Shown in pieces: positions 1 to 64,000 of a DNA stretch of 64,000 bases. The first letter of the stretch is position 1. Each line of letters begins with the position of its first letter. The stretch lies in assembly GCA_963761305.1 (NCBI GenBank), contig CAVXGK010000002.1, positions 1,952,001 to 2,016,000 on the forward strand, in the 5' to 3' direction. The notes under the pieces were generated by a model that saw nothing but the letters and a program-made list of their open reading frames with translations, did no database searches and was not told the origin of the DNA. Made by a program: the position numbers and the translations under genes. Source of the stretch: an uncultured Gemmatimonadaceae bacterium. GTDB taxonomy: Bacteria; Gemmatimonadota; Gemmatimonadetes; Gemmatimonadales; Gemmatimonadaceae.

Positions 1-1
1 G

Positions 2-787
2 ATCCCGCACCGTCGAACAAAGCGCGCCCGCCGACAGGGGCTGCGACATGCTGAGATATTCAGCCGGCTTCGCGCTGCCAGTTTCTGTCGAGTATCCGTC
101 GGCGAACGACGGATCGGTCGGGTGATTCACGCAGTAGCTCGTCTGCCTGAGCCCGAGCGGCGTGAAGAACTCGTGTTGGACATACGTCGCGTACGACTCG
201 CCCGTGACCTTCTCGATGATCATGCCGAGCAGCACGAAGCCGGTGTTGGAGTACGACCACGCATCGCCCGGCTTGAAGTCCAGCGAGTCGTGGTCGACGA
301 ACGCGACGATCTGCCGCGGCGTCATCTCCTCGGCCCAGCGCGGTCGCCACGCCGGTTCGGCCGTGTAGTTGTGGATGCCCGACGTGTGATTGAGAAGCCG
401 GCGAATGGTGATCGTCTGGCCGTGCGTCGGCACATCCGGCAGATACTTCGACATCGGGTCGTCGATCGACAACTTGCCGCGCTCGGCGAGCCGCATGATC
501 GCCGCGGCGGTGAATTGTTTGGTGATTGAGCCGATGCGATAGACGGTGGACGCTGTCGCGGCGCGACGTGCTTCGACGCTGGCGTCGCCGTAGCCCTTCA
601 TCACCAGCGTGTCGGGGCCGCGGAGGACGGCGATGGAAACGGCCGGCGTGTGCGTCCTGGCGATGAACGCGCTCGCCAGAGAATCGACGCGGCCGATGAC
701 GTCGGCGCGTGACGGCTGCTGTGCCCGCGCGGCGAACGGCAAGAACCACAACCCCAGCGATGCAGCGGCGAAGAAGCGGACTCGCAT
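2..787 (-). CDS. Serine hydrolase, beta-lactamase/PBP-like family, with signal peptide; 3' end lies outside the window
   Basis: My translation from ATG 787 gives MRVRFFAAASLGLWFLPFAARAQ...YRIGSITKQF (SxxK)...LLNHTSG. It is missing from the ORF track because there is no stop in the window. Confidence 0.88.
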   Translation of the reverse strand, partial: MRVRFFAAASLGLWFLPFAARAQQPSRADVIGRVDSLASAFIARTHTPAVSIAVLRGPDTLVMKGYGDASVEARRAATASTVYRIGSITKQFTAAAIMRLAERGKLSIDDPMSKYLPDVPTHGQTITIRRLLNHTSGIHNYTAEPAWRPRWAEEMTPRQIVAFVDHDSLDFKPGDAWSYSNTGFVLLGMIIEKVTGESYATYVQHEFFTPLGLRQTSYCVNHPTDPSFADGYSTETGSAKPAEYLSMSQPLSAGALCSTVRD

Positions 788-882
788 GGCGGGCGTCTCC
801 TCAGGCTTGTCCCGGTGAAAGGCACCGCCCTCGACAATGAATCGGGGCGGTCCGCCGGGCAAGGGGCCGAGTCAGCCTTTGG

Positions 883-1587
883 TCAGGGCGACGTGCGATG
901 CACCGCGTGTGCGTGGCCGCGCAGCATGCCTGGACCGACGCGCAGGTTGTGACTCAACGCGTCGGGCACGACGAGCCAGAGCATCGTTCCGATCAGCGCG
1001 TGGGCCAGCGCCAGAAAGAAGAGGTTGCGATGCCGCTGATACGCCACCGCCGCGATCGCGCCGCCGATCAGGGTCACCACCATCAGCAGCGGGTTGGGCA
1101 GGTGCGCGGCGGCGAACATCGCGCCGGCCATCGGAGCCACGAGAAATTGGTATCTCGTGTCGAACGACGCCCGCAGCCGATTCACGAAGTAGCCGTTCAA
1201 CAAATACTGCTGAAACAGTGCCCAGAAGCAGTAGCCGACGAGCACGCCCGCCACCCGCCACACCGCCACGTGACGCACCGTATCGAACGCGAAGCCGAGC
1301 GTCGTCCCGATCACGGCGACGAGGAACACGGGGATCGCGAAACGGCGCGCACACTCGACGAACCCTTCGCTGCGCAGTCCGAGCGCGGACGGCGACTCGC
1401 CGCGGACGGCGTGCGAGGCCAGCACGATGGCCAACAGGATCATCCACGACGAGTGCGCCAGCGCCTGGAAGTACCAGATGTACGACAGCAGGAGAACGAA
1501 GACCGCCCCTGCCTCGAGTGCGTGGACCTTCGGGCCGATCGGCTGGACCGCCGATCGGATGGCCACGGATGGAGACCGCACCTGCAT
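883..1587 (-). CDS. CPBP (CAAX/Abi) family intramembrane protein with degenerate motifs
   Basis: Multiple TM segments. LFQQYLLNG replaces EExxxR; FAAAH and HALIG motifs are present. Confidence 0.75.
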   Translation of the reverse strand: MQVRSPSVAIRSAVQPIGPKVHALEAGAVFVLLLSYIWYFQALAHSSWMILLAIVLASHAVRGESPSALGLRSEGFVECARRFAIPVFLVAVIGTTLGFAFDTVRHVAVWRVAGVLVGYCFWALFQQYLLNGYFVNRLRASFDTRYQFLVAPMAGAMFAAAHLPNPLLMVVTLIGGAIAAVAYQRHRNLFFLALAHALIGTMLWLVVPDALSHNLRVGPGMLRGHAHAVHRTSP

Positions 1588-1624
1588 CGCTGCTGCTCCT
1601 GAACTTCAAAGACCGAAACCGACG

Positions 1625-2608
1625 TCACGCGCGCAACAGAATCACCCAGACCGCGTCCACCAGAGCGTGTGTGATCGCGGACGCGGTCACCTTTCCCGTG
1701 CGAAGGTACACCCAGCCGTAGGCGAGGCCGGCAATCGTCGCCAACGCCGCGTAGCGCGGGTCGGGGAGATGCGACAACCCGAAGATCACCGAGGCAATCG
1801 CGAGGCCCAGCGGAACGCCGAGCCAGCGCGATAAGAGATTCTGAATGAGGCCGCGGAAGAGAAACTCTTCCGGCACGGCCGTGACGAGATAGGTGACGAT
1901 CGGCCGCAGCACGACGCCGGGCATCGCCACACGGGGATTCCACGTGATGAAATGCGTCGAGAAACCGATCGGGAGCGCGATGGCCGCGTAGGCGACGAAC
2001 ACGAACACCGCCATGCCGGCGTCGCGCGCCCTGAGCGACCAGCGGTAGCCGATGCCCTCGAGCGGGCGTGCGACGAGAAAGAAGTAGAGGCCGGCCACGA
2101 GCCCCACGAGTCGCGACGCGTCGTACCCACTGGGCGCGGGGATCGGCAACGACGGAAGCAGGTGGTACTTGATGGCCAACCCCAGGCTCGCCGCGGCGGC
2201 CAACTCACGCCACGGCGCCTTGCCGCGTTCGGTGACGCCGGTGGCGAGAATGAGTGATGGAACGGCGAGATAGACTCCGTACGAGAGCGCGCGGTCTCCC
2301 ACCGAGAGGCCGGCCGCGGCCGCATAGAGCACACACGCCATCCAGAGCACCGCAGGCCCGGCGACGATGCGAACGAACGGCCGAGCCAATGCATCGCTGA
2401 GGCGAGTCGCGACTTGGGGCACGCCAAGCGCGAGATAGCCGCCCGCCAGCAGCGTGAAGAGGCCGAGCGGTAGAGGTCGGGCGAGCGACGTGCCGTGTGT
2501 GTTCGCCGTGAAATACGCGACGAGTGCCAGCCCGAACAACGCAACGGCGATCGCAGCTTCCCCGCCCCGCCTCGCCGGCGAGCGCAGGATCACTCCACCA
2601 TCAGTCAT
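1625..2608 (-). CDS. CPBP family intramembrane metalloprotease
   Basis: Motifs PEEFLFRG, FGLSH and HALVD; hydrophobic multi-TM protein. Confidence 0.88.
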   Translation of the reverse strand: MTDGGVILRSPARRGGEAAIAVALFGLALVAYFTANTHGTSLARPLPLGLFTLLAGGYLALGVPQVATRLSDALARPFVRIVAGPAVLWMACVLYAAAAGLSVGDRALSYGVYLAVPSLILATGVTERGKAPWRELAAAASLGLAIKYHLLPSLPIPAPSGYDASRLVGLVAGLYFFLVARPLEGIGYRWSLRARDAGMAVFVFVAYAAIALPIGFSTHFITWNPRVAMPGVVLRPIVTYLVTAVPEEFLFRGLIQNLLSRWLGVPLGLAIASVIFGLSHLPDPRYAALATIAGLAYGWVYLRTGKVTASAITHALVDAVWVILLRA

Positions 2609-2830
2609 GCGAATTCATTCCCTGCTCGAGACGCCGACGCAGTCGGCGAGCGTCGAGCTTTCAATATCCGCGCCGAATGATTCTGGCGACGCCTCTCGTA
2701 CCGATGCGCTTGGCGCAGGGTTCCCGTCGCTCTCGTGGCATGTGTCCGGTTTTTTTGCCAACCGCCGTATCCGCTCCAGACGGCGCGCCGATAGCGCCGC
2801 AAAATCCGGATCCCTCCTGCACTACGGCGA

Positions 2831-4327
2831 ATGGCAAACCCACGCAACGCTCGACCGAGCATTCCGTCCCTCCGATCAGCCGTCTCGCACGCCACACTGC
2901 TTCTGCTCGCAACGCTCGCGGCGTGCGACGAAGGGCTTACGTCCGAATCACCCGCGAGGCACGTAGACACGCAACCGCGATTCGCTTTCGCGCCCAGCCA
3001 CGCCGGTGCCGATTCGCTGCGCGCGCTCGCGTCGACGCACGGAATCGTCGCGCTCCCACCGGCGACTCACGTTCGTCCCGAGTTGGTCAAGCTCGGACGG
3101 GCGCTCGCGTTCGATCCGATCTTGAGCGGCAATCGCAACATGGCGTGCATGACGTGCCACCTGCCGGCGTTCGCGACGGGCGACGGAAAGAATCTCCCGA
3201 TCGGCGAGGGCGGCATCGGGCTGGGCCCGATCCGTTTGTTGGGACGCGGCGTGTTCATTCCGCGCAACGCCCCGCCGCTGTTCAATCTCGCCGCACTCAA
3301 TCAGCTCTTTTGGGACGGGCGCGTTTCGGTCGACGCCGCCGGCGCATTCCATACCCCGGCGAACGAACAGGTATCGCCGGCGATGGCGCAGGTGTTCGAG
3401 TTCGGCGCGGCATCGGCGATCGGCCTCTTTCCCGTCACGTCGCGCACCGAGATGCGCGGACAAAACACGATCGCGATCACCACCGCCGGAATCTTTCGCA
3501 ACGAGCTTGCGCAGATTCCGGACAGCAATTTCACCGGTATCTGGAACGCGGAAATGGCGAGGCTCGGCGCCGTTCGCGAGTACCGTCAGATGTTCGAGGC
3601 GGCGTACCCGGGAACGCCGTTCGCGTCGATGACGTTCGCGCACGCATCGAACGCGATGGCCGGGTTCTTCGTCGACCAGCTCTCGTTCCAGAACACGCCG
3701 TGGGATCGCTTCCTCGCCGGCGACGACGCGGCCCTCACGCCGCAGCAGTTCAACGGCGCCAACACGTTCATGGGCCCGATCGCCAAGTGCGCCGGCTGTC
3801 ACAACGGTCCGCTGTTCACTGATGCGAAAACTCGAAACGTCGCGCTGGCGCAATTCGGCCCCGGTGAAGGCAACGGCCCGAGCGGGAAGGACGACTTCGG
3901 ACGCATCAACGTGACCGGCGTCGCCACGGACAAGTACTCGTTCAAGACGCCGGCGCTGCGGAACGTAGAGCTCACCGGTCCGTACGGCCACGCCGGCCAA
4001 TTCGCCACGCTGCGCGGCTTCGTCGATCACTACAGCGAGTCGGACGTCAAGCTGGCCAACTACGACGTGCGCCAGATCGATCCGCTGCTTCGCAGCACGC
4101 TGCTCCCGACGACCGCCGACATTCTGGCCACGCGCTCGGGCGCGCTGAATGGCCTCGTGCTCACGACGCAGCAGATCGACGATCTCACGGCGTACCTGCT
4201 GGCGCTCACCGATCCGCGTGCGCGCGACCTGCGCGGCCTGACGCCGCTGCGCGTGCCGAGCGGACTCACGCCGCTAGGGTCACGGGTGCTCGGGCTCCCG
4301 CCGATCGAGCCCCTCGCGTCGAGGTAG
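2831..4327 (+). CDS. Di-heme cytochrome c peroxidase (CCP/MauG family), probable lipoprotein
   Basis: Two CxxCH motifs (CMTCH, CAGCH); LAFDPILSG, RNAP, FWDGR, FKTPALRNV and PYGH motifs; lipobox-like LAAC. Confidence 0.92.
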   Translation: MANPRNARPSIPSLRSAVSHATLLLLATLAACDEGLTSESPARHVDTQPRFAFAPSHAGADSLRALASTHGIVALPPATHVRPELVKLGRALAFDPILSGNRNMACMTCHLPAFATGDGKNLPIGEGGIGLGPIRLLGRGVFIPRNAPPLFNLAALNQLFWDGRVSVDAAGAFHTPANEQVSPAMAQVFEFGAASAIGLFPVTSRTEMRGQNTIAITTAGIFRNELAQIPDSNFTGIWNAEMARLGAVREYRQMFEAAYPGTPFASMTFAHASNAMAGFFVDQLSFQNTPWDRFLAGDDAALTPQQFNGANTFMGPIAKCAGCHNGPLFTDAKTRNVALAQFGPGEGNGPSGKDDFGRINVTGVATDKYSFKTPALRNVELTGPYGHAGQFATLRGFVDHYSESDVKLANYDVRQIDPLLRSTLLPTTADILATRSGALNGLVLTTQQIDDLTAYLLALTDPRARDLRGLTPLRVPSGLTPLGSRVLGLPPIEPLASR

Positions 4328-4384
4328 CGGCCTGGTTCGGACTCGTCGGACAGGATGCCACCGCTCGCCGAGTTGAGAGTCTCG

Positions 4385-4483
4385 GGAATACTGACACCAA
4401 CGGATTGAAACTGAGACCAAAGGAAAAAACAAATCTCCTGTTTTCTCCGTTCGTGCCTGTTCAATCCGTTTGTGTCTGTTTCG
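4385..4483. repeat. Imperfect palindromic intergenic element (ACACAAACGGA family), copy A
   Basis: gacaccaacggattgaa pairs with ttcaatccgtttgtgtc (1 mismatch); the inner arms also pair partially. Confidence 0.75.
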
Positions 4484-4484
4484 T

Positions 4485-5050
4485 CGCCGAGAGATCCCTT
4501 TACGACGCCGGCAGATCCCTTTACCCCGCCGGCAGATGCCTTTACGGCGCGGATACCGACCATTTCCGACTCGATAGCCGCCTTTTCGCGGCGAACGGCA
4601 TCCCTGTCCGTGCCCGCACCGAGCACTTCGCAGCGTGCAGCTTCCTTTTCCGTCCGTTTTTCCGTCGTGTCCCCAAGCTTCTCAGCCTTTCCGTCGCGTC
4701 CCCCGCCTTTCCCTCCCGTTTACCATCCTCTCCTTCCCGTTCATCGACCATTACGCGCCGCGCAGCATCCTTTCCCGCCCACGCAGCACCCATGTCCGGC
4801 CGTGCAGCGACCACCTCCGGCCGTGCATACCACTTCTCCGAGTCGATCGCCCACTCCACGCGATGCGCCGTGCATTCCACGAGCCGGTACGCGACTCCAC
4901 AGCCTCAACCGCCCATTCCACGACGTCGAAACCGGGGACGACCGCTTCACTACCGGGCAGTTCCAGCCGCTTCGCATGCAGTTCCGCGCCGTTCGCATGG
5001 TGCTCCAGACAGTTCGCACACGTCTCGACCACGGTTCGCAGCTTCACGTT
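4485..5050. repeat. Degenerate 21-bp-period tandem array
   Basis: cgccgagagatccctttacga / cgccggcagatccctttaccc / cgccggcagatgcctttacgg at the start; gcagttccagccgcttcgcat / gcagttccgcgccgttcgcat near 4957-4998. Confidence 0.65.
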
Positions 5051-5071
5051 CCGACAGAACAACGAACGTCG

Positions 5072-5094
5072 TTGGTCGAGGGAGTCTCGACCAA
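5072..5094 (-). terminator. Hairpin downstream of the FAD-dependent oxidoreductase
   Basis: ttggtcgag-ggagt-ctcgaccaa is a perfect 9-bp stem about 40 bp past the stop; the U-tract is weak. Confidence 0.45.
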
Positions 5095-5132
5095 GAAACG
5101 TGCGTCTTCCCGTCCGCGGGAACGGTTGGACA

Positions 5133-6386
5133 TTAGTAGATGTGCAGCTTGCTCAGAAGCGCGAGCGGATCATCGATCAACGCGAACAAGTCCTTGTTGT
5201 GCTTGATCATCTTGCTGCGCATGTAGACGCGAAGCCACTGCTTGTACGTGTACAGCTCGTAGCGATCGAACATTTCCTCCACCGGCAGGTCGGACCGCGA
5301 CAGAAGAGCCGCCAAGAACATCGCGCACTCGAATCCCAGCGAGATCGACTGAAAGTAGGGCGACCCGATGGCGGAGTCCCCGAGCAGAAAGACCGGCGAT
5401 TTGGCGAACGGGTGATCGCTCGGCGCGCCCGTCCGCCGCGCGCGGCTCGTCGCGTTTCGACCCCGGTAGAGGTCCATCGGAATCCGGACGATCCCCAGAT
5501 CGCCCAAGACTTCGCCCTGCGTTTCCTGCTTGACCTTGTCGATGAAGCGATCCATCGACCGGGCAACGCCGGGAAAATGACTGCGCAGCCATTCACCGTC
5601 GAACTGCGGCGGCATCGCTGCGTAATCCTCGGCGGTGATGTTGACGATGCCCGTCACGTGGCTGACGTCGCCGTCGTAGAACGTGCGGTCGACCGCCGGA
5701 ATGAACTTGTACTCCGCGTTCTCGGCGTTCTTGTAGTACTTGCAGAATTCGTTGCACTCGTAGTGTCGCCCGTACAAGAAGGTGACGACGATGGCGTATT
5801 CGAGCCGAATGTTGAGCGTGTTGCCGCCGCCATCGGCCGCGCCCGGGCCGGGCACCAGGTGATCGCGCAAAAGAGACTTGCACCCCGTGCAATCGACGAG
5901 AATGTCTCCCGGCGCGAGCATCGCCATGGCATCGTCCGCCGTCATGACGGCCGACGTGCGGTGCACGCTCGTCGACGCACGCGTGTCGATCAGCGAGCTC
6001 AGCGAGCGCTCGATGGTGTTGAGGGGACAGAACCCCTGGGACCACTCTCGAAGGAGCGACATCAGGTCTGCGGGAATCGACTGTCTCAGCGCGAGGCTGT
6101 CGTCGAGCTCCGGCGGATCGAAGACCGCCTCGACGTTCTCCGAATCGATATAGTCGGCGCGATAACCCTCGACGGAGTTCGCAACGAGGTACGACGACAG
6201 CTTGACCATCCGCGTCCGCGTGTACTCGTGTCGCTTCTCATAGAGCGAGACCGAGAGCCCGTCGACCGATTGGAGCAACGCCGTGAGGAGGAGGCCGACG
6301 GGGCCCGCGCCGACGACGTGCACTCGACCACGAGACGGTGAGGTCTCGGAGATTGCCGTCCTTGGCAGTATGGTCATTTCGCCCAT
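5133..6386 (-). CDS. FAD-dependent monooxygenase/oxidoreductase (start uncertain, ~6374-6386)
   Basis: Rossmann motif VHVVGAGPVG...EKR, DCTG and LLGDSA (GD motif). Confidence 0.8.
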   Translation of the reverse strand: MGEMTILPRTAISETSPSRGRVHVVGAGPVGLLLTALLQSVDGLSVSLYEKRHEYTRTRMVKLSSYLVANSVEGYRADYIDSENVEAVFDPPELDDSLALRQSIPADLMSLLREWSQGFCPLNTIERSLSSLIDTRASTSVHRTSAVMTADDAMAMLAPGDILVDCTGCKSLLRDHLVPGPGAADGGGNTLNIRLEYAIVVTFLYGRHYECNEFCKYYKNAENAEYKFIPAVDRTFYDGDVSHVTGIVNITAEDYAAMPPQFDGEWLRSHFPGVARSMDRFIDKVKQETQGEVLGDLGIVRIPMDLYRGRNATSRARRTGAPSDHPFAKSPVFLLGDSAIGSPYFQSISLGFECAMFLAALLSRSDLPVEEMFDRYELYTYKQWLRVYMRSKMIKHNKDLFALIDDPLALLSKLHIY

Positions 6387-6612
6387 TCGCTCGCGTGCGA
6401 TCGGAGTGGTCGGCAAGGGTGGAAACGTGCCGCGCGCGCGAATCGCCAGCGCCCGCGATTCGCCACGCAACGTACGCGCGGGCCAACGAGGGCGCCATGG
6501 AAGCACTGGTTCCTTGCCCGCGCGGAATAGAACGCTCCAGGTTGCATTTTTTTGGTGATGAACCGCGAATGGCAGCGCGCGATGTTTGATTCGTCACCAT
6601 CCGGGCGCTTCC

Positions 6613-7113
6613 TTGCTCTATACGATTTTCAGTCATGGCCGGGCGCTGGGCACGACCGATCTCGGTTTCATCTATCGCCCCGGCGGCTTCCGTTGCGGTT
6701 GGCTACATCCCACGCCGCTGGGCGAGCGCTACCTCCCGATCGCTGCGGGAGTGGCCCCGGCAATGCGCGCCGAGTATCTACTCGGCCCAGACCCTGCGCT
6801 GCACGCAGACGTACTCGCCGCGAACGATCAGGCCGAGGGGCTCGCCCTGGAGTTGCGGCGCGAGGATGGCGTGTTGGTCGAGACGAGCGACATCGGTGTC
6901 GTCGACACACACTACCTGCTCTCCGTCGCCGCGGTCGCCGCGCAGGAGGACGAAGACTGGGAGCTCAGCGCCGAGGACGAAGCCGAGATCGCCGAGCTCG
7001 TACCGGAGCTCAAAGAGGAACCTTGGGAGGCATCCGTCGCCCAGGAGGAACCGACGGAGCTTCCCCGCTATCAACTTCAGGTTCAGTTGATCTATCCGGC
7101 CGCGGTTCCTTGA
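6613..7113 (+). CDS. Hypothetical acidic protein, copy 1 (paralog at 12302-12787)
   Basis: ORF 6586..7113, likely TTG start at 6613. Gap-free conservation with the second copy supports coding. Confidence 0.75.
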   Translation: MLYTIFSHGRALGTTDLGFIYRPGGFRCGWLHPTPLGERYLPIAAGVAPAMRAEYLLGPDPALHADVLAANDQAEGLALELRREDGVLVETSDIGVVDTHYLLSVAAVAAQEDEDWELSAEDEAEIAELVPELKEEPWEASVAQEEPTELPRYQLQVQLIYPAAVP

Positions 7114-7156
7114 AGATCCGATTGACGGGGCCCGGTTCCTTGGCGAAAGTGCGAGA

Positions 7157-7423
7157 ATGGGGGCCAGGACGCGCAGGAGTCGGGTGTTTCTCCTCGGCGC
7201 CATCGGGACGGCGAAAGTCGCGTCGTCGCGAACGTGCGATGGCCCGTGTACGCAACCGCCTCCTCGTCCGAGCACGACCGAGATGGCGTATGCGTTCGAG
7301 GCGCATGCCAACGCGGACGCCTTTTTCGGCGTCGGCGCGACGATGTTTGGCGCACTCGGTCCGGCCTCGACGCGCTACAACGCGTTCGCCGTGACGCTCG
7401 ACGTCGGGTGGTTTGGGCCGTAG
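7157..7423 (+). CDS. Short hypothetical ORF, possibly a remnant of a beta-barrel protein
   Basis: 88 aa with a beta-strand-like C-terminus (FAVTLDVGWF); ends just before a terminator. Confidence 0.3.
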   Translation: MGARTRRSRVFLLGAIGTAKVASSRTCDGPCTQPPPRPSTTEMAYAFEAHANADAFFGVGATMFGALGPASTRYNAFAVTLDVGWFGP

Positions 7424-7433
7424 GGACGGAACG

Positions 7434-7465
7434 ACAAAGGCCCCGGCGATTGCCGGGGCCTTTGT
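7434..7465. terminator. Probable bidirectional intrinsic terminator
   Basis: acaaaggccccggc-gatt-gccggggcctttgt is a perfect 14-bp stem between convergent ORFs. Confidence 0.85.
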
Positions 7466-7482
7466 GTCATCGTGCGCCGTGT

Positions 7483-8304
7483 TCAATGAACCATCGTCAA
7501 TCCGAGAATGCCCAATGCGACCGCGCCGAGGATCGCGGCGTTCCCGTTGGAGAACGTTCCGTAGTTCGACCGGTTCCAGTAGCCGTCGTCATATCCGCGT
7601 TGGAACCCTTGGCTGAAGTAGTAGCTGTAGTCGTCCGCCGGCACATAGCCACCGGTGTATCCGAAGCCGCCGCTCTCGAAATTCAACGCGCGCTGAAAGT
7701 CGGCACCTACTCCATCGCGATGGTCGTTCAATCCGGCGCGGTATCCCTGGTCATATCCCTGGTCGACGGCCTGTCGTAGGACATCCGCTCCGAACTGGTT
7801 CGTCTCCCGGTACACGCCCCGGATGTTGTACCGGTAGTCGTTCAACAGCTGGACGTCGCGAGCGCGGTCGTAGGCGCGGTTCGCCTGTACTTCCCGCTCT
7901 CGTTCGAGCTGCTCCGCCTGCTGCTGGGTCTGCCGCGCTCTCTCGAGTTGCGCCTGTTGCTGAGCCTGGCGGTTCTGCTGGTCGCGCCACTGCTCGTTCT
8001 GCTGCGCGGATCGGCGCTGATTCGGCTCCGCCGCAGCGCGTGCTTGTTCCGCGCGTGCCTGGTCGGCGCGAGCCTGGTCTTCGCGAGCTCTGTCATTCCC
8101 ACCTTGCTGAGCTTCTCCGCCGCGCCAAGCCCCGCTCTGCCTCGGCTGTGCCTGCGGCGCTGCTTGCTGGTGCTGTTGCTCCTGGCGCTGGTCCTGATGC
8201 TGATCCTGGCGCCCGCGTCGATCGTCCTGGCCGCGCTGCGCCTGTGCCGCCGTTGCCACGAAGAGCAGGGCCGCGGCTGCCGAAAGAACCTCTAAGCGTT
8301 TCAT
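7483..8304 (-). CDS. Secreted hypothetical protein with Gln/Arg-rich N-region and Tyr/Gly-rich C-domain
   Basis: ATG 8304 with purine-rich RBS; signal peptide MKRLEVLSAAAALLFVATAAQA; repeated GYxxGY motifs. Confidence 0.78.
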   Translation of the reverse strand: MKRLEVLSAAAALLFVATAAQAQRGQDDRRGRQDQHQDQRQEQQHQQAAPQAQPRQSGAWRGGEAQQGGNDRAREDQARADQARAEQARAAAEPNQRRSAQQNEQWRDQQNRQAQQQAQLERARQTQQQAEQLEREREVQANRAYDRARDVQLLNDYRYNIRGVYRETNQFGADVLRQAVDQGYDQGYRAGLNDHRDGVGADFQRALNFESGGFGYTGGYVPADDYSYYFSQGFQRGYDDGYWNRSNYGTFSNGNAAILGAVALGILGLTMVH

Positions 8305-8528
8305 ACGCCCCCCTTTTCTCTGAATTCCTACGTCATTCAATACCCCCGAACGCGATGCACGTGCCGCGCTGAAAGCCTTCCCGCAGGGAACTTTGCCACA
8401 AGACAGCCAGCCGACAGGCCTCTACAAGCTGTCAGGGGGCTTACGTGGCACCATCGCGACGAGCATGAGCACTGCCATATTCAATATTGACAATGCCCGG
8501 CTTAGAGCCGAGCGCACAGCGACGGGCC

Positions 8529-9323
8529 TCACCCAAACGTGGCAAAGCGGCTGCCGCTGCTATACGCCCGAAGGCCGCGCTCGAACACCCACACCGCCAG
8601 GACGACGTACGCGGCGACGCCTCCCACGATCGCCATCGCAGTCCACCAAGTCGGCGCGCGAATCAATTCGGCCGGCAAATACCCAACGAAGCCCGCGGGA
8701 ATGACGGTGTACAGAATCCAGCGCATCGGCCCTGTGAAGAGCGTATCCGGGTATAACGAAAACATGAGCGTCACCTCGTACAGTTGCCGGCTCGCCGACT
8801 CCGTGCGCCCGAGCCAGAACGCGGCGCTGTGCATCAACACCGCGGTCGACACGAGGACGACGGCCCCCGCAATGCCCGCTGCGAGCACGACGGGTATGCC
8901 CAGTACGGTCACGCGGCCGGAAAGGGCGATCATGACCAATCCGCTCACGACGTCTCCCAACCCCGACGGCTGCGATCGGAGGCCGGCGGCGTAGAGCAAC
9001 GTCGGCTTCGGCTGCGCGATCAGCGCGTCGAGCTCGCCGTCGTGGATCATGCGCGCCAGGTACTGTGCACCTCCCGCGACGAAGACGGCCACACCGTTCG
9101 CCAGAGCGACGATTCCGTACAACAGCGCCACGTCTCCCAGCGCGTAGCCGCGAATCCGCGGCACGCGTGACAAGAGCACGATCCAGAACGTGAAAAAGAT
9201 CGCGTTGTTCACGGCCATCAGGATCACGCGCATGAAGAAGGCCCCGCGCTGCGCCATCGCGGATCGCACGCTGGTGCCGACGAGCGCCCTCACAAATCGC
9301 AGCGTCGGTTTCATGCTTTCCAT
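8529..9323 (-). CDS. ABC-2 family transporter permease (DUF990-like)
   Basis: GELDALIAQPKP and SLYPDTLF motifs; about 6 TM; in operon with the ATPase. Confidence 0.88.
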   Translation of the reverse strand: MESMKPTLRFVRALVGTSVRSAMAQRGAFFMRVILMAVNNAIFFTFWIVLLSRVPRIRGYALGDVALLYGIVALANGVAVFVAGGAQYLARMIHDGELDALIAQPKPTLLYAAGLRSQPSGLGDVVSGLVMIALSGRVTVLGIPVVLAAGIAGAVVLVSTAVLMHSAAFWLGRTESASRQLYEVTLMFSLYPDTLFTGPMRWILYTVIPAGFVGYLPAELIRAPTWWTAMAIVGGVAAYVVLAVWVFERGLRAYSSGSRFATFG

Positions 9324-9326
9324 CGC

Positions 9327-10103
9327 TCATCCTCCGTTCACGTGGAGCCGCCGCACCGCACGGCTGAACGCCGCGCGCGCGATGACCCAACCCACCAGCG
9401 CCCAAAATGCAAGCGTCACCACCAGCACGCCGGCCGGCATCAGCGGTTCGACCGTCACGAGCGACGCCGGTCCGGCGAGCAGCGCGGGAAACGGCGTGAG
9501 TCGCGCGACGCGAACGAACGGTTCGGGATAGAACTGCAGCGGAAGCAGCAGTCCACCGAGCACGAACAGCAGCTTTTGCCAGATCCAATACGCGGGCGCA
9601 ATGTCGCCGAGCCAGAACGCGGCGACGCCGATGCCGACGTGAAACAGGGTCACGACCATCGCCGCGACCAAGCCGATCGCGATCGCGACTCCGAGCCCCG
9701 CGGGCCGGCCGGGCGGACCGGCGACGCTCCACGCAGCCGCGAACGCGACGACGAGCAAGAGAGGCGCGCGGACGGCCAGCGCGCCGAGCCCGTGCGCCAG
9801 CCGCGCGCCGAGCCACGACGCCGGACGCGTGATTTGATACGCGACGTCGCCACGGCGGATGTCATCCTCGATCTGGAACTGCACTAGCGGAGCGCTCATG
9901 AGAACCCATTCTGTTACGGCGAGATACCACAGCATTTCGCCAGGCGGTCGCCCCGCGGCCGCGCCCGACTCGGCGACGGCCCGCCAGATCGATGAGAAGA
10001 CGCCGAGGATGAGCACGAAGAACAGGGCTCGTCCGAGCAGCTCTCCCGGCTCGGCCCACGCTTGACGAAATCCTAATTTCGCGAACGCCAGATACTTGTT
10101 CAT
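9327..10103 (-). CDS. ABC-2 family transporter permease (DUF990-like)
   Basis: IRRGDVAYQITRP and LGGLLLPLQFYP motifs; ATGA overlap with the ATPase. Confidence 0.88.
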   Translation of the reverse strand: MNKYLAFAKLGFRQAWAEPGELLGRALFFVLILGVFSSIWRAVAESGAAAGRPPGEMLWYLAVTEWVLMSAPLVQFQIEDDIRRGDVAYQITRPASWLGARLAHGLGALAVRAPLLLVVAFAAAWSVAGPPGRPAGLGVAIAIGLVAAMVVTLFHVGIGVAAFWLGDIAPAYWIWQKLLFVLGGLLLPLQFYPEPFVRVARLTPFPALLAGPASLVTVEPLMPAGVLVVTLAFWALVGWVIARAAFSRAVRRLHVNGG

Positions 10104-11128
10104 GCCGCCTCCCCCTCCCCGTCTTCTTCATCGTCGTCGGCGCTCCGGTAGATGGACCGGATGATCTCGTCCATCGGTGGGTCGTCGATGACCAAGTCAC
10201 GCAGTGTCGTTTGGCGCAGCACGGCGTCGACGAGCGCGCCGACGGCGGCATCGCCCGCGTCGATCTCGACCGTCGTCCGATGCGGAGCCGTGGACACCAG
10301 GCGCGCGCCGGCTGCCGCGGGTAGCTCGACGTGTTCCGAGGCGGTGAACAGCGTGACCCGGCGCGAGCGCAGGTAGCGGCGTTTCACCTCGCCGACGCTC
10401 GCGTCGAGGAGGATGCGCCCGCCGTGGATGATGACCACGCGGTCGCAGACCTGCTCGATGTCCCCGGTGTCGTGCGACGTCAGCAACAGGGTCGTGCCGT
10501 CTTCGATGGAGCGGCGGTGCAGCAACTCGCGGATCGTCGCCTTCGCGGTCACGTCGAGTCCGATGGTGGGCTCGTCGAGGAACAGCACGCGCGGGCCGTG
10601 CAGCAGACTCGCCGCCACCTCGCAACGCATCCGCTCGCCGAGCGACAGTTGTCGAACCGGCCGGTCCATGAGTGGAGCCAGCTCAAAGGCATCGACGAGC
10701 GCGTCGAGCCGCGCGCGCCATATTGCGCGCGGCAGCTCGTAGACGTGGCCGAGCAACTCGAACGTGTCGCGCGGCGCCAGCTGATACCAGAGCTGCGAGC
10801 GTTGGCCGAACACGGTGCCGATCGCGAAACCGAGTGCGTGTCGATCGCGCCAGGGCACGAGCCCCGCGACCGTCACCGTGCCGCCGCTTGGCGTCAGGAT
10901 GCCGGCGAGAATCTTGAGGGTCGTGGACTTGCCGGCGCCGTTCGGCCCGATGAACGCGACGCGCTCACCCGATTCGACGCGGAACGAGATTCGGTCTACG
11001 GCACGCAGCGGGCCGGCGCGTGGCGCGAACACATCGGCGACGCGCGCGCGCAACCCCGGCCCGCGAGGATTGCGGGTCCGGAACGACTTGCTCAGTTCGT
11101 GAACGTCGACGGCGGCGGCGGCGGACAT
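10100..11128 (-). CDS. ABC transporter ATP-binding protein
   Basis: Walker A GPNGAGKST, signature LSLGERMR, Walker B LFLDEPT, H-loop TSH. Confidence 0.95.
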   Translation of the reverse strand: MSAAAAVDVHELSKSFRTRNPRGPGLRARVADVFAPRAGPLRAVDRISFRVESGERVAFIGPNGAGKSTTLKILAGILTPSGGTVTVAGLVPWRDRHALGFAIGTVFGQRSQLWYQLAPRDTFELLGHVYELPRAIWRARLDALVDAFELAPLMDRPVRQLSLGERMRCEVAASLLHGPRVLFLDEPTIGLDVTAKATIRELLHRRSIEDGTTLLLTSHDTGDIEQVCDRVVIIHGGRILLDASVGEVKRRYLRSRRVTLFTASEHVELPAAAGARLVSTAPHRTTVEIDAGDAAVGALVDAVLRQTTLRDLVIDDPPMDEIIRSIYRSADDDEEDGEGEAA

Positions 11129-11173
11129 GGTCGGCTGCGATTGAGGAATCGCGCCGTCGTCCGAGCCTCCCTG

Positions 11174-11210
11174 AAACTCAAACGCCTTTCCGGGAGACCC
11201 GGAAAGGCGC
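11174..11210 (-). terminator. Intrinsic terminator (attenuator) in the 5' leader of the ABC operon
   Basis: Minus strand cgcctttccggg-tct-cccggaaaggcg followed by tttgagtttc. Confidence 0.75.
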
Positions 11211-11233
11211 GGAGAACGCGTTCCTGACCGGTC

Positions 11234-11320
11234 CTATGCCGATGACTGCGTACCGGCGACGAAAATCGTGGCGTCGGCCGACATGCAGATCTGCGTGGAC
11301 GGGAGGTATGCGTGGATCAT
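11234..11320 (-). CDS. Putative leader peptide MIHAYLPSTQICMSADATIFVAGTQSSA (28 aa)
   Basis: ATG lies 10 nt after the -10 box; TAG lies ~25 nt before the terminator hairpin. Confidence 0.55.
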   Translation of the reverse strand: MIHAYLPSTQICMSADATIFVAGTQSSA

Positions 11321-11330
11321 AGTACTAGGC

Positions 11331-11359
11331 ATAGTGTGGGCGAACTCGAGATCTGTCAA
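11331..11359 (-). promoter_or_regulatory. Sigma70-type promoter of the ABC operon
   Basis: TTGACA-17 nt-CACTAT on the minus strand. Confidence 0.7.
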
Positions 11360-11451
11360 GTGACCCGTCGATGAGATGCTATAGAACGCTCGCTATCCGA
11401 CCTTCTCGCAGCCCGGAAATCGACCGGGCCTGTTTGAACAGCTGAGGGTGG

Positions 11452-12296
11452 TTAGGGATGCCGGAGCCGGGCGAGGAGACCTCGGATCGAAGACGCCGCG
11501 AACGACGACGACGAGTCCTGTGCCCCGCCCCGACCATCTGCGCGTTGTCTACGGGCGGTCCGCCGATGAACGGAAGAGGGTTCCCGCTCACGGCGACGAC
11601 GTTCCACGAGGCGCCCGTTCCGTTCTTGAGCGCCCACGTGGCGTCGTAACCCGCGCCCGACAGATCCGGGATGTCGAGCGTCCATGTGCTGGACACTGCG
11701 CCGGCGTAGGCCGCGGTCATGAGCAACGACACGGAGTTCGAGTTCTGGGAGAAATCGGCGCCCGCGCCGGCGTTGTACGTCGACTGCGTTGGAACTTGGG
11801 CGCGCAGGCGGAGATACGGCGATGTGCCGAGTGTGGTCACCTTGGCCGCGGCGCCGAGCTGTGGTCCGAGTGAGATCGTCTGCACGCTCACCGAATGTTG
11901 GATCGCCTGAATGAATCGGTAGGCGGTTCCGCCGGATGGCGGCGCGACGAACACCGAAACCTGGTGAAAGTCGCCCGCCTGAAGTTGCGCATCGGGCAGT
12001 CCCATGAACTCGAATCCGAGGTTCGGGCGCGGGGCTTCGGTAAAGGAGAAATACGGATCCGATGGTCCGTTCCCGGTGATCAACGACACCTCCGATTCGC
12101 CTTGGTCGGTTCCGAGGTTCGGAATCACGATCCCGCCGAAAACGGGAGTGAATCCGTCGGTCACATTGTTGTTGCTGAAATCGATGTTTGGAATGTTGGC
12201 GTTGTTCGCGTAATTCGTATGGCGCCGCAGGATCATCCGATCCGTGCCGGGGGCGGACAGCAACGAGCGCGTCGAGATGAGATCGCGCGTCCCCTT
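11452..12296 (-). pseudogene. 5'-truncated remnant of a secreted beta-rich protein, with a probable frameshift near 11520
   Basis: ORF 11379..12263 reads like an extracellular protein but has no signal peptide or RBS. The plausible C-terminus (AQDSSSSFAASSIRGLLARLRHP) is in another frame across a G-run. Confidence 0.55.
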
Positions 12297-12301
12297 CGAT
12301 C

Positions 12302-12787
12302 GTGAGTCACGGCCGGTCTCTCGGCACGACGGATCTCGGCTTCATCTATCGCCCGGGCGGTTTTCGGTGGGGCTGGCTTCACCTCACGCCGCTGGGCGAG
12401 CGCTACCTCCCGATCGCGACCGGCGTGGCTCCGGCGATGCGCGCCGAGTATCTGCTCGGCCCTGACCCCACACTGCGCGCCGACGTTCTCGCCGCGAACG
12501 ATCGGGCCGAGGCGCTCGATCTGGAGTTGCGGCGCGAGGACGGCGTTTTGATCGAGACAAGTGACATCGGGATCAGCGACACGGAGCATCTGCTCTCCAT
12601 CGCCGCGGCCGCCGAGCACGAAAACGAAGACTGGGAATTGAGCGCCGACGACGAGGCCGAGATCGCCGAGCTCGTAGCCGGCCTCGAAGAGGAATCCTGG
12701 TCCGCGTCCGTCGCGCAGCAAGAGACGACGGCGTTTCAGCGCTACCAAGTTCAGGTTCAGTTGATCGATCCTTTCGACGTTCCCTAG
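12302..12787 (+). CDS. Hypothetical acidic protein, copy 2 (N-terminus apparently clipped)
   Basis: 34 substitutions in 160 gap-free aa versus copy 1 by my count (~79% identity). Confidence 0.7.
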   Translation: MSHGRSLGTTDLGFIYRPGGFRWGWLHLTPLGERYLPIATGVAPAMRAEYLLGPDPTLRADVLAANDRAEALDLELRREDGVLIETSDIGISDTEHLLSIAAAAEHENEDWELSADDEAEIAELVAGLEEESWSASVAQQETTAFQRYQVQVQLIDPFDVP

Positions 12788-12811
12788 TCAGCCCTCAGTC
12801 TGCCTCGGTAC

Positions 12812-12848
12812 AAAAACAGAGCGGCCGGTGTCGATCGACACCGGCCGC
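12812..12848 (-). terminator. Intrinsic terminator of the M14 peptidase gene
   Basis: Perfect palindrome gcggccggtgtcga/tcgacaccggccgc followed on the minus strand by tctgttttt. Confidence 0.8.
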
Positions 12849-12870
12849 GGACCAACGGATGCGAGTGGCC

Positions 12871-15800
12871 CTACCTCGCGTCCACCTTCCTCCCCGCATT
12901 CAAGTTGTCAAAGTTCATAATCGTATTGAACACCAGCGGATACGTCCCCAGCGTCTCTCCGCGATAAATCGGGTTGATCGAGAAGAGCACCACGTGCCCC
13001 TTCTCCAACGGCGAATCCACCACCGCCGGCCGCTGCGCGATGTCTCCGCCGCCGCTCAACAACCCTGACACCAACAGATCGTTCTGCGCCGAGTACCGCA
13101 GCGCGACGCGCGGACGCTGATCGGGCGGGATGATGTTGAGCGGATTCCGCAGCTGCTCTTCCGTCGGCACCGCGTACGCCCACGGCTGCACCGTCGGACG
13201 CACCGGCGCCTTGAACCGCTCCTCGAGCGCCGGCCGGCCCTGCACCTCATCGACATCGTCCGGCGTGCCGCGACCCGTCTCGCGGTTCGCGCCACCACCG
13301 CCGCGTCCACCACCAGCCGCGCCACCACCGCCGCCTCCTCCACCGCCACGACCACCGGCGATGCGCGACGCGCTCACGCTGAAGCTCTCGCCGCCATCGG
13401 TGTACGCAGAAATCCCGTCGGCGACGCCGTAGACGATCGGGCTCGCGTCGTCGACGAGGCGCGTGCGAAGGTACGTGCCCGTCACCGTGCCGCGCGCCGG
13501 CGTGCTCATGCCGACGCCATTCGTGAGACCCTCGTCAATCGCGAACTGGCTCGACGCCACGGCCCCGATGTACACGCCACCGTTCTTCACGAACTTCTCG
13601 AGGTTCTCCAAGCCGTCGTAGCCCATGCCCGGCCGAATGTCGTCCGTCTCGGCCATCTTGCCGAGGTTGGGCGTCAGCTCCGTCACCTTCCACGGAATCG
13701 GGTTGCGCCACATCGGCATCCCCTCGATCACCGCGCGGCCGGCGCCGCCGCCGGGGCCGAAGATGATGACGTCGTACTTGGCGTTGAGGTCCGGGATCTT
13801 TTTGAGATCCTGAATGCTGATGTAGTCGAACGGCACGCCGTTGACGTCGAACGCCTGGCGCCACCAACCCTCGGTCTGTGTGTTCTGCCACGTGTGCATG
13901 ATGGCCACGCGTGCCGCGCGCACCGGGTGCATCTTCACACTCGGCGCGCTGGCGACCGCGGTCGCCTTGAGGCCGATTTCTTTCGTCGCGGCGTCGAGGT
14001 CCGACTGCGACACGCCCTTGATGATGAACGAACCACGCTTGAACTGCGTGCCGCTCACATCGAACGACTCCTCAGCGGCCTGGATGTCGGCGCCCTTGAG
14101 CTTGTAGCGCAGCGTGACGAGGCCGTTGTCGCCGTTGGCGTTGATGACGAACGTGTTGCCGCTGCCCCCCCCCGTGACGCCGCCCGGCGCCTTGATCTCC
14201 GCCTTCACCGGTTCCATCGGCGTGTCGAGCACCTTGGCGTCGGTCACGCGGACGGCCGAGACGGCGAAACCTTCGGGGAAGGTCCAGCCGGTGTCGTCGT
14301 ACGGCGTCTTCTGCGGATCGTTCGGTGACCAGAACTGGTAGTCGAGCAGCGCGTCGGCGATGCGCGAGTACGGCTGGTCCATGCGGATGATGTAGCTGCC
14401 CGCCGGAAACTCGCGCGTCTCCGTCTGCGCGGGGGGAGCGCCCTGCTGTTGCGCGTCGGCCGTCTGGGAACCGGCGTCGGCCGTCGCCGCCGCGGCGCCG
14501 CGACCACCACGCCCGCCGCCTCGGCCGCCGCGTCCCTGCGCGACGACCTTGACCGGCAACGTGACGCTGAACGGCGCCGTGGCGCGCGAGATCTCGACGC
14601 GCTGCTTTTGCAGAACTCTCAACAGCTCCGCCTGTGCGCCTGGGCGGGGATCGTTGGCCGTGAGGATGTACGCGGCCGGACCCTCGGTCTTGGCTTTCAG
14701 GATGGAGCGCTTGCTCTTCTCGTAGAAGTTCTCGAGGATCTGGTGGCGGTTGTTGGCGATGTAGCTGAGCGAGACGAGGAGACCCGTCTGTTCATAGTTG
14801 TTGTTGTTGCGCAGCGACCAGTTCACGCGCGGCAGCGGCGGGTCCTGGCGATACCACGTCCGCGACGTCTCATTCGCGCCAAGGATGCGTTCCTGCGTGT
14901 CGGCGTTGCCGCCGTTGCCGAACGTCTCGTAGAGACGCGAGATGCCGTTGTGCGTGGCGGCGATGAACATGAGGTAGCCGGGCGACCACGTATCAAACGT
15001 CCCGTGCGCGAAGACGCCCGGCATGCCGAAGCGCGTCATTTCCTGCACGTTGTTCCAGCCGATGAGCTGCCACTCGTTCGTCACCAACGGGTCGAGCCAC
15101 GAGTTGTAGGGGCCGTCGCCGACGGTGTTGTCGTACATGTAGGCGACCGACTCGTGCAGGTCGTGCAGCACCTGCGCCTTGGAGTCGACGTACTCGTTGA
15201 GGACGTTCTGCGTGAGCTTGAGCGTCATCCCCATCGCGTCGCGGTTGTTGTCGTGACGGACGTAGTGGCCCCAGTAGATGACGTCGGGCGCGACCTGTCC
15301 CGGGTGCGCCTTCTTCCAGTTGTAGACGTCGACCGTACGATCGCGCCCGTCGACCTCGACGATCGGCGTGATGAGCGTGATGACGTGGTCGCGGATGTTC
15401 CTTATATACGGCGCGTCGTCGACCGCCAGACGATACGCCAGCTCCATGAGCGCGGTCGGCGCGCCGGCTTCGGTCGAGTGGATCGTGCCGGTGATGTAGT
15501 AGACGGGCGCGGCGGTGCTGGCGATCTGCGCCGCTTCCTTGTCATTCATCTGAATCGTGCGCGGATCGGCGAGCTTGGCGAGCGCGGCGCGGTTCTGCTC
15601 GTATTTCGCCATGATCGCGTCCGACCCGATCGCCACCGCGATGTGCTCGCGTCCTTCTTCGGTCGTGCCGATCGACCACACCTTCACGCGATTCGGCATC
15701 GCCTTGGCGAGCAGGCGCATGTACTCGTAGACCTCTTTCGAGTACGGCAGCTTGCCCGGCGCGCCGGCGATGTCGCCGAGGACGGCCTTGGGCGTGGGCA

Positions 15801-16020
15801 CGCCGGCCTTGGCCGGCATGTAGTCGACGAGCGGCGACAGGAAGAACGACTCGGTCGTGTACTCCTTGATCTTCTTCGTGTACTCCGAGTCGATCGGCTG
15901 ATTCATCGCTCGGCCCGGCGGCGCGTTCGCCAAGTCCTGCTGAGCATGAGCCGCTGGCGCGACGAATCCGAGCGCGATGAGACCGGCGAGCGTGAAAACC
16001 TGGGCGGAATGACGCCGCAT
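12871..16020 (-). CDS. M14 family zinc carboxypeptidase, secreted
   Basis: Signal peptide; IHSTE (HxxE), DNNRD and DLHE motifs. Confidence 0.92.
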   Translation of the reverse strand: MRRHSAQVFTLAGLIALGFVAPAAHAQQDLANAPPGRAMNQPIDSEYTKKIKEYTTESFFLSPLVDYMPAKAGVPTPKAVLGDIAGAPGKLPYSKEVYEYMRLLAKAMPNRVKVWSIGTTEEGREHIAVAIGSDAIMAKYEQNRAALAKLADPRTIQMNDKEAAQIASTAAPVYYITGTIHSTEAGAPTALMELAYRLAVDDAPYIRNIRDHVITLITPIVEVDGRDRTVDVYNWKKAHPGQVAPDVIYWGHYVRHDNNRDAMGMTLKLTQNVLNEYVDSKAQVLHDLHESVAYMYDNTVGDGPYNSWLDPLVTNEWQLIGWNNVQEMTRFGMPGVFAHGTFDTWSPGYLMFIAATHNGISRLYETFGNGGNADTQERILGANETSRTWYRQDPPLPRVNWSLRNNNNYEQTGLLVSLSYIANNRHQILENFYEKSKRSILKAKTEGPAAYILTANDPRPGAQAELLRVLQKQRVEISRATAPFSVTLPVKVVAQGRGGRGGGRGGRGAAAATADAGSQTADAQQQGAPPAQTETREFPAGSYIIRMDQPYSRIADALLDYQFWSPNDPQKTPYDDTGWTFPEGFAVSAVRVTDAKVLDTPMEPVKAEIKAPGGVTGGGSGNTFVINANGDNGLVTLRYKLKGADIQAAEESFDVSGTQFKRGSFIIKGVSQSDLDAATKEIGLKATAVASAPSVKMHPVRAARVAIMHTWQNTQTEGWWRQAFDVNGVPFDYISIQDLKKIPDLNAKYDVIIFGPGGGAGRAVIEGMPMWRNPIPWKVTELTPNLGKMAETDDIRPGMGYDGLENLEKFVKNGGVYIGAVASSQFAIDEGLTNGVGMSTPARGTVTGTYLRTRLVDDASPIVYGVADGISAYTDGGESFSVSASRIAGGRGGGGGGGGGAAGGGRGGGGANRETGRGTPDDVDEVQGRPALEERFKAPVRPTVQPWAYAVPTEEQLRNPLNIIPPDQRPRVALRYSAQNDLLVSGLLSGGGDIAQRPAVVDSPLEKGHVVLFSINPIYRGETLGTYPLVFNTIMNFDNLNAGRKVDAR

Positions 16021-16179
16021 TGGGACAACCTCTTTGGGGCTGCTTGGGAGGGGGACCGCGGGCTGGACTGGCGAGCGTCAAAGGTGATCGCCGCGCGCTT
16101 TGGACGCCAGGGACCTAGCCCCGCCGGCACGCGTTGGGCCGGGTCGCGGCCGTACTCGCGCTCCGTACTGGAGGCCAGC

Positions 16180-16302
16180 ATCAACGAGGGGGGGACACGG
16201 ACACAAACGGAGTGAACGGAAACAAACGGAGAAAACAAGAGGCTTTTGTTGTCTCCGTTTTTGTCCGTCTCATCCGTTTGTGTTCGTGTACCCCCTGTTG
16301 AT
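16180..16302. repeat. Palindromic intergenic element (ACACAAACGGA family), copy B
   Basis: Left arm ggggacacggacacaaacggagtgaacggaaacaaacggagaaaacaa pairs with ttgttgtctccgtttttgtccgtctcatccgtttgtgttcgtgtacccc. Confidence 0.85.
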
Positions 16303-16449
16303 CTCCGCCCGGCACCACGACGGAAAACCCGCGCGCGGAGCCCTACCGGACTGAGCGCCACCCGTCGACCGGAACCCGCCAAATTTCCTTCTCGCGGCAT
16401 GAATGTTTTTAGTCTCGCGCCGGTTTCACTTTTGCATGTCCGGGTTGTG

Positions 16450-17499
16450 ATGCGTATAGCCCTGATTGCTCCGCCCTTCATCGAGGTTCCCCCCATTCGC
16501 TATGGCGGGACCGAGTTGTTCATCGGCAACCTCGCGAACGAGCTCCAGTCACTCGGCCACGACGTGACTGTGTATGCCAACGGCGACTCGAAGGTCCACT
16601 GTCGCGTGAAGTGGATCTATCCACACTCCGAGTGGCCGCTCGACGATCCGATGAGGCCCGGCCTCAAGAACGTCGACCACACCGCGTGGGCCATGGCCGA
16701 CGCGGCGCAGTGGGCGGACGTCATCCATCTGAACGACATCGTCGGCGTTCCGTTCACGCGGTTCATCAGCACACCGACCGTGCTGACGATCCACCATCCC
16801 GACGAACCGTCGCTCTCCGAGCAGTACGCGCGCTATCCGGACGTGCACTACGTCGCGATCGCGCAGTGGCTGGCCGAGCGACAGCCGATGCCGTGGGTGC
16901 ACGTGGTGCATCACGGCATCGATCCGGATCGCTACGTCTACTCATCGAACAAGGACGACTACGTCGCGTTCCTCGGGCGCATGGCGCCGGCGAAAGGACC
17001 GCACCTCGCGATCGCCGCGGCGAAAAAGGCCGGCGTGCATCTCAAGCTGGCGGGCGAGATTCAGCCGATCTTTCAGGATTACTGGGACGAGCAGGTCGTT
17101 CCGCTCATCGACGGCGAGCAGATCGAATTCGTCGGCGAAGTCGATCGCCTCAAGAAGAACGCGCTGCTCTCCGGGGCGCGCGCGCTGCTCTTCCCCATTC
17201 AGTGGGAAGAGCCGTTCGGCCTCGTGATGATCGAGTCGATGGCGTGCGGCACGCCGGTGCTCGCGTTGCCCGGCGGCAGCGTGGAGGAGATCGTGCGCGA
17301 CGGCGTGAACGGGTGGATCTGCCGCGACGTCGACGACATGGCGGCGCGCGTCGGCGATCTCGCCATCCCGCCGTCGGTGTGCCGCGACTACATGGTCGAA
17401 CATTTTTCGGTCGCGCGCATGGCCGAGCAATACGTGTCGGTCTACGAAAGCGTGATGGACGGATCTGCCGAAGAGATCGCGTCCGCACAGGAAGCGTGA
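16450..17499 (+). CDS. Glycosyltransferase family 4
   Basis: MRIALIAPP...YGGTE; LGRMAPAKG; EPFGLVMIESMACGTPV. Confidence 0.93.
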   Translation: MRIALIAPPFIEVPPIRYGGTELFIGNLANELQSLGHDVTVYANGDSKVHCRVKWIYPHSEWPLDDPMRPGLKNVDHTAWAMADAAQWADVIHLNDIVGVPFTRFISTPTVLTIHHPDEPSLSEQYARYPDVHYVAIAQWLAERQPMPWVHVVHHGIDPDRYVYSSNKDDYVAFLGRMAPAKGPHLAIAAAKKAGVHLKLAGEIQPIFQDYWDEQVVPLIDGEQIEFVGEVDRLKKNALLSGARALLFPIQWEEPFGLVMIESMACGTPVLALPGGSVEEIVRDGVNGWICRDVDDMAARVGDLAIPPSVCRDYMVEHFSVARMAEQYVSVYESVMDGSAEEIASAQEA

Positions 17500-19692
17500 A
17501 TGGCAGACACCGCAGCCAATGCTGGCGGCGAAGTCATCTCGGTTGGCAACCAGTTCTACATCCTCGCGACCGCGTCCCGCGCGGCCGAGCGCACCGCGGT
17601 TCTTCAGCACGACGACACGTTCGCGGTCTTCGACTACGCGGGCGACATCGGCGCGCTCGGTGCCGCCGAGCAAGGACTCTATAACGAGGGCACGCGCTAC
17701 CTGTCGCGCTTCACGCTCCGCGTCAACGGCAAGCGTCCGCTGATTCTCAGCTCGCGCGTCAAGGAAGACAATGAGCTGTTCATCGCCGACCTGACGAACC
17801 CCGACATCCCGATCGGTCAGACGGGGCAAGTCATTCGCCGCGATCTCGTGCATCTGTTTCGCTCGCGCTTTCTTTGGAAAGACACCTGGTACGAGCGAAT
17901 CCGGCTGTGGAACTACAGCCAGGGCGCGCTCCTCGCGTCGCTCTCGTTCGAGTTCGACGCCGACTTCGCCGACATCTTCGAGGTGCGCGGCACGCCGCGC
18001 GCGAAACGAGGCGAGCGGCTGGAGACCGTGCACTCGGGACGCGAGACGCGCCTGGGCTATCGTGGACTCGACGACGAGACGCGCTGGGCGGTGATCGACT
18101 GGGGGGAAGCGCCGCACGCGACGACGGCGACGCAGGCCGTGTTCGCGTACGACCTCGAGCCCGAGTCGCCGGTGTCGCTCGCGATCGCGATTCGCTGCGA
18201 CCGCGAACAGCGCCGGGTGCCGAAGCGGACCTTCGAATCGGCGCAGTCGGACTGGAGCTCCGAGCTCGAGACGGAGCGCACCGAATACGCGACGATCGAG
18301 ACGTCGAGCGAGCGATTTAACCAATGGGTCCGACGCTCGGCCGCCGACCTGCGCATGCTCGTGGCGAACACGCCGTACGGGCCGTACCCGTACGCGGGCG
18401 TTCCCTGGTTCAGCACTCCGTTCGGCCGCGACGGCGAGATCACGGGACTCCAGACGTTGTGGATCAACCCGGACATCGCGCGCGGCGTGCTCGAGTTTCT
18501 GGCTGCGACGCAGGCCGACAAAGTCGACGAGTCGCGCGAGGCGCAGCCGGGCAAGATCATCCACGAGATGCGCAACAGCGAGATGGCACGGCTCGGCGAA
18601 GTGCCGTTCGGCCGCTACTACGGCAGCGTCGACGCGACGCCACTCTTCGTGGTGCTCGCCGGCGCGTACTGGGACCGCACGGGCGACCGCGCGTTTCTCG
18701 CGCGGATCTGGCCGCACGTCGAACGCGCACTCGACTGGATCGACAACTACGGCGACTGCGACGGCGACGGGTTCGTCGAGTACTCCCGCCACTCGGCGAA
18801 CGGATTGGTGCAGCAGGGGTGGAAGGATTCGTCCGATTCGATCTTCCACGCCGACGGGACGCTCGCCGCCGCGCCGATCGCCCTGTGCGAAGTGCAGGGT
18901 TACGTCTTCGACGCGCGGCTTCGCGCCGCGGCGATGGCCGACGTGCTCGGACACACCGACCGCGGCGTGCATCTGCGGCAACAAGCCGAGGATTTGCGCT
19001 GCGCGTTCGAGGAGCGCTTCTGGTGCGAGGAGATCGGCACCTACGCCATCGCGCTCGACGGGCGAAAGCAGCAGTGTCGCGTGCGCAGCTCGAACGCGGG
19101 GCACGCGCTGTTCAGCCGCATCGCCGACCCGGTGCGCGCGCGACGCGTCGCCGAGCTGCTGGTCAGCGGCGAGATGTTCTCGGGCTGGGGGATTCGAACC
19201 ATCGCGGTGAACGAAGTGCGATTCAACCCGATGGCCTATCACAACGGCTCGGTGTGGCCGCACGACACCGGGCTTTCGGCGGCCGGCTTCTCGCGCTACG
19301 GCTTCGACGATCTCATTTCATCGCCGTTCTCGGGTCTATTCGAGGCGGCCGTCGCCGTCGAGAACCATCGGATGCCCGAGCTCTTCTGCGGATTCCAGCG
19401 GCGCACGGGTGAAGGACCGACGCTGTATCCGGTGGCGTGTTCGCCGCAGGCGTGGGCGTCGGGCGTCGTGTTTCATCTGATCCAGGCCTGTCTCCGCCTC
19501 TCGGTGGACGCGGGAGAGCGCCGTCTCTCGATCGACCGCGCGTCGCTGCCGCCGTTCCTCACGTATTTGCGGCTGATGAATCTTTCGCTGCCCTTCGGGT
19601 CGATCGATCTCTTGTTCGAGCAGCACCTGCTCGACGTGAGCGTGACGGTGCTGCGCAAGCACGGCGACTTCGAGGTCCGGGTGATCAAGTAG
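17500..19692 (+). CDS. Amylo-alpha-1,6-glucosidase (glycogen debranching family)
   Basis: AGVPWFSTPFGRD, QGWKDS, YHNGSVWPHD and ACSPQAW motifs; directly follows the GT4 gene. Confidence 0.93.
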   Translation: MADTAANAGGEVISVGNQFYILATASRAAERTAVLQHDDTFAVFDYAGDIGALGAAEQGLYNEGTRYLSRFTLRVNGKRPLILSSRVKEDNELFIADLTNPDIPIGQTGQVIRRDLVHLFRSRFLWKDTWYERIRLWNYSQGALLASLSFEFDADFADIFEVRGTPRAKRGERLETVHSGRETRLGYRGLDDETRWAVIDWGEAPHATTATQAVFAYDLEPESPVSLAIAIRCDREQRRVPKRTFESAQSDWSSELETERTEYATIETSSERFNQWVRRSAADLRMLVANTPYGPYPYAGVPWFSTPFGRDGEITGLQTLWINPDIARGVLEFLAATQADKVDESREAQPGKIIHEMRNSEMARLGEVPFGRYYGSVDATPLFVVLAGAYWDRTGDRAFLARIWPHVERALDWIDNYGDCDGDGFVEYSRHSANGLVQQGWKDSSDSIFHADGTLAAAPIALCEVQGYVFDARLRAAAMADVLGHTDRGVHLRQQAEDLRCAFEERFWCEEIGTYAIALDGRKQQCRVRSSNAGHALFSRIADPVRARRVAELLVSGEMFSGWGIRTIAVNEVRFNPMAYHNGSVWPHDTGLSAAGFSRYGFDDLISSPFSGLFEAAVAVENHRMPELFCGFQRRTGEGPTLYPVACSPQAWASGVVFHLIQACLRLSVDAGERRLSIDRASLPPFLTYLRLMNLSLPFGSIDLLFEQHLLDVSVTVLRKHGDFEVRVIK

Positions 19693-19780
19693 TCCGGCCG
19701 TTCCCTCGACACGCGCGGCTGAGCGCGGCAGATTCGGTAGCCGCAGCCGCACCGCGTGACTCCACAACCGGGGGAGACCG

Positions 19781-20230
19781 ATGCTCAAGGATTTCAAGGC
19801 GTTCATTCTGCGTGGGAATGTGCTCGATCTGGCGGTCGCGGTCGTGATCGGCGCGGCATTCGGGGCGATCGTCAAGTCGTTGACCGACGACGTGATCATG
19901 CCGCCCATCGGACTGGCGCTGGGCCACATCGACTTTTCGAACTTGTTCGTCGTGCTCAAGGACGGCACGAATCCGCCCGGCCCGTACACCAGCGTGGCCG
20001 CGGCGCACAGCGCGGGTGCGGTGACGCTGAACTACGGGCTGTTCATCAATTCGCTCGTGACGTTCGTGATTATCGCGCTGTGCGTTTTCATGATCGTTCG
20101 CACGGCGAGCAAGTTGTACGCGAAGCCCGCGCCACCGCCGGACAACATGAAATCCTGCCCGCGCTGCACGATGGCGATCCCGAAGGCCGCGACCCGCTGC
20201 CCGCAGTGCACGTCGGACGTCGCGGCTTAG
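19781..20230 (+). CDS. mscL: Large-conductance mechanosensitive channel with C-terminal CxxC...CxxC
   Basis: FKAFILRGNVLDLAVAVVIGAAF and NYGLFIN; RBS ggggag. Confidence 0.96.
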   Translation: MLKDFKAFILRGNVLDLAVAVVIGAAFGAIVKSLTDDVIMPPIGLALGHIDFSNLFVVLKDGTNPPGPYTSVAAAHSAGAVTLNYGLFINSLVTFVIIALCVFMIVRTASKLYAKPAPPPDNMKSCPRCTMAIPKAATRCPQCTSDVAA

Positions 20231-20310
20231 CCAGCGACTTGGCTTTGGTTGACACCGACGCGACCGGGGCTGGTCGATCGGGATGCGCCGGTCTGCGCGG
20301 CGGGGAGCCG

Positions 20311-20363
20311 CGGGATGAACGGACACGAGCGGGTTGAACGGATGCCAACCGAGACAAACGGAC
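20311..20363. repeat. Single arm of the ACACAAACGGA family, copy C
   Basis: gaacggacacgagcgggttgaacggatgccaaccgagacaaacggac; shares tgccaaccgagac-aacg with copy D in inverted orientation. Confidence 0.6.
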
Positions 20364-20938
20364 TAGCGCTTCGGGACGAGCAACGCACCGCAGAGCAGGT
20401 CGACGAGACATGACGCGAAGGGGTCGTGGCGGCCGTTGGCCGTGGTCGCGGAAACGAGCAGCGCGCGCCGTAGAAGAATGACGAAGTAGTCGGCGAGCGT
20501 CGTAGGGTCGTAGCGGCGCATCGTCTTGTTCGTCATTTGGCGCTCGAACGCCGCGGCGACGGCGCCCGTCACGCGGCGATACGCCTCGGGCGGAAGCGCG
20601 GTGGTGACGTCGCCGACCGGCAGGTCCGGCGTGCCGAAGGAGGGATCGGCGAAGACGGCCTCGAAGGTGGCGTAGACCATGCGCCGGATGCGCAGACGCG
20701 TGAGCGGCTGTTCGAGGGCCGGGAGGACGACGCGCACGGCCGCCTCGAAGCGTTCAGCGGTGATGGCGCGGGCGATGGCCTCCTTCGAATCGAAGTAGAG
20801 GTAGAGCGTGCCGACGGCGATGCCGGCGCCGCGGGCGATCTCGGCCATCGGCGCGTCGACGTAGCCGCGGCGGCGAAAGGTGCGCCGCGCGGCGTCGAGG
20901 ATGCGCGCGCGGTGGTTGGGATCGGCAATTCGCGCCAT
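20363..20938 (-). CDS. TetR/AcrR family transcriptional regulator
   Basis: RILDAA...MAEIARGAGIAVGTLYLYFDSKE helix-turn-helix. Confidence 0.92.
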   Translation of the reverse strand: MARIADPNHRARILDAARRTFRRRGYVDAPMAEIARGAGIAVGTLYLYFDSKEAIARAITAERFEAAVRVVLPALEQPLTRLRIRRMVYATFEAVFADPSFGTPDLPVGDVTTALPPEAYRRVTGAVAAAFERQMTNKTMRRYDPTTLADYFVILLRRALLVSATTANGRHDPFASCLVDLLCGALLVPKR

Positions 20939-20962
20939 GTACACAATCCGGGGCTTGCATTT

Positions 20963-21017
20963 CGATAAATGAACCAGTTCATTTATCGGAGGTGGTGAAC
21001 GAACCCGTTCATTTACC
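20963..21017. promoter_or_regulatory. Probable TetR operators
   Basis: Perfect inverted repeat cgataaatgaac-ca-gttcatttatcg (20963-20988) plus a degenerate second copy aacgaac-cc-gttcattt. Confidence 0.75.
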
Positions 21018-21120
21018 ACGGCCGCCGAAGATGGTTCGCCTGGCGCTTGGCGCAAGGGCGCTCCCCCCACCCCCCTGGCGGCGTCGCATCGAGAATCGGT
21101 AGAGCAGGACTCGGCAGTAT

Positions 21121-21582
21121 ATGGTGATTGAGAAGCATCCCTCGGGCGGCGAGCGCTGGAGTCAGAGCGATCGCCGCCTTCTTGCGATAGAAGACACGGC
21201 GTACCACGGCACGGAGACGATCGTGCTCGTCGAGGATGACGACGCGGTCCGCCACGTGACCCGTCGCGCGCTCGAGGGCGCGGGCTACACCGTTCTCGAC
21301 GCCGCGAGCGGCCCCGGCGCCATCCGCGCGGCCGATGCGTACGACGGCCCGATCCAACTCATCATCGCCGACGTCGTGATGCCCGACATGTCGGGTCCGG
21401 CCTCCGTGGAGCGCATCCGCGCGGCTCGTGCCGGCGTGCCGGCCCTGTACATCTCCGGCCACGCCGACGACGTCCTCGGCGCGCACGGCGTCGCCGATCG
21501 CACACGCCACTTCGTGCGAAAGCCGTTCACGCCGAGTGAATTGATGCGCGCCATTCGGGAGCTACTCGACGACGGCGGTTGA
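21121..21582 (+). CDS. Stand-alone response regulator receiver protein
   Basis: VLVEDD, DVVMPDMSG, ISG and KPF motifs. Confidence 0.88.
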   Translation: MVIEKHPSGGERWSQSDRRLLAIEDTAYHGTETIVLVEDDDAVRHVTRRALEGAGYTVLDAASGPGAIRAADAYDGPIQLIIADVVMPDMSGPASVERIRAARAGVPALYISGHADDVLGAHGVADRTRHFVRKPFTPSELMRAIRELLDDGG

Positions 21583-21682
21583 TGGGAACTTCTCGCTCCG
21601 CGCAACGCGAGTCAGAAGCCGCATGGCCATGCACGAAATCGTTCGATGACGCGCTGGCCCAGGAAGCGCGCGATCATTCAAG

Positions 21683-22090
21683 ATGCCCAAGTCATCGCTC
21701 GCGTTGATCGAGGCGGAGACCACGGGAGCGATCATCGGGTCGTTCTATGACGTGCACCGCGCCCTTGGGTTCGGCTATCGTGAGTTGATCTACGCCCTGG
21801 CGCTCGAGCGGGACCTGAAGGCCAAGGGATACAGGGTCGACCGCGAAGTCGCCATCATGATCCATTTTCGCGGCGAACCGCTCGCGCGGCAGACGATCGA
21901 CATGATCGTCGATCAGAGCGTGATCGTCGAAACCAAGTCGACGGAGGCGCTGCATCCGGGTGTACGCCGCCAACTGTTCGGCTATCTGTGCGCGTCAACG
22001 CTGGAAGTTGGCCTACTCCTTCATTTCGGGCGAGAACCCAAATTCCACCGCGCAGTCCTCGAGAACCGTTTCAAGAGCTTCTCAAAATGA
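21683..22090 (+). CDS. GxxExxY protein (PD-(D/E)XK nuclease-like family)
   Basis: 135 aa; LGFGYRELIY, DMIV...VETKS, QLFGYL and GLLLHFG. Confidence 0.92.
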   Translation: MPKSSLALIEAETTGAIIGSFYDVHRALGFGYRELIYALALERDLKAKGYRVDREVAIMIHFRGEPLARQTIDMIVDQSVIVETKSTEALHPGVRRQLFGYLCASTLEVGLLLHFGREPKFHRAVLENRFKSFSK

Positions 22091-22230
22091 ACGGCCATCC
22101 GTTTGTGTCCGTCCGATCCGTTTGTGTCCGCGTTCCCATCGTTGGTCTCGGTTGGCACGACGCCTCCTGTCGCCACGAGAGGCAACAACAACCGTGACAC
22201 GGACACAAACGGATTTGGACGGACACGAAC
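22091..22230. repeat. Palindromic element (ACACAAACGGA family), copy D, directly after the GxxExxY gene
   Basis: tccgtttgtgtccgtccgatccgtttgtgtccgcgttccc ... gacacggacacaaacggatttggacggacacgaac. Confidence 0.85.
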
Positions 22231-22269
22231 TGCGAAGCCTATTTGTTCAGCGCGATTTGATCTCGCCCA

Positions 22270-25200
22270 CTACGGAACTATGGGCCGTATCGTCTCGGTG
22301 ATCGCCGGAATCTTCCCCGACATCGCCGTGTTGAAGCCGGCGAGGTCGGTGTCGACGAGCGACTTGTACGCGGCCTTCGCCGTCGAGAGGTCGGTCTCGA
22401 TGTCGCCGAGCCAGGCGAGCGACGCGTCGGTGGGGCGATAGTCGGCGCCACCGGCGACGTCGCCGGCGCCGTTTCCGATCACGCCGTTCAACCAGATCAG
22501 GTTCATGTAGATCTTGTACGGTTCCACGTAGTACTTGTCGTCGCCGTTCATGTCAGAGCGCGAGAGCAGCAGGAGCTCGACCTTCATCATCTTCGCGTCG
22601 AGATCGGCGAGCGCGCGGTCCACGTCCGGCTTTGTCGCGTTGGCCTTGCGTTGGTCGAGGATCTGCTTGCGCATCACCTCGATGCGGTTGATCAGGTCGA
22701 CGCTGGCGTTCATGTCGTCGCGCACGCGGTGCTGCGCCGCGGTCGACGCGGCGAGGTCGGCAAACGAGGTCTTGATCTCCGGGTCTTCGAGAATCGCGAT
22801 CGGCTTGCTTGTGATCGTGGCGCCGTTGACCGTGAGCCGCGCCGCGTACGTCCCGGGGAGCGCGAGCGGGCCGGCCGTCTGCGCGCCTTGAATGCCCCAG
22901 TGCGTGATCGGGCGCGTCGCGCGGTTGTTGAAGCGCGGCTCCTCGAAGATGTGCGGGTTGTCCGGCGCCGGCGTGCGGAGCGCGACGACGCGCGGTGCGT
23001 CGTAGCGAAGATCCCACACCACGCGATTGAACCCGGCGCGTGTCGGCGACTGTAGCGTGCGCACCACCGCGCCCGCCGAGTCGAGAATCTCGACGCGAAG
23101 CGGCCGCGGCGTCGCCTTCGTGAGTGTGAACGTGACTTCGGCGTGGCCGGCGCGCGCCTGGCGATAGCCCGGATGCGGCGCGTAGAGCGAGAGGGTATCG
23201 TCGCCCGCGGCGATCGTCTGCGGCTCGCTTTCCCACGGCGCGATGTCGTGCAGCACGTAGACGCCTCGGCCGTACGTCGCTACCACGACGTCGTGCCACG
23301 TCTTCGGGACGACGATCCACGAGACCGCGGTGTGCGGCAGCCCCTCGTTGAAGTTCTTCCAGTGCGCGCCGTCGTCTCGCGAGTAGTAGAACGCGTGGCC
23401 CGTGCCGGCGAACAGCATGCCGCGCTTGTTCGGGTTCTCGGCCACGGCCATCACGTAGTCGAGCGGATGCGTCGCCGGGAGATCGCCGGTCACGTTGGTC
23501 CACGTCGCGCCGAAGTCGGTCGTCTTGTACACGAACGGCTTGCGGTTGTCCATCATGTGGAAGTCCACCGCGACGTACGCCGTCGCGGGATCGAAGTGCG
23601 ACGGCTCGATCTTGCGCACGGTACCCCACGCCGGCATCCCGGCCTTGGTGAGGCCGGCCGTCACGTCGATCCAGGAGCTCTCGCCGTCGTTCTCCGAGTC
23701 CTTCGTGTACCAGACCTTGCCGTCGTTCGTGCCGGCCCACACGAGACCGCGCTGAATCTCCGACGGTGCGATCGCGAAAACGACCTCGCCGTAGAACTGG
23801 CCGAGGTTGTCCTCCACGATACCACCCGACGAGACGACGTACTTCGGGTCGCGCGTCGAGAGGTCGGGGCTGATGACACTCCAGCTCTGACCTCCATTCG
23901 AAGTCTTGAACACGACCTGGCAACCGTAGTAGACCGTGCTGTGATCGAACGGGTCGATCGCCAACGGCGGCGTCCAGTGACAGCGATACTTGAGCTTGTC
24001 CGGCGGCGAGTCGAGCGTGTGGATCCACGGGCTCACCGACCGCGCGCGCTTGTCGCGATGGTCGTAGCGCGTGACCTCGTTTCCGTAGCAGCTCGCCCAA
24101 ACGATGTTGGGATCGGTGAGATCCGGCAGCGTGAAGCCCGATTCGCAGCCGCCGAGTGGGTGGTCCCACGTCGTGAATCCGCCGCCGAACCCGCCCCCGC
24201 CGCCGGCACGACCGCCGCCGGTGGAGTCCGCGCCGGTGGAGTCGGCGTTCGCGCCTCGTCCTCCGCGTCCGCCGGGGTTCGTCGGGACGGAAGCGCCGCG
24301 TCCGGCGGCCGCGATGATCTGCGCCGCGCGTCCGCCGCCGCGTCCGCGTCCATTCGTCGTGTCGGCATTCGCGCCGCGACCACCGCCCCGACCTCCACGA
24401 CCCGCGCCCGCCGCGATGCCCCGGGTCGCCGTCGCGCCCTCCTGTCCCGTGCTCGGCCCCCGCATCGTACCGTTATCCTGCCGATTGCTGTAAACCCAAT
24501 AGGGAATCTGGTTGTCGACGGCCACGTGATACATCTGGCCGATGGGCAGCGCGACCGTCTGGAAGGTCTTGCCGTGATCCGTGGTGAGGCGCGCCCCGGC
24601 GTCGTTGGTGAGACCGAAGTGGTTGGCGTTCTTCGGGTCGAACCAGATGTCGTGGTTGTCGCCGCCCCACGGCACATCAGCGAACGTTTTGCCGCCGTCC
24701 TTCGATTGGAAGAAGCTGCTGTTGGCGAGCAGAATCTCGTCCGGGTTGGACGGCGAGACCTGGAGATGGATGTAGTATCCAGCTCTTCCAATGAGCGGAC
24801 GCTGATAGTTGACGACTCTCCACTTGATGCCGCCGTCGTCCGAACGCCAGACGGAGCCCTGGTCGGCGGTTTGAATCAGCGCGTAGACACGCTTCGAGTT
24901 CGACGGCGCGACGGCGACGTCGATCTTGCCGAGCGGAGCGTGTGGGAGTCCGGGATCGACGACCTGCTTCCAGGTGTCACCGGCGTCGCGTGAGACGTAC
25001 ACGCCATCCTTTGAATCGTGCGTGCCGCTGTACATCGCCCACGTGTGCATGATCACGTGCCACATGCCGGCGAACAGCACCTTGGGATTCTTCTCGTCGA
25101 GCGTGAGCCCCGAACATCCGTAGTTGCCGCCGAGCGAGAGGACGAGCTTCCACGTTGCGCCGCCGTCGGTTGTTTTGTAGACGCCGTGCTCGGATTGTTC

Positions 25201-25779
25201 GCCCGTCGCGCGGCCGAGCGCGCAGACGTAGACGACGCTCGGATTCGTCGGATGAACGATGATGCGCTGGATGCGCCCCGTCTCGTCGAGGCCCATGTGC
25301 TGCCAGGTGGTGCCCGAATCGCTGGACTTGTATACGCCGTCGCCCATCAAGTCGGCGTCGCGAATCGCCCACGCTTCGCCCGTGCCCGCCCAGACGATCG
25401 ACGGCTTGGAGGGCGCGACGGCCAGTGCGCCGATCGCCTGCACCGGCATCGAATCCGAAATCGGCCGGAACGTGGCGCCGCTGTCGACAGACTTCCAGAC
25501 ACCGCCGGATGCGGCGCCGAGATACCAGACCCGCGCGTCGCCCGGAACGCCGGTGATCGCCGAGATGCGTCCGCCCTCGGCGGGACCAAGCAGTTGGAAG
25601 CGGAATGGATCCGGCTGCGGAGGGGTTGGGCGTGGCGCCTGGCCTGGCACGCCGGCGCCTCCGCGCGCGCCGCCGCGCCCGCCTGGCTGCGCGAACAATC
25701 GTGTGGTCGTAGACGGAAGAATGACGAGCACCGCCAGGCAATGAGCTGCCCGGCGGACGATGGTCAATGCACGAGCCAT
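22270..25779 (-). CDS. Secreted VPS10/sortilin-like BNR-repeat protein (glycosyl hydrolase-like)
   Basis: GGRISA, many SxDGGxTW Asp-boxes, GDNHDIW, ATYGRG, C-terminal helical region. Confidence 0.9.
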   Translation of the reverse strand: MARALTIVRRAAHCLAVLVILPSTTTRLFAQPGGRGGARGGAGVPGQAPRPTPPQPDPFRFQLLGPAEGGRISAITGVPGDARVWYLGAASGGVWKSVDSGATFRPISDSMPVQAIGALAVAPSKPSIVWAGTGEAWAIRDADLMGDGVYKSSDSGTTWQHMGLDETGRIQRIIVHPTNPSVVYVCALGRATGEQSEHGVYKTTDGGATWKLVLSLGGNYGCSGLTLDEKNPKVLFAGMWHVIMHTWAMYSGTHDSKDGVYVSRDAGDTWKQVVDPGLPHAPLGKIDVAVAPSNSKRVYALIQTADQGSVWRSDDGGIKWRVVNYQRPLIGRAGYYIHLQVSPSNPDEILLANSSFFQSKDGGKTFADVPWGGDNHDIWFDPKNANHFGLTNDAGARLTTDHGKTFQTVALPIGQMYHVAVDNQIPYWVYSNRQDNGTMRGPSTGQEGATATRGIAAGAGRGGRGGGRGANADTTNGRGRGGGRAAQIIAAAGRGASVPTNPGGRGGRGANADSTGADSTGGGRAGGGGGFGGGFTTWDHPLGGCESGFTLPDLTDPNIVWASCYGNEVTRYDHRDKRARSVSPWIHTLDSPPDKLKYRCHWTPPLAIDPFDHSTVYYGCQVVFKTSNGGQSWSVISPDLSTRDPKYVVSSGGIVEDNLGQFYGEVVFAIAPSEIQRGLVWAGTNDGKVWYTKDSENDGESSWIDVTAGLTKAGMPAWGTVRKIEPSHFDPATAYVAVDFHMMDNRKPFVYKTTDFGATWTNVTGDLPATHPLDYVMAVAENPNKRGMLFAGTGHAFYYSRDDGAHWKNFNEGLPHTAVSWIVVPKTWHDVVVATYGRGVYVLHDIAPWESEPQTIAAGDDTLSLYAPHPGYRQARAGHAEVTFTLTKATPRPLRVEILDSAGAVVRTLQSPTRAGFNRVVWDLRYDAPRVVALRTPAPDNPHIFEEPRFNNRATRPITHWGIQGAQTAGPLALPGTYAARLTVNGATITSKPIAILEDPEIKTSFADLAASTAAQHRVRDDMNASVDLINRIEVMRKQILDQRKANATKPDVDRALADLDAKMMKVELLLLSRSDMNGDDKYYVEPYKIYMNLIWLNGVIGNGAGDVAGGADYRPTDASLAWLGDIETDLSTAKAAYKSLVDTDLAGFNTAMSGKIPAITETIRPIVP

Positions 25780-25919
25780 TCGCGCGTTCTCCAGAGGATT
25801 GGCGAGACGAAGGGGCAGGCGTAGCTGTTGTGGGAACGTCTCAACGCTACGATCCGGTGGCGGTGCACAACAAGGGGCGGCGGAGGGACGCGGCCCGCGT
25901 GACCGACGTCTAGGTTTGG

Positions 25920-25943
25920 GGTGGACGGGTGGACTGGTGAACG
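25920..25943 (+). repeat. 8-bp GGTGGACN tandem repeat (3 units)
   Basis: ggtggacg ggtggact ggtgaacg. Confidence 0.5.
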
Positions 25944-26014
25944 GAACCTCCAAAAACACCGCCCTCCCCTCCCGCCTTTTCCGCGCGCGTCACCCACCAT
26001 CCTAGCGCCCACCC

Positions 26015-28366
26015 GTGCTTGGACTAGTTCTCGCTGCGTTTCAACTTGCCGGCGCCGTACCGACGCCCACGCGGGCGTCGGTCTACAACGGTCAGAAAGG
26101 TGAGCTGACCGTTTCGTTGCCGCGCATCGACGGACCTGACGCCGACGTGATTATCGACGGTGTGCTCGACGAGGCCGTGTGGCAGCGGGCGGCGTTGCTG
26201 ACGGGATTCTCGCTCTACGCACCGGTCGACTCGCGCCCCGCGCCCGATTCCACCGACGTGCGCGTGTGGTATTCGTCGGAAGCGATCTACTTCGGGATTC
26301 GCGCGTTCGAGCCGCACGGACGCGTCGCCGCCACGCTCGCCGACCGCGACCGCATCTCCACCGACGACAACATCGAGATCCATCTCGACACGTTCGACGA
26401 GCGCAATCGCGCATTCGTATTCATCGTCAATCCACTCGGCGTTCAGGCCGACGGGACGAAGAACGAGGCCGGCGGATTCATTCCGGGCTCGAACGTCGCG
26501 CCGGGCCAGGACGACCTGAGCGCCGACTTCGTGTGGCAGTCGCGCGGGCACGTCGCCGAGTGGGGATACGAGGTCGAGATTCGAATCCCGTTCAGCAGCC
26601 TGCGCTATCCGCTGCGATCGCCGCAACGCTGGGGACTGCAGATCGACCGCCACGTGCAACACAACGGCTACGAGGAAACCTGGACGCCGGCCAAGCACGC
26701 GTCGGCGTCGTTCATCGGGCAGGCGGGATACATCACGGATCTCTCGGGCATGCGACACGGCGAGATCGTGGAGATGAATCCCGAGCTCACGAACACGGTG
26801 AACGGAACGCCGTGCTGCGATCCGGCACTCGATTCCTGGCACTACGCCTCGGCGCCGCGGCTCGGCGGCAACGTGCGGTGGACGCTCGGCAGCAACTTCG
26901 TGTTGAACGGAACGGCGCGCCCCGACTTCTCGCAGGTCGAGGCCGACGCGACGCAGATTGCCGCCGACCAACGGTTCGCGCTCTTCTATCCGGAGAAGCG
27001 TCCGTTCTTCGTCGAGGGCGCTGATCGGTTCAACGTGCCGAACACGCTGGTGTATACGCGCACGATCGTCCAGCCCGACGCGGCGCTCAAGGTCACCGGG
27101 AAGCTCGGGCGGGCGGACTTCGCGGCATTGTCCGCGATCGATCAATCGGGCGGCGGCACGCCGAGTGAGCATCCGCTGGTCGACGTGTTGCGTCTGCAAC
27201 AGAACTTCGGCGACCAGTCGTTCGCGGGATTGCTGTACAGCGACCGCGTGTCGAACGGATTGCAGAATCGCGCGTTCGGCGGCGACACGCACATCGTCTT
27301 CGACAACATCTACTTCGCGCAGTTCCAGGCGGTGGAGAGCGTCACACAATCGAACGGCACGACGCAATCCGGTCCGATGTGGGAGGCGGTGCTGGACGCA
27401 ACGGGGCGGAGCTGGGGATTTCACTACAACGTTTTGGGCATCAGCCCGGAGTTTCGGACCGACAACGGCTTCGTGCCGCGCACGGGATTCGTCCAGCCCA
27501 ACGCGTCGAACCGCATCACGCTCTATGGCAAACCGGGCGCGCTGGTCGAGCGTTTCAACGTCTTTCTCTCGGAAACCGCCCTCTGGGACTACGACGACTT
27601 CTTCAGCGCCAAGCGTCTCCTCGAGGACCACTTCAGCGCGATGATGGGCTGGACGCTGCGCGGCGGTTGGAGCGTGAACGTGTCGCCGAGGCTGTCGAGC
27701 TACGCCTTCGATCGCGGGCCGTATGTTGGTCTGTACGTGCCGTCCGTCGTGGATGGCGCGCCGACGCCGTTCGTCCCGTCGGATCGCATCGAGACGCTGG
27801 TGAGCGGCTTCAGCATCGCGACGCCGCAGTTTCGCACCTGGGCCGCGTCGCTCGGCACGACGCTCGGCAACGACGTGGATTTTCTCGAGACGTCGCGCGT
27901 TCGGCGAACCGACTTGAACGGTGAGCTCGACTGGCGGCCGAACGAACGGCTCCGCGCGGCGCTCACGTACACCGGCAGCGCGTTCACGCGGCGGATCGAC
28001 GCCAAGCGGTCCATGGACGCGCGCATCCCGCGCGTGAAGGTCGAGTATCAGCTCGCACGCCCGCTCTTCGTGCGCGTCGTGTCGCAGTACACGGCGATGA
28101 ATCGCGAACCGCTCGTCGATCCGATCACGGGACAGGTGCTGCTGGTGAGCGGCACCACCGGATTCACGCCGTCGGCGGCGTCGTCGTCGAATACGTTGCG
28201 CACCGACTGGCTCGTTTCGTACCGGCCGGCGCCGGGGACGGTGTTCTTCGTCGGCTACGGCGGAGATCTCGAGGAGACCGACCCGCTGGCCTTCCGCGCA
28301 CTCCGCCGCACCGACGACGCCTTCTTCGTGAAGGCGAGCTACGTGTTTCGACTGCCGGTCTTCTGA
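26015..28366 (+). CDS. DUF5916 / CBM9-like domain outer-membrane protein
   Basis: IDGVLDEAVW, PDFSQVEAD and FYPEKRPFFVEG; C-terminal FFVKASYVF. Confidence 0.87.
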   Translation: MLGLVLAAFQLAGAVPTPTRASVYNGQKGELTVSLPRIDGPDADVIIDGVLDEAVWQRAALLTGFSLYAPVDSRPAPDSTDVRVWYSSEAIYFGIRAFEPHGRVAATLADRDRISTDDNIEIHLDTFDERNRAFVFIVNPLGVQADGTKNEAGGFIPGSNVAPGQDDLSADFVWQSRGHVAEWGYEVEIRIPFSSLRYPLRSPQRWGLQIDRHVQHNGYEETWTPAKHASASFIGQAGYITDLSGMRHGEIVEMNPELTNTVNGTPCCDPALDSWHYASAPRLGGNVRWTLGSNFVLNGTARPDFSQVEADATQIAADQRFALFYPEKRPFFVEGADRFNVPNTLVYTRTIVQPDAALKVTGKLGRADFAALSAIDQSGGGTPSEHPLVDVLRLQQNFGDQSFAGLLYSDRVSNGLQNRAFGGDTHIVFDNIYFAQFQAVESVTQSNGTTQSGPMWEAVLDATGRSWGFHYNVLGISPEFRTDNGFVPRTGFVQPNASNRITLYGKPGALVERFNVFLSETALWDYDDFFSAKRLLEDHFSAMMGWTLRGGWSVNVSPRLSSYAFDRGPYVGLYVPSVVDGAPTPFVPSDRIETLVSGFSIATPQFRTWAASLGTTLGNDVDFLETSRVRRTDLNGELDWRPNERLRAALTYTGSAFTRRIDAKRSMDARIPRVKVEYQLARPLFVRVVSQYTAMNREPLVDPITGQVLLVSGTTGFTPSAASSSNTLRTDWLVSYRPAPGTVFFVGYGGDLEETDPLAFRALRRTDDAFFVKASYVFRLPVF

Positions 28367-28382
28367 GCTCCGTCCGGCGGGG

Positions 28383-28943
28383 CTACGGCTTCACCGGCAC
28401 CATGAGGTGCGCGTACGGAGTGCCCTTCCACATGACATACGGGGTACTCGCGCTCGGCGTCGCGGAATACGAGTCGAGCAGCTTCGTGTCGGGGAGCACG
28501 ACCATCGTGTGTGGCGGTGTCATGACCCAGTTCTGTCCAGCCGCGGGTTTCTTGGCGTAGGGATCTGTGTTGCTCGCGTCGGACCCGCCAAGGAGCATGT
28601 AGGCGACGCCGATCTGTGTTATCGCGGGAGGTTTCTGCGACATGTACCCTTGGAACCACTGCTGCCAAACCTTGTCGACGCACATTGGATCGGGAGCGGG
28701 CGTCGACGGATCGTCAGGCAAACACAGCCAGCCGTTCGTCCCTTTGGCGAGCGTCGTCATCTTCCCGTCTGGCGTCATGTCAGCGATGGTCGCATTGGCG
28801 GAGATCGCCGCGGGCGCGGCCGAACGTGCGCTCGCGATCTTCGCTGACGTGGCGGGTGAGGGCGGATCAGCCTTTTTCTGCGCGTGTGCGGTGGCGGGCG
28901 CCGCGAGGCCGAAGAGGACCGCGATGGTGGAAGCGTGCCGCAT
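28383..28943 (-). CDS. Secreted hypothetical protein
   Basis: Signal peptide; GWLCLP, PMC, AYML, PPH and PYVMWKGTPYAHLM motifs; RBS aaggagag. Confidence 0.8.
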   Translation of the reverse strand: MRHASTIAVLFGLAAPATAHAQKKADPPSPATSAKIASARSAAPAAISANATIADMTPDGKMTTLAKGTNGWLCLPDDPSTPAPDPMCVDKVWQQWFQGYMSQKPPAITQIGVAYMLLGGSDASNTDPYAKKPAAGQNWVMTPPHTMVVLPDTKLLDSYSATPSASTPYVMWKGTPYAHLMVPVKP

Positions 28944-29170
28944 GCTGCTCTCCTTCCCGCGTGAAGCGGGGATATGGTGAGGCATTGGCTGCACTGTCGA
29001 CGCAAACCTGACGCGTTAACGCAATGACAGCCCGAAGCCAGCGTCAAGCGGCGGAAACGATTCAGCCATCGAAGTAGCTTCGATCCGCGATGGTCCTTTG
29101 CTATTTCTTTGTGATCAGGTTTCTCTGGAGCCAATGGGCCGAGCGACAGTCGGAAACAGTGGGCGCCTCG

Positions 29171-29461
29171 TCATTGGCGCGTGACGTTCGTGGCGCGCGC
29201 CTCGCGCTCGGCCTGAGACCGGGCGATGCCGCCGAAGGTGAGCACCCAGCGGAATGCGACGCGAATCGCTCGCGCGGCGGGCGAGAGGAAGCGAATGTTC
29301 ATCGCGAGCGCGAGCTTGTCGGCGCCGACCACGATCACGTAGAACAGCCCAACCACGCCGAGAGCCACGAGCCAGAGCGGAAAGACGATGACGAAGATGA
29401 TGATGATGAATGGCAGAAGGAGAATCGGGACGATGGGGAGCAGTCCCAAGCCGAGTTGCAC
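29171..29461 (-). CDS. Small membrane protein
   Basis: Very hydrophobic N-terminal half; RBS ggag before GTG. Confidence 0.65.
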   Translation of the reverse strand: MQLGLGLLPIVPILLLPFIIIIFVIVFPLWLVALGVVGLFYVIVVGADKLALAMNIRFLSPAARAIRVAFRWVLTFGGIARSQAEREARATNVTRQ

Positions 29462-29526
29462 GTGATGCTCCGGTTAGGTTGATGACGATGCGAATTGGCG
29501 CCCATAGGTCCTTCTATAAAGTAGAG

Positions 29527-29566
29527 GGTGGACGGGTGGACCGGTGGACCGGTGGACCGGTGGACC
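29527..29566 (+). repeat. 8-bp GGTGGACC tandem repeat (5 units)
   Basis: ggtggacg followed by (ggtggacc)x4, at the 5' end of the GH3 gene. Confidence 0.8.
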
Positions 29567-32241
29567 GCGAAAACGCGCGGCGGTGGTGGTGGTCGGTGTC
29601 AGCCATTCTCGCGCTCGCCTGGCAGCTCGCGCTGTCGAACTCGGCGTTCGCGCAAGCCGGTGAGGCCACACCCTATCGTGACGCGTCGAAGCCGGTCGCT
29701 GAGCGAGTGCGGGATCTCCTCGGACGGATGACGCTGGAAGAGAAGTTCTGGCAGCTGTTCATGATCCCCGGCGATCTCGACGATCCGTCGAACGACTACT
29801 CGCACGGCGTCTTCGGGCTGCAGATCTCGCCGGCGCGCGACACGACCGATCCCGCTCGCGCGCACGCCAAGCGCATCAACGACATCCAGCGCTACTTCGT
29901 CGAACGGACTCGGCTCGGCATTCCCATCATCCCGTTCGAGGAAGCGGTGCACGGACTCGTACGACCCGGCGCGACGGCGTTTCCGCAGGCGATCGGCCTC
30001 GCCGCCACGTGGGACACGGCGCTCATGACGCGCGTGGCGACGGCGATCGCGAGCGAGACGCGAAGCCGCGGAATCCGCCAGGTGCTGTCGCCGGTGGTGA
30101 ACATCGCCAACGATCCGCGGTGGGGACGCGTCGAGGAGACGTACGGTGAGGATCCCCTGCTCTCTTCGCGCATGGCGGTGTCGTTCGTGAGCGCGTTCGA
30201 GCGAGCCGGGGTCGTCGCGACGCCGAAACACTTCGTCGCCAACTTCGGAGACGGCGGCCGTGACAGCTATCCGATCGACTTCGACGCACGGCTGCTGGAC
30301 GAGATGTACTTCCCGCCGTTTCTCGCCGCGATCAAGGAGGGACACGCGCGGTCGGTGATGAGCGCGTACAACTCGGTCGACGGCTCGCCGGCGACGCAGA
30401 ATCGCGCGCTGCTCACCGACAAGCTGCGCCGTGAGTGGGGCTTACAAGGATTCGTCATCTCCGACGCGGCGGCCACCGGCGGCGCGACCGTGCTGCATCA
30501 CACCGAAGCGAGCACCGCCACCGCGACGACAGATGCGTTGAACGCCGGACTCGACGTGATCTTCCAAAGCTCGTGGCCGCAGCATCGGCCGTATCTCGAC
30601 GCATTCAAGCGCGGCCTGATTCCCGACTCCGTGATCGACGCCGCCGTCGCGCGCGTGCTTCGCGCCAAGTTCGAGCTCGGCCTGTTCGAGCATCCGTACG
30701 TGGACGTGGACAGCGCGAAGACGTTGAACGGCAGCGCCGAGCATCGTGCGCTCGCGGTCGAGGCGGCGCGCGAGTCGATCGTACTCTTGAAGAATGACGG
30801 CGGCGCGCTGCCCCTCGCGAAGTCGGTGCGGACGATCGCCGTGATCGGCACCGACGCGGTCGAGGCGCGACTCGGCGGATACAGTGGGCCGGGAAACCAG
30901 AAGATCTCGATTCTCGACGGGATTACCGCCGCGCTGCACGCGCACGCATCGGACGGAGTCGTGCGCTACGCGGCGGGACCCGGGCGCATCTCACGCGAAT
31001 ACGTCGTCGTGGCGGCGGAGGCGCTGTCGTCGACGGACAGCGGCCGCGCGGTGCGCGGCCTGCACGCCGATTATTTCGACAACAATCGTCTCGACGGCGC
31101 GCCGAGAATGACGCGGACCGATGCTCGCGTCGACTTCGGATGGACGCTCAATTCACCGGGGCGCGGAATTCCCTTCGACTGGTACTCGGTGCGATGGACG
31201 GGTCGCGTCACGGTGCCGGCGAGCGGCGTGAAACGCATCGGCGTCGAGGCAAACGACGGGTATCGGTTGTTCCTCGACGGGAAGTTGTTGATCGACGACT
31301 GGGAGAAGCGGTCGTACGGGTCGCGGCTGGCCAATGTGACGCTCAAGCCCGGCACCACGCACGACCTGCGGCTCGAGTACTTCGAGAGCACGGGCAACGC
31401 GCGTGTGAAGCTGATCTGGGACGCCGGCGTGAAGGACGATTGGCGCTCGACGATCGACTCGGCGGTCACGATCGCGCGTCGCTCGCAGATCGCGGTCGTC
31501 GTCGCGGGACTCGAGGAGGGCGAGTTTCGCGATCGGGCCATGCTTTCGCTTCCGGGGCATCAGGAAGAACTCATCGAGCGGGTCGCCGCGACGGGTCGCC
31601 CGACGATCGTCGTGCTGGTGGGCGGCGGCGCGATCACGATGAGCCGCTGGCTGGATCGCGTGCCCGCGGTGCTCGACGCGTGGTACTCGGGCGAGATGGG
31701 CGGCCGAGCGGTGGCCGACGTGCTGTTCGGCGACTACGACCCGGCGGGTCGCCTGGCGACGACGTGGCCCGTTTTCGAGGGACAGCTGCCCCTGTATTAC
31801 AACCACAAGCCCACCGGGCGCGGCGACGACTATCTCGATCTCACCGGCCAGCCGCTCTTTCCGTTCGGCTACGGGCTGAGCTACGCGACATTCGAGTATT
31901 CTGATCTGTCGATCCAGTCGCCGGAGATTCCGCCCGGCGGATCGACGGTCGTGAGATGCCGGGTGAAGAACACCGGCCAGCGTGCCGGCGATGAGGTCGT
32001 CCAGCTCTACGTTCGGGACATCCTTGCGTCGGTGGCTCGTCCGGTGATGCAACTGGCCGGTTTCCAACGCGTGACCCTGAAGCCGGGCGAGTCGCAGGAC
32101 GTGAGTTTTTCGCTCGGGCGCGAACAGCTGCAGATGCTCGACCGCAACCTGCATTGGGTCGTCGAGCCCGGCACGTTCCGCGTGCTCATCGGTGGGTCGT
32201 CACGCGACATCCGTCTTCGCGGGGACTTGGTGGTGCGTTGA
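29560..32241 (+). CDS. Glycoside hydrolase family 3 (beta-glucosidase/xylosidase) with PA14 and Fn3-like domains; start uncertain
   Basis: RLGIP, WGRVEETYGEDP, KHF, MSAYN, VISD, PLFPFGYGLSY, EVVQLY. Confidence 0.93.
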   Translation: MDRENARRWWWSVSAILALAWQLALSNSAFAQAGEATPYRDASKPVAERVRDLLGRMTLEEKFWQLFMIPGDLDDPSNDYSHGVFGLQISPARDTTDPARAHAKRINDIQRYFVERTRLGIPIIPFEEAVHGLVRPGATAFPQAIGLAATWDTALMTRVATAIASETRSRGIRQVLSPVVNIANDPRWGRVEETYGEDPLLSSRMAVSFVSAFERAGVVATPKHFVANFGDGGRDSYPIDFDARLLDEMYFPPFLAAIKEGHARSVMSAYNSVDGSPATQNRALLTDKLRREWGLQGFVISDAAATGGATVLHHTEASTATATTDALNAGLDVIFQSSWPQHRPYLDAFKRGLIPDSVIDAAVARVLRAKFELGLFEHPYVDVDSAKTLNGSAEHRALAVEAARESIVLLKNDGGALPLAKSVRTIAVIGTDAVEARLGGYSGPGNQKISILDGITAALHAHASDGVVRYAAGPGRISREYVVVAAEALSSTDSGRAVRGLHADYFDNNRLDGAPRMTRTDARVDFGWTLNSPGRGIPFDWYSVRWTGRVTVPASGVKRIGVEANDGYRLFLDGKLLIDDWEKRSYGSRLANVTLKPGTTHDLRLEYFESTGNARVKLIWDAGVKDDWRSTIDSAVTIARRSQIAVVVAGLEEGEFRDRAMLSLPGHQEELIERVAATGRPTIVVLVGGGAITMSRWLDRVPAVLDAWYSGEMGGRAVADVLFGDYDPAGRLATTWPVFEGQLPLYYNHKPTGRGDDYLDLTGQPLFPFGYGLSYATFEYSDLSIQSPEIPPGGSTVVRCRVKNTGQRAGDEVVQLYVRDILASVARPVMQLAGFQRVTLKPGESQDVSFSLGREQLQMLDRNLHWVVEPGTFRVLIGGSSRDIRLRGDLVVR

Positions 32242-32280
32242 GGCTGTCGGTCGGGAAACCTCCGCGCGCCGAATCGGCTG

Positions 32281-32383
32281 CCGCGGGAACAGAACACAAA
32301 CTGAGTGAACACAACGGATAGGGTATTATTTGACCTTCTCCGTTGTTGTCGGTTCACTCCGTTAGTGTCTGTTTCATTCGCGG
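32281..32383. repeat. Palindromic intergenic element (ACACAAACGGA family), copy E
   Basis: gaacagaacacaaactgagtgaacacaacgga pairs with tccgttgttgtcggttcactccgttagtgtctgtttc. Confidence 0.75.
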
Positions 32384-32498
32384 CTGCACGCCGGGCGCAA
32401 CAGTGTTTCCCGCTCGAGCTGGCCGCGCCGGCGTTTGTGACGGTTGTGCGTCAATCCCGTGACAATTGGCCGACGTCAGTGCCCGGACGGGAATCCAA

Positions 32499-32516
32499 GT
32501 GTCATAATATCGTAGG
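32499..32516 (+). promoter_or_regulatory. Possible Pho box
   Basis: gtgtcataatatcgtagg resembles the CTGTCAT-A/T4-CTGTCA consensus; further gtgac half-sites lie nearby. Confidence 0.4.
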
Positions 32517-32545
32517 GCTCATCCTGCGACCTGTGACAACCGCCT

Positions 32546-33415
32546 ATGCACTATCGCGCTATCTGGATCTCCGACGTGCACCTGGGTACCAAACACGCCC
32601 AGGTCGGCAAACTCCTCGAATTCCTCCGCGACACCGAATCCGCCCACCTCTATATCGTGGGCGATTTCATTGATGGGTGGCAGTTGCGCCGCAAGTGGTT
32701 CTGGGACGACGATTACAACACGCTGATCCAGAAACTCCTGCGGAAAAACCGCAAGCACACCCGGGTGACGTTCATCACCGGCAACCACGACGAGTTCCTG
32801 GAGAAGTTCTTCGGGATCCCGTTCGGGACGGTACAGCTGGCCGAGCGCGCGGTACACACGGGCGCCGACGGGAAACAGTATCTCGTCATCCACGGCCACC
32901 AGTTCGACGGACTCGTGCACTTCAACCGGCTGCTGGAGCGGGTCGGCACGGTGCTGTACGACAAGATCCTCGACATGAATGTCATGATCAACCGGATCCG
33001 CCGCAGCTTCGGCTTCGGCTACTGGTCGTTCGCGTCGTACATCAAGCTGCGGGCGAAGAGCGCGGTGAAGTACGTGACCGACTACGAAGACACGATGCTC
33101 CAGTTCGGCCGCAAGAGCGGGATGGCGGGCGTGATCTGCGGACACATCCATCGCCCCGAGATTCGACAAGTCGGCGACATGACCTACATGAACTGCGGGG
33201 ATTGGGTCGAGAACTGCACGGCGCTGGTCGAGGATTTCGACGGCAACTTCAGCCTCATTCGATTCCATGAGAGTGATGTTCACGGTGCAGGGCGAGGGCC
33301 GGGGGCACATGACCCAGGCGATCGCGATGCAGGAGATGCTGCGGCGACACGGTCATCGCGTCGACGCCGTCCTCGTCGGGTCCAATCAGAACCGGAGCCT
33401 GCCGGCGTTCTTTGA
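32546..33415 (+). CDS. Metallophosphoesterase, PlcP/LpxH-like (UDP-2,3-diacylglucosamine hydrolase family)
   Basis: SDVHLG, GDFIDGW, GNHD, HGH, CGHIH and NCGDWVE motifs. Confidence 0.9.
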   Translation: MHYRAIWISDVHLGTKHAQVGKLLEFLRDTESAHLYIVGDFIDGWQLRRKWFWDDDYNTLIQKLLRKNRKHTRVTFITGNHDEFLEKFFGIPFGTVQLAERAVHTGADGKQYLVIHGHQFDGLVHFNRLLERVGTVLYDKILDMNVMINRIRRSFGFGYWSFASYIKLRAKSAVKYVTDYEDTMLQFGRKSGMAGVICGHIHRPEIRQVGDMTYMNCGDWVENCTALVEDFDGNFSLIRFHESDVHGAGRGPGAHDPGDRDAGDAAATRSSRRRRPRRVQSEPEPAGVL

Positions 33416-34397
33416 GGAGGCGTTCGCCGGACGCGTCCGCCCGATCGCCAGCCCCGGCTTTGCCGTCGCCGGCGGGCGCGGCATCTCTCTCATCGGCTCG
33501 GCGGCGGGCGCGCTGGCGAAAGCGCCGAGCTTCCGGAAGAGCCTCGCCGCGATTCACGAGACGGTCACGTCGGTTCAGCCCGATCTGATCGTCAACTTCC
33601 TCGAGCCGCTGCTCGGCGTGTACAACACGATCCGCCGGCATCACGTGCCGGTGCTCGCCGTCGGGCATCAGTTCATGCTCGACCATCCCGCGTTCGTGCA
33701 AGACCGACAATGGTCGCTCGACCGCCTCGGCATGGGCGCGTACGTCGCGCTGACCGGCGCGCGGTCGGCGCGGCTCGCGCTCTCGTTCTACCGCGCGGAC
33801 GACATGCCGAACCGCCGACTGTTCGTCTGTCCGCCCATTCTCCGACGTCAGGTCTTCGAGCAGCAAACCGACTCGTTCGACGGACACCTGCTGGTCTACC
33901 TGCTCAACCACGGCTACGCGGACGACGTCGTGCGCTGGCACCGCGAGCATCCTCAGGTGCCGATTCACTGTTTCTACGACAAACCGGGCGCTCCGGACGA
34001 AGAGCGGGTCGACGCCCATCTCACGTTCCACAAGCTCCACGGCGAGAAATTCCTGCGCCTCATGGCGTCGTCGCGAGGCGTCGCGTGCACCGCCGGCTTC
34101 GAGTCGGTGAGCGAAGCGGCGTACCTCGGCAAACAGGTGCTCATGATTCCGGTCGAGAATCATTTCGAGCAATACCTGAACGCACGCGACGCCGAGCGAA
34201 CCGGCATCGGGCTCGCGGACACGACGTTCAAACTCTCACGATTGCTCGACCCGGTGCGACCCGGTGTCACGGCCGATTTTCGCCGATGGGTCGATCAGGC
34301 GGAGACGATCGCGATGCGCGCCATCGAGAGTGTCGCCGGTGCCGGGCGCGCGGTCTCCACGCCGAATCCTCCGGAGCTCGCCTCGCGCGCTGGCTAG
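33267..34397 (+). CDS. Glycosyltransferase (MJ1255/VC2487-like, GT-B)
   Basis: VQGEGRGHMTQA, TAGFESVSEAAYLGK, HFEQYLNA. Confidence 0.87.
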   Translation: MRVMFTVQGEGRGHMTQAIAMQEMLRRHGHRVDAVLVGSNQNRSLPAFFEEAFAGRVRPIASPGFAVAGGRGISLIGSAAGALAKAPSFRKSLAAIHETVTSVQPDLIVNFLEPLLGVYNTIRRHHVPVLAVGHQFMLDHPAFVQDRQWSLDRLGMGAYVALTGARSARLALSFYRADDMPNRRLFVCPPILRRQVFEQQTDSFDGHLLVYLLNHGYADDVVRWHREHPQVPIHCFYDKPGAPDEERVDAHLTFHKLHGEKFLRLMASSRGVACTAGFESVSEAAYLGKQVLMIPVENHFEQYLNARDAERTGIGLADTTFKLSRLLDPVRPGVTADFRRWVDQAETIAMRAIESVAGAGRAVSTPNPPELASRAG

Positions 34398-35795
34398 CTA
34401 CGCGAAGAGCTTGATCGCCACCGCGTCAGGCGTCGCGACGGCGGCGTCGATCGTGAGACGCAGACGCTGGACGCGCAGCGGGACGAAGCGGTCGAGCTTC
34501 GCGTAGCCGATCGTCGTACCGTTCGACAGTGGGCGCCACGTGTCTTCCCCTTCCCGCTCGGCGCCCTCCAGCGTGTAGCGCGCCACGCGTTGGCCGCGCG
34601 CGGTGTTCTCGGAGAGACGCGCGATGCCCACCGTGACCGGCTCGGCGAGGTCGATCTCGAGACGCGCGGTTCGGTCGCCGGTCGTGCGCCAATCATGACG
34701 ATGCGCGCGAACGAGATCCTCGGCGAACAGAGCGTCGCGACGCTCGCGGAACTCGCGCAGCCGGGCGACGTCGGTCGCGTGGACGAGGCCGTCGCGTGTC
34801 GGCGGAACGTTGAGCAGCAGCTTGCCGTTCCGGCCGACCGACGTGAAATAGAGATTCATCAAGTCGTCGACCGATCGAACGCGCGCGTCTTCGCTCGGGT
34901 GATAGAACCATCCGGGGCGAATCGAGACGTCCATTTCCGCCGGGCGCCACACCGCACCGAGTGGATCGCCGTGCTGCAGCGCGTCGATGATGCCGGGGCC
35001 GTCGGCGCCTGGGTACGTGACGATCGACGGATTCACCGTCGACCAGTTCGGATCGCCGGCGACGCCGCGCTCGTTGCCGCACCAGCGCACGTCGGGGCCC
35101 GCGTCGGAGAACATCACGGCGCTCGGTTGGAGACGTCGCACGGTGGAGAAGACGCGCGGCCAGTCGTAGACCTGCTTCTTGCCGTTCGGCCCCTCACCGT
35201 TCGCGCCGTCGAACCAGACTTCGGCGATGGGCCCGTAGTGCGTCAGCAGCTCGGTGAGCTGTTCGATGTACAGATCGTTGTAACGCGCCGAGTCGCCGTA
35301 CGCCGGGTTGTTGCGATCCCACGGCGAGAGGTAGAGACCGCACTTGAGGTCTTCGGCCCGGCACGCGTCGACGAACTCGCGCACGACATCGCCATGGCCG
35401 TCTCGGAACGGGCTCGAAGCGACCGAGTGCGTGGTCGTGCGCGTCGGCCAGAGGCAGAAGCCGTCGTGGTGCTTCGCGGTGAGGATCATCGCGCGGAAGC
35501 CGGCGGCGCGCGCGCCGGTCGCCCATTGCCGCGCGTCCAACGACGCCGGCGCGAACGAACGTGGATCCTCGTGCCCGTCGCCCCATTCGCGATCGCTGAA
35601 CGTGTTGACGCCGAAGTGCAGGAACATCGCCAGCTCGTCGCGCTGCCACTCGAGCTGCGGCGAGGTCGGTCGCGGACGACTGTTGGCGATCGGGCCAGAT
35701 TCCTCGCGGGTCCGGATGCACGCGGCGGCCGCCGCCGTCGCGGCGACTTTGACGAACGCGCGACGGGAGAGCCCGCCGCCGTTTCTCATCGTCAC
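34398..35795 (-). CDS. Alpha-L-fucosidase GH29 with C-terminal F5/8-like domain and Tat signal
   Basis: SRRAFVK, HFGVNTF, TAKHHDGFCLWP, YLSPWD, WFDGA, SIRPGWF. Confidence 0.94.
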   Translation of the reverse strand: MTMRNGGGLSRRAFVKVAATAAAAACIRTREESGPIANSRPRPTSPQLEWQRDELAMFLHFGVNTFSDREWGDGHEDPRSFAPASLDARQWATGARAAGFRAMILTAKHHDGFCLWPTRTTTHSVASSPFRDGHGDVVREFVDACRAEDLKCGLYLSPWDRNNPAYGDSARYNDLYIEQLTELLTHYGPIAEVWFDGANGEGPNGKKQVYDWPRVFSTVRRLQPSAVMFSDAGPDVRWCGNERGVAGDPNWSTVNPSIVTYPGADGPGIIDALQHGDPLGAVWRPAEMDVSIRPGWFYHPSEDARVRSVDDLMNLYFTSVGRNGKLLLNVPPTRDGLVHATDVARLREFRERRDALFAEDLVRAHRHDWRTTGDRTARLEIDLAEPVTVGIARLSENTARGQRVARYTLEGAEREGEDTWRPLSNGTTIGYAKLDRFVPLRVQRLRLTIDAAVATPDAVAIKLFA

Positions 35796-37864
35796 CAGAG
35801 ATGGGGAACGAGATTCGCCGGCCTCACCATCGGATCGCCGGGCTTACAGCCGAACGCGGCCGCGAACGCCGGAAAATTGGAGAGCGGCCCGTTGTCTCGC
35901 CACTTCTCCGGGGCGTGCGGGTCGACGACGACGCGCGTGCGCATCGTCTCGGGACGGTTGTGCGTGCGCCAACTCTGCGCGTAGGCGATGAAGAACCGCT
36001 GCTCGGGCGTGAAGCCGTCGACGAGCTGCTTGGGACGGCCGTTCCGCTGGAGTGCGCGCTGGAGCGCGTCATAGCCGGTGAGAATGCCGCCAAAGTCGGC
36101 GATGTTCTCGCCGAGCGTGAGCTTGCCGTTCACGTGGAGCGTGTCCACCTGGATGTAGCCGTTGAACTGGTCGACGACCTTCTGCGCTTCCTTGGTGAAC
36201 TTGAGGGAATCGGTCGGCGTCCACCAATCGCGGAGGTTGCCCTGTGCGTCGTAGTGGCGGCCTTCGTCGTCGAAGCCGTGCGTCAACTCGTGCCCGGCCC
36301 AACTGCCGCCGAGTGCTCCATAGTTCGCCGCATCGTCGGCGCTCGGGTCGAACGTCTGCGGGACGAGCGCGCCGGCCGGGAAGACCATCTCGTTCTTGGT
36401 GGGATCGTAGAACGCGTTCACCGTGGGAACGGTGATGCCCCACTCCGTCGTGTCGACGGGCGCGCCCGGACGATTCGCGGTGCGCTTCCACTCGAACGCG
36501 TTCGCGCTCGCCACGTTGCCGACAAACGGGCCGTCGGTCGTCACGAGGGCCGAGTAGTCGCGCCACTTGTCCGGGTAGCCGACTTTCTCGTGCATCTTGG
36601 CCAGCTTGTCGAGCGCCTGCTTCTTTGTCGCGTCGGACATCCAGTCGAGCTTCTTCACGCGCTCGCCGAACGAGGCGCGGATGTCGTCGATCACGGCTCT
36701 TGCCCGCGTGCGCGCTTGCGGCGAGAAGGTCTTGGCGATGTACGCCTGGCCGAGCGCTTCGCCGATCAGCCCGTCGGTCGTGCGCAGGCAGCGCTTCCAC
36801 CGAGGCAGCAACTCCTTGGCGCCGCTGAAATGCGAATTGAACTTGAAGTTCTCGTCGACGAACGCCTTGTTGAGATACGGCGACGCCGCGGAGAGCGCAT
36901 GGTAGCGCAGATACGCTTTCCAATCGTCGAGCGGCGTGTTGGCGATCAGCGCGTCGACGCGCTTGAAGAACGCCGGTTCGGCGACGTTGACCTTGTTCAC
37001 TGGAACCGTGACCGCGACGTCGCGCAGATAGGTTGCCCAATCGACGTTCGGCGCAGTCTCGTGGAACTTGGCCATCGTCATCACGTGGTCGGTCGCCGCC
37101 GGGTCGCGACGCGCGACGCGCGTGAGCTGCGACTTCGCCATTTCCGTCTCGAGGGCGAGGATCTTGGCGGCGTCGGCGCGCGCCTTCGCGACGTCTTCAC
37201 CGCCGAGCGTCAGCGTTCTGGCGATGTGAGCGACGTACAACGTTCGCGTCGAATCGGATTCCTTGTCGGTCTTGGTGTAGTAGTCCCGGTCGGGAAGGCC
37301 GAGTCCGCCGGCGTCGAATCCGCCGATGTAGTGCGTGGCGTCGTGGACGTCGACCTGCGCGCCGTACGAGAAGCCGACGTCGGCACCGGCCACCTGGAGG
37401 TGCGCGATCGCCGCGACGAGCGCCGGGCGCGTCTTGATCGAGTCGATCGACGCGAGCAGCGGCTTCACCGGCGAGAGACCGTCGCGCTCGGCCGCCGACG
37501 AGTCCATGCACGTGGCGTAGAAGGTGCCGAGCTTGTGCTCGGTGCTCTGCGCGGGCGTGGAGCCGCGCTTCGCCATGGCGTCGTCGAGCACCGAGCGCAC
37601 GGCGAGCTCGTTGCGGTCGCTCATGTCGCGGCCGACCCCCGACGACGAGTACGCGGCCGGAATCGTGTCGTGCTTGAACCACGTTCCGTTGGCGAAGGAG
37701 AAGAAGTCCACGCACGCGCTCACCGACTTGTCCATGTACGACGGGTCGATGACCTTGAGCGGCGGGAGCGCCTTCTGCGCGACGGCCGGGGCCGAGGCGG
37801 CCGAGAGCGCGAGCGAGGCGAGGATCAGGGAACGGACGTGGCGCCGGAGAGGATTCGGATTCAT
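35792..37864 (-). CDS. M13 family metallopeptidase (neprilysin/PepO-like), secreted
   Basis: VNAFY, HELTH and GENIAD; signal peptide. Confidence 0.95.
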   Translation of the reverse strand: MNPNPLRRHVRSLILASLALSAASAPAVAQKALPPLKVIDPSYMDKSVSACVDFFSFANGTWFKHDTIPAAYSSSGVGRDMSDRNELAVRSVLDDAMAKRGSTPAQSTEHKLGTFYATCMDSSAAERDGLSPVKPLLASIDSIKTRPALVAAIAHLQVAGADVGFSYGAQVDVHDATHYIGGFDAGGLGLPDRDYYTKTDKESDSTRTLYVAHIARTLTLGGEDVAKARADAAKILALETEMAKSQLTRVARRDPAATDHVMTMAKFHETAPNVDWATYLRDVAVTVPVNKVNVAEPAFFKRVDALIANTPLDDWKAYLRYHALSAASPYLNKAFVDENFKFNSHFSGAKELLPRWKRCLRTTDGLIGEALGQAYIAKTFSPQARTRARAVIDDIRASFGERVKKLDWMSDATKKQALDKLAKMHEKVGYPDKWRDYSALVTTDGPFVGNVASANAFEWKRTANRPGAPVDTTEWGITVPTVNAFYDPTKNEMVFPAGALVPQTFDPSADDAANYGALGGSWAGHELTHGFDDEGRHYDAQGNLRDWWTPTDSLKFTKEAQKVVDQFNGYIQVDTLHVNGKLTLGENIADFGGILTGYDALQRALQRNGRPKQLVDGFTPEQRFFIAYAQSWRTHNRPETMRTRVVVDPHAPEKWRDNGPLSNFPAFAAAFGCKPGDPMVRPANLVPHLW

Positions 37865-37976
37865 CGTTCGTGAGGTCGAGGATTGTCGTCGAACGTAGTC
37901 CCGCACTCGAGGACGGTCAACGCGAGCCGCGCCTCCGCCCTTGGTTTACAACTCCAACACACTTCGCTCGCCACCC

Positions 37977-39620
37977 ATGCGGACACTCGTACGCTCGCTC
38001 GCCGCTCTCGCGCTGATTCCTGTCGCCGTTCCCCCGGGGGCGGCCCAGCGCGCGCCGCGAGCGTTCACGCACGCCGACACGCTGCGGGGCAGCAACGGTC
38101 CGGGGCGTGCGTGGTGGGACGCGACGTTCTACGATCTCCACGTGGCGGTGAACCCGGCCGACAGCAGCATCCGCGGCTGGAACGCGATCACGTACCGCGT
38201 GCTCAGCGCGCCGCGCGAGATGCAGATCGATCTACAGACGCCGCTCGAGGTGGATAGCATGCTGCAGGACGGCAAGCGGCTGACCTATCGACGCGACGGG
38301 AACGCGTTCTTCGTGAACGTGCCGACGGCGCGCGCCGCGGCGACGGGAACGGTCACCGTCTTCTATCATGGCAAGCCGCGCGTCGCGATGCGGCCGCCTT
38401 GGGACGGGGGCTACATCTGGCAGCAGGACAGCCTTGGACGCCGCTGGATCGCGACGGCCAACGAAGGACTCGGCGCGAGCGTGTGGTGGCCGAACAAGGA
38501 CTATCTGGCCGACGAGCCGGACAGCCAGCGGATCGCGATCACGGTGCCCGACTCGATGGTCGACGTCTCGAACGGACGTCTGCGCAACACGACCCACAAC
38601 GCCGATGGCACGACCACCTACGAGTGGTTCGTCGCCGACCCGATCAACAACTACGACGTCGAAGTGAACGCCGGGCAGTACGCGCATTGGAGCGACACGT
38701 TCAACGGCGAAAGCGGCCCGTTGTCGCTCGACTTCTGGGTGATCTCCTACCATGCCGACACGGCGAAGGTGCAATTCCAGCAGGCGAAGTCGATGCTCGC
38801 GTGCTTCGAGCACTGGTTCGGACCATACCCGTGGTACAAGGACGGCTACAAGCTGATCGAAGCGCCGCACCTGGGCATGGAGCACCAGAGCGGCGTCGCG
38901 TACGGCAACAAGTTCAAGAACGGCTACAGCGGCCGCGATCTCTCGGGCACGGGCGAGGGGATGAAATGGGATTTCATCATCGTGCACGAGAGCGCGCACG
39001 AGTGGTGGGGGAACAGCATCACGGTCAAAGACGCCGCCGACATGTGGATCCACGAAGGTTTCGCCAACTACGCCGAGGGGCTCTACGCCGAGTGCCAGGA
39101 CGGCAAGGAGGCGGGCGCACAGTACATCATCGGGAGCCGCCGCAACATCCGGAACGACGCCCCGATCATCGGCACGTACGGCGTGAACTCGGAAGGTTCG
39201 GGCGACATGTACTACAAGGGCGGCAGCATGCTGCACATGATCCGCCAACTGGTGAACGACGACGAAAAATGGCGTTCGATCCTGCGCGGCATCCAGTCCA
39301 CCTTCCGGCACAAGACGGTGACGGGCCAGCAGATCGAGGACTACATGATCAAGGCGTCGGGGCTGAACCTCGCGCCGATCTTCCAGCAGTATCTGACGAC
39401 GACCAAGATTCCAACTCTCGAGTACAAACAAACCGGCGCCGGAACGGAGTACCGCTGGGCGGACGTGGTGCCCGGTTTCGCGATGCCGGTGCGCGCCAAC
39501 GGCACGCTGCTGCGCCCGACGGAAGCCTGGAAGACGATGCCGCACGCCGACACGCTCGCCGTCGACCCGAACTTCTACGTGTTGACGAAGAAGCTCGAGC
39601 CGACGGCAGGCGGCGGTTAG
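37977..39620 (+). CDS. M1 family aminopeptidase, secreted
   Basis: GMEH, HESAHEWWG...WIHEGFANY, YYKG. Confidence 0.93.
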   Translation: MRTLVRSLAALALIPVAVPPGAAQRAPRAFTHADTLRGSNGPGRAWWDATFYDLHVAVNPADSSIRGWNAITYRVLSAPREMQIDLQTPLEVDSMLQDGKRLTYRRDGNAFFVNVPTARAAATGTVTVFYHGKPRVAMRPPWDGGYIWQQDSLGRRWIATANEGLGASVWWPNKDYLADEPDSQRIAITVPDSMVDVSNGRLRNTTHNADGTTTYEWFVADPINNYDVEVNAGQYAHWSDTFNGESGPLSLDFWVISYHADTAKVQFQQAKSMLACFEHWFGPYPWYKDGYKLIEAPHLGMEHQSGVAYGNKFKNGYSGRDLSGTGEGMKWDFIIVHESAHEWWGNSITVKDAADMWIHEGFANYAEGLYAECQDGKEAGAQYIIGSRRNIRNDAPIIGTYGVNSEGSGDMYYKGGSMLHMIRQLVNDDEKWRSILRGIQSTFRHKTVTGQQIEDYMIKASGLNLAPIFQQYLTTTKIPTLEYKQTGAGTEYRWADVVPGFAMPVRANGTLLRPTEAWKTMPHADTLAVDPNFYVLTKKLEPTAGGG

Positions 39621-42600
39621 GGAGCGATTCGCTTGGTGTAGTCCGGCGCCGTCGGACGCTTGGGCTGTTTTTCAACCGCGGTCATCACTTCCTTGATCGC
39701 CGCTTCGAGCTGCGGATCGACGCCCTTCGCGAGCTGCGTCGGGTCGTCGACGACGTCGATGTCGGGCTCCACACCGTGGCCTTCGATGATCCATTTGCCG
39801 TCGGTCCCATAGACGGCGAATGTCGGCGCGGTGACGTTGCCACCGTCGACGAAGGACGGCGTGCCACTGATGCCGATGAGTCCACCCCACGTGCGTCGGC
39901 CGATCAGGGGCCCAAGTCCGCGTTGCTTGAAGTAGTACGGGAACGCGTCACCGCCCGAGCCGCTCCAGCCGTTGACGAGCATCGCCTTCGGCCCGGCGTT
40001 GGCGATCGGTGGCGTCTGCTGCGGCACGCCGTCGCGCGTCTTCCAATAGCTCTCGATCGGACGGTCGAGCAGCTCGACGAAGCGATCGGGAATCTGTCCG
40101 CCGCTGTTGAACCGTTCGTCGATGATCATGCCGTCCTTGTCGGTCTGGGCGCGGTACTGCCGCACGAGCTCCGTCTGGCCGTCGATGCCGGTGTTCGGGA
40201 CGTAGACGTATCCGACGCGTCCGTGCGTCGCCTGATCGACGCGCTTTCGGTTCGACTCGATCCACGCGAGGTTGCGCAAGCGCGATTCGTCGGCGAGCGG
40301 CTTGACGAGCACCGTGCGTGCGCCGGTGAGCGTCGGTTTGTCGTTGACCGTGATCGACACGACGGCGTTCGCCAGGCCCTCGAACGATGCGCCGACGTCC
40401 TTCGTCGGATCGAGCGGCTTGCCGTTCACGGCGAGCAGGTAATCGCCTTCACTCACCTTGATGCCCGGGCGCTTGAGCGGCGACCGCACTTCGCTGTCCC
40501 ACTCGCCGCCGTCGTAGATCTTGGTGATGCAGAGGTAGCCGCCCTCGAGCGCGAAGTCGGCGCCGAGGAGACCGATGTTGCGGCGCGGGCCGTTCTCGTA
40601 CTGGCCGCCCTGCACGTACGTGTGCGACGAGTTCAGCTCGCCGATCAATTCGCCGAGCACGAACGACACGTCCCATCGCGAGACGGCGTCGTCGATCAGC
40701 TTGCCGTAGCGCGAGCGCATCGTGTTCCAGTCGACGCCGTGCATGCCCGGGTCGTAGAAGTAATCGCGCTCGATGCGCCACGCGTCGTTGAACATCTGGT
40801 GCCACTCGGCCGATGGATCGACGGTCATCGTCATCGTCGCCGTGGCGAGCTTCTTGTCGAGCTTCTGCGCGGGCTTGGGGTCGACGATGAACCAGTCCTG
40901 CGCGTTGCGGACGAGGATCTTCTTGCCGTCGTCTGACGTGACGAAGCCCAGCGCGTTGTCGACGATCGTTTTCTCTTCGCGGTCGCTCAGCTCGAACGAG
41001 ATGATCGGCGTCGGCCCCTGCGCGGCGCCGGTGCGAATGCCCCGCCGGTAGAGGACGCGGCCCGAGAGCGCCGTGAGCCCCGAGTAGTTGCCCGGCGCCG
41101 CCGGCAGCACGTCGACGCGTCGTTCGAAATCCGTGAAATCGATGTTCACGTCTCCGCCCTTGACGGGGGCGGTCGCTTCGGGCGGCGCGCCTTCCTCGTC
41201 GCTGCGCGGCGCGAGCGGCGACGCGACGTCGGCACGCAGCGGCACGACGACGACGTTCGTGCTGTTGACGTACGCCCACGAGTTGTCGAGATCGCTGTAC
41301 GACGGCGCGAACGTGCGGCTCGACAGGAAGTAGAGGTACTTGCCGTCGGGGTCGAACGACGGCGAGCGGTCGTTGTAGTAGCCGGTCGTCACCTGGTGCG
41401 GCGCGCCGCCGGTGCGGGCGTCGTAGATGAAGATCGCGTTCTGCGCGTTGGGGAGATCGCGCGAATACGCCAGCCATCGGCTGTCGCCGGACCAACTCAC
41501 GTGGAAGCCGGCGAGGTTTCCGTGCAGCCAGTTGAGCGCCTTGTCGACGTTCGTCACCTGGCCCGACGTGACGTCGACGACGTGGATGCGCATCGCCTGG
41601 TCGATGAACGCGATCTTCTTGCTGTCGGGCGACCAGTACGGTTGATACCGGAAGCCGGGGCCGAGCTTGGTGACCGTGCGCTCTTCGCCGGAACCGTCGG
41701 CGTTGCGCAGTGTGAGCTCGTACTCGCCGGTCTTGTCGCTCCAGTACGCGATGAGCTTGCCGTCGGGAGACCAAGCCGGCGTGCGCTCGGCCGACGCGGA
41801 CGTCTCGGTGAGATCGCGGACCGGGCCGTTCTCGGCGGGTACGGTGAACAGATCGCCGTGCGCCTCGAAGAGCGCGCGCTTGCCCGTCGGCGAAAGCGAC
41901 GCCGACGCGATCTCGGTGCCCACGTCCTGCGGATGCGGGCGAAGCGACGCACGATCGGTCACGACGTGCACCGGGACCTCGTGCATCTTCTCGGTGGCGA
42001 GGTCGAGGAGATACATGCGGCTTCCCGCCTGGAAGACGATGTCGGACGGGCCGAGCGACGGATACTTCACGTCGAAGTCGCCGAAGTCGGTGACCTGATG
42101 GAAGCGCGTCGTCTTGGTGTCGTACGCCCAGATGTTGCCGCGCTCGTTCTTGCCGCGATCGGAGAGAAAGAAGAGCGTCGAGCCGGACCACATCGGCTGC
42201 CCGTCGTTGGCCTCGTCGTGCGTGATGTTCTTGGACGCGTGCGTGTCGAGGTCGAAGGTCCAGATGTCGGGCGCCCAGCCGCCGCGGTAGCGCTTCCACG
42301 TGCGTGCGTCGACCGCCTCGGGGAGATAGGCGATCGTTTTCGCGTCCGGCGAGAACGACGCGAACTCGCCGTACGGCACGGGGAGCGCGACGGGCACGCC
42401 GCCGGTCTTCGAGATCTTGAACAACTTGTTGTAGCGGTTGGTCTCGCTCGTCCGATTCGACGCGATGAGGAGCGATTGGCCGTCCGGATACCAGGCGACC
42501 ACACGATCGCTGCCGGGATGGTACGTCAGGCGCGTCGCTTCGCCGCCGGCCGCCGGGATCGTGTAGACCTCGTCGTTGCCGTCGTAGTCGGCGGTGAAGG

Positions 42601-42856
42601 CAATCGTCTTCCCGTCGGGCGAGAACCTTGGAAAGCTCTCTTCGCCGCGCGCCGTCGTGAGACGCTCGGCGGTGCCGCCCGTCTTGGGCATGATCCAGAT
42701 GTCGCCGCCGTAGATGAACGCGATCTGCGTCGCGGAGACGGTCGGCTGGCGGAGCATGCGGGCGTCGATCTGCGCGCTGAGCGAGGCGGGAGTGGCGGAC
42801 ATGGCGACGGCGCAGGCGGCACCAGTGGCCACGGCACCAAGTACGTAGGAACGCAT
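39617..42856 (-). CDS. Tricorn protease homolog (S41, PD40 repeats, PDZ)
   Basis: WKRYRGG, ELNSSH, DERFNSGG, SGSGGD, RTWGG, GVEPD. Confidence 0.95.
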   Translation of the reverse strand: MRSYVLGAVATGAACAVAMSATPASLSAQIDARMLRQPTVSATQIAFIYGGDIWIMPKTGGTAERLTTARGEESFPRFSPDGKTIAFTADYDGNDEVYTIPAAGGEATRLTYHPGSDRVVAWYPDGQSLLIASNRTSETNRYNKLFKISKTGGVPVALPVPYGEFASFSPDAKTIAYLPEAVDARTWKRYRGGWAPDIWTFDLDTHASKNITHDEANDGQPMWSGSTLFFLSDRGKNERGNIWAYDTKTTRFHQVTDFGDFDVKYPSLGPSDIVFQAGSRMYLLDLATEKMHEVPVHVVTDRASLRPHPQDVGTEIASASLSPTGKRALFEAHGDLFTVPAENGPVRDLTETSASAERTPAWSPDGKLIAYWSDKTGEYELTLRNADGSGEERTVTKLGPGFRYQPYWSPDSKKIAFIDQAMRIHVVDVTSGQVTNVDKALNWLHGNLAGFHVSWSGDSRWLAYSRDLPNAQNAIFIYDARTGGAPHQVTTGYYNDRSPSFDPDGKYLYFLSSRTFAPSYSDLDNSWAYVNSTNVVVVPLRADVASPLAPRSDEEGAPPEATAPVKGGDVNIDFTDFERRVDVLPAAPGNYSGLTALSGRVLYRRGIRTGAAQGPTPIISFELSDREEKTIVDNALGFVTSDDGKKILVRNAQDWFIVDPKPAQKLDKKLATATMTMTVDPSAEWHQMFNDAWRIERDYFYDPGMHGVDWNTMRSRYGKLIDDAVSRWDVSFVLGELIGELNSSHTYVQGGQYENGPRRNIGLLGADFALEGGYLCITKIYDGGEWDSEVRSPLKRPGIKVSEGDYLLAVNGKPLDPTKDVGASFEGLANAVVSITVNDKPTLTGARTVLVKPLADESRLRNLAWIESNRKRVDQATHGRVGYVYVPNTGIDGQTELVRQYRAQTDKDGMIIDERFNSGGQIPDRFVELLDRPIESYWKTRDGVPQQTPPIANAGPKAMLVNGWSGSGGDAFPYYFKQRGLGPLIGRRTWGGLIGISGTPSFVDGGNVTAPTFAVYGTDGKWIIEGHGVEPDIDVVDDPTQLAKGVDPQLEAAIKEVMTAVEKQPKRPTAPDYTKRIAP

Positions 42857-42988
42857 AGAGGGAGGAGTCGAGAGTGAGCAGGAAATGCGCTGCCGCTCGC
42901 AAGCTGCGACTCGCCCAGAGTCCTGTCAATCGAAATGAGGACAACCCGGCTCTTTACAGCTTCTGAATCCCTGTATGGAACCAATGAA

Positions 42989-43012
42989 GCGGAGCGTCAT
43001 ATGACGTTCCGC
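42989..43012. promoter_or_regulatory. Near-perfect palindrome in the divergent promoter region
   Basis: gcggagcgtcat/atgacgttccgc (1 mismatch); TTGACA on the minus strand at 42924-42929. Confidence 0.35.
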
Positions 43013-43081
43013 CTCGCCGTTGCCGAATGATGGGTCCCGAGTTGGCACTGTTTCACTCTCACCTTCTCGATGGAGCTCGAC

Positions 43082-43699
43082 ATGCGCTCAACGCTGGCAC
43101 TGCGGTACTTCGCACAGATCGCCGCCGCAATTGGTCTCGTGGGAACCGGACTGGCGGCGCAAACACTGCGCACGGAAACAGCGATTCACCCTGGTGCCTG
43201 GATTGTCGGCGGAACAGGATCTCTCGATCTGGCAAACAGTCCGAGTTCCCAGAGCAATCTTTCGCTCAACCCGCTGGGCCTCGTGCTGGTCAACAACCGC
43301 CTCGCGGTTGGTGCAGAGGGTGCTCTGGGCCTCGCCTCGAGCGACAACGGTCACACGGCGTTGTGGGGGATCGGGCCGACAGCTCGACTGTTCCTTGGCG
43401 ATGTCTCGAGCCGCGTCCTGCCGTTCTTCTCCGCGACGGTCCTTCCCGAGTGGAGTCACCAATTTCAGCGTCCGATCGATTTCGACGAGCGAATTCTCAC
43501 ACTGGATGGTTCGTTCGGATCGACCTTCATGTTGACGTCAAAAGCCGGGCTCACCGGCGAGGTGTACGTGACTCATTTCGATTTCCGCCAGACCACGCCG
43601 TTTGTTGATGGGACTACCGGACAGCCGGGGACAGGCGTCGCGTCCGGCGGGTCGACTCACTACGGCATGCGATTCGGGTTCACGGTCTTCGTGCATTGA
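43082..43699 (+). CDS. Probable outer-membrane beta-barrel protein
   Basis: Signal peptide, amphipathic strands, C-terminal GMRFGFTVF. Confidence 0.7.
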   Translation: MRSTLALRYFAQIAAAIGLVGTGLAAQTLRTETAIHPGAWIVGGTGSLDLANSPSSQSNLSLNPLGLVLVNNRLAVGAEGALGLASSDNGHTALWGIGPTARLFLGDVSSRVLPFFSATVLPEWSHQFQRPIDFDERILTLDGSFGSTFMLTSKAGLTGEVYVTHFDFRQTTPFVDGTTGQPGTGVASGGSTHYGMRFGFTVFVH

Positions 43700-43700
43700 C

Positions 43701-43732
43701 GGTGGCCCGGTAGACCGGTGGACCGGTAGACC
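43701..43732 (+). repeat. 8-bp GGTRGACC-type tandem repeat (4 units)
   Basis: ggtggccc ggtagacc ggtggacc ggtagacc right after the stop codon. Confidence 0.75.
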
Positions 43733-43744
43733 GTATTCTGAGTC

Positions 43745-44776
43745 GTGCGAAAACTCATGGGTCTTCTCGCCGTGCTTGCCGTCGTTGGGCATCGCACGCA
43801 AGCGCAGCAGCTCGAGGCGCTGTGGTATTCGACCGGGAGCGAGCGGAGCACCGGGAGCTTCCTCGCCAACGCGAGTCATATCTCTATCGTCTCGCCGCAG
43901 GTCTTTGCGTTCGACAAGGAGGGGGCGATCCATGGGCATCTGGATCGCCGCCTCGTGGACACCGCGCGCGCGAAGGGCGTGAAGCTCGTGCCGCTCGTGG
44001 TGAATCCAGGATTCGACCAGCCGTTGATTCACCGAATCCTCAACGTCGCGACGGTGCGGCAGCGGGCGATCGAGAGTCTCGTTGCCCTCTGTCGCGACCA
44101 ACACCTCGACGGCATTCAGTTCGACGTCGAGAACGTGAACATCGTCGACAAGAACGCGTTCACGAGCTTCGTCCGCGACGCTGCGGCCCGACTCCACGCG
44201 GCGAACTGCTCCGTTTCGGCCGCCGTCGTGCCGCGCACAGGCGAGAACCCGGGACCGAGCGCGTACCACAAATGGATCTTCGAGAACTGGCGCGGCGCGT
44301 ACGACTACAAGGCGCTCGCCGAGTCGCTCGATTTTCTGTCGTACATGACGTACGCCGAGCACACGGGCGGCACGCCACCGGGACCGGTCGCCGGCTATCC
44401 GTGGATGGAGGAGTGTCTCCAGTACGTGCTCTCACTCGGTGTGCCGCCGTCCAAGATCTCGCTGGGGATTCCGTCGTACTCGGACCACTGGTACGCGTCG
44501 TACGACGCGGCCGAGGGCGCGCGATCGAAGGCCGGCGATTCAGAGTTCGGGAAGGTCGATTCGCTGGTGAAGACCTTTCACGCGACGCTCGTGTGGGACG
44601 ACCGCGAGAAAGCGTCATACGCGTTCTGGAGCAATGCCGGCGTGTTCGAGCACGTGTGGATCGAGGACGCGCGCGCGTTCGCAGCGAAGCTCGAGTTGGT
44701 GCGAAAGTACAAACTGCGGGGATACTCGGTGTGGGTGCTCGGCACCGAAGATCCGGGCGTGTGGGAGCTTCGGTAA
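43745..44776 (+). CDS. Glycoside hydrolase family 18, secreted
   Basis: DGIQFDVE (DxxDxE), MTYAEH, KISLGIPSY, WVLG. Confidence 0.92.
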   Translation: MRKLMGLLAVLAVVGHRTQAQQLEALWYSTGSERSTGSFLANASHISIVSPQVFAFDKEGAIHGHLDRRLVDTARAKGVKLVPLVVNPGFDQPLIHRILNVATVRQRAIESLVALCRDQHLDGIQFDVENVNIVDKNAFTSFVRDAAARLHAANCSVSAAVVPRTGENPGPSAYHKWIFENWRGAYDYKALAESLDFLSYMTYAEHTGGTPPGPVAGYPWMEECLQYVLSLGVPPSKISLGIPSYSDHWYASYDAAEGARSKAGDSEFGKVDSLVKTFHATLVWDDREKASYAFWSNAGVFEHVWIEDARAFAAKLELVRKYKLRGYSVWVLGTEDPGVWELR

Positions 44777-44807
44777 CTGACTCGGCTTCCGGCTGGCGGT
44801 CCGTCGG

Positions 44808-45254
44808 CTACGGCTGACGGATGCTGCTGGCGGCCGGCGAGCTGCGTTCAGCGGGGACGGCACCTCTGTACCGGCGGAGCAGGCGGAATGCCGAGACAGC
44901 GAAGCCTAGGGCGACGAGCGAGACCAGGAGTTGGGTGGACGGGCGCCACTGGTGTTGCGCCGCGGCCGCGAGCGCGCTGTACGCGAACAGCCCTGCCGCC
45001 AGGACCGCGCCGGGCCACTCCTCCCTTTCGAGCAGCCACGCCGCGATGAAATAGACCACCGCGGTCATGGTGCCGGCGGCGACTCCCTTCGGATTCCTGA
45101 GGATCACATGCCAGCCGGAATCCGAGCCCGGGCGGGCCCGAACGAGTAGGAGTCCGAGCAGCGACACGATCCACACGGCGCCGGGCAAGACGGCGAAGAT
45201 CGCCGTCGCAGTCACCACCCACGCGTTCGGATAACCGACGGCCGGTTTGGGCAT
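44808..45254 (-). CDS. Hypothetical membrane protein (4 TM)
   Basis: Hydrophobic segments from ATG 45254 (MPKPAVGYPNAW). Confidence 0.6.
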   Translation of the reverse strand: MPKPAVGYPNAWVVTATAIFAVLPGAVWIVSLLGLLLVRARPGSDSGWHVILRNPKGVAAGTMTAVVYFIAAWLLEREEWPGAVLAAGLFAYSALAAAAQHQWRPSTQLLVSLVALGFAVSAFRLLRRYRGAVPAERSSPAASSIRQP

Positions 45255-45289
45255 GACGAAAGTTGAATACCTGTTAGTCGATTGATCCG

Positions 45290-45754
45290 TCAGCCGTCGG
45301 CGGCGGTTTTCCCGACTTCGAACGCCACGCGAACATCCACGATCGCGACCGCGACCGTTCCGTAGAGGGGTCACCGCCGCTTGAAGCCCTCGACCAGCGC
45401 GGCCGCTTGCGCGCCGTCGGTGCCCCACAGCGTGAAGTCCAGGCGAACGGAATTCATCGTCGTGACGTCGGTGCGCGACTGTTTGGCGCGATCGACTTCG
45501 CCGTGAATCCGCACGGCGACGCGTGCGAGCGGCACGTTGGTGTCGCGCGCGATGACGTGGACGAGCTCCACGCCGCACGCGGCGATCGAGGAGAGAAATT
45601 GCTCGATGGGCGTGATCGCTTCGCCGGGACAGCCGTTCTGCACGGGACCGTCGACGATGAAGTGGTGGTCGCGCGCGCTGCAGAGCACGCGGCCAAAGAC
45701 GTCGGTCGAGCGGGCGGCGACGTCGTAGGTGCGGAGGGTGGCGGGTGCGGTCAT
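45290..45754 (-). CDS. OsmC-like peroxiredoxin, probable selenoprotein (Sec at TGA 45371-45373)
   Basis: TPIEQFLSSIAAC (first Cys), then FKRR-TGA-PLYGTVAVAIVDVRVAFEV at the position of the conserved second Cys-Pro; SECIS-like hairpin follows. Confidence 0.85.
45339..45358 (-). promoter_or_regulatory. Bacterial SECIS-like hairpin
   Basis: ACGGUCGC-GGUC-GCGAUCGU starts 12 nt after UGA and has a G-leading apical loop. Confidence 0.7.
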
Positions 45755-45970
45755 TCGGAGTCGGAGCGAGGACCAGGCACGGAGGGCGGGGGCATGGCCA
45801 ATTCTACGAACTGCGGGTCGCCTCCGCGATGCGGCCAGACCGCCGCCTGATCGCGCCCCGAGAGCGCGCGAAATGGGGTTGAGCCTTCCGGAGGACTACC
45901 GGACGCGGAGGTACCAGCGTCCCCATGCTCCGGGCCGTAGAATTAGACGTCCCTTCCCCCGCACAAACCG

Positions 45971-48900
45971 ATGCGCCAACTCCAGTCCACGCTCTGCGCG
46001 GTAAGCCTCCTGGCGGCCGCAGTTTCGGTCGTTTCCGCGCAAGGGCGCCCGACCGTCAATCAACCCGGTCGCGCCATCCCGCTGACCGCGGTGCACAACG
46101 ACAACGCCCTCCCGCCGGACTCCGTGCTGGTGCGAGCGCTCATGTTTCGCTCCATCGGCCCGGCGGTCATGTCGGGTCGGATTTCCGACATCGCCGTCGT
46201 CGTCGACCCCAAGGCGCCGCGCGCGCGGATCGGTACGGTGATGTACGTCGCGGCCGCGACGGGCGGTGTCTGGAAGACGACGAACGCCGGCGTGAATTGG
46301 ACGACGGTCTTCGATTCCGTACGCACCGGCTCCGTCGGTGCTATCGCCGTCGCACCGTCGGATCCGAACGTCGTGTGGGTCGGCACGGGCGAAGCGAACA
46401 ACATGCGCAGCTCGTCGTGGGGCACGGGCGTCTACAAGTCGACCGACGCCGGCAAGACCTGGTCGAGCGCGATGCTTCCGGCGTCGCAACACATCGGCAA
46501 GATCGTTATCGACCCGCGCGATGCGAACGTCGTCTACGTCGCGGCGGTCGGTCCACTCTGGGCGCCGGGCGGCGAACGCGGCCTCTTCAAGACCACCGAC
46601 GGCGGCAAGACATGGACGAATCTCAAGGGGATCAGCCAGTACACGGGATTCACCGAGATCGCGATGGATCCGTCGAACCCCGACGTGCTCTACGCGGCGT
46701 CGCTGGAGCGCGAGCGTCGCGAGTACGGATTCCTTCCGGCCGGCCCGGAGACGGCGATTTACAAGACGACCGACGCCGGCGGCACGTGGAACAGGCTCAC
46801 CGAAGGCCTGCCGGCGGGAGACCTCGGCCGAATCGGATTGAGCGTTTGCAAATCGAAGCCGTCCATCGTGTACGCCACGATCCACGCGAAGCCACCGGCC
46901 GGGGGTCTCTACCGCAGTGAAGACGCCGGCGCGACGTGGAAGCAGATGAACGACCAGGACGGCACGGCGTGGTACTACAGCCAGGTGCGCTGCGATCCGA
47001 CGAATCCTGATCACATCGTTCAACTCAACGCGCAGTCGCGCGAATCGCACGACGCCGGCAAGACGCTCACGCCCTTCGCCGCGGGCGGCGTGCACAGCGA
47101 CCACCACGCGCTGTGGATCGGCGACGACGATCCCGACCACATGATTCTGGGCGGCGACGGCGGCATCTACACGACGTACGACGCCGGCCGCACCTGGGAT
47201 CACAACGAGAGCATCGTCGCCGGCCAGTTCTACGCGATCGCCGTCGACGATGCGCAGCCGTTCTACAACGTGTACGGCGGTCTGCAGGACAATCAGACAT
47301 GGGGCGGCCCGAGCCGCACACGCAACTCGTTCGGCCCGACCAACGCCGACTGGTTCCGCATGGCGGGCGGCGACGGCTTTTACGCGGTGCCCGATCCACT
47401 GGACAACAATCTCGTGTACGCCGAGTCGCAGACGGGGGGCGTCGTGCGCTACGACGCGCGCACCGGGCAGACGAAGAACATCCGTCCAGCGCCGAAGCCC
47501 GGTGAGCGCTTCCGCTTCAACTGGAGCGCGCCGATCCTTCCGAGCCGTCACGACGTGAAGAGCGTGTTCATGGCGGCGCAGTTCGTCTTCAAGAGCACCG
47601 ATCGCGGCGACTCGTGGGAAAAGATCAGCCCCGACCTCACGCGCGGCATCGATCGCAACAAGCTGCCGATGCGCGGCGCCGTCCCCGACTCCACCGCGCT
47701 CGGCCGCAATGAAGGGACGGCGGAGTTCAGCAACATCACGACGATCGACCAGTCGCCGCTCAAGAAGGACTTGCTCGCCGTCGGCACGGACGACGGTCTC
47801 ATTCAAATCACGCGTGACGGCGGCAAGACGTGGACGAAGACCGAGAAGTTCCCGAGTGTGCCCGAGACGACGTTCGTGAGCCGCGTCGTCTGGTCCGCCG
47901 CGGCGGAAGGAACGATCTACGCCACGCTCGACGGGCATCGCAGCAACGACTTCAAGCCGTACGTCGTGAAGAGCACGGACTACGGCGTGACGTGGACGTC
48001 GATCGCCGGAGATCTGCCGAACGGCGGACCGGTGCAGGTGGTTCGCGAACATCCGCGCCAATCCAATCTTCTGTTCGTCGGCACCGAGTTCGGCGTCTAC
48101 TGCACCACGGACGGCGGCGCGCGGTGGACGCAGCTCAAGAACGGCATTCCCGGCGTGCCCGTCGCCGACCTGCAAATCCAGTCGCGCGCGAACGATCTCG
48201 TCGTCGGCACGCACGGACGCGGAATCTTCATTCTCGACGACCTCTCGCCGCTCGAGAACCTCGCGCAGGCCAAGCAGGCGAACGTCGCGTATCTCTTCCC
48301 CGTGCAGGACGCCCTGCTCTTCCAACCGAACGCGAGTCGCAGCTCTGGCATGGGCACGCGCGGCTTCACGGGGCAGAATCCGGAGCCCGGACCGCACATC
48401 GCGTACACGCTCAACAACGTGCAGCCGAGCACGAAGATCACGCTCTCGGTGCTCGACGGAAGCGGCGCCGAGGTGCGCGCGCTGCCTGTGAACAAACAGC
48501 CGGGACTCTATCGCATCTCGTGGGACATGCGCGTCGGTCCGCCGCTCACTGGTCCGGTGGACACCGCCGCGTTGGCCAACGGTGGACGAGGAGTCGGCGG
48601 TGGTCGCGGCGGACGCGGCGGGTTTGGCGGCGGCAGAGGCGCGCCGCCTGGAGGCGAAACGGACTCCGCGGGCCGCGGCGGTCGAGGCGCAGGCGGTGCC
48701 GCTGACTCGACAGGTCGCGGCGGCGCAGGTGGGGGCGGCGGCGGCGGCGGCGGCGGCGGTGGTGGTGGATTTGGCGGCGGGCGGGGCGGGGCGGACGGAA
48801 CATTTCCCGCGACGCCCGGACGCTACATCGCGCGGCTGACGGTGACGTCGGCCGACGCGCCGCCGACGGTGCTCGATCAGTCGTTCCTGCTCACCAAGGA

Positions 48901-49588
48901 CCCGATGGTGATTCTGAGCGACAACGATCTCAAGCAACTCTACGCGTTCCGACTCGGCGTGGTGAAGCTGCAGCGCGATCTGCGCGACAAGCAGGCGCAG
49001 CTCGACACGGCCGAACGCACGTTCGCCGCGGCGAAGCGCGCCGCCGACTCAGCGGGCACCAAGGTCTCGCCGGAGCTGAAGGCACAAATCGCGTCGGTCG
49101 GGAAGGAGTTGTCCGACGTGACGCGTGAGATGGGCGCCGCGGGCGGCGGAAGAGGGGGGGGCGGTGCCGGTCGCGGTGGATTCGGTGGAGCGGGCGGCGC
49201 GGCGCTCGCCGCCGGCGGCGCGGGAGCCGTGGGCGGTGCCGGCGGCCGAGGAGGACGCGGTGGGGGGGCGGGAGGCCGTGGTGCCGGCGGCGCACCGATC
49301 GCACAAGCAGGTGCGGCAACTGGCGGCGCGGGAGGCGGAGCGGCGACCGATCAGGATCAGAATCCGACGGGCCCCGTGGCCGCGGAAACCATTCAGGCGC
49401 AACTCGCTACCACCACCGAGCTACTCAACGCCAACTTCACCCCGAGTCCGGAACAGAAGCGGCTGCTGCAGGCGATCCCGTTGGATCTCGAAAAGCAGGG
49501 AGCGCGCGTGAAGAAGGTGTCGGCGGATCAGCTGCCTGCGTTGCTCAAGGCGCTCAAGGACGCCGGCGTCGACGTGAAGACGCCGTGA
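45971..49588 (+). CDS. Secreted VPS10/sortilin-like BNR-repeat protein
   Basis: MSGRISD, Asp-boxes, VHSDHHALW, GGLQDN, GGDGF, GTHGRG. Confidence 0.9.
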   Translation: MRQLQSTLCAVSLLAAAVSVVSAQGRPTVNQPGRAIPLTAVHNDNALPPDSVLVRALMFRSIGPAVMSGRISDIAVVVDPKAPRARIGTVMYVAAATGGVWKTTNAGVNWTTVFDSVRTGSVGAIAVAPSDPNVVWVGTGEANNMRSSSWGTGVYKSTDAGKTWSSAMLPASQHIGKIVIDPRDANVVYVAAVGPLWAPGGERGLFKTTDGGKTWTNLKGISQYTGFTEIAMDPSNPDVLYAASLERERREYGFLPAGPETAIYKTTDAGGTWNRLTEGLPAGDLGRIGLSVCKSKPSIVYATIHAKPPAGGLYRSEDAGATWKQMNDQDGTAWYYSQVRCDPTNPDHIVQLNAQSRESHDAGKTLTPFAAGGVHSDHHALWIGDDDPDHMILGGDGGIYTTYDAGRTWDHNESIVAGQFYAIAVDDAQPFYNVYGGLQDNQTWGGPSRTRNSFGPTNADWFRMAGGDGFYAVPDPLDNNLVYAESQTGGVVRYDARTGQTKNIRPAPKPGERFRFNWSAPILPSRHDVKSVFMAAQFVFKSTDRGDSWEKISPDLTRGIDRNKLPMRGAVPDSTALGRNEGTAEFSNITTIDQSPLKKDLLAVGTDDGLIQITRDGGKTWTKTEKFPSVPETTFVSRVVWSAAAEGTIYATLDGHRSNDFKPYVVKSTDYGVTWTSIAGDLPNGGPVQVVREHPRQSNLLFVGTEFGVYCTTDGGARWTQLKNGIPGVPVADLQIQSRANDLVVGTHGRGIFILDDLSPLENLAQAKQANVAYLFPVQDALLFQPNASRSSGMGTRGFTGQNPEPGPHIAYTLNNVQPSTKITLSVLDGSGAEVRALPVNKQPGLYRISWDMRVGPPLTGPVDTAALANGGRGVGGGRGGRGGFGGGRGAPPGGETDSAGRGGRGAGGAADSTGRGGAGGGGGGGGGGGGGGFGGGRGGADGTFPATPGRYIARLTVTSADAPPTVLDQSFLLTKDPMVILSDNDLKQLYAFRLGVVKLQRDLRDKQAQLDTAERTFAAAKRAADSAGTKVSPELKAQIASVGKELSDVTREMGAAGGGRGGGGAGRGGFGGAGGAALAAGGAGAVGGAGGRGGRGGGAGGRGAGGAPIAQAGAATGGAGGGAATDQDQNPTGPVAAETIQAQLATTTELLNANFTPSPEQKRLLQAIPLDLEKQGARVKKVSADQLPALLKALKDAGVDVKTP

Positions 49589-49606
49589 TCGCCTCGTAGT
49601 CGCCGC

Positions 49607-51190
49607 CTAGCGCGGAGCCGGCTTGGGCACGGTCGCCGCCGGCAAGCTGTCGAGCATCGAGTGGAGTTCCTCGAGGCGACGCGCCGATTGACTGTTGTAG
49701 CACGCCGCGCGTTGGCGGGCGTAGCGGGCGGTCGTCATCCCGACGAGGTGGCACGTCGCGTCGCGCAGCTCGAGCCAGCGTCGCTGGGCCGACCGCACGT
49801 GCTCGACCGACGGCGGATCGGCCGCGTCGTCGGAGATGTTCGATTGCTTGCGCAGTCCGGCGATTACGAGTCGGTAGGCGTCGTTGACTTCGTTGTCCGG
49901 CTGCTCGAGGGCGGCGCGCAGGCACGCGCGTTGATCGGCGGGTTCGGGCGAGCCGCACAGGTCATCGGCGCCGCCCGTCTTGGTGACGTCGGTGACGGTC
50001 GAGTTGAGCGGACGAATCGGCGCCGCGGGAATCCGCGCGCCGCGCTGCGGCTGCGGCGTCGCCGCGGGGCCGACCTTCGACGTGGACTCGCTTGTCGCCG
50101 CCGTGTCGGGCTTGGGCTTGAGCGCGAGATCGCCCGACGCGAGTCCGGCGCTGTCGGTTGCCGCCGTGGCGACGACGTTCGCGTCGCTGGTGTGACCGCG
50201 CAGGATGATGAACGCCGCGGTGACCGCCGCGGCCGCGATCGCTACCGTCGCGACGAAGCGCCGTCCGAAAACGGACTGTCGCGGCATGACGACGTACTCG
50301 ACGCTGGCCTCCGGCGTATCGGGCTCGGGAGACATCGGCGGCGTGATGCGCGCGCGCACGGGAGTCGTGGGGCCGGCGAGCGCGCGCAACATCGCGATGA
50401 AGCCGTCGATGTCGGGCGTGTCCTCGTCGTGTGCGTATTGGGCGAGCGCGTCCACCGCCGCGGTGACGCGTCGCGGCAAGTCGGGGCGCACTTCGGCGAG
50501 GAGCGTCATGCCGGCGGACCCGAACGGGAATCCGGCGAGCATGGTCCAGGCGAGGCGCCCGATCGTGCGCGCGTCGTCGGCCAGGTTCGTCGGCACGTCG
50601 ATCGCGTCGAGCTGCGGCTCGAACGTGAACAAGGCGCGCCCGCTGCCCTGCTGGAACACGAGACCGGCCGGCGTGACCTTGCGATGGACGATGCCGTTCG
50701 CCCACGCCCAGTCGAGCGCCGCGTTGAGCTGCTCGAAGATCGCCGCCAGGCGATCGGGTGAGATCGTCTCGGCCAATTCCTCCGACGACAGCAGATCCTC
50801 GAGCGTCGAGCCGCGCACGCGCGGACGCACCGTCGCGAATGAATCGCGAGCGATCTGCCGCCCTTCGAGCACCGGCACGACGTTCGGATGCCGCATGGCC
50901 GATTCGCGACGCGCGTCGGCCTGCAACTGCATGATCAGGTTGGCGGCCTGTCCCCACGGCGCGCGCACGACGTCGATCGTGACCTCGCGATTGATCGTCC
51001 GATGTCGGGCGAGATACGAAATGGAGTCGTTCGTGCGCCGCGTCTCCGACAGAATCTCGTAGCGCGACTCGAGATCGGAGAGGTCGGGGAGAAACGGGTC
51101 GGGTTCCGGAAACGGCGCGGGTGATTCCCGCGACGCCAGGAAGCGCCGCCAATCCAGGCGAGGAGGCGTGCCTTGCGTCTCGTCGCTCAG
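49607..51190 (-). CDS. Membrane pseudokinase with C-terminal LprI/DUF1311-like domain; start uncertain (CTG 51190 or GTG 50968)
   Basis: YEIL...YLARHRTINREV, MRHPNVVP, GIVHRKVTP, one TM, then C...AQRRWLELRDATC...C. Confidence 0.72.
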   Translation of the reverse strand: MSDETQGTPPRLDWRRFLASRESPAPFPEPDPFLPDLSDLESRYEILSETRRTNDSISYLARHRTINREVTIDVVRAPWGQAANLIMQLQADARRESAMRHPNVVPVLEGRQIARDSFATVRPRVRGSTLEDLLSSEELAETISPDRLAAIFEQLNAALDWAWANGIVHRKVTPAGLVFQQGSGRALFTFEPQLDAIDVPTNLADDARTIGRLAWTMLAGFPFGSAGMTLLAEVRPDLPRRVTAAVDALAQYAHDEDTPDIDGFIAMLRALAGPTTPVRARITPPMSPEPDTPEASVEYVVMPRQSVFGRRFVATVAIAAAAVTAAFIILRGHTSDANVVATAATDSAGLASGDLALKPKPDTAATSESTSKVGPAATPQPQRGARIPAAPIRPLNSTVTDVTKTGGADDLCGSPEPADQRACLRAALEQPDNEVNDAYRLVIAGLRKQSNISDDAADPPSVEHVRSAQRRWLELRDATCHLVGMTTARYARQRAACYNSQSARRLEELHSMLDSLPAATVPKPAPR

Positions 51191-52233
51191 GTTTCCACCG
51201 CCCGTCCGCTCTCACGCTCGGCGCGGACATGCGTGAGCCAGCCGTGTGGATCGTCGACCGCCCCGCGCGCGATGTCGAGAAAGCGTTGCTGAAGTTGAGT
51301 CGTGATCGGCCCGCGCCGGCCGTTGCCGATTTCGACGCGATCGATGCTGCGCACCGGCGTCACTTCCGACGCCGTTCCGCACAAAAAGATTTCGTCGGCC
51401 GTGTAGAGCATCTCGCGCGGCATCTCCTGCTCGCGAGCGTCCAGCCCCAAGTCACGCGCCAATTCGAGAATGCTATAGCGCGTCACGCCGTGCAGCAGCG
51501 TGCCGTTGATCGTCGGCGTGTAGAGGATGCCGCGGTGCACGAGGAAGAGATTCTGCCCCGAGCCTTCGCTGATCATGCCGCCGGTCGTGAGCGCGACGCC
51601 CTCGGCGTATCCGTTGCGGAGCGCCTCCATCTTCACGAGCTGGCTGCCGAGGTAGTTGCCGGCAACCTTGGCCATCGCGGGAATTGTGTTGGGCGCGACG
51701 CGATGCCACGTCGCGACGCACGCGTCGATGCCGTTGTCGAGCGCGCCGTGTCCGAGGTACGTGCCCCACGGCCAGCATGGGAGATAGACCTCGACCGGAC
51801 TGTCGAACGGCACCATGCCGGCGGCGCCGTACCCGCGCACGACCATGGGACGCAGATAGCACGAGTCGACATTGTTGCGCTCGACGAGCTCGCAGCACGC
51901 CGACACCAGCTCGTCGATCGAATACTGAAGATCCATGCGATAGATCTTGCATGAATCGATCATACGCTGAAGATGATCTTCGAGACGGAAGATCGCCGGC
52001 CCGCGCGGCGTCGCGTAGCAGCGGATCCCCTCGAAGACGGAGGATCCGAATTGAAGCGAATGAGCGAGGACGTGAATCGTCGCGTCCCGCCACCGAATGA
52101 ACTCACCGTCGTGCCAGATCCATTCGGTCTCGGTGAGCTTGGCCAAGGAACTCCTCGAGGATTTTTTGGAGGCGGCAGGCCCAGCTAGCCCGACACAACG
52201 GTAATATGTCGTTGGAGCGCTCGGTTGCGCCAC
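51187..52233 (-). CDS. ilvE: Branched-chain amino acid aminotransferase
   Basis: VFEGIRCY, FRLEDH, YLRP, AKVAGNY, EGSGQN, GVTR, GTASEVTP. Confidence 0.95.
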   Translation of the reverse strand: MAQPSAPTTYYRCVGLAGPAASKKSSRSSLAKLTETEWIWHDGEFIRWRDATIHVLAHSLQFGSSVFEGIRCYATPRGPAIFRLEDHLQRMIDSCKIYRMDLQYSIDELVSACCELVERNNVDSCYLRPMVVRGYGAAGMVPFDSPVEVYLPCWPWGTYLGHGALDNGIDACVATWHRVAPNTIPAMAKVAGNYLGSQLVKMEALRNGYAEGVALTTGGMISEGSGQNLFLVHRGILYTPTINGTLLHGVTRYSILELARDLGLDAREQEMPREMLYTADEIFLCGTASEVTPVRSIDRVEIGNGRRGPITTQLQQRFLDIARGAVDDPHGWLTHVRAERESGRAVET

Positions 52234-52250
52234 GGCTTTCTCGCTCGTTG

Positions 52251-53585
52251 CTAGCTCGCGGCCATGGCGCTCAGCAAGGCGTACGCGACTTCGTCGTGCC
52301 CAAGGTCAGAATGACCGCCGATCACCGCGTTCGAGTCGAGGTTGTAGATGCCCCTCGCTGCAAAACTGTAAGAATCGTCGACCGCTTTCAGCGTGACCAC
52401 CTGCGTGCCCGGCGTTTTCTGCGCTCCGTTGCGGCCGAGCCCTCCGTACGGGTCGTTCGCGTCGCCCAACGCTGCGGCGATCTGGCGCGCGATGCGCGAC
52501 GCGAGCGGATACGCAAGACCAACCGCTTTGTCTTTCGCGGTGAAGGTGATCGCGGTCACACCGCGCACACGCACCGGGTCGGTCTCCACGCGCCGATAGA
52601 AGCCGTCGTGCATTCCGTCGTACGAAACGGCGAACGCAAAATGCGAAAACGCGCCCTGCATGAGCGTCAGCGAGTCGACGGGGAGCGGCGCGGAATCCGG
52701 CGCGCCGGCGGCGGCCGCGGTCACCAACCGACAACCAAAGCTGTGTCCGGCAAGGTGAATGCGCAGTGCTTGTGCGCCGTCGGCCGCGCGCTGCTCGCGA
52801 ACTCGTTGCAGCGCGTCGTGGACGCCCCCCTGGCCGATGTCGCCGGCGCGGGTCTTCATCTGGTAGAACGTCACCAGGTTGGCGAGACTCTTCGCGCCGT
52901 CCACCGCCCTGCCGATCCAGTCGCCGAGGCCCGCCGCTCCGCCCATGTCGCCGGCCGAAGGCGTCGCCACCGCGGGACGGCTGAGTCGCTGCAGCAGCTC
53001 GTCGCCGCCCAGCGTGTAGAAGTCGTCGGAGATGACCGGCTCTTCGTCGTTCGCGCCGTGCGGCATGAACGCGCGCACGATCCCCACGAACTCGTCGCGT
53101 GCGTCGAGCGAACCGGCGAGCGATGGAATGAGCGACTTGGCTCGCGCGAGCGCCTTCTTGGCCTCCGGCGTGTCGATGAAGCTGGCCAACAGGTCGATCG
53201 CGGCCGACGCGGCGTCCGCGCCGGCCGCGTCGCTCATCGACGCCGCGCCGCCGGGGATCAGCGAGCTGTCGTCGAACTTCTTGGACGGCCAGAGAATCCC
53301 GCACACAATGACCTGTCGCGCGCGTACCGCCACGCACGCGGCGGCCGGCTTGGGCAGCACCGCTGTGATGTGATCGCCGATCAGCGTGTAGAGCGCTTCG
53401 GCGTCGGGGATGTTGTCGTTCCAGCCGTGCGAGAGCACCAGCAGGTCGGTGACGACCTGCCGGCCCGTCGGCTTGGTCAGCGCGTCGACGAGTGTCGCGA
53501 ACTGGTCCGGCTTGTTGATCGCGCCGTCCTTCGTGAACTCGAGCGGGAAATACGGGAACGGGCCGATCGTCGTGGGCGACGCCAT
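52251..53585 (-). CDS. Alpha/beta-hydrolase-fold protein
   Basis: SHGWN, WPS, AGHSFG nucleophile elbow, QGAFS, GGHSD. Confidence 0.75.
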   Translation of the reverse strand: MASPTTIGPFPYFPLEFTKDGAINKPDQFATLVDALTKPTGRQVVTDLLVLSHGWNDNIPDAEALYTLIGDHITAVLPKPAAACVAVRARQVIVCGILWPSKKFDDSSLIPGGAASMSDAAGADAASAAIDLLASFIDTPEAKKALARAKSLIPSLAGSLDARDEFVGIVRAFMPHGANDEEPVISDDFYTLGGDELLQRLSRPAVATPSAGDMGGAAGLGDWIGRAVDGAKSLANLVTFYQMKTRAGDIGQGGVHDALQRVREQRAADGAQALRIHLAGHSFGCRLVTAAAAGAPDSAPLPVDSLTLMQGAFSHFAFAVSYDGMHDGFYRRVETDPVRVRGVTAITFTAKDKAVGLAYPLASRIARQIAAALGDANDPYGGLGRNGAQKTPGTQVVTLKAVDDSYSFAARGIYNLDSNAVIGGHSDLGHDEVAYALLSAMAAS

Positions 53586-53600
53586 GGGGGGGAGTGCGAG

Positions 53601-55121
53601 CTAGACCGATTGAATGGCGCGCATCAGGTCGATCAACCCCGCGCCCTGGAAATAGCGCTCGCGATTGAGATCGGTCGCGGCGCGCATGAAGATCCGTTTC
53701 ACCTCTTCGGATTGACCGATGTACTCGCGGCGGATGGAGAGAAACGCGGCGATCGCGCCGGACACGTGCGGCGCGGCCATGCTCGTGCCGCTGTCTTCGA
53801 CATACAACGCGTCGCTCTGCGTGGCGGTGCGGGCGGCGTCGAGCGCCGCGCCGGCGCCGCACGAGATGATCTTCTCGCCCGGCGCCACGACGTCCGGCTT
53901 GGGACGTCCGTCGCCCGTCGGGCCCTTGGACGAGAAATAGGACACGCCGTACACGTGGGGCATGTCGCGGTGCGTCGACCCGACCGTGATGGCGCGGTCT
54001 GCGTTGCCCGGATCGTTGATGCTGAGCGACAACCCGGCCGCGACGCTGCCGCGATCGACCGTCTCGTCGTAGCCGTAGCCGGTGTTGCCCGCCGCGACGA
54101 CGACCACGACGCCCGACCGTACCAGCCGATCCACGACGTTGCATAGCGGACTCTGTCCGCAGGCGAACCACTCCGGATCGAAGTCGTAGCCGACGCTGAG
54201 GTTCACGCCGTGGATCTTGATGTCCTTTCCGTATCCGTTCACACGATCCACCGACTCCAGCGCGACGATCACGTTGCTCACGGGTCCGCGTCCGTCGGGG
54301 CCGAGCACCTTGAGGCTGACCAGCGTCGCCTGCGGCGCGATGCCGCGGATCGCCCTGAGCGGCACGACCTCCCGCGTCACGGCGCCCATCTCGTCTCGAT
54401 GCCGCGAGACCGCGGAGATCGTCTGCCCCGGCGGCAGATCGGCCAGCGCCAACTCGCCGGCGATGATGCCCGCGACGTGCGTCCCGTGCCCGAAGTCGTC
54501 GACGAGCGGCGTTCCGGCGGTGCCGGGCGGCGCCGTGAAGTCCACGTGCGCGAGCGGCGCATCCAACAACAGCGTCTTGTGTTTTCGAAAGTGCGGATGG
54601 TCGCCTTGCACGCCGGAGTCGAGCACTGCCCACACGACCTTCGCGCCGCTCGCCGTGAACGCGGTGAGCGCCGCGTCGGCCTTCACGGTGCTCACCGAAT
54701 GCGTGAGCAGCGCCTTGACCTCGAAGTCCGGCCAGATGTGAAAGATCACGCGCGCCGGCGAGTTCGACGCTCCACCGGCCGATTGCGCGTCGAGCTTCAC
54801 GAGCGCGCGAATCGCGCGGCCGTCGAGCCGCGCGAAAACGTACTGGTCGCTCAAGTCGGTCTTGCGATGATTGACACCGATGCCGGTGCTGTCGACGCGC
54901 GCGTCGGAGCTGGCAGCGAGCGCGACGGCGATCAAATCGGCGACGCGCTGGCGCGCTCGCTCACGCCCGCCCGCATATAACATGTTGACGTCGATGACGA
55001 CGTCGAAGACGGCGTTGTCGCCGCGTTGGTCGAGCAGTTCGAGAAGCGGACGCGCGATGACCGTCCTGTCGAGGACGGTCGGATCGAATCGTTTGTCGGG
55101 CGTGGGTGTTGGGGGGGCCAT
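53601..55121 (-). CDS. S8 family serine peptidase (subtilase), no obvious signal peptide
   Basis: VLDSG, HGTHVAG, AAGN, GTSMAAPHVSG. Confidence 0.95.
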   Translation of the reverse strand: MAPPTPTPDKRFDPTVLDRTVIARPLLELLDQRGDNAVFDVVIDVNMLYAGGRERARQRVADLIAVALAASSDARVDSTGIGVNHRKTDLSDQYVFARLDGRAIRALVKLDAQSAGGASNSPARVIFHIWPDFEVKALLTHSVSTVKADAALTAFTASGAKVVWAVLDSGVQGDHPHFRKHKTLLLDAPLAHVDFTAPPGTAGTPLVDDFGHGTHVAGIIAGELALADLPPGQTISAVSRHRDEMGAVTREVVPLRAIRGIAPQATLVSLKVLGPDGRGPVSNVIVALESVDRVNGYGKDIKIHGVNLSVGYDFDPEWFACGQSPLCNVVDRLVRSGVVVVVAAGNTGYGYDETVDRGSVAAGLSLSINDPGNADRAITVGSTHRDMPHVYGVSYFSSKGPTGDGRPKPDVVAPGEKIISCGAGAALDAARTATQSDALYVEDSGTSMAAPHVSGAIAAFLSIRREYIGQSEEVKRIFMRAATDLNRERYFQGAGLIDLMRAIQSV

Positions 55122-55299
55122 CGGGCAGGCTCGAGGGGCGAGCGATGGCGGCGGCGCCGCCAGAATGCTGGGCCCGATCGACGCGCCGGGCAAGGGATAG
55201 TACGCCTTCTCGCACAAAGACCGGACCCACCAGCGCCGACGAACGATGGCGCCCGGCCCCGCGTACTAAGGGTGGTCACTTCATCCGATTGGAGCTCAC

Positions 55300-56526
55300 G
55301 TGGGCCTCGGCACAAATCGTTCGTTTTCACGGCGCGCGTCGCGCGCGGCCCTCGCCGCGGCCGGCTGCGTCGCGCTGTTCGCCGCTCTCGTCGGCTTCAG
55401 ATCGTTCGCGCGCGTCGCCCCAGGGTTGTCGTTCCGAATCTCATCGGCCGTGCGCATCTACCCCGGCGACACGCCGCGCAATCAGGACGACGAGGTGATG
55501 CGCGGTCGCGGCATCGCGGTAAACAACCGCTCGCGCATCGAATTCCTCGCCTACACCCCCATGCCCTCGAACGTCACATCCGACGACTATCTCGTCTCCG
55601 TGGACTCGGGCAAGGTGTTCCTCTATCACACCGGCAGTCAGACCTTCGCGCCGGCCAACGACACGTTCGGCGGCCCGGCCGTCGTCGCGATCGGCCGAGT
55701 GCTCGGCGGTGGCGCACGCGGAGGGCGCGGCGGTGCGGCGGGCGCGAACGGTGATCCGAACGCCGCGGGTGGTGGCGGCGGGGCCGGACGCGCCGGACGC
55801 GGAGGTTTTCCAGGCCGCGGCGGCGGGGGCGGTGGCGGTGGTGGCGGCGGAAACCCCGGTCGCGGCCGTGGCCGAGGACGTGGGAGCGTCAGTCAAGGTT
55901 TCTTGACGCAGATCAATCTGCTCGACGTGAGCTTCAAGGTCGAAAAGCTCGGCGCCGATTCGGCGATCGAGGGCCGGCCGACGCAGCACTATCGCATCAC
56001 CAGCGACTATCGCGTCGTCTGGAGCGACCAGGGGTTCCCCGCGCACGCCGTCACCGACGTCTGGACCGTCGCGTTGCCGACGCTCATCCCGAATCCATTC
56101 GAGCCGCTCATCGTCGCCGATCAGTCGACCGACGGCCCGCTGATCGAATACGCGCTCAAGCTCCGCTCCGCGCGCGCCCAGATCGAAGGCACGCTCGTCA
56201 AAGTCGTGACGACGACGACGCTCGCCAACATTCGCGACATCGTCGGCTTTCAGAGTTTCGTGACGGACGATCCGACGGTCGACAAGCTCACGATCGTGCA
56301 GCAGACGCAGCTCACGAACATTCAGCCCGCCGACGTCGATCCGAAACAGGTCGACGTGCCGGACATGTCCGGCGCCGAAACGCAGGAATCGCCGTCCTCG
56401 GCGCCAACCTCGCCAACCTCGCCAACCTCGCCAACCTCGCCAACCTCGCCAACCTCGCCAACCTCGCCGACCTCGCCGACCTCGCCGACCTCGCCAACCT
56501 CGCCGACCTCACGCCCGCCGCGCTAA
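55300..56526 (+). CDS. Exported hypothetical protein with Gly/Arg insert and (PTS)12 tail
   Basis: Hydrophobic N-terminal signal; IEGRPTQHY motif; low-complexity segments. Confidence 0.72.
   Translation: MGLGTNRSFSRRASRAALAAAGCVALFAALVGFRSFARVAPGLSFRISSAVRIYPGDTPRNQDDEVMRGRGIAVNNRSRIEFLAYTPMPSNVTSDDYLVSVDSGKVFLYHTGSQTFAPANDTFGGPAVVAIGRVLGGGARGGRGGAAGANGDPNAAGGGGGAGRAGRGGFPGRGGGGGGGGGGGNPGRGRGRGRGSVSQGFLTQINLLDVSFKVEKLGADSAIEGRPTQHYRITSDYRVVWSDQGFPAHAVTDVWTVALPTLIPNPFEPLIVADQSTDGPLIEYALKLRSARAQIEGTLVKVVTTTTLANIRDIVGFQSFVTDDPTVDKLTIVQQTQLTNIQPADVDPKQVDVPDMSGAETQESPSSAPTSPTSPTSPTSPTSPTSPTSPTSPTSPTSPTSPTSRPPR
56402..56509 (+). repeat. 9-bp tandem repeat (cgccRacct)x12
   Basis: Twelve contiguous units encoding Pro-Thr-Ser. 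Confidence 0.95.
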
Positions 56527-56535
56527 ATTCGCGGG

Positions 56536-56979
56536 ATGGCGAATCGAATCGCGTGGGTCGTGGCCGCGTTGGCTGGGGCGTCGGCGCTGACGGCGTTTGC
56601 CCGCCGCGCGCCGGTGCCCGAGCCGACGCACACGGTATGGGACAGCGTGTACACGGCGGCGCAGGCCTCGCACGGCGACTCGCTCTACCATGCCACGTGC
56701 GTGAAGTGCCACGGCGCGACCCTCGGCGGCGGTGACCAGGGCTCACCACTCGTCGGCATGGCGTTCCTCGACAACTGGCGCGACCTGACGCTCGACCAGT
56801 TGTACGACAAGATCCGCACGACGATGCCACCCGACAATCCGAAGACGATCGCCACGCGCGACGTCGCCGATCTTCTCGCCTACCTCCTCGCGCAAAATCA
56901 GTTTCCCGCCGGCGCGAAGACGCTGACCGACAGCGTCGATCAGCTCAAGGACATCAAGATCACGTCGAGCCGCCCCTAG
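56536..56979 (+). CDS. Monoheme cytochrome c
   Basis: Signal peptide, VWDSVYTAAQA, CVKCH, TMPPDNP. Confidence 0.92.
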   Translation: MANRIAWVVAALAGASALTAFARRAPVPEPTHTVWDSVYTAAQASHGDSLYHATCVKCHGATLGGGDQGSPLVGMAFLDNWRDLTLDQLYDKIRTTMPPDNPKTIATRDVADLLAYLLAQNQFPAGAKTLTDSVDQLKDIKITSSRP

Positions 56980-58709
56980 CGAAGAGCGGGCGGCTTGGCT
57001 GGAGAGGGCACCTTGGCCGCGGCACTGTCCGCGGCCGTTTTCTTGGTGCTGTCGGCGGGCGCCGGCGGCGGCTCGTAATCCTTTTCAGGAATCTTGAACA
57101 GCTTGTCCTGCGGATCCTCGACGCCCATCACGCGCTTCGACATGTAGTCGCCGACCTTGGGGCCCATCTTGAACCCCTCGGCGTTGCCGCCCCCGGCGAT
57201 CCAGACGTTGTTCCAGCCGGGGTGATGATCGAAGATGAAGTTGCCGCTCGACGTCGACTCGTAGTGGCACGAGTGAGTCTGGGAGATCGGCGCGTCCTTG
57301 AGAATTGGAAAGCGATGCGCGACGAAGCGGCGTGTGCTGTCCAGCCGGGTTTGATCCACCCAGCGGTCGCTCGTGTCGGGATCCTGCTGCTGCGGCGGGA
57401 CGTCCTGCTGTTGGAACGCGCCGGCACCGGCTGCGCCCCGTCCACCGCCGCCAGCGTTCGCGCCGCCACGTCCCCCCCCTCCACCGCCGCGACCGCCGCG
57501 ACCTCCGCGACCTCCGCGACCCTCGGCCCCCGGCACCCCGGCTGACGACGTCTGCGCTCCCTGCGGCAACGCGGGAGCGCCGTCCGCCCCAGGGCCGCCC
57601 CGTCCGGCGCCGCGCCCGTCCGCGGCGACGACTTGATCCGGCGCGCGCTCCCCACCGCGAACGCGGAAGCCGCGGTTGTCGACCGGCAACGCGGCCCAAC
57701 CCGTCACGCCCGGGAAGTTGTAGCTCGGAAGGTTCGGATACGTAAACCGGTAGTCGCCGATCGGCGTCGCGTAGTAGCACACGTACCCCATCGGCACGCG
57801 CGTCTTCTTCGCGAAGAGCTCGGGGAACGTTTTGCCGAGCCACGGGCCGACCGCGTAGACGAAGGTGTCGGCGCGCACCGTGGCGCCGGTGTCGAGCTTG
57901 AGCTCAGTGAGCCGCCCATTGACGCTCTTTCCCGGCGAGGCGCGTCCGATGACGATCTTGCCGCCCAGATGCTCGAACGCAGCGGCGACCGACTGGCAGG
58001 CGCGACGCGCGCGCACGACGCCGGCGTCCGGTTCATACAACACGGCCGTGATGTCGTCCATCGAGATGATCGGGAACGACTTTCGGACGTCGTCCGGATT
58101 GAGGACCTGATACGGGATCTTGTTCTTGTCCCACCAGACCTTGCAACGGAGCTGGAAGTTGTCCCACTCCGAGCGCATGATCAGATCGCCGGTGACGTGG
58201 AAGAGGTTGAGCCGCAGGTCGCGTCCCCACTCGTCGTCGAACGCGATCCATTTCTTCATCGCCTCGCGCGCCCACAGCATCCAGACTTCGCCGAGTTCAC
58301 CGGGCCGGTCGCCGTAGGACGAGCGAACGCCGCGTGTCTCGTCGCCCGACGTCGATCGCGCGTTGCCCGCGCCGTACGCGTCGACGATGGTGACCTTCGC
58401 GCCCATCTTGCGCAGGTTGAGCGCGGTCCAACCGCCCCACGCACCGGCGCCCACGACGACGATGTCCGGCGACGCGCCCGAGCGAACGAACGGAACGCGC
58501 GGTGCCGGCTTGACGGTCGATTTGCCGAGGTTCGCGCGTCCGACGATCAGGGCGCCGGCGCTCGCGCCTGCCACTTTCAGGAAGTCGCGGCGGGCGAGCG
58601 GATTGTATGTGAAGTCCGGATTCTCCCCGGCGACGGGCGGGAGATCAGCGTCGTTGGTGGTCGGAGACGCGGCGGATTCGGAGGCAGGCGAGGTCGGATC
58701 GGTCGGCAT
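56976..58709 (-). CDS. Tat-exported FAD-dependent oxidoreductase (DAO/sarcosine oxidase-like)
   Basis: RRDFLK, VVGAGAWG, STSGDETR, HSCHYE, GFKMGP. Confidence 0.9.
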   Translation of the reverse strand: MPTDPTSPASESAASPTTNDADLPPVAGENPDFTYNPLARRDFLKVAGASAGALIVGRANLGKSTVKPAPRVPFVRSGASPDIVVVGAGAWGGWTALNLRKMGAKVTIVDAYGAGNARSTSGDETRGVRSSYGDRPGELGEVWMLWAREAMKKWIAFDDEWGRDLRLNLFHVTGDLIMRSEWDNFQLRCKVWWDKNKIPYQVLNPDDVRKSFPIISMDDITAVLYEPDAGVVRARRACQSVAAAFEHLGGKIVIGRASPGKSVNGRLTELKLDTGATVRADTFVYAVGPWLGKTFPELFAKKTRVPMGYVCYYATPIGDYRFTYPNLPSYNFPGVTGWAALPVDNRGFRVRGGERAPDQVVAADGRGAGRGGPGADGAPALPQGAQTSSAGVPGAEGRGGRGGRGGRGGGGGGRGGANAGGGGRGAAGAGAFQQQDVPPQQQDPDTSDRWVDQTRLDSTRRFVAHRFPILKDAPISQTHSCHYESTSSGNFIFDHHPGWNNVWIAGGGNAEGFKMGPKVGDYMSKRVMGVEDPQDKLFKIPEKDYEPPPAPADSTKKTAADSAAAKVPSPAKPPALR

Positions 58710-58869
58710 TCCGGACGGGTGAGGAACGCTGCACAAGATGTCGTGCGGACCGGCCCAAATCAAACGTGAGACGGTCGCGAAACAGCGCGCGCGCGATATT
58801 ATTGGCGTGTTCGCCACGAGTTGCACGCCCGGATGATTCGCCGGCGTGCGAGCCTTGGGAGAGACCTGG

Positions 58870-59370
58870 ATGCGGAACCGCCGTCTGAGATTCATGGTGT
58901 GGGCCACACTGATCGTCGGCTGCGCGACCGCGGCGCCCAACGTGCGCCCGCCGCTCGGCGCGAACCTCGCGCGCGGCGCCCTCACCGGCGCGCCAGTGCC
59001 GCTGCGCTTCGACCCGAACGCCAAGGTCATCAGGTCCACGGCGGCCAATCTTCCGCCCGCGTCGTACTCGGCAGCGCAGGCCGCGCGGGGCGAAGCGGTG
59101 TACGGCAACACGTGCGGCGCGTGCCATCAACCCGGGTCGCTCGTCGGCCAGGAGTTCGTCGAATCGTGGAGCGACCGCCGCGTTTACGACTTCTACGCGC
59201 TCGTGCGCGGCACGATGCCGCTGGACAATCCCGGCGGCCTCAAGGACCAGGAATACCTCGACGTGATCGCGTACTTGCTCAAGGCGAATCACGCCCCCGC
59301 CGGGACCGACTCGCTGGCCGTCGACACTGTTGCGCTTCGCGCACACAAGATCGCCGTTCACTTTCCGTAG
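58870..59370 (+). CDS. Monoheme cytochrome c, probable lipoprotein
   Basis: LIVGC lipobox, YSAAQAARG, CGACH, TMPLDNPG. Confidence 0.9.
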   Translation: MRNRRLRFMVWATLIVGCATAAPNVRPPLGANLARGALTGAPVPLRFDPNAKVIRSTAANLPPASYSAAQAARGEAVYGNTCGACHQPGSLVGQEFVESWSDRRVYDFYALVRGTMPLDNPGGLKDQEYLDVIAYLLKANHAPAGTDSLAVDTVALRAHKIAVHFP

Positions 59371-59392
59371 GTCTTCTTCGACGAGGACGCCG

Positions 59393-60562
59393 ATGGCCGC
59401 TCACTCGCGCTCCCTCGCGCGCTGTATTGCGCGCTCGCTGGCCGTGATTTCATCGGTAGCCGCGCCGCTGGCGGCGCCGCTCGCCGCGCAGACGCCGTCG
59501 TCGGCGACGATGCCGCCGATCAACGACCTACCCAACCCGTTCCGCGTCGATACGACGTGGGCCAAGCTGCCCCCGGGCCGCACGTGGGGATCCACGAGCG
59601 CGGTGGCGATCGATCGCGACGGCAAGAGCGTGTGGATGGCCGAGCGCTGCGGCTCGAACAGCTGCGCCACCTCGACCCTCGATCCGGTGATCAAGTTCGA
59701 CGCGAACGGCAACGCCGTCGCGCACTTCGGCGCGGGACTGATCGTCGCGCCGCACGGCATCTTCGTCGACAAGGACGATAACGTCTGGGTCGTCGACTGC
59801 GCGTGCACCGGCGGCGGCGGACGTCGCGGCGGCGGCGGCGCGCCACCCGCGGGCGCGGCAGGCGCAGGCCGCGGCGCCGATTCGACCGCTCCGCCCAAGG
59901 GACATCAGATCTTCGAGTTCAGCCCCGACGGCAAGCTGCTCCGCACGCTCGGCAAGCCGGGCGGCGCGCGCGACCCGGACTACTTCTTCCAGCCGAACGC
60001 CATCCTGATCGCGCCCAACGGCGACATGTTCGTCTCCGAAGGCCATTCGTCGGCGCCTGGCAGCGCCGCGCGTCTATACAAATTTTCCAAAGACGGCACG
60101 CTCATCAAAGCGTGGGGCCAGCTCGGCAACGGTCCCGACGATTTCGATCAGCCGCACGCGCTGGCGATGGATTCGAAGGGTCGTCTGTTCGTCGGCGACC
60201 GCGGCAACAACCGGATCAAGATCTTCGACCAGGACGGCAAGCTGCTCGACACGTGGTACCAGTTCAGCCGCCCGAGCGGCATCGTCATCGACGCCCAGGA
60301 CAACATCTACGTCGCGGATTCGGAGTCGCAGTCCGTCGGGAGCGGGCGCACTCGCGAGTGGAAGCGCGGAATCCGCATCGGCAATGCGAAGGACGGCTCG
60401 GTGAAGTACTTCATCCCGGATCCCGTCTCGAATGCGACGAACACCAGTTCAGCGGAAGGCGTGGCTGCGGACGCGGCGGGGCACATCTACGGCGCCGAGG
60501 TCGGGCCGCAGGTGTACGGTGACGCGGCGACCGCGCACTTGAAGCGGTATACGAAACAGTAG
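59393..60562 (+). CDS. NHL-repeat beta-propeller (peptidyl-alpha-hydroxyglycine lyase-like), secreted
   Basis: PHGIFVD, FFQPNAI, FDQPHALAMD, DRGNNRIKIFD, SRPSGI. Confidence 0.88.
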   Translation: MAAHSRSLARCIARSLAVISSVAAPLAAPLAAQTPSSATMPPINDLPNPFRVDTTWAKLPPGRTWGSTSAVAIDRDGKSVWMAERCGSNSCATSTLDPVIKFDANGNAVAHFGAGLIVAPHGIFVDKDDNVWVVDCACTGGGGRRGGGGAPPAGAAGAGRGADSTAPPKGHQIFEFSPDGKLLRTLGKPGGARDPDYFFQPNAILIAPNGDMFVSEGHSSAPGSAARLYKFSKDGTLIKAWGQLGNGPDDFDQPHALAMDSKGRLFVGDRGNNRIKIFDQDGKLLDTWYQFSRPSGIVIDAQDNIYVADSESQSVGSGRTREWKRGIRIGNAKDGSVKYFIPDPVSNATNTSSAEGVAADAAGHIYGAEVGPQVYGDAATAHLKRYTKQ

Positions 60563-60718
60563 GTGGACCGGTAGACCGCAAGAAGTCAGACGTCTGATGT
60601 CAGATGTCTGACGTCAGATATCTCGATTCGCGCCGTCCACCCGTCCACCCGTCCACCCGTCCACCCGTCCACCCGTCCCGACCGTCCGTCCACCTGTCCA
60701 CCTGTCCACCTGTCCACC
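60562..60718. repeat. Composite short-repeat block between convergent genes
   Basis: ggtggacc ggtagacc; five 7-mers tcagacg/tctgatg (60586-60620); (ccgtccac)x5 and (ctgtccac)x3. Confidence 0.85.
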
Positions 60719-63037
60719 CTACTTGTTGCTGTCCACCGCCTTCCTCGGCAACGCGAGCGCGATGAGACCCGTGTGATCGCCGACGCCCGTGGCGAACACG
60801 ATGTACTGGCGGCCCTGGTGCAGGAACGTCATCGGCACCGCTGAATTCACGCTCGGCACCGGCACCGCGCCGACCTGCTTGCCCGTCGCCTTGTCGAAAG
60901 CGAACAGCTGCGGCTGAATTGCGGGCGCACCGGCACCAGCGCCGCCACGACCACCGCCGGCGCCTCTGCCGCCTCGCGCGCCGGCGCGTCCGCCGCCCGG
61001 CGCGCCGCTGCGGCCGGTGCCGTGGATGACGCAGCGTCTTGGTCGTGATCACTTCAGCCTGACCGCCGAGCGCGGGGATCTTCGGCAGATTCACGCCGGC
61101 GAAGAGCGGATCGTTCGTCGCGAGCTGGCGCCACGCGTTGCCGTTCGGCACCCACCACTTCTTCTCGCCACTGTTGAGATCGTACGCCGTGACGCCGCCC
61201 ATCTCCTTCGCTTTGAGAATCGGGATGCCGCCGATCGTCGTCGACGCGCGCGGCTGCGAACGCACCCGCGCCGGTGTCCGCTGTGACGTAGGCTTTCGGC
61301 CGCGGCAGCGCGCCGAGCAGACCGCAGCTGTCGTGCGGTTGGCTGTAGCGGTGCTCCGAACACGGATCGTGCTCCACTTCGATCGTGCCGAGGCCGCTCT
61401 GGCCGCCGACGTAGATCATGCCGGTTTCGGGATCGGCCGCCGTGCCGCCGTCGATGTTCACGCCGCCGGCCGCGCCGGGCGCGTACCAGGAGCAGCGGTA
61501 CTTCGAGGGACCGTTGGCGCCCTTGCCGTCGGCGGGCGAGGCCGGAATGAAGTACGGACCCATGCGGCACTTCTGAGCGAGCTTCAATGCGGAATCTTTG
61601 ATCGCCGGCGTGTAGTCGATGAGATCGGTCGCGCATGAGGCCCTGCTGCGCGTACGGCTCCGGGCGTGTCGGAATCGGTTGCGTCGGCGACGTCTGCTCG
61701 CCCGGCACTTCGCTCTGCAGCACCGGCGTCTCCGGCATCGGCCAGATCGGCTGGCCCGTCACGCGATCGAGGACGTAGACCCAGCCCTGCTTCGTCGTCG
61801 CGGCGATGATCTTGCGCGGCTGGCCGTTGATCGTGACGTCGAGGAGATTCGGCGCCATCGGCGTGTCGTAGTCCCAGATGTCGTGGTGCACGAACTGGAA
61901 ATGCCACTTCCGTTTTCCGGTCTTCGCGTCGATCGCGACGACGCTGTTCGCGAACAGGTTGTTGCCTGGACGATAGCCGCCGTACTCGTCGCTCAAACCT
62001 TCGCCGACGGGGATGTAGACGAGACCCAGTTCGGGATCGGCGCTGTACGTCGCCCACGCGTCGTTCTTGCCGACGCCGATCGTCCCGATCTTCGAGCCGT
62101 TCTTCCACGTCTCGGCGCCGAACTCGCCCGGCTGCGGAATGAGGTTGAATTTCCAGAGCTGCTTGCCCGTGTGCACGTCGAAGCCGCGGATGAAACCAGG
62201 GATGTTGTGCAGTCGTGCAGCGGGTAGTAGCCGTGCATCGACGAGTTGCCGACGACGATCACGTCGCCGACGACGATCGCCGGCGAGCTGTTGCGCGATC
62301 TGTCCCTGCGCCGGATCGATGCCCATCGTGCCGTCGGCGCCGGTCTTCGTCACCGGATTCCACTTCTCGCCGGGCTTCGCCTTTCGCGCCGGCGCGGCTT
62401 CGCTGATGATCGAGCGGACCCGAGTCGTCGACCGCGAGCGGCACGAGCGGATAGCCGAGTCCTTCCATGAGGTCGACGACGCCGTCCTTGCCGAAGTTCG
62501 GGTCGCCCTTCCCCGTCTTCGCGTCGATCGACGCGAGATGATAGCCCGGCGTGATGACGATCGCGCGCTCCTGCGTGCCGTCCGTCCAATACGCGAGTCC
62601 GCGGCCGGCGAATTGGCGCGGCGCCTTCTGCCAGCGAATGCCCTCGTCGATGCCCCACTGCCAGATCGTCTGGCCCGTCGTGGGATCGATCGCGAACGCG
62701 TTTGCGCCGCGTCGTCGCCACGGTGAGCAGCTTGCCGTTCGGCGTAGAGCGGCGTCGTGCGATAGTACTCGTCCTCGCCGTACGTGCCCGCGTTCCACTG
62801 CCACGCGACCTGCAGCGAGTCGAAGTTCGTGGCGTTGATCTGGTCGAGCGCCGAGTAGCGCGTGCTCCACGCGTCCGCGCCCCAGTAGCGCCATTCGCCC
62901 GGCTTGTTGCCGCGCACGAGCTGCGCTCCTTGTCGCGCGCTCAATCGCGTCGCGCCGAAGAAGGCGGTGCCAAGGATCAGCAGAGTCACCGGAACCGCCG
63001 TTCCGATGAAGCGCCGCGTCATCCAGCGTCGCGTCAT
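60719..63037 (-). pseudogene. PQQ-dependent dehydrogenase (glucose/quinate-type), broken by about 8 frameshifts that are probably sequence errors
   Basis: Motifs spread over three frames: TRYSALDQIN, RGLAYW, GFIRGFDV, WHFQFVHHDIWDYD, PMTFLHQGRQYIV. Confidence 0.85.
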
Positions 63038-63547
63038 GGCTTTTTCCTCTTTGGTGGTGGAGTCGGCTTGGCTTCGATTCGATATTGCTTGAGCGAATCG
63101 ACGTCGGCGGGCAACTCGTTCGGCCCGACCGGCATCGCGTTCATCTTGAGCAGGTACGCCATCACGTCGGCGACGTCTTCCGGCGCCAGGCTCCCCGGAT
63201 CGTTCTTGGGCATCCGCGTGCTGACGTAGGCAAATAGATCAGACAGATGCCTTCCGCGCCACAATTTGTTGAAGGTCGCGCCCGTGTGCGAGGCCGGCGT
63301 GTGGCAGGACCGGCAACTGTTCGAGGTACACGTCCTTGCCGCGCGACGCCTGCTCGTCGGTGTACACGCCGTCGAGCGTCGAGGGGCCCTTTACCTTGGC
63401 GGTGTCGGCCGCCGCCGGATGGGTGGCTGACGCCGCCGAATGGGTCGCCGCCGGCTGCTTGGTCTGCGCACCGGCTCCGGCGGCCGCAGCAGCCGAGACG
63501 ACGACCAGCGCGCACGCCCATCGCCGGCTTTGGTCCCTGCCCGTCAT
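63034..63547 (-). CDS. Monoheme cytochrome c (frameshift near 63323)
   Basis: TLDGVYTDEQASRG in one frame; CRSCH and RMPKNDPG in another. Confidence 0.8.
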
Positions 63548-64000
63548 TTCGCGTCGCCCGCCGCCAGGCGCGACCCGCGGGTCAGCCGACCGTAGAGCTC
63601 GAATACGCCCCAGGCGGCCGCGACGATGAACACGACGAACATCAAGCCGCGCAGCGCGCTGGCGGCGAACGCGGGCGTCGAGGTCCGGCATCTCGATGTG
63701 GTAGCTGGCGAGCACGGCCCCGCGGTCGAGCATCCAGTGCCAGGCCGTGTGCGCGACGAACGCCGACAGGATGATCGTCCCCATGCGCTCCTGGACGACG
63801 TGCGAGAAGATCCAGTTGAGCGCCGGCACCGCGACCGCGAGCACCGCCAATTGGCCGAGCTCCACGCCCAGGTTGAATGACACGAGCGACGTCGCCAAGT
63901 GTGACCCGGCGAACTGCAGCGACTCGCGCAGCGCGAACGAGAAGCCGAAGCCGTGCACGAGCCCGAACCCGAACGCCACGATCCAGCGTCGCTCGAGCTT
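63544..64000 (-). CDS. HupE/UreJ family membrane protein, C-terminal part (frameshift near 63675)
   Basis: FGLVHGFGFS, SFNLGVELGQ, HTAWHW; ATGA overlap with the cytochrome gene. Confidence 0.85.
   Translation of the reverse strand, partial: SSSDAGSWRSGSGSCTASASRSRCASRCSSPGHTWRRRSCHSTWAWSSANWRCSRSRCRRSTGSSRTSSRSAWGRSSCRRSSRTRPGTGCSTAGPCSPATTSRCRTSTPAFAASALRGLMFVVFIVAAAWGVFELYGRLTRGSRLAAGDAK

Follow-up and report, generated by a model that had tools for sequence, protein, structure and literature searches.

The OsmC-like selenoproteins reported in 2005 have the motif UxxT (PMC1088965; also PMC2398784, PMC1976440, PMC9312934), and the Sargasso Sea and GOS surveys are the source of the published OsmC-like selenoprotein (PMC1088965, PMC2398784). 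In the UxxT representative MCS5647933.1, selenocysteine (Sec, U) occupies the first active-site position (GGIGF-U-LLT) and cysteine the second (PMC12013277). A 2026 catalogue of 119 prokaryotic selenoprotein families holds a single OsmC-like form, UxxT (PMC13188914, Table 1). The constraints on bacterial SECIS elements given in the same source are a loop of 3-9 nt with G in the first two loop positions, a stem of 4-16 bp, a spacing of 16-37 nt and a folding energy of at most -7.5 kcal/mol (PMC13188914). For the wider superfamily, the mechanism of Ohr used below follows PMC5384416 and PMC5962072. The catalytic Arg of Ohr lies in the loop between strands 1 and 2, that of OsmC in the strand 3-helix 1 loop, and one Ohr-like protein displayed no peroxidase activity in the authors' hands (PMC5384416).

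The window, i.e. the whole stretch of 64,000 nucleotides that was analysed, harbours on its minus strand a gene for an OsmC/Ohr-fold protein with ATG at 45754 as start codon. Translation with table 11 gives ...EGFKRR*PLYGTVAVAIVDVRVAFEVGKTAADG*. An earlier note on this DNA had claimed that the frame continues beyond FKRR, and this was confirmed: the TGA at 45373-45371 is followed by an open frame up to a second TGA at 45292-45290. The features of the locus are as follows.

45290..45754, minus strand: full gene, 154 codons plus stop, for an OsmC/Ohr-fold protein with predicted Sec128
45689..45691, minus strand: Arg22, likely equivalent of the catalytic Arg of Ohr, at the junction of strands 1 and 2
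45629..45631, minus strand: Cys42, an extra, subclade-specific cysteine in the loop before P-x-E
45602..45604, minus strand: Glu51, equivalent of the catalytic Glu of Ohr, aligned with Ohr NPEQLF
45575..45577, minus strand: Cys60 (TGC codon), first active-site cysteine (Ohr peroxidatic site), aligned with Ohr YAAC
45371..45373, minus strand: in-frame TGA (codon 128), predicted to encode selenocysteine at the second cysteine site, the 'resolving' one in Ohr, within FKRR-U-P, based on Cys in 74/120 homologs, TGA in 32/37 and 77/80 loci (overlapping sets) and the alignment with Ohr V-C-P
45339..45358, minus strand: SECIS-like hairpin at +13 to +32, 8 bp, loop GGUC (45347-45350), UGA-to-loop distance 20 nt
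45293..45370, minus strand: read-through tail of 26 residues, with the last helix (129-137) and the last beta-strand (140-147) of the fold
45290..45292, minus strand: true stop codon (TGA), in a position that agrees with the C-termini of Cys homologs

The site is covered by contigs from three of the four soil runs compared. Of these, one shows no difference and may come from the source sample, and two, both from one study, are strain variants in which TGA and hairpin are unchanged among the differences listed. The earlier note had named reads with TGC or TGT as a refutation; the covering contigs show TGA, with no change listed at that codon. The gene neighbourhood is not conserved and gave no functional hint. 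A small membrane-protein-like ORF (44808-45254, minus strand) is located 35 bases downstream on the same strand; it had no Pfam match and only weak NCBIfam matches, below cut-off. The neighbours between 37941 and 52233 include an M1 peptidase, a tricorn protease, a GH18 hydrolase, a BNR/sortilin-repeat protein, a kinase-like ORF with an LprI domain and a class IV aminotransferase, and none of the neighbours in this interval was linked to selenium.

Homologs revealed what stands at the position of the TGA. Among the best 120 of 5,830 homologs, 74 have Cys128 and continue beyond it, as the earlier note had expected, 45 end exactly at FKRR (one of these is the shortened product of the window gene itself) and one has Trp. 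At the DNA level, 32 of 37 host-family loci have TGA at the site, as do 77 of 80 named loci that span several phyla; these sets share members and are counted separately. In a set of 150 cluster representatives, 98 domains extend as far as the site, with Cys in 65 and the chain ending there in 33. A distant branch, seeded with one protein ending at the site, yielded 27 loci, and in all 25 that are true relatives TGA is followed by the same stem, with loop CGUG. A sample of another phylum gave seven matches in 201 genomes, three with TGA and four with TGT. The close relatives of the window gene are labelled Gemmatimonadaceae. DNA of the TGA form was found in Gemmatimonadota and in records labelled Acidobacteriota, Thermoanaerobaculia, Burkholderiales, delta proteobacteria, Myxococcaceae and Gaiellaceae. 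Database proteins that stop at this position, seen as protein records only, carry the labels Planctomycetota, Dehalococcoidia and Poribacteria. The one protein with Trp at the site (P0028) continues with TVAVAT, a hairpin-type peptide, and its Trp is probably a Sec codon rendered as Trp by the gene caller, judging from this peptide.

An 8-bp hairpin starting 12 nt after the UGA, with G in the loop, had also been described, and it was found as claimed: ACGGUCGC-GGUC-GCGAUCGU forms eight pairs, one of them G-U, with a spacer of 12 nt from the TGA. It agrees with all four published bSECIS constraints, as checked by hand against PMC13188914, and its 4-nt loop, 8-bp stem and distance of 20 nt from the UGA do not differ from the bacterial SECIS consensus given in that source. 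Folded in isolation, the hairpin reaches -12.2 kcal/mol (z -3.0; 2 of 200 shuffles equally good). In context its energy is ordinary, with z values of 0.20, 0.05 and 1.16 for windows of 54, 44 and 84 nt, so that energy alone does not single it out. Position and conservation do. A strict geometry (stem of at least six pairs, 4-nt loop at +21 with G as second base, C-G closing pair) occurs after 35 of the 120,955 TGA triplets of the genome and a looser one after 431; a looser version is also found behind 13 of 1,117 ordinary TGA-ended long ORFs.

The hairpin lies wholly inside the coding sequence, where it fixes the peptide T/S-V/I-A-V-A-T/I/V in 86 of 87 distinct TGA loci, the remaining one ending in A. 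The six inner stem pairs form in 87/87 of these loci and in at most one of seven Cys loci; a seventh pair forms in 66/87 and an eighth in only one. Several pairs vary while remaining paired: +15/+30 is GC in 78, CG in 8 and AU in 1, +16/+29 is GC in 62, AU in 17 and GU in 8, and +18/+27 is CG in 86 and UA in 1. The second loop base is G in all 87, with loops GGUC (71) and AGUU (16). Third-position variation amounts to 0.09-0.69 bits within the stem, compared to 1.2-1.9 bits at four-fold sites outside it. Covariation in 50 of the 87 loci gave 95.4% of cells paired and 28 both-side changes, counts that are inflated by shared ancestry since related loci are not independent; none of 500 shuffles reached either value and slid controls had at most 58.6% paired. 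The hairpin is under selection as RNA, as far as sequence comparison can tell. One Cys form (L083, G021:C154; codon TGC) retains six stem pairs, with loop GACC, where the SECIS would lie; Sec genes were not found in its genome, which is 82% complete, and the stem is possibly a relic of recent Sec loss.

The tail carries a second signature. The residues P-L-Y-G between TGA and stem and D-V after the stem are conserved as amino acids while their third positions are free, which indicates that the tail is under selection at the protein level. Tail lengths are 18-30 residues in the 87 TGA loci and 18-21 in the seven Cys loci. Conservation as amino acids, together with lengths that match those of the Cys forms, argues that the tail is translated.

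The presence of selA, selB, selC and selD had been named as a check, and the source genome (93% complete) harbours the full set over curated cut-offs: selA at 560 bits, selB at 324, selD at 371 and tRNA-Sec at 71. The selD gene adjoins tRNA-Sec (G000:C2:942665-943803, minus strand), with selA and selB elsewhere on the same contig, and SelD is the Cys form (CAGCAAK). The only tRNA with a UCA anticodon in this genome is tRNA-Sec, and most long ORFs (1,117 of 1,964) end in TGA, which argues against a genome-wide reassignment. Furthermore, the genome contains a formate-dehydrogenase-like (FdhA-like) molybdopterin gene (L198, G000:C1:611582-612145, minus strand) with CNRT-TGA-HAP, followed by a hairpin with a stem of at least seven pairs and a loop beginning GG at +21, the same geometry as in the window. 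CNRT-U-HAP corresponds to the UHxP motif in the PMC13188914 table, and this gene likely encodes a second selenoprotein of the genome, judging from motif and hairpin.

Sec use in this lineage, which the earlier note had seen as an implication, is common: selA was found in 55 of 71 host-family genomes tested. In the 32 TGA-form genomes of the family, selA is present in 29 (in two of them in pieces) and the other three have selB, two of them also tRNA-Sec. All five TGA-form genomes tested from outside the Gemmatimonadota have selA. Of the five Cys-form genomes of the family, three have kept selA, and two (82% and 95% complete) had no match to selA, selB or tRNA-Sec. The selA gene was also found in 22 of 32 host-family genomes without the OsmC-type gene described here (one is the unpublished G007). 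Because selA is this common without the gene, and present in three of five Cys-form genomes, co-occurrence alone is weak; the link with Sec genes agrees with Sec decoding and adds modest evidence, from kin that are not independent.

Residues upstream of the site were the sole basis for a tree of 213 sequences, with a midpoint root and score-biased sampling. It needs eight changes between Sec, Cys and Trp, while shuffled labels need 65.6 on average. Cys clades surround the largest Sec clade, whose 50 sequences include close relatives of the window gene, and this pattern is compatible with several losses as well as with a regain. A Cys-to-Sec regain may have occurred in the lineage of the source genome.

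Pfam PF02566 matches the window protein with 39.5 bits (gathering cut-off 27.5), and the protein is predicted to adopt the OsmC/Ohr fold, in structural models that carry Cys in place of Sec. C60 and U128 are 68 residues apart, compared to about 60 for the superfamily pair. A chain stopping at residue 127 would lose the last helix and strand of the fold. Cys60 is found in 120/120 close homologs and in 143 of 149 distant domains, E or D at the Glu51 position in 153 of 156 domains, and R at the Arg22 position in 140 of 144. By DSSP, Arg22 lies at the junction of strands 1 and 2; its match to the Ohr Arg rests on DSSP together with the loop described in PMC5384416, and in the Ohr alignments Glu, the first Cys and C-P line up. 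Cys42 occurs in all 120 close homologs, the distant domains have C in 79 and G in 50, and it is absent from three distant TGA-form proteins. Cys25 is present in 111 of the 120 close homologs. The protein scores far below the Ohr models (TIGR03561, 19.6 vs a cut-off of 88.85; NF052637, 19.7 vs 240) and below NF041052 (36.5 bits vs 95), a cut-off that none of the 201 genomes of the phylum sample passed. Residues 36-48, the loop that leads from strand 3 into helix 1, contain no Arg.

Three more OsmC-family paralogs with two ordinary cysteines each are encoded by the source genome (L202-L204; G000:C1:1600166, C2:1902820 and C1:1409122), of which L202 has an OsmC-type Arg motif. Relatives with two or four OsmC domains in tandem, all Cys-type, were also found (P0122, P0146, P0154, P0156, P0158-P0161, P0165, P0195, P0199, P0229). 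Several have signal-peptide-like N-termini and some are fused to YdhR or cupin domains; these sequence features suggest that they are exported single-chain versions of the dimer.

Taken together, it is very likely that the gene encodes a 154-residue OsmC/Ohr-fold selenoprotein, which supports the interpretation in the earlier note. The hairpin would almost certainly be bound by SelB, with Sec-tRNA delivered at UGA128. An Ohr-like peroxidase is favoured because the Arg, the Glu and the first Cys are kept, and the protein is probably a homodimeric thiol/selenol peroxidase like Ohr; the dimer would have two active sites, by analogy with the enzymes described in PMC5384416. As the best explanation, held with somewhat more confidence than an even chance would warrant, we propose a hydroperoxide reductase in which Sec128 would resolve oxidised Cys60. 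Cys60, activated by Arg22 and Glu51, would attack the peroxide, and the Sec128 selenolate would react with the resulting sulfenic acid to form a selenenylsulfide between Cys60 and Sec128, which a dithiol, e.g. a lipoylated protein, would then reopen; lipA is present in the source genome. By analogy with Ohr, this whole chain, from attack by Cys60 through the selenenylsulfide to reopening by a dithiol, has slightly better than even chances of being correct. Judging from general selenium chemistry, selenium at the resolving site would speed resolution and re-reduction and shield Cys60 from over-oxidation. Cys42 may serve as an extra relay in the subclade of the window gene, without being required for the Sec form.

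It is very improbable that the TGA is a real stop, in a pseudogene or a gene for a truncated protein, that it stems from an assembly error or that it has been reassigned to Trp or Gly, with a hairpin formed by chance. Such a reading could call on the 45 of 120 database homologs that end at the site and the one with Trp, on the ordinary folding energy of the hairpin in context and on the similar hairpin at 13 of 1,117 true TGA stops. However, different phyla share this TGA together with its frame, tail length and stem, the tail is under selection as protein, a Sec gene is present in every TGA-form host-family genome tested, and a 127-residue product would lack the last helix and strand. Reassignment is at odds with TGA being the commonest stop and with tRNA-Sec being the only UCA-anticodon tRNA, an assembly error with the independent contigs, for which no change at the TGA is listed. 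The in-frame TGA128 is very likely decoded as selenocysteine.

More weight belongs to alternatives that accept Sec128 and assign it a different task. The roles could be swapped, with Sec128 attacking the peroxide and Cys60 (or Cys42) resolving, which we consider unlikely. Sec is usually the attacking residue in selenoperoxidases, a selenolate being the better nucleophile, and this argues for the swap. The Arg that precedes the site in 85 of 87 TGA loci could stabilise Sec128, and the Sec and Cys forms of MsrB need different active-site features (PMC1278935). That Arg is found in Cys forms too, however, and the Sec forms keep Arg22, Glu51 and Cys60, the trio by which Ohr activates its first Cys; on the tree, Sec and Cys have interchanged repeatedly without change at these residues. 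A wider reading, equally unlikely, is that selenium has entered the OsmC/Ohr fold at either active-site cysteine, depending on the lineage, and that the roles are swapped in this uncatalogued branch of several phyla, Sec128 attacking and Cys60 resolving. A selenoprotein that is no peroxidase at all seems improbable as well: it would be a disulfide or persulfide reductase or a carrier of sulfur, selenium or metal, using Cys60/Sec128 together with Cys42 and Cys25. The subfamily models of Ohr and OsmC do not capture the protein, the third, 'Ohr-like' group has been little characterised according to PMC5384416, the close clade has Cys42 throughout and Cys25 almost throughout, and the genome has its three Cys-type OsmC-family paralogs, one with the OsmC-type Arg motif. 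Yet the Arg and the acidic residue are both kept, unlike in the Ohr-like group as described in PMC5384416, and distant Sec forms lack Cys42.

The second-site Sec form is a bacterial subfamily of wide distribution, and its members in databases often end too early, at the UGA. Since gene callers shorten such proteins, counts for the selenoproteomes of soil and marine bacteria are too low. Sec at either cysteine in one fold, together with Sec/Cys pairs that are about 70-75% identical, makes the use of selenium testable at the resolving step. If the swapped roles were true, the natural alternation of Sec and Cys would be a ready-made test of the contribution of selenium to each catalytic step.

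In eight genomes from another family of the same order (L073-L080, e.g. G300:C11:39710-40087), a YhfA-like OsmC lineage has TGA at the first cysteine (LAALGA/S-U-T/M-S-M-T-IALY) and keeps C-P-V at the second. Its own hairpin mostly combines a 6-bp stem with a UGUAU or UGUAC loop. The lineage scores 39-52 bits with NF041052, below the cut-off, and its motif is UxxM, not UxxT. By its sequence, this lineage is possibly a third OsmC selenoprotein form.

The earlier note stated that OsmC-like selenoproteins had already been reported. Such proteins are indeed known, but the known ones carry Sec at the first cysteine and the window gene at the second. Two genes, both in G360, exceed the NF041052 (OsmC_like_Se) cut-off, and both of them likewise have U at the first site, with C at the second. 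The main text of the Haft preprint contains no mention of 'OsmC'. In PMC13188914 a different Sec position makes a separate subfamily, and by that rule the second-site form is a subfamily unlisted there; it is new in position with respect to Table 1 of that catalogue and the other sources cited here. Neither a new decoding mechanism nor a new fold is involved. Like the UxxT protein, the window protein combines the PF02566 fold and a two-cysteine architecture with a single Sec, and its UGA is followed by a hairpin on the 3' side; unlike the UxxT protein, it pairs C60 (C-G-V-E) with U128 in the motif R-U-P-L-Y-G. Compared to Ohr (PDB 1ZB9, 1N2F, 9JX6; TIGR03561), with which it shares 19-23% identity, it has Sec for the resolving Cys and Cys42 in a loop that is Gly-rich in Ohr, and its Ohr-like activity is a prediction. 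Compared to OsmC (E. coli OsmC, PDB 1NYE/1QWI), its Arg is at position 22 and not in the strand 3-helix 1 loop. The window protein is a member of the OsmC/Ohr superfamily with predicted Ohr-like chemistry, outside Ohr, OsmC and the published UxxT family.
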